From NCBI RefSeq assembly GCF_030028105.1, contig NC_092370.1:81922969-81986968 (forward strand): a stretch of DNA of 64,000 nucleotides, read 5' to 3'. Under the pieces are notes generated by a model, which was given only the letters and a program-made list of their open reading frames with translations, was not told where the DNA came from and made no database searches. The stretch is from Mobula birostris. Lineage: Eukaryota. Made by a program: the position numbers and the translations under genes. Position 1 is the first letter of the stretch. Each line of letters starts with the position of its first letter. Below, piece after piece: positions 1 to 64,000 of this stretch.

Positions 1-235
1 TATGAGTTTTTTGACTTCTCTTCAGGGTATTGGAAATGATCTGTGGATATTTTGAGAGCAGTATGCAGGTATTTTGATAAGTGAACAATGAGGTTAGATA
101 GAGAGATGGAGGTGGGTTGATTGTTCTGCTGGATAGATTTGAATGTGGAGTTGGGGTTGCAATAAGATGAGGTATATTCTTCGGTGGTGGAGTAAACTTG
201 AAGAGCCAAATGGCACTATTGCTACCTTATGTCAT
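1..235 (+). mobile_element. Degenerate CR1 LINE 3' end remnant
   Basis: Resembles the CR1 3' ends elsewhere in the window (ttctcttcagggtattggaaatgatctgtgg...gaagagccaaatggc); heavily decayed. Confidence 0.45.
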
Positions 236-2090
236 TTTTGAGTTGTTTGGCGCATGTTATGAAGTGGGTGGTGATGGTTGACATCTGAGCTACTACTTGC
301 TAAAATGGATGTGCGCGTTTAAGTATTCATTGTGACGAGTTCTCTTGTTGCTGTAAACCTATACCTACAGATGGGAATATAATGCTTCACTCTTCATATA
401 TTGCAAATCAAATTTATTTTCTGAAAGTTTTGCAGAATTATATGGTTGTTTGGCTCTCCTGCCTGCAGTAAAAGCAGAATGAGGAGAAAGCACAACTTTC
501 TGACTCTTCAGGGATTACGTATTTGTTACTTTATTGCCAGTTGTATCTAGGTTTTATTTTTCCCATGTTTTGATTTTTTCTTTGTTTTGCTACAGAGCAG
601 GAACCTACTGTTGCAGCTGGTAGCAGAAATGGCAGTTGTGAATGAATTATTTTACCTTTCGAGCATTACAGATGAACTTCTGAAACAAGAAAATTTCAAT
701 GAGCACATGGCAGAATGGTTCATTTTCTTTCCAATGAACCATCCACAGAAAGGAAGGTGGTGCTTATACTTTGATCCTCTTGTTCAGAATGCAAGGGAAT
801 AATAATAAAAGATCAGTCATTTTGCTTCTCTGCTTCTTGGCAGCCAGTGGAATGTGCCAAAGGGGAAAATCAGAAGAGTGAAGCATTCTTTATTGATTTG
901 TTCTTTAACCATTTTTTCATAAAGATATGTACTGTTATTCCATATATTCTTCAAGTCTCACTTTAATTAATTGTATTTTAGTTCTTCATTAATTCTGCAA
1001 TTTTGACATAATGGGAACCAAACATAGAAATCTGCAGCAGTCTTTCAGCCATCAAACGATTAAAGCTAATGGTCTTTAACAGTTTCCTTACTTTTTATAC
1101 TCCTTTCTTCAACACTTATCCAGTAAGATTTCATCAGCCCTTTGAGCACTGAATTCCTTCATACTTATGGTGTTGAAACATATGTTCAATCACTTAAACG
1201 TATTCAAGAAATACTCTGTAATGTTATAACTCCTTGGATAATAGAGTTAGAAAGCGCAACATAACATATTATAAAGTTTATTATTAGATTGGTTTAAATG
1301 ACAAGAGATTTAAAGATATGAAGAAACCCTCTTGTCCATGTAGGAATTGAACCATTAGTCATGATACAAAAAATAATTCTTGCTGTTTCACATTATAAAA
1401 AAATGCAGTTAATGTGTGGAGGGGTAATTTGAAACTATTTGCACCTTTTTATTCCTTTACTTTTTTCCCTGTCCAACTCACAAAATCCTGCTTGAACCTT
1501 CTACGTTTTCAGAAGTTTAAACTTTATTAAAGTGATCCGTGCTTATTTCAGGTGAGAGAGACAAACAGCATTGTTCTTACAGCTGGTGATAACTCCTTTC
1601 TGTAAGGTATCTGCAATAACTCGATTGAGAAGTTTGTCCCACTTCCACAGTTGGTTTGCATATGTGTCATGCCTAGGGCTATTGGGTTCTGAGCGGTGTG
1701 AAATGGGAATTTAAATGGTTATATGCTGCTTGTGTTTTTATTTAGAAACAAAACTGAGACCGTATCTTTTCTGTTGCAGTCTTGGACCCACTTGGACACC
1801 AAGCAGCTTAATTTTCCTTCTGGAAACCAGGTGCCAGATTGAGAACAGCCCCAAAATGTTGCTTTATTCCTTACTGATGCCACCTATGGCTTGGTGTGAT
1901 ATAGCACATCCTATCCCTTGGTCTTCATAAACTAGAAAATTATTTTTATGTTGGATCCATTTGATGACTACTAGTTGCATCGGCTTGACAAATTTCTGCA
2001 TTTTGATTAAGGGAAGAACTTGAGCAACAAGAACTAAAAATGTTACTTAAACAGTCATGGATCAATAGGTAAATTGATAAATTAAATTGG

Positions 2091-3065
2091 TAAGTTGGTT
2101 TATTATTGTCACTTTCACTGAACTTGAGTGAAAAACTTTGTTTCCCATGCCATTCATACTGATCATTCCATGGTGTCAATGCATAGAGGCAATACAAGAG
2201 AAAACAAAAACAGAATGGTGAATGAAATGTTACAACTATAGAGAAAGTGCATTGCTGTCAGACAATAAGGTACAAGGTGATAATGAGGTAGATTGTGAGG
2301 TCAAGAGTCTATGTTATTGTACTAGGGAACCATTCAAAAGTCTGGTAACAGTGGGTTGGTAGATGTCCTTGAGCCTGATGGTACATGCTTTGAGGCATTT
2401 GTATCTTTTACCCACTAGGGGAGGGGAGAAGAGTGAATGTCTCGGGTGGGTGAAATCTGATTGTATTGGCGAGAGTAGACAGAGTCCACAGAGGGGAGGT
2501 TGGTTTCTGTGATGTATTGAGCTGCATTCACAATTTATAGACATAGATTAAGACAAGGAAATAGTGCCTTTGGCCCAGTCATACCTGCCAAGCTATTCCC
2601 ATTTACCTGCATTGGCCCATTTGCCTGTAAACCTCTCCTGTCCATTACTTATCCAAATGTATGTTAAATATTGTTACTATGCTGGCCTCAGTCACTTCCT
2701 TAGGCAACTCATTCCATTTCTGCATCCCCACCCTTTGTGTGAAGAAGTTGCCCCTCAGGTTCCTTTTGAATCATTCACCTCTCATGTTAAACCAACGGCC
2801 TTTTGTTTTTAGTTTCACTTTCCCTGTGCAAAAGACAACATGTGCTCACCCTATCTATACCTCTTGTGATTTTATATACCTCTATAGTTTCTCATGGTCT
2901 CAGGCAGCGCAGTACCATACCAAACCATGTTGCCTCCAGACAGGATACTTTCCAATGGTGTGCTTATAATAATTGATGAGGATCAAATGGGAAATACCAG
3001 TTTCTTGAGTGTCCAGGAGGTATTGGCTTTGATGAGCTTTCTTGATTGTGGCTGACATCCATGTG
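2091..3065 (-). mobile_element. Rex1/Babar LINE 3' fragment interrupted by a CR1 insertion
   Basis: ORF 2314..2544(-) HPRHSLFSPPLVGKRYKCLKACTIRLKDIYQPTVTRLLN matches the C-terminus of the better copy at 19347-19556 (HPGHAFFSLLPSGRRYRSLKAHTQRFRNSFFP). Homology resumes after 2887 (LVWY motif in ORF 2900..3136). Confidence 0.8.
2541..2887 (-). mobile_element. CR1 3' fragment nested in Rex1/Babar
   Basis: Reverse complement of a CR1 ORF2 end and 3' UTR (caccctttgtgtgaagaagttgcccctc = RGNFFTQRV). Flanked by TATAG at 2536-2540 and 2883-2887. Confidence 0.8.
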
Positions 3066-3904
3066 GTTATTAATATATTTTTTCCCATACAAAACAGGTT
3101 AATATGCTTCTCATCTGCATTTATTGAAAAAAACATGACTTACTATCTAACAACTCTACCTCTGTTTCACAGAGAGCATGAAGTTGTTCGGCATAGCACA
3201 ACAATGATTCAGGGTACCACCGCCCTTATTCTTTGATTAAAATGTGTCTCTGCTGTCCATTCTTGCTCTGTGTACCTGCTGAGCATATACTCTCATACTT
3301 ACTCTCAGATCAGATCTAATTTGATCGTGGTTGGCCTCAACTATATTAGAATTGCTTATTAGCTGGGCTTGGTTTCATCTGAACTTGAGGAGTTATTTGA
3401 TGAAGTAACCAGGTGATAAGTTCTTTTCACGTATAGTGTACTTAAATTAGACATTTTGTCTGTTAATGCCCAAATTAGCAATAACTGAGACATAATCTGC
3501 AGCATCAAAAAGCACTTGGATACTTTTTTATCTTTAAGTGCACTATGGAAAGTTAAAACATCAATGAATTGAGGTGTGCCTCAGATGCTATTTACCTATT
3601 CATTCCCAGATCTAAAATAGTTACCCACAGGATTCTCAGTTACATTTGTTAATTTCTTTCACTTCAAGGAATTGGAAGGCATTTACTGTGGCACTGTTGA
3701 AATAACTATGTTCAGAGGCTGAATGAAATGAAAGGTAATTCTTTTGCTGTAATATGGACATTAAACCAAAAGTTGCCCGTGCTCCTAGCCAGGTGCAATT
3801 CCATCATAATATCTAAGAATGTCATAATTTTCTATAGATTGGACAGTTCTGCTCCTTATCCAACAATTGCCCCACCCTAACGCCTACCCATATAAAAGCA
3901 TGTA

Positions 3905-4078
3905 CACCCGAGACATGAGAGATTGCAGATGCTGACAAAAGCATGCTGAAAATAGCAGGTGCTATTTTCCTTCTTTTTTTCCTATTGGCTCTCAGCTTAA
4001 TGCAGTGTTTTAATCCAAAACATTTACAAAATTCCTTTCCCTACAGATGCTGAGTTCTCCCAGCAGGTTGTTTGCTGA
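3905..4078. mobile_element. Decayed Penelope-like terminal remnant
   Basis: ttgcagatgctg... and ...cagatgctgagttctcccagca resemble the PLE termini at 17048 and 53045 in opposite orientations. Confidence 0.4.
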
Positions 4079-7000
4079 CATTCACTGGGCAGTATGGCAT
4101 TATTATAGAAAAATCAACATTGCAGGGGAGAGCCCAGTGGCAATCAATAGTAGGATTGTTCCATTAACCTTAAGATATTTCTGTTGTAAGGTGATATTAG
4201 GCAGCAGGAACTGCTGAATTTTGCACTGTGGGGAAAAAAGCTACAGCTCTGTTACTTCAATTATTTTATTTGTTACCATGTACCCCTTGTTGGATCTGAA
4301 TACTTTGGCAGTTTCATGTATGTGCGTATGATCGAGAAAATTCCTTTTGCTCGCTAATCACAGAATTACAGAATTTGCATTATAGTATTTCTGCCATTTA
4401 GGGTGATAACAATGAATCTAGTTCCTCTTACTTGTCTTGTGTATCATTTTATTCTGTCTTCTAATTTAGACCCAGTCTGAGTGTAAAGGTTTTATAGAGA
4501 GCCCTCATTAATGTGACATTAAAAGGATAAATATACCAATGAAGTTGAAACAGGGCAGGTTCTTTCTATAGTCCTCATTCAGTCCTCTGTCTGAATAAAT
4601 ACACTCATTATTGAGTCATTATATATAATGCTATATATCCAAGTAAGGTTTCACCTGTGTGTGTGACTTGCTACAGTATTAGCAGTTGAATAAATTAATT
4701 GGTGCAACAGAAAAATTAAACATAAATTCTCTCACATTCTGTGTGGAAATGATTGGCTGTGGGGCACCAACCCTGTTCATCATGATGAATGGAACTTCAT
4801 GATTCCACATTGAAAAGTTTTACACAAAACATCTGCTCCCAAGGTGCCTTTAACTTGCAGGTTTATGTTTCATTTAGTACTTAAACAGATGTTGAATTGC
4901 ATAGGCTTTGAATCCAATTCCTGTATTTATGTGAACTTCTGAAAACCACCCTGTTTCAACATTACTTGCTCTTGGAACAGATGGATAGTGGAGAGCATGG
5001 CTTCCTTTCCTCGAGCCCTCCCACAGCTGACTTCTGTTGTAATTGTTCTCCTGTTTAACTTGGATGCAGAATGGTGGTTTTGACAGTAAGGATATAAAAC
5101 TCATTTTCACAATTTTGGGAAATTGTATATCCAGTATAATACAGAACTAATTTTAATATGTAGATCATGCAAAGAGAAATTAGGGTGGGAACAGGAGTAT
5201 GAGAGGAAAAATAGTTTTTGGTACATTGCTTTTTCTTTGTCATTATTATTACATGGTCTTATATTCTGAAGTTATTGAATGACATCCACCTTTAGTGATG
5301 AGAATCCCTCAGTAGTTCATCTAGTTGGTTATCATTCATTATTGAAATTGATGGTCAAGAGGTCATGTGTCTCACTCAGGCCAACATGCACATGGGTATA
5401 TTGCAGGTTGTTCAGGTGTGATGGAGTGTATCACTCACCTGATTTTCAAGTGAATGTTACATCTCATCATAACTAAGCCTTTAATCTAACCTTAGAGATG
5501 AATAACCTCCACCTTTAGGGCCTAGGCAGCTGGAAACATGAAGACAACTCTCTGGTTTTCTTTCCAAACTCTGCTGTCTATCTGCTTTTTCTCCTTCCAG
5601 ATTCTCCTTAAAATCTATCTGTCTGACTGTCTTTCCAATATCCTTCTGTAGCTTATTGTGAAACCATCATTTACACAAAAGCCTTGTGAAGTGCATTGGG
5701 TTGTTTTACTCTTGTTATTAGTGCAGATTTTTGGTGCTTTGGCTGGTTATAATGAACATTTTTATAGCAACTCAACTTGTACCTTACATGCGGTGGTCAA
5801 TGTAAGATTGAAGTCCCATCTGTCTTCTGATAGCGTTGTTCACATCAGAGTACTGAACCACAGTGTACAATTCAGCTGAAAGCAGTATTGTTGAACGTTC
5901 AGATAACTTTTCAAAGATTCTCTCCATACTTAATTGTAAAATTGTGCCAGAATCTGTTGAGTTCAACAAGCCAGTTCACAGCAGTGGCAGGATTTCTAGA
6001 AGCTTTAAAAAGTAATTTCCTCTTTTTAACCTTCAAGAAACAATTTTTCCACAGTGAGGTAAAATTAACTGAGGAATGTTCAGAACTGAATTCCTGCTTG
6101 CAAGCAGTGAGTAACTTAATGACAGGTAATCGTGAGGTGTGAACAGCCACTTGAACTGCTCAGTGTAATTGGCCCACTTTATACGGTTTTTAAGGCATCT
6201 TTGTAATTGATGCTTATGGTAATACCAAATGGCCAGCAGCATTGGTAAAAGCAAGTGGCTAGAAAGGTTTAAGCACTGACAACTGTATATACATCAATAT
6301 GCAATATCCCACACATATCTACATTTAATTTTTAAGTTGGATCCAATCATTTAATTAGCTTTGAAATCTGCAAAGAATCAGACAATTTATAGAAAAGGGA
6401 GTATTTACTGCATTCTTCAGAGCAATTGCCTGTGTTTCAGACAATTGTACAAGCAGTTTTGTTGCTTAGTTTAATAAGGCACTTTATATCTGCTTCAAGA
6501 GAACACATTCTTTAGTTTTAAATTCTCTGGAGCACATGTAAAATTGGTAAAATACTTAATTACTCAGAATTTTAAAAGGATACTAATTTTAACAAAGCTA
6601 AGACACTATTTTTCATTATAATCATTTGACAATTGCACAGCAGTGATCTTCAATTTGGTCAGACTTTTTTTTTCTCTATATAGTTTTTATAGCATTACAT
6701 TTCAGCTGCATACCATTTGTTAACCTAAGTTGATTTGTAGTCATGAATACTTTTCTACTTTGTGATCAAAATGTAGATTAAATCGTTTTATATTTCAGCT
6801 GGTCAACAACTTAGAACAAGCATCTGAACTAGAGCAAAGTTCAGATTTATGTGGAGAATAAGCTTGTGTAATTTTCTGTCTCATCAGTGGAACAAATTGG
6901 AGTTTCCTTGGTCCATTGCAGAAAACTAAACAACATGCAGTGTGGGAGGGTTATCAGTTAGTTAGATGTTCTCATTTATTGGCAAAAGAATGCTATCTGC

Positions 7001-7471
7001 AGAATTTTCCCATGCCAGAGTCTTGGGCTGGATATACCCAGTGTTCTCCTGATAAATTTATGAAGTGTACGGCAGTAAATTACCAGAGAACCAGCAATTG
7101 GAGAAGGTCATTAATGGTTGGTTTAGTGTCCTTATCCTTGAAAATGATTGAAAAGCAAGTTTAAAATATAATTGTATTGATAGCTAGACTTTCTGCTGCT
7201 TTTTATTTGCTGAGTTATTTAAGTACAGATTGTTCTATTAAGAGAGAAAATAATGTGGAAATTTCTTGGATCAGTGGAAATAGTTGAAATATGATAATGC
7301 TGATCATCCATTAGATGGGAAACTTCTGTGCAAACATATCTGGAAGTTATTATAAAAACAAATGTTTATAATTTTCTCTCTTCATATATTTTAACAAAAT
7401 TTACACATTCTCCATATCAAAATTTATTGTATCTTTAGTCTCACGTTGATTACAAGATAATATAGAACTAT

Positions 7472-7641
7472 ACACGCAAGATATTCTGCAGAACCTAGAA
7501 ATCCAGAGCAACACTCACAAAATCTGGAGAAACTCAGCAAGTCAGGTAGCATTTCAGGAGCGGAGTAAGTCGTTGACGTTTTGTGCAGAAACGTTTCGTC
7601 AGGACACATCAACATTTTGGGCAGAGGTTCTTCACCAGGAT
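7472..7641 (-). mobile_element. Penelope-like 3' terminus with two tandem degenerate hammerhead motifs
   Basis: caacactcacaaaatctggagaaactcagcaagtcaggtagcat is homologous to 53045-53095. It is followed by two ~36-bp units (7572-7605, 7608-7641) homologous to the ribozyme at 53108-53143. Confidence 0.75.
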
Positions 7642-8659
7642 TATACTGTTATGTTAGAAGTATACTTTATCATGTAGTCCTAATAACTTTTTTCAATAAG
7701 GAAGTATATTCAATTATAGCTTAGCTTAGTTGATGTGTTTAAAGGTGGCATTGGCCATAGGGAGCTGAGGTTGATGAGATAAAAATTGTCCAGATTTTCT
7801 GGTCTGATCATTGTTTAATTGCATCTGCTGGAAATGCATACTAGTAGCCACTGAGTGCGTTCAGCTCTGATACATTTGTTGTCTGTCATTGTTTATTTTT
7901 GAGTTTTACACTAAATTGGGATGACAATAAAGGTAGGTTTAATTTGACATGATGTAATACATTATCTTTTGTGTTAAGTTACTGCTTGAAGAGCAAAATT
8001 TTAATTTATATTGGTTTATTGTGGATGTGATTAACTCTTCATGAATATCCTTGAATTGCAACCTTGTGAAATAATTCACGTGATTTCAAAAACATTGCAT
8101 CATAAAACCAGAATAGTTTTGCTGATTGTAATCAAATTTGGGGCCCAGAGCCAGGAAGATAAAAAGTGTGTTTTTCTTCTGGATTTGTATGGTTGTAGAA
8201 TAGTTTTGTATGATGACACGATACACTGTGAAATGAGATCAGATTTATATCTGTACAAAGACTCCTGTGTAAGCAAGTCTAAAGATCATCTTTTTGTCAA
8301 ACCTTTCCTATTATTGCCCCATAAAACTTTTAATTGCACATCCAAAGATCAGTGCAGAATATAGGACCTCAAAATTTTAAATGTTCACATAATAAACCTT
8401 TATGGCTTTGGAATACATTATTTCCAGGAGAGTAATTTTGTTGAATAGATTAATATCGAGATTTAGGAAACAGACCATTAGACACAATTGATTTTCAACT
8501 GGGCCTCTCCTTCTAAGTCTGCTTCCATAATTATTCAACTAAACCTATTTGCTTTTCCTTCTGTATTGAACTTATCTTCATCATCATATGGTCACTGTAT
8601 TAAAATCCAACAATCTTTTTGCATGTAGTGCCTCTAATTTAGGTAAAATCTTTCTAATC

Positions 8660-9022
8660 AAAATTAGGTTTAATATCACTGCCCTATATCATGAAATTTG
8701 TTGTTTTACGGCAGTAGTACATTGCAATACTTAATGAAAAACTATAAATTACAATAAGAAATGTATGTATAAATAAATTAAATAAGCAGTGCAAAAAGAG
8801 AGTAAACAAAGAGCCAAAAATATTGAGGTAGTGTGCACAGGTTAATAGCCCATTCAGAAATCTGTTGGTGTAAGGGAAGAAGCTGTTCCTAAAATATTAA
8901 TTGTGTGACTTCAGGCTCCTGTACTACCTCCTTGATGGTAACAATGAAAAGAGGGCATGTCCTGGGTGATGAGGGTCGTTAATGATGGATACTGCCTTTT
9001 CAAGACATCGCCTTTTGATGAA
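8660..9022 (-). mobile_element. Rex1/Babar LINE 3' fragment
   Basis: Reverse-complement match to 19390-19777 (gaagaagctgttcct, agggcatgtcctggg, tail aggtttaatatcactg). Confidence 0.8.
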
Positions 9023-11455
9023 GATATGAGGAATTGGATATTGATCCTTCCAAATGTTGAGACTGGTAAACAAAGAGGTGGATTTCAAGAAGTGACTAAA
9101 GGGAAAGATAGAGATGCTGGAAGTGATTTAGGTGGGAATTTCAGATAAGAATCAGAATCAGGTTTATTATCACTGATGAAATTCACCTCATGTGACTTGG
9201 CTACATTGTTTTCCTCTAGCTGCACATTCAACATCCGAAAATCACATATGTGAGGCACAGCTTTGTTTCCAGCCCAGACTTACTGACCTATATATTTCAG
9301 TGGCTATTTCATTGAAAACAACAACTAGAATCAGCAGTAGGCTAGGAGTAGGCTAGGTGAAGCCTGCTTCCCCATTTAGTAGCTGGTCTAGTCTTTGGCT
9401 TCAACAATTTCCCAGCTGATCCCCTTAGTGATTAATTCTTCACCACATTAGAAATCTGTATTTCAGCCCTCAGCACTAGGATGGAGAGAACGAAGGACTT
9501 ACTGAGGAAATTAATTTCTCTTCATCTCAGCATTTAGTAGTCAACCTTAAATCTGCTTTCAGTGCTTATGGCAGTAGGAAATGTGCTTCCATGACCTTTT
9601 TGGGTATAGAATTGCAGTGTTTAGAGAAGTGGGAAAAAAAACAGGCAGACATAAAATTAATGAAACTGAAGTTCAGTTGGGGGTGAGTGTTTTATGAATT
9701 TTAAACTTGATTTGTTTTATGACTATTTTATCCTTGTAACTAAATTAAAATGACCAGGCACTAATATGACTAATCATTCTTCCTGGCAATTTGTCTTGTA
9801 CTTGATTGAATGTGCCATGCTGATGTGTTGTTTGACTCAGTCCTTTTTTGTGGGGATAGATTCCAACTGTCCACATGATATTAAAACTGTAAAAGTCATG
9901 TAAACAGTTCTTTAATTGTGCTGTGCCAGTAATATTCAGCAGATAGTTGACTGATTTAATAAGTTTGAGTTAAATTAGCAACTTATTATTAAAAATGATT
10001 AATAAGAAGTTGCAGCTTTTTGACCAGAACATGCAATCATGCAGGACATGTATTTAGTATTTTAAACATGACTGATTTGTACATTTAAATTCTGGAAGTT
10101 AACCTAAAAAAAATTAATAGGAATTCAGAGTTTTCTACCTCCAGTGCTGAAAACAAGGTTTCCAGACTATTCTAAAAATCTTTTATTCAAAGTTGTATAT
10201 TCATTGATATTGATGCCTTATTTACTAGTTCTACTGATGTAGTTCTCCTTCCTCCCCCCCCCCCCCACCCTCCACAACCACTTTGTACACATTCTTATCT
10301 CAGAGGTCTCTTTCAGGTCAGGGAGAACTGCTTCTTTCCTTCTCTGAATGTTCTTGACCTTTTAGAAACCCGTAACTCTGCTTGTCTTTGATTTGATTTA
10401 AAAGACTGGAGTAACCCAAATTTTCAGTCACTGTTCTGCATTTCTCTAAGAAGTTTGTCTCAAAAATTTCCAAGAACTACCATTTTCCCATTGCCAATTA
10501 ACAATCTAGATTGCCCTCACTTGTAGAGAGGTGTTGCAAGACTCGTGCTAAATAGCAACGCTCCTTTTCCAGATATCATGCAGTAAACTACTAGGGGTGT
10601 ATTTTGAAACACATATTGTTACACTAACCATGGGGCTTTGGAGAATTATTTTCAACATGCTTTCAAAAGTAAATTTTTGACCTGTTTTATAATACTATAC
10701 ACATTGTATAGTGATCAAGCTTTTTTCAATAAGCAGCATAATTTTTAGTTGATTAAATTAATAGAACATGATAAATGTTCTGGTTGGAAGTGATGGTTTT
10801 ATAACTTCGTGCAACATCAGACATGCACATATAATTCAAACACACATGCAGTGCATCCGTTCATCCCTTGTATAATTTAGCTTTTCATCTGTCAAAATTC
10901 ATCTGGAGCTAACTGGCATTGTCTGGCTACGCAATAGTAAATCTTCCTCGCTGTAAAGATAATGTTCTGGTGGATGTCAGTGGATTTGTTCATAAATATA
11001 TTAATTGGCATCATTTCAGCATGGAATATTTTGAATGAAGAACAACTGTTTCCTGGGAAGGATATATTATTTACTTCTAAGCTGTCTGTCAGCATTTCAA
11101 GTACATTGCAAATGGAACCACCAATGCCTTTGAATGAAAAATCCTACAAAAGTGAATATGAACCAGTCCATCATTGAGCACATCTACATGGAGTGCTATC
11201 CTTGGAAAGCAGCATATGTCGTCAATGACCCTCACCTTCCAGGCTGTGATCTCCTCTCGTTGCTGCCATCAGAAAGAAGATACAGGAGTCTCAGGACCCA
11301 CACCACCAGGATCAGGAACAGTTATTACCCCTCAACCGTAAGGCTCCTGAACTAGAGGGGATAACTTCACTCAATTTTACTCACCCCATCACTGAACTGT
11401 TCCCACAACCTACGGACTTACTTTCAATGACTTATCTTATGTTCTGTTTTTTGAA

Positions 11456-11505
11456 TTGCTTGCTTGCTTGTTTGTTTGTTTGTTTGTTTATTTATTTATT
11501 TATTA
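11456..11505 (+). repeat. Compound microsatellite (TTGC)n(TTGT)n(TTTA)n
   Basis: Directly visible; lies inside the LINE 3' UTR. Confidence 0.9.
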
Positions 11506-11599
11506 TTTTCTTTTGTATTTGCACAGTGTGTTGTCTTTTGCACATTGGTTGTTTGTCCGTCCTGTTGGGTGTGGTCTTTCACTGATTCTGTTGTATTTC

Positions 11600-14500
11600 A
11601 GTGGGATTCAGATTTCTGGATCATTGGGACCTCTTCTGGGGCAGGTGTGACGTGTACAAAAAGGACGGGTTGCACCTGAATCCGATGGGGACCAATATCC
11701 TGGCGGGAAGGTTTGCTAAGGCTATAGTTTAAACTAGAAATGCTGGGGGGTGGGAACCAAACTGAAGTGACGAAGGAAAGGGAGGTTGGCTGACAAATAG
11801 AGAAAGTTTAGAGACAGTGCGAAAAGGAGGATAGGCAGGTGATAGAGAAGGCACGCGCTCAGTCCGATGGTTTGAGATGTGTCTATTTTAATGCGAGGAG
11901 TATTATGAATAAAGCGGATGAGCTTAGAGCGTGGATCAGCACTTGAAGCTATGATGTTGTGGCCATTACAGAGACTTGGATGGGTCAGAGACAGGAATGG
12001 TTACTTCAAGTGCCAGGCTTTAGGTATTTCAGAAAGGATAGGGAGGGAGGCAAAAGAGGTGGGGGCGTGGCACTGTTGATCAGAGATAGTGTCACGGCTG
12101 CAGAAAAGGAGGAAGTCATAGAGGGGTTGTCTACGGAGTCTCTGTGGGTGGAAGTTAGGAATAGGAAGGGGTCAATAACTCTCTTGGGTGTTTTTTATAG
12201 ACCACCCAATAGTAACAGAGACATTGAGGAGCAGATAGGGAGACAGATTCTGGAAAGGAGTAATAATAGCAGGGTTGTTGTGGTGGGAGATTTTTATTTC
12301 CCAAATATTGATTGGCATCTCCCTAGAGTGAGGGGTTTCGATGGGGTGGGGTTTGTTAGGGGTGTTCAAGAAGGTTTCTTGAGACAATATGTAGATAAGC
12401 CTATAGGAGGAGAGACTGTACTTGATCTGGTATTGGGAAATGAACTTGGTCAGGTATCAGGTCTCTTAGTAGGAGAGCATTTTGGAGAGCAATTCTATCT
12501 CCTTTACTATCGCATTGGAGAGGGATAGAAACAGACAAGTTAGGGGAACGTCTAATTGGAGTAAGGGGAATTATGAGGCTATCAGGCAGGAACTGGGAAG
12601 CATAAATTGGAAAGAGATGTTCTTATAGGGAAATGTACCGAAGAAATGTGGCAAATGTTCAGGGGATATTTGCATGGGGTTCTGAGTAGGTACATTCCAA
12701 TGAGACATGGAAAGGATGGTAGGCTACAAGATCCATTGTACAACAAAGGCTGTTGTAAATCTAGTCAAGAAGAAAAGAAGAGCTTATGAAAGGTTCAAAA
12801 AACTAGGAAACGATATGAATCTAAAAGATTATAAGGCTAGCAGGAAGGAGCTTAAGAGTGAAATTAGGAGAGCCAGAAGGGGCCATGAGAAGGCCTTGGT
12901 GGACAGGATTAAGGGAAATCCCAAGACATTCTACAAGTATGTGAAGAGCAAGAGGATAAGTGTGAGAGAATAGGACCAATCAAGTGTGACAATGGAAAAG
13001 TGTGGAACCAGAGGAAATAGCGGAGGTACTTAATTAATACTTTGCTTCAATAATCACTGCCAAAAAGGATCTTCAGAATTGTCGGGATGACTTGCAGTGG
13101 ATTGAAAAGCTTGAGAATGTAGGCATTAAGAAAGAGGATGTGCTGGAGCTTTTGGAAAGCATCAAGTTGGATACGTCACCGAGACCGGATGGGACATACC
13201 CCAGGCTGCTGTGGGAAGTCAGGGAGGAGATTGCTGAGCCTCTGGCAATGATCTTTGCATCATCAATGAGGATGGGAGAGGTTTTGGAGGATTGGAGGGT
13301 TGCGGATGTTGTTCCCTTATTCAGGAAAGGGAGTAGGGATAGCCCAGGAAATTATAGGCCAATGAGTCTTACTCCAGTGGTTGGTAAGTTGATGGAGAAG
13401 ATCCTGAGAGGCAGGATTTATGTATGTTTGGAGAGCCATAATATGATTAGGAATAGTCAGCATGGCTTTGTCAAAGGCAGGTCGTGCTTTACGAGCCTGA
13501 TTGAATTTTTTGAGGATGTGACTAAACACATTGATGAAGGTAGAGCCATAGATGTAGTGTATATGGATTTTAGCAAGGCATTTGATAAGGTACTCCATGT
13601 AAGGCTTATTGAGAAAGTAAGGAGATATGGGATCCAAGGGGACATTGCTTTGTGGATCCAGAACTTGCTTGCCCACAGAAGGCAAAGAGTAGTTGTAGAC
13701 GGGTCATATTCTGCATGGAGGCTGGTGACCAGTGGTATGCCTCAGGGATCTGTTGTGGGATCCTTACTCTTTGTGATTTTTATAAATGACCTGGCTGAGG
13801 AAGTGGAGGGATGGGTTAGTAAATTTGCTGATGACACAAAGGTTGGGGGTGTTGTGGATAGTGTGGAGGGCTGTCAGAGGTTACAACAGGACATTGATAG
13901 GATGCAAATCTGGGCTGAGAAGTGGCAGATGGAGTTCAACCCAGGTAAGTGTGAGGTGGTTCATTTTGATAGGTCAAACATGATGGCAGAATATAGCATT
14001 AATGGTAAGACACTTGGCAGTGTAGAGGATCAGAGGGATCTTGGGATCCGAATCTATAGGACACTCAAAGCTGCTACACAGGTTGACTCTGTGGTTAAGA
14101 AGGCATACAGTGCATTGGCCTTCATCAATCGTGGGACTGAGTTTAAGAACCGAGAGGTAATGTTGCAGCTATTTAGGACCCTGGTCAGACCCCACTTGGA
14201 GTACTGTGCTCATTTCTGGTCCCCTCACTATAGGAAGGATGTGGAAACCATAGAAAGGGTGTAGATGAGATTTACAAGGATGTTGCATGGAATGGGGAGC
14301 ATGCCTTATGAGAATAGGTTGAGTGAACTCAGCCTTTTCTCCTTGGAGCGACAGAGGATGAGAGGTGACTTGATAGAACTGTACGAGATAATGAGCAGCA
14401 TTGATCATGTGGATAGTCAGAGGCTTTTTCCCAGGGCTGAAATGGCTAACATAGTTTTAAGGTGCTTGGAAGTAGGTACAGAGGAGATGTCAGGGGTAAG

Positions 14501-14720
14501 TTTTTTATGCAGAGAGTGGTGAGTACGTGGAGTAGGCTGCTGGTGACGGTGGTGGAGGTGGAAACTATAGGGTCTTTTAAGAGACTCCTGGATGGGTACA
14601 TGGAGCTTAGAAAAATAGAGGGCTATGGGTAAATCCTAGGTAGTTCTAAAGTAGGAACATGTTTGGCACAGCTTTGAGGACCGAAAAGTCTGTATTGTGC
14701 TGTGTGTTTTCTATGTTTCT
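11600..14720 (+). mobile_element. CR1 LINE, 5'-truncated in ORF1, near-complete but disrupted ORF2
   Basis: ORF1 end GFRFLDHWDLFWGRCDVYKKDGLHLNP (SGNH esterase-type DxxH motif). Endonuclease motifs FNARS, AITETW, GVFYRPP, VVGDF. RT motifs GNYRPMSLT, QHGF, MDFSKAFD, PQGS, KFADD. 3' tail tttctatgtttct. Confidence 0.95.
11872..14690 (+). pseudogene. CR1 ORF2 (AP endonuclease + reverse transcriptase), frameshifted, with stops
   Basis: Consecutive ORF fragments 11959..12528, 12707..12973, 13092..14264 and 14265..14522. End coordinate approximate. Confidence 0.9.
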
Positions 14721-14844
14721 TGGATTTACTGTGTGTGCCGGTAAGAAAAGGAATCTTAGGGTTGTTTCTGGTGACATATACCGAATTACTTTGACCATAA
14801 ATTTACTTTGAACTTTGAAATACCAATTAAAACTATGAAATACT

Positions 14845-15020
14845 TCAATGTAGTGGAGAGCAGTTTGAGTATATTGACTGGTTGCATTACAGCCTGGTAT
14901 GGAAACACCAATGCCTTTGAATAGAAGACTGAGTGGATATGGCTCAGTCCTCCTACAAAGTACATCTACATGGAGCAGGAAAACAGCATCAATCATCAAG
15001 GACCCCCACCATCTAAGCTG
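14845..15020 (+). mobile_element. Rex1/Babar internal fragment
   Basis: atattgactggttgcattacagcctggtatgga = ILTGCITAWYG, matching VLTGCITVWYG in ORF 18798..19307. Confidence 0.7.
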
Positions 15021-15194
15021 TTAAAAATATGGGCTGTGACCTTTAATTTTACCAAAGTAATTTTAGTGCAAGAGTGTTTATTAGGTGCATCAAAAAACAA
15101 ACAAATGTTTGTGAAAATAGTGATAAAATGCCAATATTTACGAGAAGCTATCTACAAGAAACACAAAATAGCCTTGTGTGAACTTCTGGAAGTC

Positions 15195-15518
15195 TCCATG
15201 ACCATGATTGTTTCTGGCAATTTTTTCTACATAAATGGCTTGCCATTGCCTTCCCCTGGGCAGTACTTTACAAGACATGTGACCCAGCCATTATCAATAC
15301 TCTTACGAGATTATCTGCCTGGCTTCAGTGGTCGCATAACCAGGACTTGTAATATGTACCAGCTGCTCATATGACCATCCACCACCTGCTCCCATGGCTT
15401 CACATGAGCCTGATCAGGGTGCTAAGCAGGTGCTACACCTTGCCCAAGGGTGATTATAGAGGCTAGCAGAGGGAAGTTGCACCTCCTTTGGTATTGATGT
15501 ATCCCTACCCCACTACAC
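15195..15518 (-). mobile_element. Short RTE-related non-autonomous retroelement
   Basis: tggcttgccattgccttc resembles the RTE/BovB-type 3' tail motif in reverse complement. No ORF. Family assignment is by recognition only. Confidence 0.55.
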
Positions 15519-16064
15519 ATACCATCTTTAATTACCAATAAAGTTAACTTAGGATTACACATGAATTAGAATATGATGCACCCCACAATGTAATTGCAAT
15601 CATATTACAAACTAAACAGAAGTATTTACTTTAAATGCTGTATACAAACAACATATACAGATTTACATATCCCTATTACTAAAGAAATAGAGTATTCCAC
15701 TGTGTATGGAGGGAAAGGTGCCATAAAGCCAACTCAGGTGCATTAGTTCAGTTTAGGACCCAGTGGATGCCACGGAACTGCGGGAGACAACAGCATGTTA
15801 CAGCGGAACACTCAACACAATCGCACACATAGAGTTTAAGTAGAAATAAAGAATGAAGTTAAGCTAAACTTCAGTGTCTGACTCTGAATGTGTGCAGCAA
15901 TGCAAGTGGGGGTGGGGGGGGGAGTGTCGTGTGGAGCATTGGGTTAATTATGAGAGTAGATCAGGGAAGACATTGAAGTGTGTACAGTCACCAGAATGAC
16001 AAAGCAATGTTTGTGTATGTGTGAATGCATGTGTGTAAGGAGTGCGTTCACTGAGTGCTGTTTG

Positions 16065-16835
16065 TCACACAGGCCCTGCTTCCTTCTCGCTGCTGCCATC
16101 AAGAAGGTGGTACAGGAACCTCAGGACCTACACTTCCAGGGTTCAGGAACAGTTATTACCCCATCATCCATCAGGCTGTTAAATCAGAGGGGATAACTTC
16201 ACTTGCCTCATTACTGAACTGTTCCCACAAATATAGATTTTCTTTCAAGGTCTCTTCATCTAATGTTCTCGATACTTATTGCTTGCTTGATTTGCTTGTT
16301 TGTAGTTAGTTAATTATATTTTTCTTTTGTATTTGCCATTTTGTTGTCTTTTGCACATTAGTTTTTGTCCATCCTGTTGGGTGTGGTCTTTGATTGATTC
16401 TTACATTGAGATGTGATAGAGGTTTACGAGGTTATGAGAGGCATCGACAGAACGGACAGAGAGTATCTTTTTCCCAGGGTTGTAATCTCTAATACTAGGT
16501 GTCATGCTTTGAAGGTGAGAGGGGTTGTGAGGAGTAAGTTTTTAACTCAGAGTTGTGGATGCCTTTTAAGAGATATATGGATAGGCACATGAATGTAAGG
16601 AAGATGGAGGGATATGGATATGGTGAAGGTAGGAAAGATTAGTGTTTGGGTGCTTTTGGTTTGCTTTTCAGCTGATTCAGCACAACATTGTGGTCGGAGT
16701 GGCCTGCTACTGTGCTGTACTGTTCTATGTTCTGTAGTGTTTCTTGGATTTTCTGAGCATGCCTGGAAGATAATGAATCTCAGGGTTGGATATAGTGACA
16801 TACATGTACTTCGATAATAAATTTAGTTTGAGCAT
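16065..16835 (+). mobile_element. Rex1/Babar 3' fragment split by a CR1 3' fragment
   Basis: FRNSYYP motif (ORF 16055..16309); same 3' UTR as 11350-11599 plus 14714-14818. Confidence 0.85.
16402..16733 (+). mobile_element. CR1 3' fragment nested in a Rex1/Babar 3' UTR
   Basis: atagaggtttacgaggttatgagaggcatcgacaga...tgtgctgtactgttctatgttct tail, like that at 35835-35858. TTCT is present at both junctions. Confidence 0.85.
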
Positions 16836-17047
16836 TAAACTTAATTGTTTTAATAGTATTTTTTGTATTAATTAATAGGACATATACTGAAGCTTGGAAA
16901 TTTTTCCTTCATTTTGAATTCTGTTCTTTTTAATGACATCCTTTAATAGACCAAACAAATTGTCACAATCTGTTCTTTTTCATTTTAAGAATTTGTCTAT
17001 ATTAACTTAAAATATAATTAAATTGATTACACAGTAGTCAAATTTAT

Positions 17048-17218
17048 CAACACAAGAGATGTTGCAGATTCTGGAAATCCAGCATCACACACACAAAATG
17101 CTGGAGGAACTTAGCAGGTCAAGGAGCATCCAAGGAGAGGAATAAATGTTGACTGTCCATTCCTCTCCATTGATGCAGCCTGATCTGAGGAGTTCCTCTA
17201 GCGTTATGTGTGTGTTGA
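17048..17218. mobile_element. Fold-back made of two inverted Penelope-like termini
   Basis: Arm 17086-17143 (cacacacaaaatgctggaggaacttagcaggtcaaggagcatccaaggagaggaat) is the imperfect reverse complement of 17159-17217. Confidence 0.8.
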
Positions 17219-18524
17219 TTAGTTTTGTTTATCACATAAAGGTGGTGTAAGCTGACTGCTATAAACTTCTGATGCCCGATAGATTTATTTCTGATCACTG
17301 GAAAAACAATATTGTGGCTTCACTTTCAACTGACTATTATTAGCATGTTGGGTATTTTGAAATGAAGATTTCCTCTTAGTTTCCCCAACCACTAAGTCGT
17401 CACTAATCGTTCCACCCGCCCCACCTTAACAACCCTTCCCATTTAATATGTCTCAGCTACCTCATGGATCCCCACTCATTCCCTACCCCATATCAAATTC
17501 CTTACTCTTCCTCTTTGTGTTTGGGCCAGGGTTGTATTCCAGATGGACAAAAATATTATAATTGTTGCCACACCATGCAACATCTAGACAACTCCAATTG
17601 TCCAGTAGGGAATCATTTGTGTTTTTGTGTATGCATTCCAGTTGTTGTTGTTAATTTCCTTTCTTGGGAAGAATTTGCATTAATTAAGCTTTTCTCTAAT
17701 TTCTTCATTAATGTTGTCTCTAAAGATCCTTTCCCTAGAAAATACTGAGCAATTAAATATTAATCTTTCAAAATGGAAACTTTGACTTATGCCTGATATA
17801 GAATGCAGCAGTTTAGTTTGAAATTTGGTAAACAGTTTTATAGCAGTTGTAAGTAAGTGACAGAAGTTAACAAATCAATTTCAATATTGTGGCATTTCCA
17901 AGTTGTTCAAGTAGTATTCTAACAACTGGATACTCGGTAGGAATTATGATTGTTCTGAATTCCTGCATCTGCAACTGTTTTGCTTCTTGATTACAACTGT
18001 TCATTTTATTGATAGTATTCTTATGTTACATATTGAAATGAGATTCTGACAGCATTGTGGAATATGCTCCATATGCTAAACACTCTGATTTCATGCCATC
18101 AACTGTGTCAGTATATCTGTTGTAGTTTGCTAGAAATAAATGACATTGGTCCTTTCTAAATATTAATCATCTGTCCTTGAGTCACGTCCATTTGATTACA
18201 TGTTCTTGTACTTTTCTGATGTGCTGCACACATATATCAATAAGCACATTAATTGATAAGAAACTTCATAAAATTCATGCAAAAGAGATTCATTGAAAGC
18301 TATCTTCATTGCATCAAACTCTTGTAATTCAAGTCGATTGATACCAATAATTTCCCTAGTAATCATTTTCAGTTTGTTGGTTGCATAATGTTAGTAAAAC
18401 CATTTTTTTATAATGGTGTGTAAACTAGAATACAATAAAGATGGCTTACTGACCATCAAACCTGTTTTGCGTGTAATGTAACTTGAGGGGCATGACATCT
18501 TTAAGTTTTATTGTCAATTTAAGG

Positions 18525-19777
18525 CAGTCAATGGCAGATGCAATCTCAATAGCTCTCCATATGGCTTTAGAGCCCTAGACAACATAAACACCTACCTCAG
18601 GATGCTGTTCATTGACTATAGCTCAGCATTTATTACCACCATTCCCAGAATCCTGAATGAGAAGTTGCAGAACCTGGGCCTCTGTACCCCACTCTGCAAT
18701 TGGATCCTCGATTTCCTAACCGGAAGATCACAGTCTGTGCGGATTGGTGATAACATATCCTCGTCGCTGACGATCAACACTGACACACCTCGGGTGTGTG
18801 CTTAGCCCACTGCTCTACTCTCTGTATGCACATAACTCTGTGGCTAGGTATAGCTCAAATACCATAGACAAATTTGCTGACAATACAACTATTGTTAGTA
18901 GAATATCAGGTGGTGACGAGAGGGCGTACAGGAGTGAGATATGCCAACTCATGGAATGGTGCCGCAGAAACAACCTGGCACTCAACGTCAGTAAAACGGA
19001 AGAGCTGATTGTGGACTTCAGGAAGGATAAGACGGAGGAACACATACCAATCCTCATAGAGGGATCAGAAGTGGAGAGAGTGAGCAGCTTCAAGTTCCTG
19101 GGTGTCAGGATCTTTGAAGATCTAACCTGGTCCCAACATATCGATGTAGTTATAAAGAAGGCAAGACAGTGGCTATACTTTATTAGGAGTTTGAAGAGAT
19201 TTGGCATGTCAACAGATACACTCAAAAACTTCTATAGTTGTACTGTGAAGAGTGTTCTGACAGGCTGCATCACTGTCTGGTATGGAGGGGCTACTGAACA
19301 AGACTGAAAAAAGCTGCAGAAGGTTGTAAATCTAGTCAGCTCCATCTTGGGTACTAGCCTACAAAGTACCCAGGACATCTTTAGGGAGCAGTGTCTGAGA
19401 AAGGCAGCGTCCATTATTAAGGACCTCCAGCACCCAGGGCATGCCTTTTTCTCGCTGTTACCATCAGGTAGGAGATACAGAAGTCTGAAGGCACACACTC
19501 AGCGATTCAGAAACAGCTTCTTCCCCTTTGCAATCCAATTCCTAAATGGACATTGAAGCTTTGGACACTACCTCACATTTTTTACTATTTAGAATTTCTG
19601 TTTTTGCACATTAAAAAAAATCTATTCAATGTACGTAATTGATTTTCTTATTTATTATTATGTTTTATTTTATTATTATTTTCCCGCTCTGCTAGATTAT
19701 GTATTGCATTGAACTGCTGCTGCTAAGTTAACAAATTTCACGTCACATGCCAGTGATAATAAACCTGATTCTGATTC
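18525..19777 (+). mobile_element. Rex1/Babar LINE, 5'-truncated RT and 3' UTR
   Basis: ORFs 18602..18805 ([19 protein letters not shown]), 18798..19307 ([33 protein letters not shown]) and 19347..19556. Tail aataaacctgattctgatt. Confidence 0.93.
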
Positions 19778-21964
19778 GTCTCAGCATCACTCTTCTGGGG
19801 TGCATCCATTTCTCTCAGCTAACTGATCTGTGTTCATTATATTTTATTTTATTGGCTGAGTTTATATTAATCATAAATTAATTTATTTTGAACCTAAGTT
19901 AAATATTGCTTGAAATTTCAATTCAAAACCTCACATCAACTCCAGTAACAGATTCTTTGTTCTAGAGTTTGCCTATAAAGTACCACAGATTTGGTGATCA
20001 TGTATTCTGTGGCTTCTCCTCATAAAACTGGCAAAGTCCTTTTAGCGTGGAATGTTAATGGAGTTGAGTAATGGGCACTGCTTGCTGTTGTGACAGCTCA
20101 GATAGGAGTGGGTGCTCAACACTACAAACCTAGAGACATGAGATCCTTATGGACAGTAGCATTGTTGCAGTAAAAACAGCAGAAAGGCTGTTAAAGGCAG
20201 CGGCTGACCACGTTGTGTATTAAAAGGGTCAACAGAGTCTGTTGGGAATCTGGTTGCAAGAATGGCAAAGAAGTGCATTGGCATATTTGGGTGGCGCAGA
20301 ACAATTAAAGAAAGCAGGTGGCTGGACTTCATTGGGACATAGGGATAGCTGATATGCATGAGGAATCAACATGGTTGAGCTAAAGGTTTAAAAGAAGGGC
20401 TATTTAGATTTTCAGCAGACCAAACAGTGAAGAAAATGGGGATAAAACTGCAAAAGAAAAAAAATGGATATTATTTACAAATTGAAAGAAACTGCTGGGA
20501 ATTTGAAGGAATAGTATAATTCCAAGTAACTTCCATCTCAGATATGTTACTTGTTCTCACTTTTGTAAGAGCGGTAATCTTCCAATATTCTAAACCCTTA
20601 ATTGCAAACCAATGTAAAACTGTTGGCTTTTTGGATTGGATATGGAATAGACATAGCTTCTGCCATATTGTATTTGTCCAGGAGGCATGGCTATTTGATG
20701 GCTGTACTGTAATAACAGTCAGATTTAGTTTTTAGTGCTTATAGATTCCTGCCCATAATATTAATTAACTTGACAGCACACCAGAAAGGATTGAAAGTTT
20801 AAACATTTAAATTACTGACGGTCTTAACTGCTACCATTTACCCCATGCCATACAGGATTCTCAGAGTATTGGTTATTTGGGTTCATTGCAAATGTCTTCA
20901 CACCAACTCGAAAGTTTCAGGATGAATGCACTCAGTAAGTAATGAAAGCAAGCAAATGTGTGAATGACACTTGAAACTGGAATCTGAGATTCATGCTTCT
21001 GTGGGTTGAGAGTTCAACACTGTTGCAATATATATTGCATACCTCAGGCTGATTAACTCTGGAAAGGCAGGGGCAACATGCACTACTTTTAATTACAGAA
21101 TTTGATTGACATCCTTTAAGGAAGCATAGTTAACTATTCAATCAAAAACTTTGCAGTGGTGCAAAATGAGCATTACTTCAGATTAAAACTCTACAGGTTG
21201 TAGGACATGATGGTTAGGTGATTGGACACTACTACTTCTATGAAGTTCTCTGCACAACCTTTTATTTGAACACTCAAGAGCTGCATGAATTGAAAAGGTT
21301 ATAGCATTATCAAGATAGTGATGACCCAGAGCCTCCAGGCAGAGTAAATGTTTTTCTGACTTTATCTGATCCAGGACCAGAACAAAATTAGATTATTTGT
21401 TATTACGTGTATGTGACCTTCAGGTAAGAAATTGTAGGGATCATTAAAATTCGAACAGATTTATTGTTGGCATGTAGCACAGTGAGGATGAAAACATCGT
21501 AGTTTTGAAAATTATGCATTATTTTTAGAAGCAGAGTTTGTAAAATAAGATAATTGTCAGGTGCCTTCCACAGTCTATCCTTATGGCCAAAAATTGTTAG
21601 CCTCTATTCAGATTCTAATCCATTTGAAATTCCTTCTTGCATTCCGATTGTGCTCTTTTACACTTTGACCAAGACAGGGCCACAGGTATACTGCAAGTTC
21701 AGTCAATTCCAAGTGCTAAAGTCGCTGGAAACCAGATATGATGTTGGGAGTCTAGATAATTCAGTAATGTTGGTAACTAGGCTTATCAGTATCATAATGC
21801 CTTTAACTATTGAATCCAGTGTTGCAGGGATATCACAGGTTTGCTTTCAAATTTCCAGGTCATCAGTAAGCTGTCATAATTAACACACACCCTGTGTTGT
21901 GTCTGAACAAACAAATTTTTAATTGTGTTTGTACAAAGCCATCTATCTTCAGTACCCATTTTCT

Positions 21965-22910
21965 AATTTTGTTATGGGATGTCGGCATCACTGGCATCTC
22001 TAATTAGTACCTGCTACCATACAGAGTAGGGGTCATAGCAAACAAGGGGTTGACTTGAGCCAGACCTTGTAAGGATCGAAGTTCAAAGTTCATTTATGTT
22101 TTTGAAGTATGTATATACCACTTTGAGCTATATACGACTTCGAGATTCGTCTTATTGAGGCAGCCACAAAACAAAGAAATGCATTAGAACCCATTAAAAT
22201 ACCTCACACAACAAAGACCATCAAACACCCAATGTGTGGGGAAAAAAACATGCTGCAAACAATAAAAAGGTCAACAAATAACACACAGAACATGAACTGC
22301 AGAGTGCCCTAAAGTGAGTCCACAGAGCTAGTTCAGTGTTGCAGCCAGTCCAGAAGCCCGATGGCTGCAGGTCGCAGCCATGGAGCAAGTGAAGCTGGTC
22401 CAAGAGCATGATAGCTGTAGGCTGCAGCCACAGAGCCAGTTTAGCGCTGAGACAAATGCCGATGGATGCAGTTTAGCGCTGAGACGAATGCTGATGGATG
22501 CAGGCCACCGCTGCTGATTCAGTTTAGTGCTGAGGCCAGTAAGCCTCATCGATTGGTGAGCTGAACACTGGTTTTTCATTTGCCCTTAGCCTTGACACCT
22601 TGATCCTTTTAATCTGGTTTGGCACTTAAATCGGCTAAACCATGATTTGTTTTTCACTCTCGGACTCAGGCCCCGCTGCTCTGGTCTGGCTCCAAGTCTG
22701 CTCTAGAAGCGGCCTCTGTGGTCATACTGAGTGGCAGAGAACCAGATGAATTTACATGACAGTTTAGTAATTTCATGGTTGTTATTACTAGCTTTTTATT
22801 CCAGGTTTATTTTACTACCTGGATTTAAATTCCGCAGTTACTCTGGTGGGATTTGAATTCCTGTTTCTGGATTAATGGCACAGTTTTTTTAACTAATATG
22901 GCACCTTACC
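21965..22910 (-). mobile_element. Ancient SINE remnant (21965-22075 and 22740-22910) split by a younger insertion
   Basis: Reverse-complement similarity to the + strand copy at 42568-42890 (gggatgt..gcatcactggc, tttcatggtt, tttaaattcc, gggatttgaa). Confidence 0.55.
22077..22735 (-). mobile_element. Non-autonomous retroelement with a Rex1/Babar-type 3' tail
   Basis: Begins with gttcaaagttcattta (reverse complement of the tttgaac tail) plus 3' UTR-like sequence. GC-richer non-coding body with a 32-bp tandem duplication at 22439-22502. Confidence 0.65.
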
Positions 22911-25425
22911 GTTATTCACAAATGGGCCAGCTCCTCATACTTAATGTTACTTGATTACTTTTAGGAAAAATGTTTGAGTTAAATTTAGAGGTGATTTATT
23001 TTCATTATCTTACACATAGTTCCCCCTCGGACTCCATTAAACGTAACTTGGGTGGCTGACAAATTATTGAATGTACTGAATTTAATTTCTATAAAATATT
23101 ATGAATATATATGTGTTGATATCCCAATTGGTGGTCCTGTTCTACAGTTGCCTGCTTCTGTATCCACATCTGCTTTCATAACATTATCCTGAACAGTAAT
23201 TGAAATTTGCAAGGGAAAAAATAATGAATTCTATAGTGTCTTTTGTACTGAATTAGGTTAATTCCCAATGAAATCTTGTTGTGCTGTGGAGAAGAGTGAG
23301 GATATGTAATCTTAACAATAGCATAGAATTCACAAGTTGATATAGGTACATCAATATTTGACAATGAAATTTAAAGATGATTTGAACATTAAGGGAGCAT
23401 ACATTTATGTTTGTCAGTAAATAATGCGTACATCACATTTATCAACTTAACCTGAAATGTAGCCTGTGAATAAAGCGGAACTTATAATATGTGCATGTTT
23501 ACTTTTTATCTGACATAGTTTTGCTGCTTTCTGTTAAAGCAATAATAAAGTACAAAATGTTTCATGTACTACTGAATTATCTCCTTGTTTTTTATTTAGA
23601 AAGGAAAATAGTGAACATGGACTATGCTCCTCAGTGTACAGTTTGCTATATACCACATTTTATAGTCATTCTGTTTTTATTTCATCAACTACTTGTGTCC
23701 AGAATTAAAGTTATGTTAAGTGCTTAGTGCTATAGGTCATTGTCTGCTGCTCTGATGTTTCACTGGCACTAACCATGAAATAAACTTAACAAGATCAGTG
23801 ACCAAGAAGTCTTTTAAATGGGAACCTGCAGCATGGAGCAGCATAAAAAGCAGCTTTAGTAATCTTTTGGTGTTCTCACTCACTGATAAAGTAAGGCAAC
23901 ATTAATTCCAGTTTATTATCATGTCAAAGGTCTGGACCTGTCACCTGCTTGATAAAGAACAGGCATAAAGGTACAGGCTACAGAGAGGCTCAAAGTTGTC
24001 AGTAACCACATGATTGGATTATACTGCTGATTTATGTTTGACTGCTGGAAGAATTCTTTGGTTACAGCCAAGTCTAATGTTAACACCTTTCTTATCACAT
24101 TCTTTTTGAGTTCAGTTTTCACTTCTTCTATTTCCTGCATGAAAGGGCATGTCAAAAAAAAACTCCTTTGTCTTCTTCACCTATGAAGAACCACCCAGTA
24201 AGGGCCTAAAATGGCAGGGCATCAGAGCTAGGAGAATATTTTCTTGAAAGCAGTGGCAGACATTGGAGTCTGTGTGCTGTTTTATCATGCTGGGCTGAGT
24301 GGGAGGATTGACATACTAGATGACTCTTTATGGAAAGTGATCTTGTTACCCCCTACTGGGTCGGAGTCTATTGGGTTGACTGCCTCCCTGGGAGTGTTAA
24401 GAGTCTCTTTCCAGCATTTGTCACTGTGAATATGTTTATTTGTTCTATGTTGTCATTGGGTGGAGAAGTGCTGTGCATGATAGATATCTGGATCAATAAA
24501 AAGTTGTTTGTGTGATTGCTCGTATAATTAATTTAAATCCTTAGTTATTTAGCAAATTAGTGTTTCCAAGATATAGATTATTCTGAAGTAATCGGTAGGA
24601 TGATTGATTCAGTCAGGAGGAAATGTGGATAGACAAAACAGTTTCCGAATACTAATGATTGCTTGATAGCAGCATCTGTACGCATGCTAGCTCTTGTAAG
24701 CTAATTGCATGCTTATTCAGTTTTATACTCATACAACTTATTTAAGTAGTATAATCAATTTTCACAAATGACTGTACCAAACCCTGTCGTCAAATTGCCA
24801 AGCTGAAACTGTGATACTAATAGTTGAGAAATGTATAATGTGGAGCATTGTAGAAAAATGTGTGGCATCTCATACTTCATGCAAATGGGTTAAAGTTTCA
24901 AGAACACTGTGCTAAATAGAACATCAATTTGATCCTCAGAGTTCTATTTATGGGAAGGCCATAAAAGGAAATTTTGATTCACTGAGGAAGGCAATTTGGA
25001 ATATTGTGCCTTGTTGGTTCTAATTAATTTTGTGACATTCTACTTTCTACACTGTTCTTTAAATTCTTTTTCCAAAACTTGCTTTATTCTCTGTTGAAAA
25101 ATACTTTTGAACTCTCCAAACAGGCATTCCAGATAATCCTAATTTGCTATTTGCAACCAAAATAATCTCTTCATCTCTTCACTTTGTTCATTATCTTAAA
25201 TCTGTCTTCTCTGTTGAATGACACTCTTGCCAGTAGAAACAATTACCTCTTATTTACCTAACAGAACATCTCCTCATTGTGATTACTACTATTGAACTTT
25301 GATGAAATTACAGGATTTCCAAGTATCATGATCTGTTTTCTTCAAAGTTATGCTTTATTCATAACATTTGTAAACATATAATTTAAATACTCACAGTAGA
25401 AGACAGATCATGTTCATTCCTTTAT

Positions 25426-25700
25426 GGGGCGCCATGGTATAGTGGTTAGTGTGATGCGTCGGAGTTCAGAGTTCATCTCTGGCGTCCTCTAAAAGCAGGT
25501 TTATATGGTCTTTCCTGTGTGGGTTTTCTTTCGGTGCTCCTGTTTCTTCCCATGAGCCAAAGATGTACTGGTTAGTGGATTAATTGGTCACTGTAAATTG
25601 TCCTGTGATTAGGTTAGGGTTAAATCAGTGCATTGCTGGGCAGCATGGGTTAAAGGGCTAGAAGGGTCTTTTTTGCGCTGTATTTCTAAATAAACAAAAT
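25426..25700 (+). mobile_element. V-SINE (HE1-like tRNA-derived SINE)
   Basis: tRNA-like head (tggtatagtggttag; gttc), V-domain gtgtgggttttctttcggtgctcctgtttcttccca, CR1-like 3' end, A-rich tail. Confidence 0.85.
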
Positions 25701-26715
25701 ACAGTAAAAGGTGTACTAGGGTGTCTCATTGCATTTATTTTGCAATGTTATCTTTACATCTGTGCGACACAAGTCACCTCCTTTGGATGCATTCCCCAAA
25801 AGAAAATTTGAAGAGATTTTCGCATTCACAGGTTTCAGCCTTCAGTAGGAAATGATAAGAGGGCCATAAACTGTGGCCACACATCTGCTAAACTAAGTCT
25901 TTCCCAAGCACGTGGTACCGGACCTTTGCTGCTGCCAATCTGGGGCACTTGGTAGATACCTCTTTGCAAAGGAAGAGCAGTAAATTTTGAGCAGATGGAA
26001 ATCATGGTTTTGCAGTAGCAGATGATGTATATTTCACTGTGAGCTCCTGGGAACAGCCTGTTGGGTTGAGGATCTTGTGTGAATTTACTGAAGATCAACT
26101 TTATTAAAGACTAATGCTTCACTTTCAAAATGAGGAGATGAATGGTGATTTCATCCCTACTGCAACCGTATCAAGCGCAGTATGTCATAGCGTTTTGACC
26201 TTAATTGTCCGATGCCTTGGTGCTTGTTTGAATGTTCTGGTGATGAGACATCATGCCAAGTACTTAAAATAGTCTTCCAGGGGAACAATCCAAATTAATT
26301 ACCTGTCTTCTTTTGCTGAAGTGCTTTAAGACTCTCTGCACTGTCCTAGAGTTGTATAGCGCAGAATTTGGTCTTTTACCCCACCACATCATTATCAGCC
26401 TTTTTGCTGTATTGATTGATGGTCAAAGACTTTTCTCACACAAACCTTTCTGGGTTTCATGCTCAATGTTGTGATGTAGCTGAGAATGCCAACAGACTAG
26501 GATTGTATATTGAATTAATAGCTACTCCATTTAGAATCTCTAGAAGTAGTGAAATATTTAGTGTAGTTTTGTAGGCAAATGCAGCAGTTACATTTTATAT
26601 ACAAAAATCAATCTCTGGGAGAGCTCCTGACTAGGAACAGAGTCAACTGTATTTTGAATAGTGCTATCCATTGGTGAGACAATGGGGATAAGTCAGCTGA
26701 GTGATAGTGATATCA

Positions 26716-27065
26716 AAATCAGAATCCAATCAGATCAGATTTATTATCACTGATTTACATGCCATGAAATTTGTTGTTCTGCATTAACAATACAGTGCAA
26801 AGAAATTAAATTACTGTAAGTTACAAAAATAAATAAATAGTGCAACAAAGGAATAATGAAGCAGTGTTCATGGATTCATGGATGCTTCAGAAACCTGATG
26901 GCAAAGTGGAAGAAGCTGTTTCTGAATTATTGATGCTGGTTCTTCAGGCTTCTAGACCTCCTCCCCAATTGTAGTAATGAGAAGAGGGCATGTTATGAAT
27001 GGTGAAATTCCTTAATGATGGGTGCTGTTTCATGAGGAAACACCTCTTGAAGATGTCCTCAGTGA
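26716..27065 (-). mobile_element. Rex1/Babar 3' fragment
   Basis: aatcagaatc...tttattatcactg tail and gaagaagctgtttctgaat match 19390-19777 in reverse complement. Confidence 0.85.
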
Positions 27066-27374
27066 TTGATGAGGATTAGTGGCAGTTCTCTGTATTTTAA
27101 TGATCCTGTACTTCTGTTATAACAACAAAATCATTAAGTGTTTTGAGGATAAAGTCTGTATATAGAATTAGATCACTTAATTATAATTATAATTATAACT
27201 ATAGTTCCTGAAGGTAATAACTAATGTTGGGTTGGTTGCATGTGTACAAGACAGCAGTTGTGAAAGTTTGAGAATAAGAGGAAGATCTGTATGTAATACC
27301 CTTTTACTATTTGCAGCTAATGAAGTACATTTGAAACGCAATCAAGGATTCATCAAACTTGTGCAAGGATTTTT

Positions 27375-27670
27375 TTTTTTAATTTCTTCATTCATGGGAT
27401 GTAGGCATTATTGGCTAGACTAATATTTATTGTTAAACTACCATCCAGTGTCTCTGGGGTCAAAATCACATGAATTGGGAAAGAAGGGCAGAATCCTTTT
27501 CTTGGAAAAGCATTAGTGCCAATAATATATTCAGGTAATTTTCCTGGTTGAAGTTACTGAAATAAGTTTTATCCCTGTTTGAATTTAAATTCCACAACTA
27601 CATTGCAGGATTTGTACTCGTGTTTGAACTTGTATTTCTCAATCAATAGTAAGGGTCTCCAGAGTCTAAT
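27375..27670 (-). mobile_element. Ancient SINE remnant (same family as 42568-42890)
   Basis: ttcattcatgggatgtaggcattattggctag, aagggcagaatcc, gaatttaaattccacaact, ggatttg. Confidence 0.6.
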
Positions 27671-27679
27671 CCACACATC

Positions 27680-28210
27680 AACCTCTGCAACTTCCGTCAT
27701 CTCCAAAGGGATCTTACCACTGAACATATCTTTACCTTTCCTCTCCTCCCACCCCGAATCACCCACTTTCTGCGGAATTGCTCCCACCATGATTCCCTTA
27801 TCCTTCCGTCACGTCCCACTAATCTTCCTCCCAGCACTTATCCCTGCAAGCAGCCTAAGTGGTACATGTGCCCGTTCACCTCCTACCTCACCTGCATTCA
27901 GGGCCCCAAACAGTCCTACACCTGCCTATCACCTTCTCCTAGATACACCCCTTTATTCCTTTCTCCTATGGTCCACTCTCCTCTCCTATCAGATTCCTTC
28001 CTCTTCAACTCTTTAACTTTCCTACCCACCTGGCTTCGCCTATGACCTTCTAGCTATTCTCCTTCCCCTGTGCCCACCTTTTTATTCTGTCATCTTCTTC
28101 CTGCCTTTCCAGTCCTGAAGAAGAGTCTTGGCCTGAAATGTTGACTGTTTATTTATTTCCATAGTTGCTGCCTAACTTGATGATTTCCTCCAGCATTTTG
28201 TGTGTGTTGT
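27680..28210 (+). mobile_element. Penelope-like (Neptune-type) fragment with internal deletion
   Basis: aacttccgtcatctccaaagggat = NFRHLQRD and the Cys-rich linker match 53780-54010. The GIY-YIG region is missing. Pyrimidine-rich UTR, hammerhead remnant, and terminus cagcattttgtgtgtgttg follow. Confidence 0.85.
28111..28146 (+). ncRNA. Minimal hammerhead ribozyme motif, partly decayed
   Basis: AGTC-CTGAAGA-AGA-gtcttgg-CCT-GAA-ATGT-T-GACT: core retained, one stem II mismatch, ACGT changed to ATGT. Confidence 0.7.
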
Positions 28211-28600
28211 CTAATGCAGCAGTTAAATCAGAATACCAATGAATCTAAACAACTATGTTTATGTATTACTGTTAGTAGGTAATAAGCAAACAGTTTTCTT
28301 CAAGATACAGCCATAAATCCTTTTGTATTTACTTGAGAGGGGTGTCATATTGATTACACCTTGTGAAGACTGGAGAACCAACCTTGACTTTGACTTTGAC
28401 TGTGACTGGTGTGTGATATGAGAATGCGAGCAACTGAACTAATTTTATAGTTCAGCTTAAGACAACTCATTATGTGATAAACCTGATAATTTGTTAGTGT
28501 TTTGTTCTCATCATCACTCAGATTGATGCCCAACTCCATCGAATCATTGACAACATTTTTTTTCAAATCCGAATAGTTTAGCATTTAATCCATTATTATT

Positions 28601-28907
28601 TAAAGGCATCCGTTAGTCTCGTGAGACCATGGATTTGTGCCTTGGAAGAATTTCCAGGGTGCAGGCCTGGGCAAGGTTGTATGGAAGACTGGCAGTTGCC
28701 CATGCTGCAAGTCTCCCCTCTCCACGCCACCGAGGTTGTCCAAGGGAAGGGCACTAGGGCTGATACAGCTTGGCACCGGTATTGTTGCAGAGCAATGTGT
28801 AGTTAAGTGTCTTGCTCAAGGACACAACATGCTGCCTCAGCTGAGGCTTGAACTAGCGACCTTCAGATCACTAGACTGATGCCTTAACCACTTGGCCACT
28901 CGCCAAC
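28601..28907 (-). mobile_element. tRNA-headed CORE-type SINE with RTE-like tail, full length, 14-bp TSD
   Basis: Minus strand: A box TGGCCAAGTGG, B box GTTCAAGCC, CORE-like TGTGTCCTTGAGCAAGACACTTAAC. TSD AATCCATTATTATT at 28587-28600 and 28908-28921. Confidence 0.9.
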
Positions 28908-28955
28908 AATCCATTATTATTAATGTTAATGAAAATAACATTCCTGATGAAGAAC

Positions 28956-28991
28956 CTTTCTGATGAAGAGTCTCAGCCAGAAGCATTGACT
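28956..28991 (+). ncRNA. Degenerate hammerhead motif (isolated PLE remnant)
   Basis: CTGATGA-AGA-gtctcag-CCA-GAA-GCAT-T-GACT, preceded by a partial duplicate ctgatgaaga at 28944. Confidence 0.55.
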
Positions 28992-29004
28992 GTAGTCTTT
29001 TAAA

Positions 29005-29240
29005 ATTTCTTTTTATTATTGAGATACAGCTTTGAGTATGTTGTCTGGCTCTTTTATCCTCGCTGCCCAGTAATTCCCCAATTTAATCCTAACCTAATTA
29101 TGGGACAGTTTACAACGACCATTTAACCTACCAACGGGTGTGTCTTTGGATTGTGGGAGGAAACTGGAGCACCTGGAGGAAACCCACACGGTCACGGGGA
29201 GAATATACAAACTTCCTACAGGTAGCGGCTGGAATTGAAA
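29005..29240 (-). mobile_element. V-SINE, head truncated
   Basis: tgtgggaggaaactggagcacctggaggaaacccacac is the reverse complement of the V-domain; matches 25426-25700. Confidence 0.85.
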
Positions 29241-30000
29241 ACAAGAGAAAACCTGCAGATGCTAGAAATATGAGCAAAACGCACAGAATGCTGGAGAAAC
29301 TCAACATCTATGGAAAAAAGTACAGTCGACATTTCCGGCCGAAACCTTTCGACAGAACTGGAGGAAAAAATTTGAGTAGATTTAAAAGGTGGGGGGAGGG
29401 AGAGAGAAACACCAGGTGATAGGTGAAACCTGAAGGGAGAGGGATGAAGTAAAGAGCTGGGAAGTTGATTGGTGAAAGAGACAGAAGGCCATGGAAGAAA
29501 GAAAAAGGGTGTGGAACACTAGAGAGGATACAATGGGTGGGCAAGAAGATGAGGTGAGAGAGGGAAAAGGGGATGGGAAAGTGCTCAAGTGTATCCTAAC
29601 CAGTATTTTGTAAAGTTGCAATGTAACATCTCAACAAGAGGATCAACACCTCATATTCCACTGTGGTGGCCTGCAGCCCAATGCTATGAACATTGAATTT
29701 CCGTATTTCAGGTAGCGAACTTCTCCAGTAATGCCACAGACCCATTGAATAATTGTTGACACCAAAATGATTGGTAGGACAATTTAAAGTAAACCCAACC
29801 ATTGAAAAAGATGAGAGACATGTACACATATTCCTTTCTTTCATCAATATAGAGTCCTAAAGTTGGAGTAGTGTGTGTGTGGTGGGTAGGTGGGTGGGAA
29901 ATAGCCCTGCTGAAGGGTCTGTTCCTAAAACGTGGACTGTACTCTTTTCCATAGATGCTACCTGGCCCACTGAGTTCCTCCAGCATTTTGAGTGTGATGC
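29240..30000. mobile_element. Penelope-like locus with inverted termini
   Basis: Minus-strand 3' UTR/terminus at 29240-29580 (hammerhead remnant 29324-29359). Plus-strand GIY-YIG C-terminus EDQHLIFHCGGLQPNAMNIEF at ~29636-29713. Plus-strand terminus at 29903-30000 (remnant 29903-29938). Confidence 0.8.
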
Positions 30001-30897
30001 TTTTTTTTTTACCATTTCGCTTCAGTTGTACTTGTGTTTATTTTATTGCATTTGTTGAAGTTCTAGTGATTGTTGTACATTCCTGTTGCTCTACATTGGA
30101 TTAGAAAGCAAGTAAACTATTGCCATAAATTCCACTTAAATATGACAGAAGATCTTTAATAAGTGTAATTGTCAAGCCCTTCTCAATTCGTTGAAACTCA
30201 TCTCAAAGGATCTTAATAACTTCTAATGAATAATCGCACAGTGAAAATAATAATGAACTAAATATGTGTTAACTGACACTATACCGAAGAAAACATTTTC
30301 ACGCAAAACTCTTGGGAGTACTCCTCGAAGGATTATGACTCTATGCTATTACCTTTGCTGATTTGATGTGTATGGATTAGTGGTGTTTTCACAATGTAAT
30401 TTTAGTAAGATTGATGATTATTGCTGGGATAATTTTTGTTAGTCTTGTGAGCTATTCTTTTCAAAAATGTCAGCACTCCTTGCACAAATTTAAACTTAAT
30501 TGGTAAAAAAAAATCCTTTGAAGATCCCAGCAGACCCACATAAGGTCTGAATGAGCTAGTAAAGAATAACTTGGCAACAGCTTAAACAGTTTGTTTCTTA
30601 AGTCTCCTTTAAATTGTAATTAGTTCAAGCTCAGAAAATAGTTCAAAATTCCTGACAATGGATTTAGAGTCTAGGTTTTATGGACAGAAAGAGGATAAAG
30701 CTTTTGCTGAATTAAGCCAAGGTTATTCAATACTGCTGAAACGTAGCCTTGCCTCTCTGCACTTTCTATCTATACTGCACCAAATTTTGCTTGCTCATTT
30801 GACTAAGTTATGGTTAATGGTCCTCTGTTTTAATTTTTTTTTGTTTTAACATTTTTTTGTGATCTTCTGTAACCTTCATCACACTTTTTCCTAAATA

Positions 30898-31620
30898 GTT
30901 CAAAGGTCCATTTATAATCAAAGTGTACAATTCTGAAATTCTTCTTCTCCAGGTAGTCACGAAACCAAGAAAGAAAAGAATGTAATCAACCCTCGTATCC
31001 CCCTCCCCCAGACAAAAAAAGAAAAAGATTGGGCGAAAAACACAATGTTAAAAAACGTTAAGACTGGAAAAATTCCATAGTCAGTTGTCCAAGTCCATAT
31101 TCATATCCAAAATGCAGAAAAGCCTGGGTAACATTCTCCAGGCATAGCGGCAAGCCACACAGGCTTCCCTCTCCGGTAGCAGTGATCTCAGCAGTGATCA
31201 AAAGGTGGGTCTCCCCTTTCCGGTAGCAGAGTGATCCCACCAGTCATCAGAAGGCAGGCAACCGGTGCTCACCTTTTGCATTCGCCACAATGTTTCAATT
31301 TCCCTCATCGCTTTAATTGATGATCAATGGAAGCTTTAATCAGCAAAATGGAGTTGAACATCGGCTCGTGCCCCATCCCGCAGTCTCCTCACCACAAGGC
31401 CCGTGTTTGCTGCCTGTACCTCCCGGTATCCTCTCGGAGACAGCAAAGCTCTGGATCAATCTCTAAACTGCAAATCACAGGCTCCAACAGTTCCAAAAAC
31501 AGATTCAAGACAAAAAATAGACATAAAAGATATAAAAGAAGCAAAATGAATAGTTTCCTGAGCTATCCAGAAGATGTCGACTGTGGAAATGTTGTATGAA
31601 GTGCCAGCTTAACCGGAACT
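30898..31620 (-). mobile_element. Non-autonomous retroelement with LINE-like 5' start and Rex1/Babar-type tail
   Basis: Minus strand starts AGTTCCGGTTAAGCTGGCAC (resembles the AAGATGGCG start of many LINEs) and ends in a ...cctttgaac tail. CpG-retaining non-coding body. Confidence 0.6.
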
Positions 31621-31714
31621 TAACTGGAAGAAAAAGCATTTCAGAATGTATATTGTATACATTTCTCTGACATTAAATTGTACCTTTGAAACCTTTGAAT
31701 ATGCTATTCCTATG

Positions 31715-32090
31715 GCACGTGCATGTAATGAGAGTGTCTTGGACCTCCAGGTGGTCCACAGTAGGGGTGATTGATAAGTTCATGGCCTAAGGTAGAAGGA
31801 GATGAGTTATACAGCTCTCGTTACATGCATTTGCAATTCAACTCTTTGAGTGAAAATGCAGAAAGTTTGAAGTTAATAACTCATCTCCTTCTACCTTGGG
31901 CTACGAACTTATCAATCACCCCTGCTGTGGACCACTTTCTGGAGGTCCAAGACGCCGACTTCCACAAAGAAGGAACCTAATGCTCCACGACCACTGGACT
32001 AAGTGTGTAAATGTAGGAAAAATAAATGTGCCAGGTTTTCTAAAATTGACTCCTTCTAGCTTAGGCCATGAACTTATCAATCACCCCTTG
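31715..32090 (+). mobile_element. Rearranged mariner-derived MITE-like element with three TIR copies
   Basis: TIR AGGGGTGATTGATAAGTTCATGGCCTAAGGTAGAAGGAG at 31763 (+), inverted copies at ~31885-31923 and 32050-32090, the last followed by TA. Mariner-like C-terminus remnant AVDHFLEVQDADFHKEG / LHDHWTKCVNVG. Confidence 0.8.
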
Positions 32091-32174
32091 TACTTCCAAT
32101 CTTCATATGTTAGCTTTTTTTTTTGACTAGGCAGGAGGTGAACAAACCAACAGGAGCCATAAATTTACTTGACA

Positions 32175-32490
32175 TTTTGAACTTCTATTCAATCATTGGA
32201 TGTGGAAAAGCTGGTTTTCCATTCCCTGCTGACCCCTGATCTGATGAGGAATTAGTCGGTCTAAAATCACATTCAGGACAAAGCCAGGTAATAATAGTCA
32301 AATTCCTCACTTCAATGACAGCAGATTTTACAGCAATGCAATAGGTTCACAATTGCCTTTATTTAAGTCAGGTTTTCATTACAGATCTTTGCAATTAACT
32401 TAACTTCTCCAGTTGCCACTGTGAGATTTTAACTTCTCTCCCTGGATCAGTGGTGCAGGTTTGTTATCCACTGCTACTTAATTGCTGTAC
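32175..32490 (-). mobile_element. Ancient SINE remnant
   Basis: tcattggatgtgg..., ccagttgccactgtgagatttt; weak reverse-complement match to 42568-42890. Confidence 0.45.
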
Positions 32491-34718
32491 ATCTTCAGGA
32501 TTGTATGTGTATGTGCATATGTCCATGGCATTTCTGCAAAATCTCATCTTCATACAAAGGACCTACCTCTGTCATGTTGTTTAGCAGTACCGTCATATTA
32601 AGTGGAATGAATTCAAAGCAAACTAAGCCAGGCATCCTTGTAGTGATGTGGCTCAGTATATCCCTCCATCCTATCCTTATCATTAAACAAGGATACCAAC
32701 CTATGCAGTGAGGCATGGAGAGTGATATACTGGGAATAGCTTTAGGTATTTCTAAACTGTGATGAAGCTTGCAAGATCGAATCATAGGAAGACATGTATG
32801 CTAATATGCAAAACCAGCCACAGTGCCAGAGTTGCTTAATCGCACAATAGTGAGGATCAGATTAGAATTCGGTGGTCAAAAGTATTCACCGCTTACCCAA
32901 GTGAGCACGCGAGTTTCCACCAAAACCAGGTTCAAACATTGTACAGGACAAAGCTGTCTGCTTGACTGGCATCCCACTCACCACCGAAGCCTAGTGCTCC
33001 CTCTACCACTGATAGCTTGCAACTACAGAACGTACAGTTCATCTTTTGATTCCCAATACCCGACTCATGTACAAGGCTGTACATACAAGTGCATTTGGGA
33101 GACTGGCAGTGTGCATTTGCTGGGTGGGATCAGGGTTGCAGGCATTTCTGTCACCTGCGAACTTAGTCTATAGCTGCATTTCCAACTTGTGGAATGTTTA
33201 GGGTATGAACGATTCACAAAAACAGACACCTGGGGCAACCTGTACAATCTGCAAGTATTCTTTGCCAAGGCTGCCTTAATCGTAAGCTCAGCAGTAATTG
33301 TGCACTACTGACACCTATGTTCAGTACGTTAATAAAAATAAGATCGGCTGTCAATGTTGACATTGTGATCTGATTAGATAGTATGTGCATGGGAAATAAG
33401 TTTGTTTCGACTTCTGGATTTGGATATGAACACAGAAGAGAAAACTTATGTCCTCATTGGATTTTGATACCTAGTCAACTAATTTGAAATTCTTCTAGCT
33501 CATAAACATTTCAGTCATCACAAAGAAATGTAACATATTACACCATAGAGTATTTGTCATCATGTTTAAAATTGATAGATTTCAGATGAAAAAATAAAAT
33601 AAGATGATGTATTTGGGTGCTTGAAGACCAGTTTAGATACTGGGCAGAGGGCTTGTTTCTGTGCATGACTTTATCACTATTACTTTACTATGAATGTAAC
33701 TTTTTGGGTTTAGAAATGTGGTGTTACATTGAGTATAATCCTTAAGAACTGTAAGGTATATATTGTTTAATTTCTTCAACTCTATTAACATAAATTTTGA
33801 GAAAAGTTGCCTATGGATTTGTGGTATAATTTGTGATTGGTTGTGCTTGTCAAGCTGAAGTGCTTACTGCAGTTTTAAAAGACTAATTTTACTGCTCCCT
33901 CACTCACTTAATGCTGTGGAAGTAAGGGATATGGGTATAACTCCTAGTTTACAAATAATGCTGCTTTTTTTTTTCCAAGAGCATTTGTTCGAGTCTTATT
34001 ATGGAATATAGCACTGTAAATGGCTCTTCATCACTCCAATGTTTTTCTGGTGTATCATTTATTAGTGGGACAATATCAGCAAATTTTAATTCACTCTGCT
34101 TCCACCCTCCAAAGCTCTTAACATCTGGGCAACTGCAGTGATTTTAGTTGTCTCACTGGAGACATAAAGAGTGATGCTATTAGGGCAGTTTGAATGTAAT
34201 TTCAACTATTAATATGCAAGTAATGGTAACTGTACAGAAGTCTGCATTCCTTCAACCTTTTTTTTTTCTGGAGTCTAAAGTCTGATTGTAAGTTTGGCTA
34301 ATGTTATACAGTATGTCCTGTCTGGTGTTCAATGTAAGTTAAATTTAATACTTGTTCATTGTACTGAATATGAAAAGCAGTCTAGGGACTAGATTTACAT
34401 ACCTCCCAATTTTCTGGTTGTGTTTCATGAAAAGCTTCTCTACCAATTTATGCAATTTAATAGACCATAGATTTTATTGATATTCTACCCTTGTTAACTC
34501 AAATTTGAATTTAATTGGTGAAACCTGCCCAACCCAGCAGAAAGACAAATGTAACTGCTCATAAAAAGATTCTATTCCAAAGTTCAATTTGTAAAGGGAT
34601 GGATAATTTGTTTCATCTCTGCTTATCACAGAAAATAAGCTTGACTTATGAGCAGGCTAGTGGACAAGAAAATAATTTAGAATTATATGTTTGAATTATT
34701 TTGCTTCCTAAGATTTAA

Positions 34719-35859
34719 ATGGATTTTAGTAAGGCATTTGACAAGGTTCCACATGGTAGGCTTATTCAGAAAGTCAGAAGGCATGGGATCCAGGGAAGTT
34801 TAGCCAGGTGGATTCAGAATTGGCTTGCCTGCAGAAAACAGAGGGAGTACATTCGGATCGGAGGGTTGTGACTATTGGTGTCCCACAAGGATCCGTTCTG
34901 GGACCTCTACTTTTTGTGATTTTTATTAACGACCTGGATGTGGGGGTAGAAGGGTGGGTTGGCAAGTTTGCAGACGACACAAAGGTTGATAGTGCTGTGG
35001 CTAGTGTAGAGGATTGTCGAAGATTGCAGAGAGACATTGATAGGATGCAGAAGTGGGCTGAGAAGTGGCAGATGGAGTTCAACCCGGAGAAGTGTGAGGT
35101 GGTACATTTTGGAAGGACGAACTTCAAGGCAGAGTACAAAGTAAATGGCAGGACACTTGGCAGTGTGGAGGAGCAGAGGGATCTGGGGGTACATGTCCAC
35201 AGATCCCTGAAAGTTGCCTTACAGGTGGATAGGGTGGTCAAGAAAGCTTATGGGGTGTTAGCTTTCATAAGTCGAGGGACAGAGTTTAAGAGTTGCGATG
35301 TAATGATGCAGCTCTATAAAACTCTGGTTAGGCCACACTTGGAGTACTGTGTCCAGTCTGGTCACCTCACTATAGGAAGGATGTGGAAGCATTGGAAAGG
35401 GTACAGAGGAGATTTACCAGGATGCTGCCTGGTTTATAGAGTATGCATTATGATCAGAGATTAAGGGAGCTAGGGCTTTACTCTTTGAAGAGAAGGAGGA
35501 TGAGAAGTGACATGATAGAGGTATACAAAATATTAAGAGGAATAGATAGAGTGGACAGCCAACGCCTCTTCCCCAGGGCACCACTGTTCAGTACAAGAGG
35601 ATATGGCTTTAAGGTAAAGGGTGGGAAGTTCAAGGGGGATATGAGAGGAAGGTTTTTTACTCAGAGAATGGTTGGTGCATAGAATGCACTGCCTGAGTTA
35701 GTGGTGGAGGCAGATACACTCCTGAAGTCTAAGAGACTACTAGACAGGTATATGGAGGAATTTAAGGTGGGGGGGTTATATGGGAGGCAGGGTTTAAGGG
35801 TCGGCATAACATTGTGGGCCAAAGGGCCTGTACTGTGCTGTACTGTTCTATGTTCTATG
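34719..35859 (+). mobile_element. CR1 LINE, 5'-truncated (RT to 3' tail), relatively young
   Basis: MDFSKAFDKV at the start; ORF 34808..35464 GVPQGSVLGP, KFADDTK, LVRPHLEYC; RFFTQR; tail tgttctatgttctatg. Confidence 0.95.
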
Positions 35860-37551
35860 TAAATACAGGTCCAATACATTCATACATGCTGACTTGGTCC
35901 ATCCTTAAGCTCTTGTAAATGGTGTTCTTCCTAGAGAAACCTTTAATGTTCTGGCACAAGTCCAGCTTACTCTCCTTCATAATCCATTGCAAACACATTT
36001 CTGACATTTTTATTTTCTAAAGAAACAAATTGAAGAATTAAAACTTGATAAAGAGAGTACTAAGTTACTCATCAGAAGTCGAAAGTTACATTTCACAAGG
36101 TTTTATGTTTCATGTTTTCACTTGTTGTCTTGAGTATATTAAACTCTACAATTACTTAGTAAAAGATAAGGATTTGGCCAGATTTGAAACTGCTTGTAAT
36201 TTTCTAGCCTTTCTCACCCAGGTATCTTTTCAAATACAAATGTAACTTACCTGGTTTGGGAAAAATTGATCTTAGCTTCAGAAATTGTATGGAGGCCTCC
36301 TCGGCCTGTGAGACTTCCCATGGCTGATTATACTGTCAAGTAAACTACTCCTACACCTGTTGATGTAGTCTTCAATGTATCTTAAGAGTACCTCAGCAGG
36401 TGTAGGGGTTCCGAGCTATAAAAGTCAAGTTGTTATTGCTGGTAGTAAGAATCCTTGTGGTATGCAAACTGTGACCAGTAAGAACAAGTCTTGAAGGGAC
36501 TTCTCAAGAATGGCTGTAAAACTTTTAATATGCTGTGGTTCTGTTTGGCCAAAAGGAATATTTAATTTCACAAATCAAACTACTAGTTATAGTCCATTAA
36601 CTGGAACTGTTAAACAATTTACACACATGCTATTTTGAATTGACATGTGGCAGATCAGCCAGAGGAACCTTGCTGTAAAAATCCAGTGTTGAACAAGTGA
36701 AATTCTAATTCATTTCAATTGTAAAATGGAGTAAATTGTTTGCCTTATAAGGTTAGTGATGACAGTTGGAAAATAGGTTTGGTAGGAGCTACAATAAAAT
36801 GTAAGTGTTCTAAAATTATATTGGGGAATCTCTGGATTGCCTTTAGGCAAGTTACTTTGATAACTTGAGCATCTAATATATTGAAAAATGAAGACAAAGA
36901 CTTAAAGCTTGCTATGAGAAAATGTCAATATTCTTGAAATTTTCTGAACTGAATTTTATCAAATTTAGATGTCTTCCTTAAATTCATTTTAGGTTAAGCT
37001 AATGGATGCAGTTTAATTTATGCACCATTCCTCCATCCTTTTGCTGACTGCAGTTTTCATTGCATATCTGTGGCCAATGATGTTTTGACGATTCTGCAAG
37101 ACCACACTGTCACCCTGTGGACACAGCTGGTACAGCTTAAGTTTCCATTGTCAAGGTTGAATGAAATTCGGTGATTATCAAATTTGTTAACAAATTTGCA
37201 GCAGAAATTGGACTATAGTTTTCTCATTCTAGATTGAAGTTTTATGTAGATTTCTGCTACAGTTGCTGACCGTGGAAGTTTTAGGTTGTTTAAGTTTATT
37301 CTTTACTTGATCAGAAAGTAAATATGTTGTCATAAATTCAATTCATTAACATAATTTGTGTTTATGACTTATAGGGAATGTTTAATAAATAGGATCACAT
37401 GTTCTTAATTCATAAGTTCTTCACAAGACCATGTGGGAAAAACATGTTTATATTCATACATTTTATTGATTATATGTGTGTGGTTAGCTGGTGTAATGCT
37501 ATGTCAAAAGACATTACAGTTGGCTAACAATCAAGAAAAACTTAAGTGCTA

Positions 37552-38360
37552 AAGTTCAAGAAAATAGATCACCTACTAAATGCAAATTCAGTTGCATTCA
37601 AATATAAACAGATATACCACTAAACGAGATGTTTCTCCAGACCAAGATGCACAGCACAGTACATATAACTCACACACATGCCACATAAAGTAATATTAAC
37701 ACAAATAAATTAGCAATTAATAAAGTGCATAAACAATACAGGTTAAAAAATAAACAATGTAACATCACTGGTGCTTAATTACCTAATGATACTTGGGTGT
37801 TGGTAGGGGGTTCAATAGTCATACAGCCTGCAGGAAGAACCTGTTTCCCATCCTACAGTTCTTGTCTTGATGATACGGTACCTCCTGTCTGATGGTAGGG
37901 GATCAAAGAGATTGTTGGACAGATGGGAGGGATCACTGAGAATGCTAAGGGTCCTGCACGCGCAGCATTCCTGATAAATATCTCTAATGGTTGGAAGACA
38001 GACCCTCATGATTCTCTTAGCATTTCTTGTAATTCTTTCTGGAGACTTGCAGTCAGATGCATTGCGATTCCCGTACCAGATGGTGACACAGCTGGCCAGG
38101 GCTCTCTTGATGGTGCTCCTGTGAAAATTGGTTAAAATGGTAGGGGGATGCCTCACTTACATCAATCTCTTCAGGAAGTGGAGATGCTGCTGTGTTGTTT
38201 TTTCACCAAAGAGGTGGTGTTGAGAGTCCAGGTGAGATTGTCCATTATGTGCTCTTCCAGAAACTTGGTGTTCCTAACTGTATGTGCAGTGAGCAGTTGT
38301 CAACTTGCACCTTCCTAAAGCCCACAATCACTTCCTTGGTCTTGTCCACATTGAGACTCA
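37552..38360 (-). mobile_element. Rex1/Babar 3' fragment
   Basis: ORF 37812..38156(-) LTNFHRSTIKRALASCVTIWYG...DPSHLSNNLFDPLPSDRRYR. Confidence 0.85.
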
Positions 38361-38799
38361 ATGTCCAACTAAATCATTGCAATGCAGTGTTTAGTATTGA
38401 AGGAGCAAAATGAGTTATCGTCTTTCAAATGTTGCTACATATTGTAGTTTTTTTAAATTTAGTTATCAATATTTAAGATGGATGAATTTGAAAATGAATA
38501 AAGTTGGCTTGTAAATTTGTGAATTACCTGCAGAATTTTCTCTGCACAGTGTACTCCTTCTGTTATTTCATTAGCTGGCCAGAGAATTTCCATTTTGTTG
38601 CGTGATGCACTTTAAAGTGGGTGAATGACGATCTGCGAACCCATTTAGAGTTTAAATCAACACCATCTGCAATCTGATTCAACAGTAGGAGCATAGAGAT
38701 CGCTGACAGATGAAGTTACTTGCCCCTGTTTTCTGTCACGTCAATGCCCAAAGGCTGCAATCCTTATGATACATATGTCAGACTGGCACACTTAAATAA

Positions 38800-39170
38800 T
38801 ATACTTTTGACTAAATGTTGACAAGATAGTCTTGCAGTTGTACGAGATGTTGGTGAGACTGCACTTGAAGGATAGTGTACACTTTTGCTTAGCCTGTAAT
38901 CGGAAAGATATCTTTGAAAGAGTACAAAGAAGATTTATGAGGTCTTTGTTTCAGGAAGATGTTATTCACAGTTGGATAAGCACATGGCAAGGAGGGGTTT
39001 AGAGGGATATGGGTAAAATGCAGACAAATAGGACTAATTGGATTTACTGTGTATACCCACAAGAAAAACAAATCTCATGGTTGTACGTGGTGATGTATAT
39101 GTACTTTGATAATACATTTACTTTGAACTTTGAGCTAATTTGGCAGGCACCCTGGTTGGCATAGGTAAAT
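38800..39170 (+). mobile_element. Decayed CR1 3' remnant containing a Rex1/Babar tail (39038-39135)
   Basis: ttgcagttgtacgagatgttggtgagactgcacttg (LQLY..LVR.HL). Inserted tail ttggatttactgtg...tttactttgaactttga. Confidence 0.65.
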
Positions 39171-39174
39171 TTAA

Positions 39175-39740
39175 AATCAGAATTGGGGTTTTTTATCACT
39201 GACATAGGTCATGAAATTTGTTGTTTTGCAGCAGCAGTAAGGTGCGAGAGTAACAATTACTGCAAGGTACCAAATAAATAAATAGTGCAAAAGATGAATA
39301 AAGATGCAGTATTCATGGGTACATGGACTATTCAGAAATCTGATAATGGAGGGGGAAGAAACATTGAGTGTGGATCTTCAAACTCCTGTGCCTCCTCCCT
39401 GATGGCAATAATGTGAAGAGGGCATATCCTGGATGGTGAGGATTTTTAACCAAGATGTTGTCTTCTTGAGGGATTGCTTTTTGAATATGGACTTGATGAT
39501 GAGGGGAGAGTTATGCCTGTGATGGATCCGGCTGAGACTACAACCCTCTGCAGCCTCTTGTGTTCCATACCAGACTGTGATGTAATCTTTCAGAATGCTG
39601 TTCACTGTACATCTATAGAAATTTGTAAGGTTTTGGTGACATACCAAATTTTCTCGAAATCCAAATGAAGTATAACTGCTGGTGTGCATTCTTTGTGATT
39701 GTATCAGTGTGTTGGGCCCAGAAGGAATAGTAAAGAATGT
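39175..39740 (-). mobile_element. Rex1/Babar 3' fragment
   Basis: ORF 39378..39857(-) LTNFYRCTVNSILKDYITVWYG; aatcagaatt...ttatcactgac tail. Confidence 0.85.
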
Positions 39741-40092
39741 GCACTGAGTTCTGTGACACCACACTGTTGACAAGCTGCCAGTCACAAAACACCCATCAGC
39801 TACTACTCTTTGTTTCCTGGCACTGATCAATGACAGTGAGGGAATGGTGGTATACATACAAGTCAGGATTATTAGAAGATACTGTTGGCAGTATTTATCA
39901 TCTACCCATTGCCTTTGTCTGTCTTACTAGAAGAGATTAAGTTTTAGGAGGTGCAAAAGGAATAGTGTGGATGAGTATTTACAATGTATTTTGTGGACGT
40001 ATGCACTGCTGAAATGTCCATTGGAGTTGAAGATAATGAATGCTTAGAGTGGAGGGTGGCCAGTTTTGTTCTGCTTGTTGTGTTTCTTGAAT

Positions 40093-41200
40093 TTTTTTTA
40101 TTTCAAAATATACTTTATTCAAAAATAAATATATACAATAAACCATTCAATAACTTTCCATCCTTTACATACGTTTCCATTAAAGTCAGTATATTTCCAT
40201 ATTTATGGCCACCCACGTGGCACTCCAGTTGTTCACCTTACCACATCACTATTGAGGGGTATACTCCCCGCCACCTGACCCCTCCCACTCCCGCGGGTGA
40301 AGAAACCTATACCGTGGTCGTTCCCCACCGGGCCCTTGCGGTGGCTGCACCGAGTTTCAGTGCGTCCCTCAGCACATACTCCTGCAGCCGAGAATGTGCC
40401 AGTCGGCAGCATTCTGCCACGGACATCTCCATGTGCTGGTAGATCATCAAGTTTCGGGCCGACCAAAGAGCGTCCTTCACCAAGTTGATGATCTGCCAGC
40501 AGCACCGGATGTTGGTCTCCATGTGCGTCCCCAGGAACAGCCCGTAGATCAGAGAGTCCTCTGTTACGCAGCTGTTGGGGATGAAACGTGACACTAGCCC
40601 GTCCATCCTCCTCCACACCCTCTTTGTGAACTGACAGTGTGCAAAGAGGTGGGTCACAGACTCCTCCTCACTGCAGTCCTCCCGTGGGCAGTGGGGTGCG
40701 GAGACGACGTTCCGGGCGTACAGGAGGGCTCTGACTGGGAGGGCCCCTCTCACCGCCAGCCAGGCAAGGTCTTTGTGCCTGTTGCTGAGATCTGGTGATG
40801 AGGCATTTTGCCAGATGAACTGGACGGTCTGCTCAGGGAACCACCCCACTGTGTCCATCACGTCCTTCTCCTGCAGTGCCTGTAGGACATTACGTGTCAA
40901 CCACTTTCTGATGGCCCTGTGGTCAAAGGCGTTCTCCTGGAAGAACTTTGCTACGTAGGACAGGTATGGTGGCAATGACCAGCTGACTGGGGCGTTGCGC
41001 AGGAGTGGGGCCAGACCCATCCTTCGTAGCCAGGGCGACAGGTAGAACCTGGGCACATATTGGTACTTGGTGCCCACATACCTGGGTTCTACACACAACC
41101 TGATGCAGCCACATACGAAGCTGGCCATCAGGGTGAGGGCGACATTGGGGACGTTCTTGCCCCCGTTGTCCAGGGACTTGTGCATGATGGTCCGTCTCAC
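40093..41200 (-). mobile_element. Tx1/L1-clade LINE 3' fragment, young, 8-bp TSD
   Basis: Uninterrupted ~297-codon ORF2 C-terminus with zinc-finger CPREDC...ESVTHLFAHC and LWSARN. AATAAA (40114-40119, -) and A-tail. TSD TCTTGAAT at 40085-40092 and 41201-41208. CpG-rich. Confidence 0.93.
40307..41200 (-). pseudogene. Tx1 ORF2 C-terminal region (zf-RVT), 5'-truncated
   Basis: ORF 40307..41227; its first ~9 codons lie in the flanking DNA/TSD. Confidence 0.88.
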
Positions 41201-41242
41201 TCTTGAATATTGTTGGGCTGTACTCATCCAGGTAAGTGAGGA

Positions 41243-41450
41243 CCAGCTTCTTCCCCTTCTGCCATACGATTCCTAATTGGACATTGAACCCATGAACAAT
41301 ACCTCACTTTTTAGTTAAATAATATATATTTCTGCTTTTGAACTATTTTTAATTATTTCTATATACATATACTTTAATCAATGTATTTATTTTCTTTCTG
41401 TATTATGTATTATACTGCTGCTAGGAAGTTAACAAATTTCATAACACATC
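41243..41450 (+). mobile_element. Rex1/Babar 3' tail fragment
   Basis: cagcttcttcccc...ttcctaattggacattgaa matches 19513-19557; ctgctgct..gttaacaaatttca matches 19714-19740. Confidence 0.8.
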
Positions 41451-42179
41451 ATGCTCTTGACGCATACATTGTTGATGATGGAAAGGCTTTAAGGTGTTGG
41501 CAGTCTGTAATTTCCATAGGAGTCAGACTCTAATCTGTTCTTGTGGTGACAATATTTCTGTAGCTGGTCCATTTGAGTGGAGGTGCTGGATATTTGATGG
41601 TGAGGGACTCAGCAATGGTAATACCATTGAGTGTCACAGATAGGTGGTTAGACTCTGTCCCAGTGCAGATGATGATTACCTAGCGCTATTGTGGGACATA
41701 TATTGCTTGCACTTATCAGCCATGGCTAAGTGTTGCATGGATCTTGCTGCATGGAGATAGGGATTGCTTTGTTCCTACTGAATCACTAACAAGATTGAAT
41801 ATACCTACTTGTGACCTTACGATAGGCAAAATGTCCTGGATGGAGTAATTGGGACATTTTCCTAAGGAGTTCTTGCAGTGTTATCCTAGGGCTGGAGTGA
41901 TTGAGCAAGAACCCCATTAGTTGTCCTCGGAATGAGATATGACCTAGTTGTTACTACTTTGGTGCTCGTTGGTTTCAGTTATTCCAGGCATCCTAAATAT
42001 CACACTCAGACAGATGCTGCTTTGATGTCAAGGGCAGTGAATTGCACCTCATTCTGGAATTCCTCTCTCTAGATCTGAGTATATTGTTTATGAACTTTGT
42101 ACAGAAGACCAGTTACAAGGATTTTTTTTTAATAAGACCAATCCTCGATGATCATAGCCCTTCATTTCATCCATTAAAC

Positions 42180-42444
42180 ACTCATTTACAGTAATCTCAT
42201 TTTAATCTATGCATCAACTCTTCCCAGATTCTACTACTCAACACACTAGGGACTATTTGCAATGGCCAGTTAAACTATCAATGTGGACATCTTTGGGATG
42301 TAGGAGGAAACTGGAGCACCCAGAGAAAGTCCATGCATTTACTATGAGAAAATGGAAACTCCACCCAGTTGGCACTGGAGGTTATGTTTGAACTTGAGTC
42401 CCTGAAACTGTGAGACAGGAGTGTTAATAACTCACCACCGTGCA
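42180..42444 (-). mobile_element. V-SINE, older copy
   Basis: gtaggaggaaactggagcacccagagaaa V-domain in reverse complement; decayed tRNA head near 42385-42444. Confidence 0.75.
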
Positions 42445-42567
42445 GTTTGAAGTCTCCAGCTTACGAAGGACTAGCAGTAAATTTGTCTTCTGGCACAAAC
42501 TAAACACAAAGTCCGAAACAGACTGCTGTATATCAAGTTTATAATAAATTTCCTGAATGACTCAAGA

Positions 42568-42890
42568 GGCAGAATGGTGTACTGGTTAAGTTACTTAACA
42601 AACAACCAGAGTACTGGACCTTTGATCCAGTGTCATGCAACTGGGGAATTAAATTCAAGCAACTGTATAAATCTGAACATATTTTTTAAAGAAAAGAGTT
42701 AGCCTTTGTGATGTTAACCATGAAACTACTGGACAAGACAGTCTGCTGTCCTTATCTCGTCTGATTTATGAAGCTTCAGATCAACCAGTATAGTTATTTC
42801 TTAACTGCTGCTTATTTCAATGGAAAATGGGGATGGATAGTAAATGCTGGAATTGCCAGCAGTAACCACATCCTGTGAAGAAATAAATAA
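42568..42890 (+). mobile_element. Ancient tRNA-headed SINE
   Basis: tggtgtactggtt A-box-like start; ggaattaaattcaa; ccatgaaacta; 3' end ggggatggatagtaaatgctgg...cacatcctgtgaagaaataaataaa. Related copies at 21965, 27375 and 32175. Confidence 0.65.
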
Positions 42891-43149
42891 ATTGCACATT
42901 CAGTAGATTAAAATCACAAGGCACAATAATGCAAATTACAAATATCCTTAACTGATTAGGGTGAAATCATTTTGAGTTCTTCTTTTATATGGGAGAGATT
43001 GTATAGTTTTTGAAAAGTGGGTCGATGGAAGGTAATTTTGCCACTGAATATCATTAAATTGGTATTAATTTTTTCTGTAAGCATTTTTGATTTGGTTTTT
43101 GAATAAAATGGGTCAAAGCATTTCGTAATGAAACCTGTGATGGATGGAT

Positions 43150-46100
43150 GCAGAATGAGAACAAGGCTTTTATAGTTTATTGCAGACCCCTCAGCTCTGA
43201 TGCTCCAGGAAAACAATCCAAGTTCATTGTACCTCTTTTTATATAGCTCATAGCCTCTAATCCAGACAGCATCCTGGTAAACCTCTTTGATTTCACTGTA
43301 AAGCTGAAACATCCCTCCTTTGTTCTTGAGTCCTATCTACTCTCTTGTTTTTAATTTATTTATAAAATGCCTTGTGATATTCCTTTATCTTTCTCATCCC
43401 TGTTCACATTGTTGAAGGGTGTGGAAGTTCTTGAATTCAGGGGAGGGAACCGTGATACCTGGAGCATACCAACATTACAAAAAGATGTCTTGAGATGCAT
43501 AATAATTTAACAACCCCCAAATCCCAGATGTATTCTAGGATGTCATGGGAAGCAGGAGAAGGGATTGACTGGTTTTGGCAGAAATTTTGTGTCTTCATTA
43601 GCAGTAGGCAAAGTAGCAGAAAATTGGAGAAAAGCAATGTTTTCCCTTTATTTGAGGATGGTAGCAGGGTTAGTCTAGGCATCTACAAAGTAGTGAGTTA
43701 TAGTGGTGCAAGTGTTTTTAGAAGGGATTCTGAGGATTCTGATTAATTTGCAGTTCGAGATTAATTATGGATAGTCAGCATGGCTAATTATGTATGAGAA
43801 GTCACTGGTCACAGGAGTAGTACCAGAAGATTTGAAATTAGCATTTGTTACTCCTTTGTTCAAGAAACAAATGGGGATAATTCTTGGAATTATAGACTAG
43901 TGTGTCTTAAGTTCGTGGTGAGCAAAATATTGGGCAGGATTCTTGGAGAAAAGATTTATGAACTTTTGGAGTTGTATAGTCTGACTGGGGATAAGCAGCA
44001 TGTTCTTGTGAGGGTCAGGTCACACCTGTATATAAATTTACTATACCAAATGAGGATGATAGAATTCTCCGAGGAAATGACAAAACAAGTTGATAACGGT
44101 AGAGTAATTTGGTCCATCAAGTCATTGAGTATATTTAAAGCAGAGGTTGCTAGGTTCTTGACTAGTCAAGGTGTCAAAGGTTGCGGGAAGAAGGCAGGAG
44201 TATGGGTTGAGAGGGATAATAAATCAGAAATGATGAATTGGTGGAGCAGAAATGATGGGCTAAAACACCTAATTCTACTCCTATGTCTTATGTTCTTATG
44301 ATAGAGTTCACCTTGCAGTTTGAGAGAGAGAAGCTAAAGTCAGATATATCAATATTACTTTGGAATAAAGGGAATTACAAAGGGATGAAAGTCGGCTTAA
44401 GTAAATTAGAAGGGGACACTAGCAGAGATAATGGCAGAACAACAATGGCTGGAGCTCTGGGGGAGCTTTTCAGTAGGTGCAGGATAAATGCTGTACATCC
44501 CAACAAGGAAGGGTTAATTTAAAGGGAGAATGACGTAACCATGGCTGACCAGGGAAGTCAAAGAGAATACGAAGGCAAAAGTGAGCCATATAATATAACA
44601 AAAATTAGTGAGAAGTTAGAGGATTGGAAAGTCTTTAAAAAGCAACAGAAGGCAACTAAAGTGCCATAAGGAGAGAAAAGGTAAAATATGAAGGTAAGTT
44701 AGCCAATAACATAAAAGAGATTGCCAAAAGGAGATTAGTGGGCAAAATTAGAGCACATGGTACTGGGGGTAGGGTACTGACATGGAGAGGAAATTGGTTG
44801 GCAGACAGGAAATAAAGAGTAGGGATTAACGGGTCCTTTTCAGAATGGCAGGCAATGACTAGTGGGGTACCACAAGGCTCGTTGCTGGGACTGCAGCTAT
44901 TTACAATATACATTAATGATTTAGATGAAGGAATTAAAAGTAACATTAGCAAGTTTGCAGATGACACACAGCTGGGTGGCAGTGTGAAATGTGAGGAGGA
45001 TGTTATGAGAATGCAGGGTGACTTGGACAGGTTGGGTGAGTGGGCAGATGCAGTTTAATGTGGATAAATGTGAGTTTATCCACTTTGGTGGCAAGAACAG
45101 GAAGGCAGATTACTATCTGAATGGTGTCAAGTTAGGAAAAAGAGAAGTACAATGAGATCTAGGTGTCCTTGTTCATCAGTCACTGAAAGTAGGCATGCAG
45201 GTACAGCAGCAAGTGAAGAAAGCTATTGGCATGTTGGCCTTCATAACAAGGGGAGATGAGTATAGGAGTAAAGAGGTCCTTCTGCAGTTGTACAGAGCCC
45301 TGGTGAGACCACACCTGGAGCATTGTGTGCAGTTTTGGTCTCTAAATTTGAGGAAGGACATTCTTGCTATTGAGGGAGTGCAGTGGAGGTTCACGAGGTT
45401 AATTCCCGGGATGGCGGGATTGTCATATGTTGAAAGATTGGAGCGACCGAGCTTGTATACACTGGAATTTAGAAGGATGAGAGGGGATCTGTTTGAAACA
45501 TATAAGATTATTAAGGGATTTGACACTTTAGAGGCAGGAAACATGTTCCCGATGTTGGGGGAGTCCAGAACCAGAGGCCATAGTTTAAGAATAAGGGGTA
45601 CGCCATTTAGAACAGAATTGAGGGAAAACTTTTTCACCCAGAGAGTTGTGGATCTGTGGAATGCTCTGCCTCAGAAGAGAATGGAGGCCAATTCTCTGGA
45701 TGCTTTCAAGAAAGAGTTAGAGCTCTTAAAGATAGTGGAGCCAAGGGATATAGGGAGAAGGCAGGAAAGGGGTACTGATTGTGGATGATCAGCCATGATC
45801 ACAGGGAATGGTGGTGCTGGCTCGAAGGGCCAAATGGCCTACTCCTGCACCTATTGTCTATTGCCTATAAAAGTTTATTTCAGAAAAATAAAGTGAGGTG
45901 AGAAAAGTTATTGGACTGCCAGGAAATGCCACTGGAGTGATAGTAATGGGGAACAAAAAATGGCAGTTTTTTGAGTCAGTCTTCACCCTAGTGTGTAGTT
46001 TGCCTGAAATTTGAGAGTGTCGTGGCAGAAGTGAGTGTAGTTGTTATTACTAAGAAGGAGGCACTTGGAAAGGTGAAAGGTCTGAAGGTAGATAAGTCAC

Positions 46101-46515
46101 CTGGACCAGATAGACTACACTCCAATGTTTTGAAAGAGGTAACTGAAGAGATTGTGGAGGCGTTAGTAATGATCTTTCAAGGATCACTATATTCTGGAAT
46201 GTTTCCAGAGGATTAGGAGATTGTAAATGTCACTCCATTCTTTAAAAAGGGAGGGAGGCAGAAGAAAGGAAATTATAGGCCAGTTAGCCTGATTTCGGTG
46301 ATTGGGAATTCATCACCACAGGCAGCTTTGGAGGCCAAGTCACTGAGTATACTTAAGGTGGAAAGTAACAGGTTCTTGATTAGTTAGGGCGTCAAAGTTT
46401 ATGGAGAGAATGCAGGAGAATGAGGTTGAGATGGTTTATAAATCAGCCATGATGGAATGGCAGATCAGACTCTAAAGGGCCTAGTTTTGATACTATGTCT
46501 TTTGGTCTTATGGAT
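43150..46515. mobile_element. Cluster of stacked CR1 fragments (43150-43420 minus; 43490-44295 and 44295-46515 plus)
   Basis: Repeated KSPGPD/LVMIFQ/NVTP.FKKG/GNYRPVSL motifs and two CR1 3' ends (44110-44295, 46310-46515). Confidence 0.8.
44731..45868 (+). mobile_element. Young CR1 (RT to tail) nested in an older CR1
   Basis: GVPQGSLLG, KFADDT, LVRPHLEHC, NFFTQRVV; tail ctattgtctattgcctat. AAAAG flanks at 44726-44730 and 45869-45873; host homology resumes afterwards. Confidence 0.92.
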
Positions 46516-46810
46516 AAACCACTTGGGTCCATTCTATGATATGAAACTACTGCATGTTTAGGAACACATTGGCTCTTTAAGGACAGTCATAAGAATTGTT
46601 TTTGCTATTAAATTGCATTTTTTTAGGGAAATCCTTCTCTTTGGGTTTAAAGTATCTGATGAATATACAATTCCCTCTTGAGAGTCTCGAAGAACAAGAG
46701 CTGTTTTCATTGCAGCATTTAGGACTTAGAAAAGAACTGATAGCAAAGGCAATGAGAGATTTTTTTCTCTGACTGTAGAATGTGGGACATTATCATTATG
46801 GCATGAGATA

Positions 46811-48401
46811 CAGTGCCTATAAAAAGTATTCAAACCCTCCCCATTTGGAAGTTTTCATGTTTTATAACATTTGGCTTTTTCTGACACTGATCAACTGAAA
46901 ACAGACCTCTGCAAAGTGATCTAAGTTAATTACAAATATAAAACACAAAAATAATTGTTTGTGTAAGTATTCACCTCCTTCAAGTCAGTATTTACTAGAT
47001 GCACCTTTGCAGCAATTACAGCCTCTAGTCTGTGTGGATCAGTCTCTATCAGATTTGCAGATTTGCAGATCTGGACACTGCAATTTTTCCCCATCCTTCT
47101 TTGCAAAACTGCTCAAGCTCTGGAAGATTGCATAGGGATCGTGAGTGAACAGCCCTTTTCAAGTCCAGCCAAAATTCTTAATTGGTTTGAGGTCTGGACT
47201 CTGACTTGGTCACTCCAGAACATTAACTTTGTTGTTTTTAAGCCATTCTTGTGTGGCTTTAGCTTTATGCTTGGGGTCATTGTCTTGCTCGAAAACAAAT
47301 CTTTTCCCAGTTGCAGTTCTCTGCAGACTGCATCAGGTTTTCCTCCAGGATTTCCCTGCATTTTGCTGTATTCATCTTACTCTGTACCTTCATTAGCCTT
47401 CCAGGTATGCTGCAGTGAAGCATACCCACAGTATGATGCAGCCACCACCATACTTCATGGTGGAGATGGTGTGTTTTAGGTGATGTGGGGTGTTTGGATT
47501 ACGCCAAACATAGCTATTACTCTCACGGCCAGAATGTTGGATTTTTGGTTCCATCAGACCATAGAACCTTTTGGCTGGCTTCTGAATCTCCAACGTGCCT
47601 TCTGGCAAACTCTAGCTGAGATTACACACGAGTTTTTTTTTCAGCGATGGCTTTCTCTTTGCTACTCTCCCATAAAGCTGCGACTGGTGAAGCACCTGGT
47701 TAACAGGTGTATGTGTAGCCTCTCCCATCTCAGCCACTGAAGCTTGTGACTCCTCCAGAGTTATTATAGGTCTCTTGGTGGCTTCCCTCACTAGTCCCCT
47801 TCTTGTACAGTCACTTAGTTTTTGAGGGTAGCCTGCTGTAGGCAAATTTGCAGTTGTGCAATATTTTTTCTATTTTTTGATGACTGACTTAACTGTACTC
47901 CGAGGAATATTTAATGACTTAGAAATTTTCTTGTATCCATCTCCTGACGGGTGCTTTTAAATAACCTTTTTGCAAAGTTGCTTGGTGTGTTCTTTTGTCT
48001 TCATGGTATAGGTTTTGCCAGATACTGACTCACCAGCAGTTGGACCTTCCAGGTACAGGTGTATTTTTACTATAATCAATTGAAACACCTTGACTGCACA
48101 CAGGTGGTCTCTATTTAACTAATTATGTGATTTCTAAAGCCAGTTGGCTGCACAAGTGATGATTTGGTGTGTCATATTAAAGGGGGGGAGGCGGGGAATG
48201 CTTATGCTATCAATTATTTTGTGTTTTGTATTTGTAATTAATTTAGATCACTTTGTAGAGATCTGTTTTAACTTTGACATGAAAGGGTTTTTTTCTGTTA
48301 ATCAGTGTCAAAAAAGCTAAATCAAATCCACTGTGGTTCGATGTTGTAAAACAATAAAACATGATAACTTCCAAGGGGGTGAATACTTTTTATAGGCACT
48401 G
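46811..48401 (-). mobile_element. Tc1 DNA transposon, both ends present, decayed transposase
   Basis: TA TSD (46809-10, 48402-03); termini CAGTGCCTATAAAAAGTATTCA; long IR/DR-type TIRs. Minus strand VLWSD, KYGGG, QDNDPKH-34-(E>K) SPDLKPIK. Inserted in a CR1 remnant. Confidence 0.95.
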
Positions 48402-49464
48402 TAGTAATGAGGAGAAGTTTCTTCACTCCAAGAAGTGTGAATTTTTGGAACTCTTTATGTCATAGGGCTGCAGAAATTCATATTTAATAGAAAAACTAGT
48501 AGGTTATTAGAATAGGTTGAAGTAAACAGGAGGGATCAGTGAGAAAGTTGAGGTGAATGATGGCGCAGGTTTGTGGGACCACCTCTCGTTCCTATTTCTT
48601 AATTTACATAATTATAAGATTTCATAATAGTAATTGATCTCTTGTGATGTAAGTGTCAAATGCAGCATTCATATCCAGCGGGATTAGAAGGCAAACAATA
48701 ACTGCATATTGGAGAAGACAGGGCTATTCAGTAAGAGGGGGAAATAAGGGAAGAGAGAAGAAATGAAGAAGTAGCTTAATTTTTAAAAATAGTTGTACGT
48801 GCTCCCCGTTTTTGAAATTTCAGTTGCTTCTGTGTTGTCACTGGACCCTATTGTGCTAAGAATTACTTTATATGCAAACTGTTTTTAAAAATCTACTCCT
48901 TCAGAGTAATCCGTTTTTTCTAGTTTGAATTTCTTTTGACCTCCACTTACTAATTTTAACCAACACACACTTCATATTATTGGAATAAATTTTCTAGAGG
49001 GTTGTTGACGTATATATCCAAGTTTATTTTCCCTAATAGTGCTTCTGTGATACTTACATGGCTCAAAGGTGGCACTAAACTGGACCAACAGAAAGAGACC
49101 TTGTCACAACATTAGTTCATGGACAGACTATTGAATTAGAAGAGATATTGCAAATTAATGCAATATCTGTAACTTTAAAACTGACTTTTCTTAAAAACGT
49201 ATGTTGCCAGTTAAATTTTAAAATAATATTTTGAAATAAAGTGTCATGATTCCCATTCTCATAGATAATTCATAAATTGTCATCAAAATTAACAGGCCAA
49301 AAATAAACAGCAAATCATGGAATATGGAGATGGTTCAATTGACAAGCAACTCTTGTTCAGATTTTCAAAATTTTAAGATTTTGAGTATATCATCTGCATC
49401 TATGACTAGAGTCAGAATTAAAATTTATTGAAAAGTTGGTGGCAAGTTGGATTTTCCCCCCAAT

Positions 49465-50287
49465 TAGGCTTCATCTGACCACAGGACCTTCTTCCACATC
49501 TTTATAGTATCTTCTAAGTGATGCTCTGGAAAATCTTCATAGGCAAGGATATGCTTTTTTTGAGCCAGGGCTTTTTCCTTGCCACTTTTCCATAAGTAGC
49601 CATTTTCTGCAAGGCTTTGAGAGATTGTGCAGCCATGAACTTCATCTCCATTTGCAGCTACTGAGTTATGCAGCTTACTTGAACTGACTGTTGACATCTC
49701 TTACAAGTGCTACTCTTCTCAGGCAACTAAGTTTAAAGGGCGACTTGACTTAGGCAGTATGACTGTGGTTTTATTTTTTTTCTACCTTTTCATGATGGAC
49801 TGCACTGAGCTCCAAGGTATGTTCAGGGCCTTTGAGATGGTTTTATACCCTTTCCCCATCTGTGTCTGATTTGTCTTGAATTCTTTTTTGTCTTCATTTT
49901 GGTTTAATCTGTTGAAAATCTACTATACTGTTGGACCTTACAGAGAGAGGGGGTATTTATTTTTATGAATTCATTGAAAGCAGGTGATCCTCCAATTTTC
50001 TACATCAACAAATTGGGTCAGCTGGTAAAGTAATATACAGTATTGCACCAGAGGAAAGTTAGCATAGTAATTACAAAGGGGATGAATACTTCTTCAGCCT
50101 CACAATTTTGGGTTTAAATTTTTAGTAAATTGTTGACAGATTTTTGAATTTTTCTTTTGATTTGACACGATGTACAATGTTTTATAGATTACCTCAAAAC
50201 TCCTACTTCAATATGTTTTAAATTTAGAAAATGAGAAAGTAAAGTGTGAAAATAGTTGGTGGGGCTGAATACTTATTTGAGGTACTG
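49465..50287 (-). mobile_element. Tc1 5' half (different, older family)
   Basis: ORF 49464..49697(-) ends WKKVLWSDE. Terminus ...gaatacttatttgaggtactg with an inner repeat gaatacttct at ~50084. The other end is missing. Confidence 0.8.
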
Positions 50288-52299
50288 CATATGATTTAAA
50301 AAAATTAAAACTTGATATTGTGAAGGAGCAGAAGATTAAACTCAGTGTTTAGCTCCAGCATGAGCACAGACATAATGATGAGAATTTTCTTTTTCCATAA
50401 TGTCAGTTATGTGGTTTATTGGCTAGTTATAGGCAGCAATTAGTAAGTACTTTGGCAGAAGTCTGTATTTTTCTGTAATGAACTCAGAAGATACAAGGTT
50501 TTTCTATATGATGTCACTTAGTGAGGTGACGAGATTGTTCAATGAATGCAAATCACTTCTGTTGTTGTAATGATAACTAAGTTTCTTACTTTTACAATCT
50601 ATGAGCAACAGAAAATGTACATTTTTTTGACAAATACACGTCAACTGATACTGAAATTTGAAGTCATTCCAATAATGAATGAAGATTGTAAGACTCCTGT
50701 GAATACTGCAACTGACTGTAATGATGTGTAAGAGCTTTTCCATTATTGCCAATAATATTTACATCATGGGAATGAGTGTATTCTTTATGGGAATATTTAA
50801 TTTTACTGGGTCAGAGTACAATTGAAGAATATATTGGAGATACTTTTAGAGCCAATATGTGATCAACGTTAGAAGTGGAATCAGACTTTCAGTCTCTTGA
50901 GCTTGTTCTGCCATTCAATCAAATCTGGGCTTATCAGTTATTTTAACATTTGATTGCCTTTGTTCTGTAGCCCTTGACAGCCTTGTGAACAAAATCCTAT
51001 GTCATCAATAAACAACTTAAAGAAGAAACTGATGGCATTCACCTTATCAAAGAAATACTATAATTATATGTGCCAGTTATTGTTCAGGTTCTGTGTATGT
51101 CCAGCATTTTCTGTTTTACTTCAGATTTCAGGTTTTGTGTTCTGATATCTTTGTCTGTCTCTGAAAACTTGCATTTATTTGGGAAGACATAACTTGCAGC
51201 TTTGAAAGCCATGCCTAGTAACTTTTATGGCACTTTTATGCTAAATATTAATAACATTCAGCAAAATGCAGAGGAGTATTTCCCCAATATAAATTTTAGG
51301 CTATTTGTAATACCCAACATTCTGCAGAAATAGAGCCTTTTGAAAGATGAAATGCAAACTCGGATTAATATCAAGTTTTAACAACATTGTTCTAAATTGG
51401 AATAGCGTGACGTTTACTTTTTCCATCTCCTTTTATTTCTGAAAAAGCAGTGGTTTATTTTTACAAGAGTGACTGTTGACTTGTTTGAAGTGCTAACAGG
51501 CTTGAGCTAGCAGTTCAAAGTTAAGTTATTTGTTTAATTAAGGAGCGTGTACTCTGCCAGCAAAATAAATCTGCACCTGAACAAGCTTTATATTATATCT
51601 TCAGAGAATTATATTATCTGCATGCCTCTGAATCTTAACTAAACAGATTCTAGTTCTTTTCCTTCAGAAATGTCATCTGTTTGCTTTTGACTTGTGCCAA
51701 ATATGTCTGCACATGTTGGAAAAAGCAAATCTCACTCTAACTTTGTTGTGTGACTCATAATTAATCAAGTTAAATTTATGCCATTTTTACAGGGGACATG
51801 AGTGCAAATCTTTGAAAATGTTTCCTTCTCAAAACCCACGTGAAGCATTTTTATATCATGTTGCTATTTGTCTGAATAGCATCATCTGCCATCAGTGCAA
51901 AACAGCCCAAATGTGATATTCTGTTGCTTATTATTATTATTATAATTGTGGTTTATCATAGAATAGCAGTCGGCATAATCTTTGTTGTGCATTTGGTGCA
52001 TACAAAACTAAGTCTGCATTTCACAAAGTGTAAATAATTTATTCCTTGACAAATTTTTTTCCACAAATTGATATAAAAGGCACTTTGTACACTGATAGTT
52101 GCCCGTTTTATGTGGTATGTATTATGAATGGCAAGTAACTGGAAATATTCTCTACAGGGCATCTGGCACCTGGTAGACAGTTAAGCATCTCTCCACCTAT
52201 ATTAGTGAAGGGGTTTGGAATGAACAGCAGTTAAACTGAGTTGTAAGTGGAAACATGAATTTATTGTTAAATCAGGTGCAGAAAAGAAGATCCTAAGAA

Positions 52300-52940
52300 C
52301 CTTAGACATAGAGGCAGCAGAATGCCACTTGGCCCTTCAATAAGACAACCATTCAGTAAGACCATAGTTGACTTCTTACCCCACAGCTGCTTCCCTGCAC
52401 AAGTCTTGTTCTCTTTTCTGTCATTAAAATATACTCAATGACCAAACCTCCATAATATGTTTGCATACAGAATTTGACAGATTCATTACCCATTTGGTAA
52501 TGGCATTTCTTCTTTTCACTCCTCTGTTTTTGACAGTATGAATCCAAGTTCACTCCATCAAGGGAAGCATCAAACCTTTACACATCCTGTTCATTCTCTT
52601 AAGAATTTTGTTTGTGACCACCTCTCGTTCTTATTAATGAAAGAGAGCATTTCACTTCTCTTTCATTTCTCCTTATATGACAAATCTTCCATCAGGAATC
52701 AGTTTTATAAATATTGATGGCACTTCCTCGGACTCAAGATAAGGAAACCAGATCTGTTAACAATATTGCAAGTGCAATTTTATCTAACTGAAGCAAGTCA
52801 TTTCTACTCTTGAGTTCAAATTCTCTTCAGTAAAGACCAACAAACAATTACCTTCCTGATTGCTTGCATGTCAATTTTTATTGATTTGTGTACAAGGACA
52901 ATCCCCTGAACACCAACTGCTTTCAATTTGCAGTTATTTT
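52300..52940 (-). mobile_element. Decayed CR1 3' fragment
   Basis: agacatagaggcagcagaatgccacttggcccttc tail; ttgagttcaaattctctt...agaccaaca reverse-complement CR1 RT C-terminus. Confidence 0.6.
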
Positions 52941-53107
52941 AAAAAATCTCAATATGTGTATTTTTTCCAAAAAGCAAAACGAAGAAGTAGAGAGGCAACG
53001 ATTCGATTATGAGAGAGGAATGGGGAAAAAAGTAGCTTTTTTTTGCAACACACATCAAAGTTACTGGTGAACGCAGCAGGCCAAGCAGCATCTGTAGGAA
53101 GAGGTGC

Positions 53108-53143
53108 AGTCGACGTTTCAGGCCGAGACCCTTCGTCAGGACT
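53108..53143 (-). ncRNA. Minimal type I hammerhead ribozyme, intact core
   Basis: Minus strand AGUC-CUGACGA-AGG-gucucgg-CCU-GAA-ACGU-C-GACU: CUGANGA and GAAA core, stem I AGUC/GACU, stem II AGG/CCU, palindromic ACGU in place of stem III, GUC cleavage triplet. Confidence 0.85.
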
Positions 53144-53440
53144 AACTGAAGGAAGAGTGAGTAAGGGATTTGAAAGTTGGAGGGGGAGGGGGAGATCCAA
53201 AATGATAGGAGAAGACAGGAGGGGGAGGGATGGAGCCAAGAGCTGGATGGGTGATAGGCAAAAGGGGATACGAGAGGATGATGGGACAGGAGGTCTGGGA
53301 AGAAAGACGGTGGGGGGGGGGGGACCCAGAGGATGGGCAAGAGGTGTATTCAGAGGGACAGAGGGAGAAAAAGGAGAGTGAGAGAAAGAATGTGTGCATA
53401 AAAATAAGTAACAGATGGGGTACGAGGGGGAGGTGGGGCC

Positions 53441-54192
53441 TTAGTGGAAGTTAGAGAAGTCGATGTTCATGCCACCAGGTTGGAGGCTACCCAGATGGAA
53501 TATAAGGTGTTGTTCCTCCAACCTGAGTGTGGCTTCATCTTTACAGTAGAGGAGGCCGTGGATAGACATGTCAGAATGGGAATGGGAATGGGATGTGGAA
53601 TTAAAATGTGTGGCCACTGGGAGATCCTGCTTTCTCCGGCGGACAGAGCGTAGATGTTCAGCAAAGCGGTCTCCCAGTCTGCGTCGGGTCTCGCCAATAT
53701 ATAAAAGGCCACATCGGGAGCACCGGACGCAGTATATCACCCCAGTCAACTCACAGGTGAAGTGTTGCCTCACCTGGAAGGACTGTTTGGGGCCCTGAAT
53801 GGTGGTAAGGGAGGATGTGTAAGGGCATGTGTAGCACTTGTTCCGCTTACACGGGTAAGTGCCAGGAGGGAGATCAGTGGGGAGGGATGGGGGGGGGACG
53901 AATGGACAAGGGAGTTGTGTAGGGAGCGATCCCTGCGAAATGCAGAGAGAGGTGGGGAGGGAAAGATGTGCTTAGTGGTGGGATCCCGTTGGAGGTGGCG
54001 GAAGTTACGGAGAATAATATGTTGGACCCGGAGGCTGGTGGGGTGGTAGGTGAGGACCAGGGGAACCCTATTCCTAGTGGGGTGGCGGGAGGATGGAGTG
54101 AGAGCAGATGTATGTGAAATGGGGGAGATGCGTTTGAGAGCAGAGTTGATAGTGGAGGAAGGGAAGCCCCTTTCTTTAAAAAAGGAAGACAT
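53441..54192 (-). pseudogene. PLE polyprotein C-terminus (linker + GIY-YIG endonuclease), one frameshift
   Basis: Two adjoining ORFs; frameshift near the G-run at ~53880-53898. Confidence 0.9.
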
Positions 54193-55129
54193 CTCAAGTT
54201 TTTAAATATATGTCTGAATTAAGATTAAAAGGAACCATGTTCCATACTTGTAACAGTTAATTTGTGGTAACGAGAGCTCAGCTGCTTGCAAATGATATAT
54301 ATTACCTATTATTAAAATATATAAGATATAATGTGTATGACATATACACACACACTCCCAGATATACATATACAGGCTTTTTACTCCATTACTTGGATAG
54401 AAATGAAGATGCCTTGATTTTCTGTTCAGTTTCCTTTTTATCTGTTATTGAAGTATGGGAAATTAATGTTGCTTGATGCACTTGAATGTATTTCGATTTG
54501 GCAAGATAATAATGATAGAATGGTAAATTCCTGATAGCAACTTTCCCATTTTTGAATCCGATCATCCATATCTCCGGCCTGATGTTGCTCCAGTATTTGG
54601 ACATAAATAATTAACCTTTCTATATTTTGGCAAAGTACGGTAAAATATTGAAGTAGCACACTTGTATTGATGAAACTTGAGTTTTATGACCTAAATATTT
54701 TCTTAATGCAGATTTTCTGAATAAAACATAAATTGTGATCGTTCAAAGCATTGTAAATTGCTCTGAACCATTGTAATGGTGCAATTCAGTAGGTTTTTTT
54801 GACACTGGATATAATAGAAAATAATGAATATTGGTAGGCCTTATTTTCTAAAGGGACATTACCTGGTATCCAGTGCTTCTCGTGACTTTCCCAGTGTTTC
54901 TGCTGAGAGGATATGTAACTGATATTCTCCTGGACCTCAGCAATGTCATACCTGAATTAGGCACTAGAGGATGCAAAAGAGTGATCAGTGATCTTCTAAT
55001 TTTGGTAGATGCCCCATTTGTTCCTCCTACATTCCCATGAATTGGAATTCAATTCAATCAGAGAATAGAACATCCAAAGCATGAATGTTGGAATAGATAC
55101 ACCCTGGAAGGGTGTTATTCAGGCTGTTG

Positions 55130-56400
55130 TGTGTGGACTGCTCTATGCAAGAACCCTCTAGCTAGTCTCATTTCTCTGCACTCTCTCCAGAGAATTGCAA
55201 TATTTTTCCTTTCAGAACATAATCGAGTTTCTTTCTGAATGCTGAAATTAAATCTACCTGTACATTTCATCCATTCATTGTCTGAGGAAAATATTTCTTT
55301 GCGTCACTTTTAATTATTTTGCTTTTTTCATGGCTTTCTCAACTTGTCGCCACTTTCATACTCTAGATCTCTGTGCTCTTGTACACCTTACTGGATTGTG
55401 TCCTATAATTAGATTCTTTATCTTTTGTTATTCTTTTATATATCCTTTTTTAAAAGTAAGGGAATCAAATCTATACACAGAACTCTTAAGTGGACTCACA
55501 CCAACACCTGATATTCTGGTGAGATACCTTTGGTACTCTATCCTGATCCTCTTCAAAGCTGTTATGCCATTTGCCTTCCTGTCACTTACTTCATCTGCAT
55601 GCTGCCTTTCAGTGAGTTATACACAGGTATAATGAATTCCCTTTGAACATCAAAAATAACCAATTTCTCAGCATTTGAAAAATACTCAATTTATCTGTGT
55701 TGTTCAGCAAAGTAGATAACTCTAGATTGTTCCACATTGTATTCATTTCTCGTGTTCTTGTCCACTCACCCAACTTTTCTACATAACTTCAAAGCCAATT
55801 TACATCCTCAGCTCCTCTGTCACTTTTGCATTATAACTAAACTTTGAAAAATGATATTTGGTCTTCTCAGCCAAATCAACGTAAATTGGGGGAAGCTGGA
55901 GCCTAAGCACTGGTCCTTGTTCTGCCCACTAGTATCAACATTGAGTTTATCTATTTGCCCATTCCGTTAGCCTATCAATACATTCTTTAAGTTTACTAGT
56001 ATCATCGCAGTTTACGCCACCAGCAACCTGGAAACCCAAATTAATAACATTTATTTTAACAGACCACTGGGGAAATTTACTGCATACATTTCTTTGTCGA
56101 GAAAAAAAACACTTTTATTCCATTGTCTTCAATTTTGATAAGAAGCCTATTATGTGGCATCTGGAACACAGAACAGTACAACACAGGAACAGGCCCTTTG
56201 GTCCACACTGTTGTGCTGAACCAATTAAATTAATAATTGAATAACCAACTAAACAAATCCCTTCTGCCTATAAATATCCATATCCTTCCATTTTCTTCAC
56301 ATTTATGTGCAATCACAATGTCTGTTAAAAGATCCCAAACGTATCTGCTTCAACCACCTCCCCAGGCAATGCATTCTAGGCACCCACCACCTTATCAAAC
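55130..56400 (-). mobile_element. Decayed CR1 fragments
   Basis: aagctgttatgccatttgccttcctg, ggagcctaagcactggtccttg (QGPVLG in reverse complement); tail gaacacagaacagtacaacacagga at 56164. Confidence 0.65.
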
Positions 56401-56739
56401 TCAGTGAGTCATGGAATCATGTAGCACAGAAATGTTAGCACTAAATTCATGCTGACCCTTCTCCCCGTTTACACTAATCCCATTTACCATGTAGTTTCCT
56501 ATTTCGTCATTCAGCAAATTGGGATAGATTCCATTTGCATCAAATGATTTATTTATTTGAAGCATAACTTGCCTAATACCTACATGTCATCAGTTTTTGG
56601 CTCATTCAAAATCTCAGTGAATGATTTCATCAGCATCTTCTTCCTCGATGAAGGCTAAAGTGAAAATACTTGCATAATGCTGATTATGTAGTATACTTGA
56701 ATTAAACTGGAATTACTTTTTGTTGTTTTGTAAATTGTT

Positions 56740-57120
56740 CCTTGTGCAATTGGTTCCTCGATTTCCTTGATTACAGTCCCCCAGTCAGTTCAGATTGGCA
56801 ACAACATGTTCAGCATCTCTATCAGCACAGGTGCACCACAAGGCTGTATACTTGGACCCTTGCTCTACTCGCTTTACACTTATGACTTCGTGGCTAAGTA
56901 CAACTCCAGTGTCATATTCAAGTTTGCTGACAACAGCACTGTCGTAGGCAGAATCAAACGTGATGATTAATCAGCATGTAGGAGGGGGAATGAAAATCTG
57001 GCTGAGTGGTTCCACAACAACAACCTCTTTCTCTATGTCAGCAACACCAAGGAGCTGATTATTGGCCTCAGGAGGAGGAATCCAGAGGCCATGAGTCAGT
57101 CCTCTTTGGAGGATCAGAAG
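56740..57120 (+). mobile_element. Rex1/Babar RT fragment
   Basis: ORF 56767..56970 STGAPQGCILGPLLYSLYT...KFADNSTVVG. Abuts a minus-strand CR1 piece at 57121-57370. Confidence 0.88.
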
Positions 57121-57599
57121 AAGCCCAAAACTGGTCACAATACTCCAGGTGCAGTCTGACTGATGCCTTATAAAGCCTCAGCATTACAGCTTCGCTTTCT
57201 ATTCTAGTCCTCTCATAATGAATGCTAACATTTATTTGTCTTCCTTACTACTTACACAACCTGCAGTTTAACCCTCAGGGAATCCTACACAAGGAATCCT
57301 CAGCCCTTTGCACTTCTAATTTTTGAATTTTCTTCCTGTTTTGGAAAATAGTGTATACCTTTATTCCTTCGATCAAGGCAAGGCTAACAGGTTTTTGTAA
57401 CCTTGGCTTTCAAGAGATATTAAAGTCCTGGTTAAGAAGAAGAAACAGGTGCATGGCAGGTATGGGTAGAAAGGTACTAGTTGAGTGTAAGAAGTGTAAG
57501 AGAAGACTTAAAAGTTGGAAATCAGGAGGGCTAAAAGGAGACATGAGGTTTCTCCAGCAGACAAGGTGAAGGAAAATCCCAAGGGCTTCTATAGATGTA

Positions 57600-59210
57600 C
57601 AGTGGCATGCAAAAGTTTGGGCATCCCGGTCAAAATTTCTGTTACTGTGAATAATTAAGTGAATAGAAGATGAACTGATCTCCAAAAGTCATAAACTTAA
57701 AGATGAAACATTCTTTTCAACATTTTAAGCAAGATTAGTGTATTATTTTTGTTTTGTACAATTTTAGAGTGAAAAAAAGGAAAGGAGCACCATGCAAAAG
57801 TTTGGGCACCCCAAGAGATTTGAGCTCTCAGATAACTTTTACCAAGGTCTCACACCTTAATTAGCTTGTTAGGGCTATGACTTGTTCACAGTCAATGTTA
57901 GGAAAGGCCAGGTGATGTAAGTTTCAAAGCTTTATAAATACCCTGACTCCTCAAACCTTGTCTCAACAATCAGCAGCAATGGGCTTCTCTAAGCAGCTGC
58001 CTAGCACTCTGAACATTAAAATAAATGATGCCCACAAAGCAGCAGAAGGCTATAAGAAGATAGCAAAGTGTTTTCAGGTAGCCGTTTCCTCAGTTCATAA
58101 TGTAATTGAGAAATGGCAGTTAACAGGAATGGTGAAGGTCAAGTTGACGTCTGGAAGACCAAGAAAACTTTCCGAGAGAACTGCTCATAGGATTGCTAGA
58201 AAGGCAAATCAAAACCCCCATTTGACTGCAAAAGACCTTCAGGAAGATTTAGCAGATTCTGGAGTGGTGGTGCACTGTTCTACTGTGCAGTGACATCTGC
58301 ACAAAAATTACCTGCATGGAAGAGTCACCGGAAGAAAATTTTTCCCTGTGTCCTCACCACAAAATTCAGCATCAGAAGTTTGCAAAGGAACAGCTAAACA
58401 AGTCGGATGCATTTTGGGAACAAGTCCTGTGGACTGATGAAGTTAAAATAGAACTTTTTGGTCGCAGTGAGCAAAGATATGTTTGGAGAAAAAAGGGTGT
58501 AGAGTTTCATGAAAAGAACACCTCTCCAACTGTTAAGCACGGGGGGTGGATCGATCTCGCTTTGGGCTTGTGTTGCAGCCGGTGGCACGGAGAACATTTC
58601 ACTGGTAGAAGGAAGAATGAATTCAATTAAATACCAGCAAATTCTAGAAGCAAACATCACACCGTCTATAAAAAAGCTGAAGATGAAAAGAGGATGGGTT
58701 CTACAACAGGATAATGATCCTAAACATACCTCAAAATCCACAATGGACTACCTCAAGAGGCATAAGCTGAAGGTTTTGCCATGGGCCTCACAGTCCCCCG
58801 ACCTAAACATCATCGAGAATCTGTGGATAGACCTCAAAAGAGCAGTGCATGCAGGATGGCCCAAGAATCTCACAGAACTGGAAGCCTTTTGCAAGGAAGA
58901 ATGGGCGAAAATCCCCCAAACAAGAGTTGAAAGACTTAGCTGGCTACAGAAAGCGTTTACAAGCTGTGATACTTGCCAAAGGGGGTGTTACTAAGTACTG
59001 ACCATGCAACGTGCCCAAACTTTTGTTTTAGGCCCTTTTCCTTTTTTGTTATTTTGAAACCGTAAAAGATAGAAATAAAAAAAGTAATCTTGCTTAAAAT
59101 ATTAAAGAAATGTGTCATCTTTAACTTCATGCCTTTTGGAAATCAGGTCATCTTTTACTCGCTTAGCTATTCACAGTAACAGAAATTTTGACCAGGGGTG
59201 CCCAAACTTT
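57600..59210 (+). mobile_element. Tc1 (DD34E) transposon, IR/DR type, near full length
   Basis: TA then CAGTGGCATGCAAAAGTTTGGGCA; inner repeat at 57791-57812; ~210-bp TIR mirrored at 59011-59210. The outermost ~11 bp of the right end are missing. Confidence 0.96.
57979..59001 (+). pseudogene. Tc1 transposase with a stop and frameshifts
   Basis: MGFSKQL...GYKKIAK...GRPRK; VLWTDE; KHGG; QQDNDPKH-34 residues-E (SPDLNIIE); end AKGGVTKY*. Confidence 0.93.
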
Positions 59211-60791
59211 TTTTTTGTATTTACTTGAGAGATGGATACATGAGTCTACAGAAGTGAGGCAAAGCAGTAGTGAGCTTATGACCCTATACAGGTTATAGAA
59301 GTGGAGGTGTTTGCTGTTGAGGCAAATTAGGTTGAATAAATTCCCAGGGCATGACAAGGTGTTCCAGGAGACCCTCTGGGAGGCTAGTGCAGAAATTGCA
59401 GGGGTTCTAGCAGAGATAGTTAAACCATCCTTAGCCACGGCAAAGTGCCAGAGTTTTGGAGGATAGCTAATGTTGTTCTGATGTTTAAGAAAGACTTCAA
59501 GAATAAGCCAGGAAATTATAGGTGCGTGAGCCTGACATCAGTAGTGGTAAGCTGTTGGAAAGTATCCTTAAGGACCAGATATATAAGTATTTGGATAGAT
59601 AGGGATTGATTGGGGATAGTCAATATAATTTTGTGCATGTTAAGTTGTGTCTAACATATCTTATAGAATTTTTCAAGAAGTTACTATGAAAGTTGATGAA
59701 GGCAGGGCAGTGAATGTTGCCTACATGGACTTCAGTGGGCCTTTTTGCCAAGGTTCTGCATGGCAGATTGGTCAAGAAGATTCAGTTGCTTGGCGTTCAA
59801 GATGAAGTATAAATTGAATAAGATATTGTCTTTGCGGGAGAGGCTAGAGAATGGTAGTAGATAGTTACTGCGCTGATTGGAGGCCTGTGACTTGTGTGTC
59901 ACAGAGAACATAGCTGGGTGCATTGTTGTTTTTCATCTATATCAATGATATGGATAATAATGTAGTAAAGTGGATCAGTAAATTTGCGGATGAGACCAAG
60001 ATTGGGAATGCAATGGACAACGACGAAGACTGTCAAAGTGTGCAGCAGGATCTGAACCAGTTGCAAAGGGGGCTACAAAATGGCAGATGGAATTTAATGT
60101 GAGTTGTTGCACTTTAAGAAGATAAACCATGGTAGGACTTACATGGTGAGTGGTAGGGCCCTGAGGAGTGTGGTAGAACAGAGGGATCTGGGAATACAGA
60201 TCCATAATTTGTTAAAAGTAGTGTCACAGGTAGATAGGATCATAAGGAAAACCTTTGGCACATTGGCCTTCATAAATCAAAGTTTTGGTAAGGAATGTTA
60301 TGTTGAAGTTGCCTAAGATGTTGGTGAGGACAGATTTGGAATATTGTGTACAGTTTTGGTCACCTACATACAGGAAAGATACCAATCAGATTGAGAGCAT
60401 GCAGAGATGTTGTTGCCAGGACTGGAGGACCTGAGTTTCAGGAAAGGTTGAATAGATTCGGGCTTTAATTCCCTGAAGTATAGAAGAATGAGGGAAGATT
60501 TGATAGAAGGAAACAAATTATGAGGTGTATAAATGGTAAGTGCAAGTAGGCTTTTCTGCTGAGGTTAGGTGAGACTCAAACTAGAGATCATGGGTGAAGG
60601 GTGAAAAGTGAAATATTTAAGGGGAACATGAGGGGAAATTTCTTCGGTCAAAGGGTGGTGAGAGTGTGGAACGAGCTACCAGCGGAAGTGGTAGATTCAA
60701 CATTTAAGAGCAATCTGGATAAGTACATGGATGGGAGGGGTGTGGAGCCCTATAGTCTAGATACAGACCAATGGGCCAAGGCAGATTAATA

Positions 60792-61269
60792 CAGTATAGT
60801 TCCAAAGTCTTAGGCACATATATATAACTGTAGTAATTTACATATTGTATTGTACTGTACTGCTGCTACAAAAAATAATGACGTGAATGATGATAAACCT
60901 GATTCTGATATGGGTCTCTGTTGTGGACTGAGAGTGTGAAGGGGGCAGGGAGAGGGGAATCATGGCTGCTGAAAAAGTGGAAAGGGGAGGGGAGGGAGCA
61001 GTAAGCACAACAGAGACATTTTGAAATGATCAATATACCAGGTGCTGGGAATCAAATGACCTTGCCTGGTGTCTTAGGGCTGTGTGTGTCTGCACGAGTG
61101 CCACCGGCATGCCTTCTCTGCTGTCTGTCCCACACCAATCACGGGGTGCTCTACCTTCACCATTCCAAACATCCTTAGCTCCCACTGCATTTGCACGTTG
61201 ACTCCACATTGACAAATGTCTTAGGTACCCTAGCTATATATATGTGCTTAAGACTTTATCATAGTACTG
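60792..61269. mobile_element. Tc1-type MITE carrying a LINE 3' tail
   Basis: TA at 60790-91 and 61270-71. TIRs cagtatagttccaaagtcttaggcacatatatata / tatatatgtgcttaagactttatcatagtactg. The host CR1 UTR is continuous across it. Confidence 0.85.
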
Positions 61270-62509
61270 TATTTTGGCTTGGACTAGATGGACTCAAGGG
61301 CCTGTTTCTGTGCTGTAGTGTTCTATGTTGATGACTCTAAAGTGATTAAATTTAATCTCATGTCACTTTGCCCTTGACTTCCATTTGGTGCTTATTTTTA
61401 TTAAGAATCTGTGCTCTTTGTAACATCCTGCCAATCCAGTGGGCTGTCAACTGCTTAGTAATTTGCAAGTCCACAAGTTCATCCCAGCAAGAGAAGGTCC
61501 ATCTTTCACTTGAATGTTTTCAATAATTTGCTACTCATACAACAGTAATTCATCTTGGAGTTATACTGAAAAACAATCAACTCCTGAAAGTGGACCTTGT
61601 CATATTTAAGATTGGCTCCTAAACTGGAAAAAATTGTAAACTAGGGCATAGCATAGATTGTTCATTCTCATATCTCATTAAAACTTTTCTTCATATTCCT
61701 TCACTCCTCTCTCCCTTCCCTTTCTTTTGTCATTTTGGGTCCTGACTTATCCTCTTCCCTCTCCCTTCCTCTTCCATCACATTTGTCATTCCCTTTCCAC
61801 CTCTGCCTTGATCCATTTACCTTCAAAGTCAATGTGACCTGAATATAGCACGAGGACTTTGTTGGTTATGTGCAGTCCCATGAGAGATCAACACTTAATG
61901 ATTTATAAAGACTGCAGATTCGGAGCCTGGAAATAATCCAGGTTTTCAAAGCAGTCAATTTAACAAAAACTTGGACGCCAAACTAGTAAAACTGAGAGCT
62001 ACATTCTTAATACAGTATGCCTTTTAATGTACTGTTGATCATAGAGCTGGAAGATTTGACCAACTTTATGACCTACTAAATACATGATATTTTGATATTT
62101 AGTATTGAAGTTCTGTAATGTTCTGACCATCAGAAAATCTGCTGCCAATAAATTTGTAGTTGATCAATAACCTATTTTTCTTTGAAATCTCCTTTAAGGG
62201 TTTTACTTATCTTAGGTGATCTCTGTTCATGAAAAATGGTCATGACGGCAGGAAGGAAATGGAAAACTAGCTAAATGTAGCTTAAATAAGAAAAGTAAAG
62301 AGTTTAATTTAGTTTCAAAAAAGAAAGCGTAGTGATTTGAAGGTGATTGAAAGCAGTATCAAAATAAATGTAAAGGCTAAAGCTAAGCAATGGTCTTATA
62401 AGGAACATTCAGCCATCTCAGTTATTTCGTTGAGCAATTCAGAAGGCACAGGATATATATATCCAAAGAGGAAAAAGTGTTCTAAAGGCAAGTTGATACA
62501 ACTATGTCT

Positions 62510-63710
62510 AACAAGAGAAGTCAAACCAAAATAAAAGCCAAAGCGAGGGCATATAATTAGAGTAAACATGAGTGGGAAGTTAGAGGATTGGGAATCTTTT
62601 AAAAACCCACAGAAGGTAACTAAAAGTCATTAAGAAAGTAAAGATGGATTGAAAGTGAGCTAGCCAATAATATTCTTCAGATACATAATGTGTAAAAGAG
62701 AGGCAAGTAGATATCAGACGCTGGAGAGGTAGTAATGGGGGACAAGGAAATGGCAGATGAACTGAACAAATACTTTGTATCAGTCTTCAATGTGGAAGAC
62801 ACTAGCAGTATCGTGGAAGATCCAGGTGTCAGAGGCCATGAAGTGTGTGAAGTTACAGTAACTAGTGAGAAGGTTCTTGGGAAACTGAAAGGTCTGAAGT
62901 TAGTTAAGTCACCTGGACCAAATGGTGTATACTCCAGGATTTTGAAAGAGGTGGCTGAAGAGGTTGTTGAGGCATTAGTAATGATCTTTCAAGAATCACT
63001 AGATTCTGGAATGGTTTCGGAAGACTGGAAAAGTGCAAATGTCACTCCACTTTTCAAGAAGGGAGAAAGGAAGAAGAAAGGAAATTATAGGCCAGTTAGA
63101 CTGACCTCAGTGGTTAGGAAGATGTTGGAGCAACACACACAAAATGCTGGAGGAACTCAGCAGGCCAGGCAGCATCGATGGACAAAAGTACAGCCGAGGT
63201 TTCGGGCTGAAACCCTTGGCACATGTTGGAGTTGGTTATTAGGTTGAGGTCTCAGGGTACTTGGAGGCATATGATGAAACAGGCTGTAGTCAACATGGTT
63301 TCCTCAAGGGAAAATCTTGCCTGACAAATCTGTTGAATTCTTTGAAGAAATAATAAACAGGATAGACAAAGCAGAATCGGTTGATGTTGCGTACGTGGAT
63401 TGACAAGGTGCCACACATGAAGCTGCTTAATAAGCTACGAGCTCATGGTATTACATGGAAGATTCTAGCATGGATAAAGCAGCGGTGATTGGCAGGGGGC
63501 AAAGAGTGCGAATAAAGGATACCTTTTCTGGTTGGCTGCCAGTGACTGGAGGTGTTCCACAGGGGCCTGTTGTTAAAAATTCTTTTTACATTATATGTCA
63601 ATGATTTGGATGATGGAATTGATGGCTTTGTTGTAGAGTTTACAGACTATATGAAGATAGGTGGATGGGCAGGTAGTTTTGAGAAAGTAGAGAGGCTACA
63701 GAAGGACTTA
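62510..63710 (+). mobile_element. CR1 ORF2 fragment
   Basis: ORF 62735..63247 MADELNKYFVSVF, KSPGPNG, NVTPLFKKG, GNYRPVRLT; QHGF.KGKSCLTNL; decayed FTDY at the FADD site. Confidence 0.9.
63131..63222 (-). mobile_element. 92-bp Penelope-like terminus inserted in CR1, 9-bp TSD
   Basis: caacacacacaaaatgctggaggaactcagcaggccaggcagcatc...gtttcgggctgaaaccctt. TSD ATGTTGGAG at 63122-63130 and 63223-63231. Confidence 0.9.
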
Positions 63711-64000
63711 GGCTGTACGTGTGACAATTTTTAAAAAAAGCAATTCAATGCCAATAGTAAGTAGATTCAAGTATATGGTGCTAAGTGGTGCTCAGTTTAA
63801 GCATTTCAGCAGTGGCTACATTTGAAGGTGTAACCAAGATAAGTTGTTGCAGTATCCATTAGGTTCTCTTTCCAAGTACAACTCATCGTGAAAGCCTTCA
63901 GTTCATTTACATTTGGGAGACTACAAAACCAAATGATTGAAACAGGTATTCTTTAATGTGAAATACTATCATTTAATTTTGGCAGAAGGTAAAAGTCAAA

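Follow-up and report, generated by a model that had tools for sequence, protein, structure and literature searches.

A complete minimal type I hammerhead motif (min-HHR) with an intact core lies on the minus strand at positions 53143-53108, near the 3' end of a Penelope-like element (PLE) copy of Mobula birostris. We consider it probable (roughly 0.8) that this intact motif is inert in the present copy, and that in the parent elements it heads an RNA that is mostly left uncut and is only rarely cut. The anatomy of the motif, its copy numbers, the distributions of copy ends and the tandem layout of siblings were observed, and we infer from them an RNA start, a folding switch and rare cleavage. 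Hereafter, "the window" is the whole 64,000-nt stretch of DNA analysed, and signed positions are counted from the predicted cut, with +1 at 53111.

Table 1. Features of the hammerhead and of the element copy that holds it (window positions).
Feature	Position	Strand	Remarks
Minimal type I hammerhead, whole	53107..53144	-	stem I of 5 pairs including one wobble; core intact
Hammerhead stem I	53143-53140 with 53111-53108	-	four Watson-Crick pairs
Stem I, extra pair	U53144·G53107	-	wobble
CUGACGA box	53139-53133	-	
Unpaired (bulged) A	53132	-	preferred helix II register
Helix II	53131-53120	-	4 pairs, G·U at 10.1-11.1
GAAA	53119-53116	-	
ACGU palindrome (helix III, 15.2-16.2)	53116-53113	-	
C17	53112	-	predicted cut between 53112 and 53111
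Alternative hairpin, predicted	53128..53158	-	upstream pyrimidines pair with CUGA box and helix II
5'-end hot spot of the family, equivalent (-33..-30)	53141..53144	-	end sample; homology to older subfamilies resumes at 53143
Penelope-like (Neptune-type) retrotransposon copy	53045..54195	-	5'-truncated, 3' end tail-less; sibling alignments
RT-to-endonuclease region, remnant	53770..54195	-	out of frame with endonuclease at poly-C near 53890
CX4CX2C zinc-finger linker (Neptune/Nematis feature)	53825..53851	-	translation; definition of PMC8557442
C-terminal GIY-YIG endonuclease with CCHH	53441..53743	-	PF01541, E 6.5e-5
Pyrimidine-rich 3' UTR / pLTR	53145..53440	-	unalignable to older subfamilies (alignments break, query 860 to 1157)
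Conserved pLTR segment to first (tail-less) 3' end	53045..53106	-	likely inner reverse-transcription start; compare PMC11167929

Base-by-base reading agrees with the preliminary description, according to which every core nucleotide and both stems are intact on the sense strand of the element (the minus strand here), stem III is reduced to the palindrome ACGU, and the cut is predicted to follow C53112. The conserved core CUGANGA ... GAAA ... UH is present, the type I closure is made by a helix I of 4-5 bp (53144-53140 with 53111-53107), A53132 is the unpaired base between 9 and 10.1, and the palindrome at 15.2-16.2 allows a nested dimer to be drawn. In the best register of helix II calculated by RNAfold, A53132 is bulged and the closing pair, G53131·U53120, is a wobble instead of the usual G10.1-C11.1 pair; C occupies position 11.1 in 11 of 66 sampled siblings. 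The G10.1-C11.1 pair is a highly conserved tendency of min-HHRs and lies outside the published descriptor. A descriptor scan of the window gave two matches, the present motif and a decayed relative on the plus strand (28110-28147), and 30 Markov-1 control windows gave six loose and no strict matches with the same descriptor. The Rfam covariance models detected no hammerhead family at E ≤ 10 between positions 50000 and 58000.

The min-HHRs reported from the pLTRs of metazoan PLEs, including Xena, Poseidon and Neptune of fish (Cervera and De la Pena 2014, PMC4209133), have the same type I topology and an intact core. They share with the present motif the 4-5 bp helix I, the unpaired base before helix II and the palindromic 15.2-16.2, and are described as mostly single motifs in truncated copies, with some opposite-strand pairs. 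In contrast to them, the motif has G·U in place of the highly conserved G10.1-C11.1 pair and a short helix II (4 pairs). Its position in the pLTR of a PLE and its dimer-type architecture are those proposed in the preliminary description, and by its sequence and predicted secondary structure the motif is a genuine member of the published class, with a putative catalytic activity. The motif itself is ordinary, because PLE min-HHRs, including those of fish Neptune, have been published since 2014 (PMC4209133) and the present copy has tens of thousands of counterparts in the genome.

The element copy is 1.15 kb long (54195-53045). The hammerhead begins 297 nt downstream of the GIY-YIG stop codon (53443-53441), and the end of the copy at 53045 is 63 nt past 53108, close to the distances of about 300 and 65 nt given earlier. 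The family has two ends, of which this is the one without a tail, and many siblings extend 35-40 nt more. No target-site duplication was seen in 30 nt of flank around the copy. The RT core is absent from it; the stretch at 53770..54195 has its counterpart in sibling L101, where a single ORF of 793 aa places it after a PLE-type RT (motifs read in the translation; RVT_1 E 4.4e-5, below the Pfam cut-off). The linker (53851-53825) agrees with the CX2-5CxxC type that has been assigned to Neptune and Nematis (PMC8557442). Because only Neptune and Poseidon PLEs are reported as found in vertebrates in a 2026 preprint (10.64898/2026.07.22.740005), Neptune is preferred over Nematis, which shares the linker motif. 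The Neptune-type assignment of the preliminary description is kept as the preferred one, by linker and endonuclease motifs. Neptune EN+ PLEs (Craig et al. 2021, PMC8557442) are described with the same C-terminal GIY-YIG domain with CCHH and the same linker type, and also with partial tandems, inverted 5'-truncated partners and an optional tail.

The copy had been called young, which agrees with its 2.4-3% substitutions from the nearest siblings (25 best of 52 long alignments), but it has lost its 5' part (truncation at about 54195) and has a frameshift near 53890. It cannot make the element protein; the copy is dead, and its hammerhead is likely inert. A tandem layout is seen in siblings L327 and L328, and in L327 the hammerhead is followed by the tail and then, about 139 nt past the cut, by an ATG. 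Non-LTR retrozymes (10.64898/2026.07.22.740005; PMC7229834) likewise have a type I hammerhead, and their origin from PLE pLTRs has been proposed; they are described as protein-free tandem arrays (10.64898/2026.07.22.740005), whereas the present motif is single and attached to an endonuclease ORF, and no protein-free array with the hammerhead in at least two consecutive units was found at this locus.

The window holds further transposon remnants. An older, decayed PLE end (+27683-28210; 68% identity to the young copy) contains the degenerate hammerhead at 28110-28147, with CpG-type decay in the palindrome and stem I. A broken Tc1/mariner transposase with a Sleeping Beauty-type HTH and DDE_3 lies in three frames at 57916-58994 (+), and LINE fragments (endonuclease, RVT_1, zf-RVT) lie at 11947-14264, 18771-19307, 34760-35464 and 56734-56970 (+) and at 40307-41272 (-). 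In the 50 of 129 window ORFs that were scanned, only transposon domains and no host-gene domains were detected, a search that short exons would escape.

In the 4.0-Gb genome, the core pattern has 74,269 matches, compared with 183 for the reversed-pattern control, and an anchor downstream of the cut has 87,038. Core and stems are intact in 38,944 copies, so the many sibling copies mentioned in the preliminary description do exist. About 4,000 copies in coelacanth and 9,000 in Xenopus were obtained with the descriptor of PMC4209133, a count whose method is not comparable with our pattern count. Among 66 sampled indel-free copies that span the motif (two more were left out for indels), 36 have it intact. 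In older subfamilies (L007, L047, L055 and L057), the endonuclease aligns at 71-78% and the alignment is lost in the 3' UTR, and it resumes at the base equivalent to 53143. This return of homology at the hammerhead after an unalignable UTR suggests selection on a block that begins with the hammerhead. In 25 copies with divergent flanks, a set contaminated by junction loci, only one-sided changes and no compensatory double changes were observed in the stems.

The claim that the present copy is a potentially active ribozyme was not supported by the folding calculations. Stems I and II are predicted with a probability of 0.5-0.6 for an RNA starting at -32 to -36, 0.2 for one starting at -38, and below 0.01 for starts from -47 outward, i.e., once the RNA includes at least 47 nt before the cut. 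In the longer RNA the stems are predicted to be lost because upstream pyrimidines pair with the CUGA box and helix II. The specificity of this predicted masking hairpin is weak, as stem I was also masked to P ≤ 0.01 when the 27 upstream nt were shuffled, in 10.5% of 200 trials. The catalytic dimer as drawn has a calculated energy of -11.5 kcal/mol (-16.7 with C at 11.1), compared with -11.0 for each misfolded monomer and -30.3 kcal/mol for the best non-catalytic cofold. These energy models, which leave out core tertiary contacts and proteins, favour other folds of the motif over the catalytic dimer.

It is unlikely that this copy cuts host or element transcripts after C53112 through pairing in trans with sibling RNAs. 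Its intact core and stems, the intact siblings as possible partners, and the predicted formation of the stems if the RNA starts at -36 to -32 would permit such cutting. PLE hammerheads are stated to cleave as dimers (Lunse et al. 2016, cited in the review PMC6765202), and PMC4209133 reports no cleavage by single min-HHRs and weak cleavage by dimers of other PLE min-HHRs in vitro. Against this stand the wobble at 10.1-11.1, the low stability of the catalytic dimer relative to the misfolded monomers and the cofold, the predicted masking in a read-through context, and the ORF scan, which gave no indication of a host transcript. Moreover, the hammerhead of PAc, a Poseidon element of Anolis, is reported to cut only with its protein (PMC11167929), and the present copy cannot encode such a protein.

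The ends of family copies may give a view of the RNA that was reverse transcribed. We examined 101 copies from 100 listed matches of the downstream anchor, all within the first 4.3 Mb of contig C1 and belonging to one subfamily group. The 5' ends of 17 of the 101 fall at -33..-30, the front edge of the motif, which corresponds to 6.0% per nt at risk (Poisson P 2e-13); by comparison, the rate is about 0.5% per nt from +22 to -29 and falls to 0.19% per nt in the interval -39..-138. None of the copies begins at the cut (+1) and one begins at +2; the expected 5' ends at 53111 thus showed no enrichment among genomic copies. The 3' ends are bimodal, with 48 copies ending at +55..+75 and 53 at +92..+105, where the reference ends (+105). 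The present copy (+67) belongs to the short class. An anchored partner on the opposite strand within 1.5 kb accompanies 24 of the 101 copies.

Genome-wide, with four mismatched flank bases required, the 5' boundaries number 2,454 at -31, compared with 341 at +1 and 145 at +5. About 50 of 100 listed +1 boundaries belong, by eye, to two recurrent microhomology joins; in 30 of the 341 that were classified by a script, the recurrent joins are to inverted partners via short repeats of stem I or the core. One of the two join types is ambiguous, as jumping from a 5' end created by cutting would also fit it. The 3' boundaries located at the cut were counted as 122 genome-wide, a number that includes many one-base deletions and has no matched control; the 269 at +4 are unusable for this purpose, as they include older subfamilies differing in sequence there. 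The G after the cut site is exactly missing in roughly 40 of 100 listed copies (by eye, without a control; e.g., L172-L176), which could be junction-related or a plain deletion.

These distributions largely refute the view that efficient cutting of a precursor RNA defines the transposing unit, by retrozyme-like or R2-like processing. Such a role was proposed in PMC4209133, and 129 short tandem joins of the motif exist in the genome, but the absence of starts at the cut in the sample, the 341 boundaries against 145 in the control, half of them explained by microhomology, and the 122 ends at the cut out of 87,038 anchored copies make it very improbable. As 17 of the 101 sampled copies begin at the front edge and none at the cut, the template was probably an uncut RNA with its start at the hammerhead, and judging from the copy ends most of the reverse transcription probably used uncut RNA.

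The simplest reading of the front-edge peak, as seen in DNA copies, is that it marks the RNA's own 5' end. Such a position is consistent with the location of PLE promoters in the pLTR (PMC2377424; PMC6765202). When extra G residues were examined as a sign of a cap, the outcome was mixed: G or GG was found at 11 of 18 insert junctions, and 17 starts at -32 without an assigned inverted partner had G in six cases and A in eleven. Within the predicted alternative hairpin (53128..53158), the sequence at -38..-33 is a putative initiator-like motif, and the AGs at -35 and -31 are putative 3' splice-acceptor-like sites. The inverted pLTR and the tail have been described previously, along with an initiator-like motif in rotifer pLTRs (PMC3846280).

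Branch-point-like, polypyrimidine and AG motifs lie directly before helix I at 53166-53142 (-), an arrangement resembling the intron of D. virilis that ends at helix I (PMC4209133). A spliced template was considered as the source of the 5' peak and rejected, as no common upstream exon was found in 17 peak copies (by eye) or in 30 loci, although an intron may be present there. No spliced genomic copies were seen at the equivalent of 53166-53142.

Short tandem joins provide a further view of the cut. Of the 129 joins, 100 were listed and yielded 90 distinct junction rows, from which we dropped 27 as other repeats or long inserts and two as duplicates; 45 of the 61 kept have no microhomology. In 11 of these 45 unambiguous joins, the upstream piece ends at C17, an excess with a corrected P of 6e-6 against a uniform null, which is a crude one. 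The fraction becomes 10 of 43 if two further probable segmental duplicates (judged by eye) are removed, and several of these 11 joins may be followed by a decayed CpG, which would shift the end to +1. Nine joins end at +6/+7 and none beyond +7, and the others end at -2 (6), +1 (3), +3 (4), +5 (1) and -6 to -18 (11). The seamless joins onto C17 are consistent with a template jump to a free 3' end, of the kind known for the R2 RT (PMC8857657). Tandem joins are rare, at a few hundredths of one percent of the copies, and those at C17 hint at occasional cutting in vivo.

Because no cut explains the +6/+7 cluster, both clusters could reflect the geometry of stem I. This is one element of a possible, though less likely, explanation in which the motif no longer cuts at all in this family but has been retained for a structural or protein-binding role, or because it serves as a promoter or splice signal, and in which the peak and the joins arise from RNA structure or polymerase slips at the edges of stem I. 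Fold-back joins via stem I complementarity do exist, most young copies have U and not C at 11.1, and the peak lies in the loop of a predicted hairpin, at an acceptor-like AG. In D. virilis an intron ends at helix I (PMC4209133), and catalytic mutants are reported to have no effect on PAc insertion in vitro (PMC11167929). However, the joins ending at C17 resume at -32, -37 or -44 without microhomology, the outcome expected if the RT jumped to the free 3' end of an RNA, and 30 starts at -32 have no upstream exon in common.

We therefore return to a rarely cutting hammerhead at the head of mostly uncut RNA. In the parent elements, the motif would be located at the very 5' end of the element RNA, which would start about 30-36 nt before the cut and read through the tail into the ORF, with the start codon at +139 as in the tandem sibling L327. 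Reverse transcription would begin at one of two internal sites, around +67 or +100, and continue as far as the RNA 5' end, for the most part on uncut RNA; the many short copies would arise in this way. According to the folding models, the ribozyme may fold only with little sequence before it. It would cut rarely, as a dimer or with the element protein, and the rare cutting would decap or process a minority of transcripts.

PAc (Frangieh et al. 2024, PMC11167929) offers a parallel for several of these steps. Its hammerhead is near the pLTR-ORF junction, as here, and the two families share two ends separated by a 30-40 nt tail, probably an uncut template, and a lack of ends at the cut; the report on PAc gives uncut RNA as the template and no RNA reads ending at the cut. 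In the present family, the two 3' ends lie 35-40 nt from each other and correspond to the pair of internal RT starts reported for PAc (PMC11167929). Unlike the present copy, PAc belongs to the Poseidon clade and is described without the zinc-finger linker, and its ORF starts inside helix II (PMC11167929), whereas the ATG here follows the cut by about 139 nt.

We tentatively extend this reading, with somewhat less than even confidence, to propose that the genomic ends map the RNA start, that the hammerhead is a switch depending on its distance from the 5' end, and that the C17 joins record cleavage in vivo followed by template jumping. The ribozyme would then be free at the RNA 5' end and masked in the downstream repeat. 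If true, this would provide in vivo evidence for the activity of a PLE min-HHR, none of which was found in the literature searched, and PMC8557442 calls the function of PLE hammerheads unclear. Among titles and abstracts, with subscription papers outside the scope, we found none on such genomic end-mapping of PLE hammerheads and none on PLE hammerheads of cartilaginous fish specifically; the preprint 10.64898/2026.07.22.740005 includes one chondrichthyan for retrozymes, and preprint supplements may list chondrichthyan families. The size of the family makes the role of the ribozyme testable from DNA alone. From the DNA one would expect an RNA that starts at -36..-30, templates that are mostly uncut, and a minor cut fraction with its end at C17. 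If this is confirmed, the hammerhead would act as a brake or as a processing switch heading the mRNA and not as the releaser of the transposing unit.

Several additional arrangements of the motif were observed. Three contig sets from other samples also carry the family, and 13 of their contigs have loose ends at 53142 and 14 at 53143; these were not counted as evidence, as contigs are uninformative on expression or RNA ends. Ten identical junction matches with regular spacing at G000 C6:35.6-36.3 Mb suggest a duplication, either segmental or of a tandem gene cluster. Hammerheads paired head to head, their cores separated by exactly 11 bases (L038/L039 and others), occur three times among the first 100 matches. 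Short tandem arrays composed of units derived from the hammerhead CUGA box are present at G000 C8:168602249-168602439 (L251) and G000 C11:1690058-1690664 (L261), with units of 45 and 35 nt, respectively, and are possible satellite or retrozyme-like derivatives.
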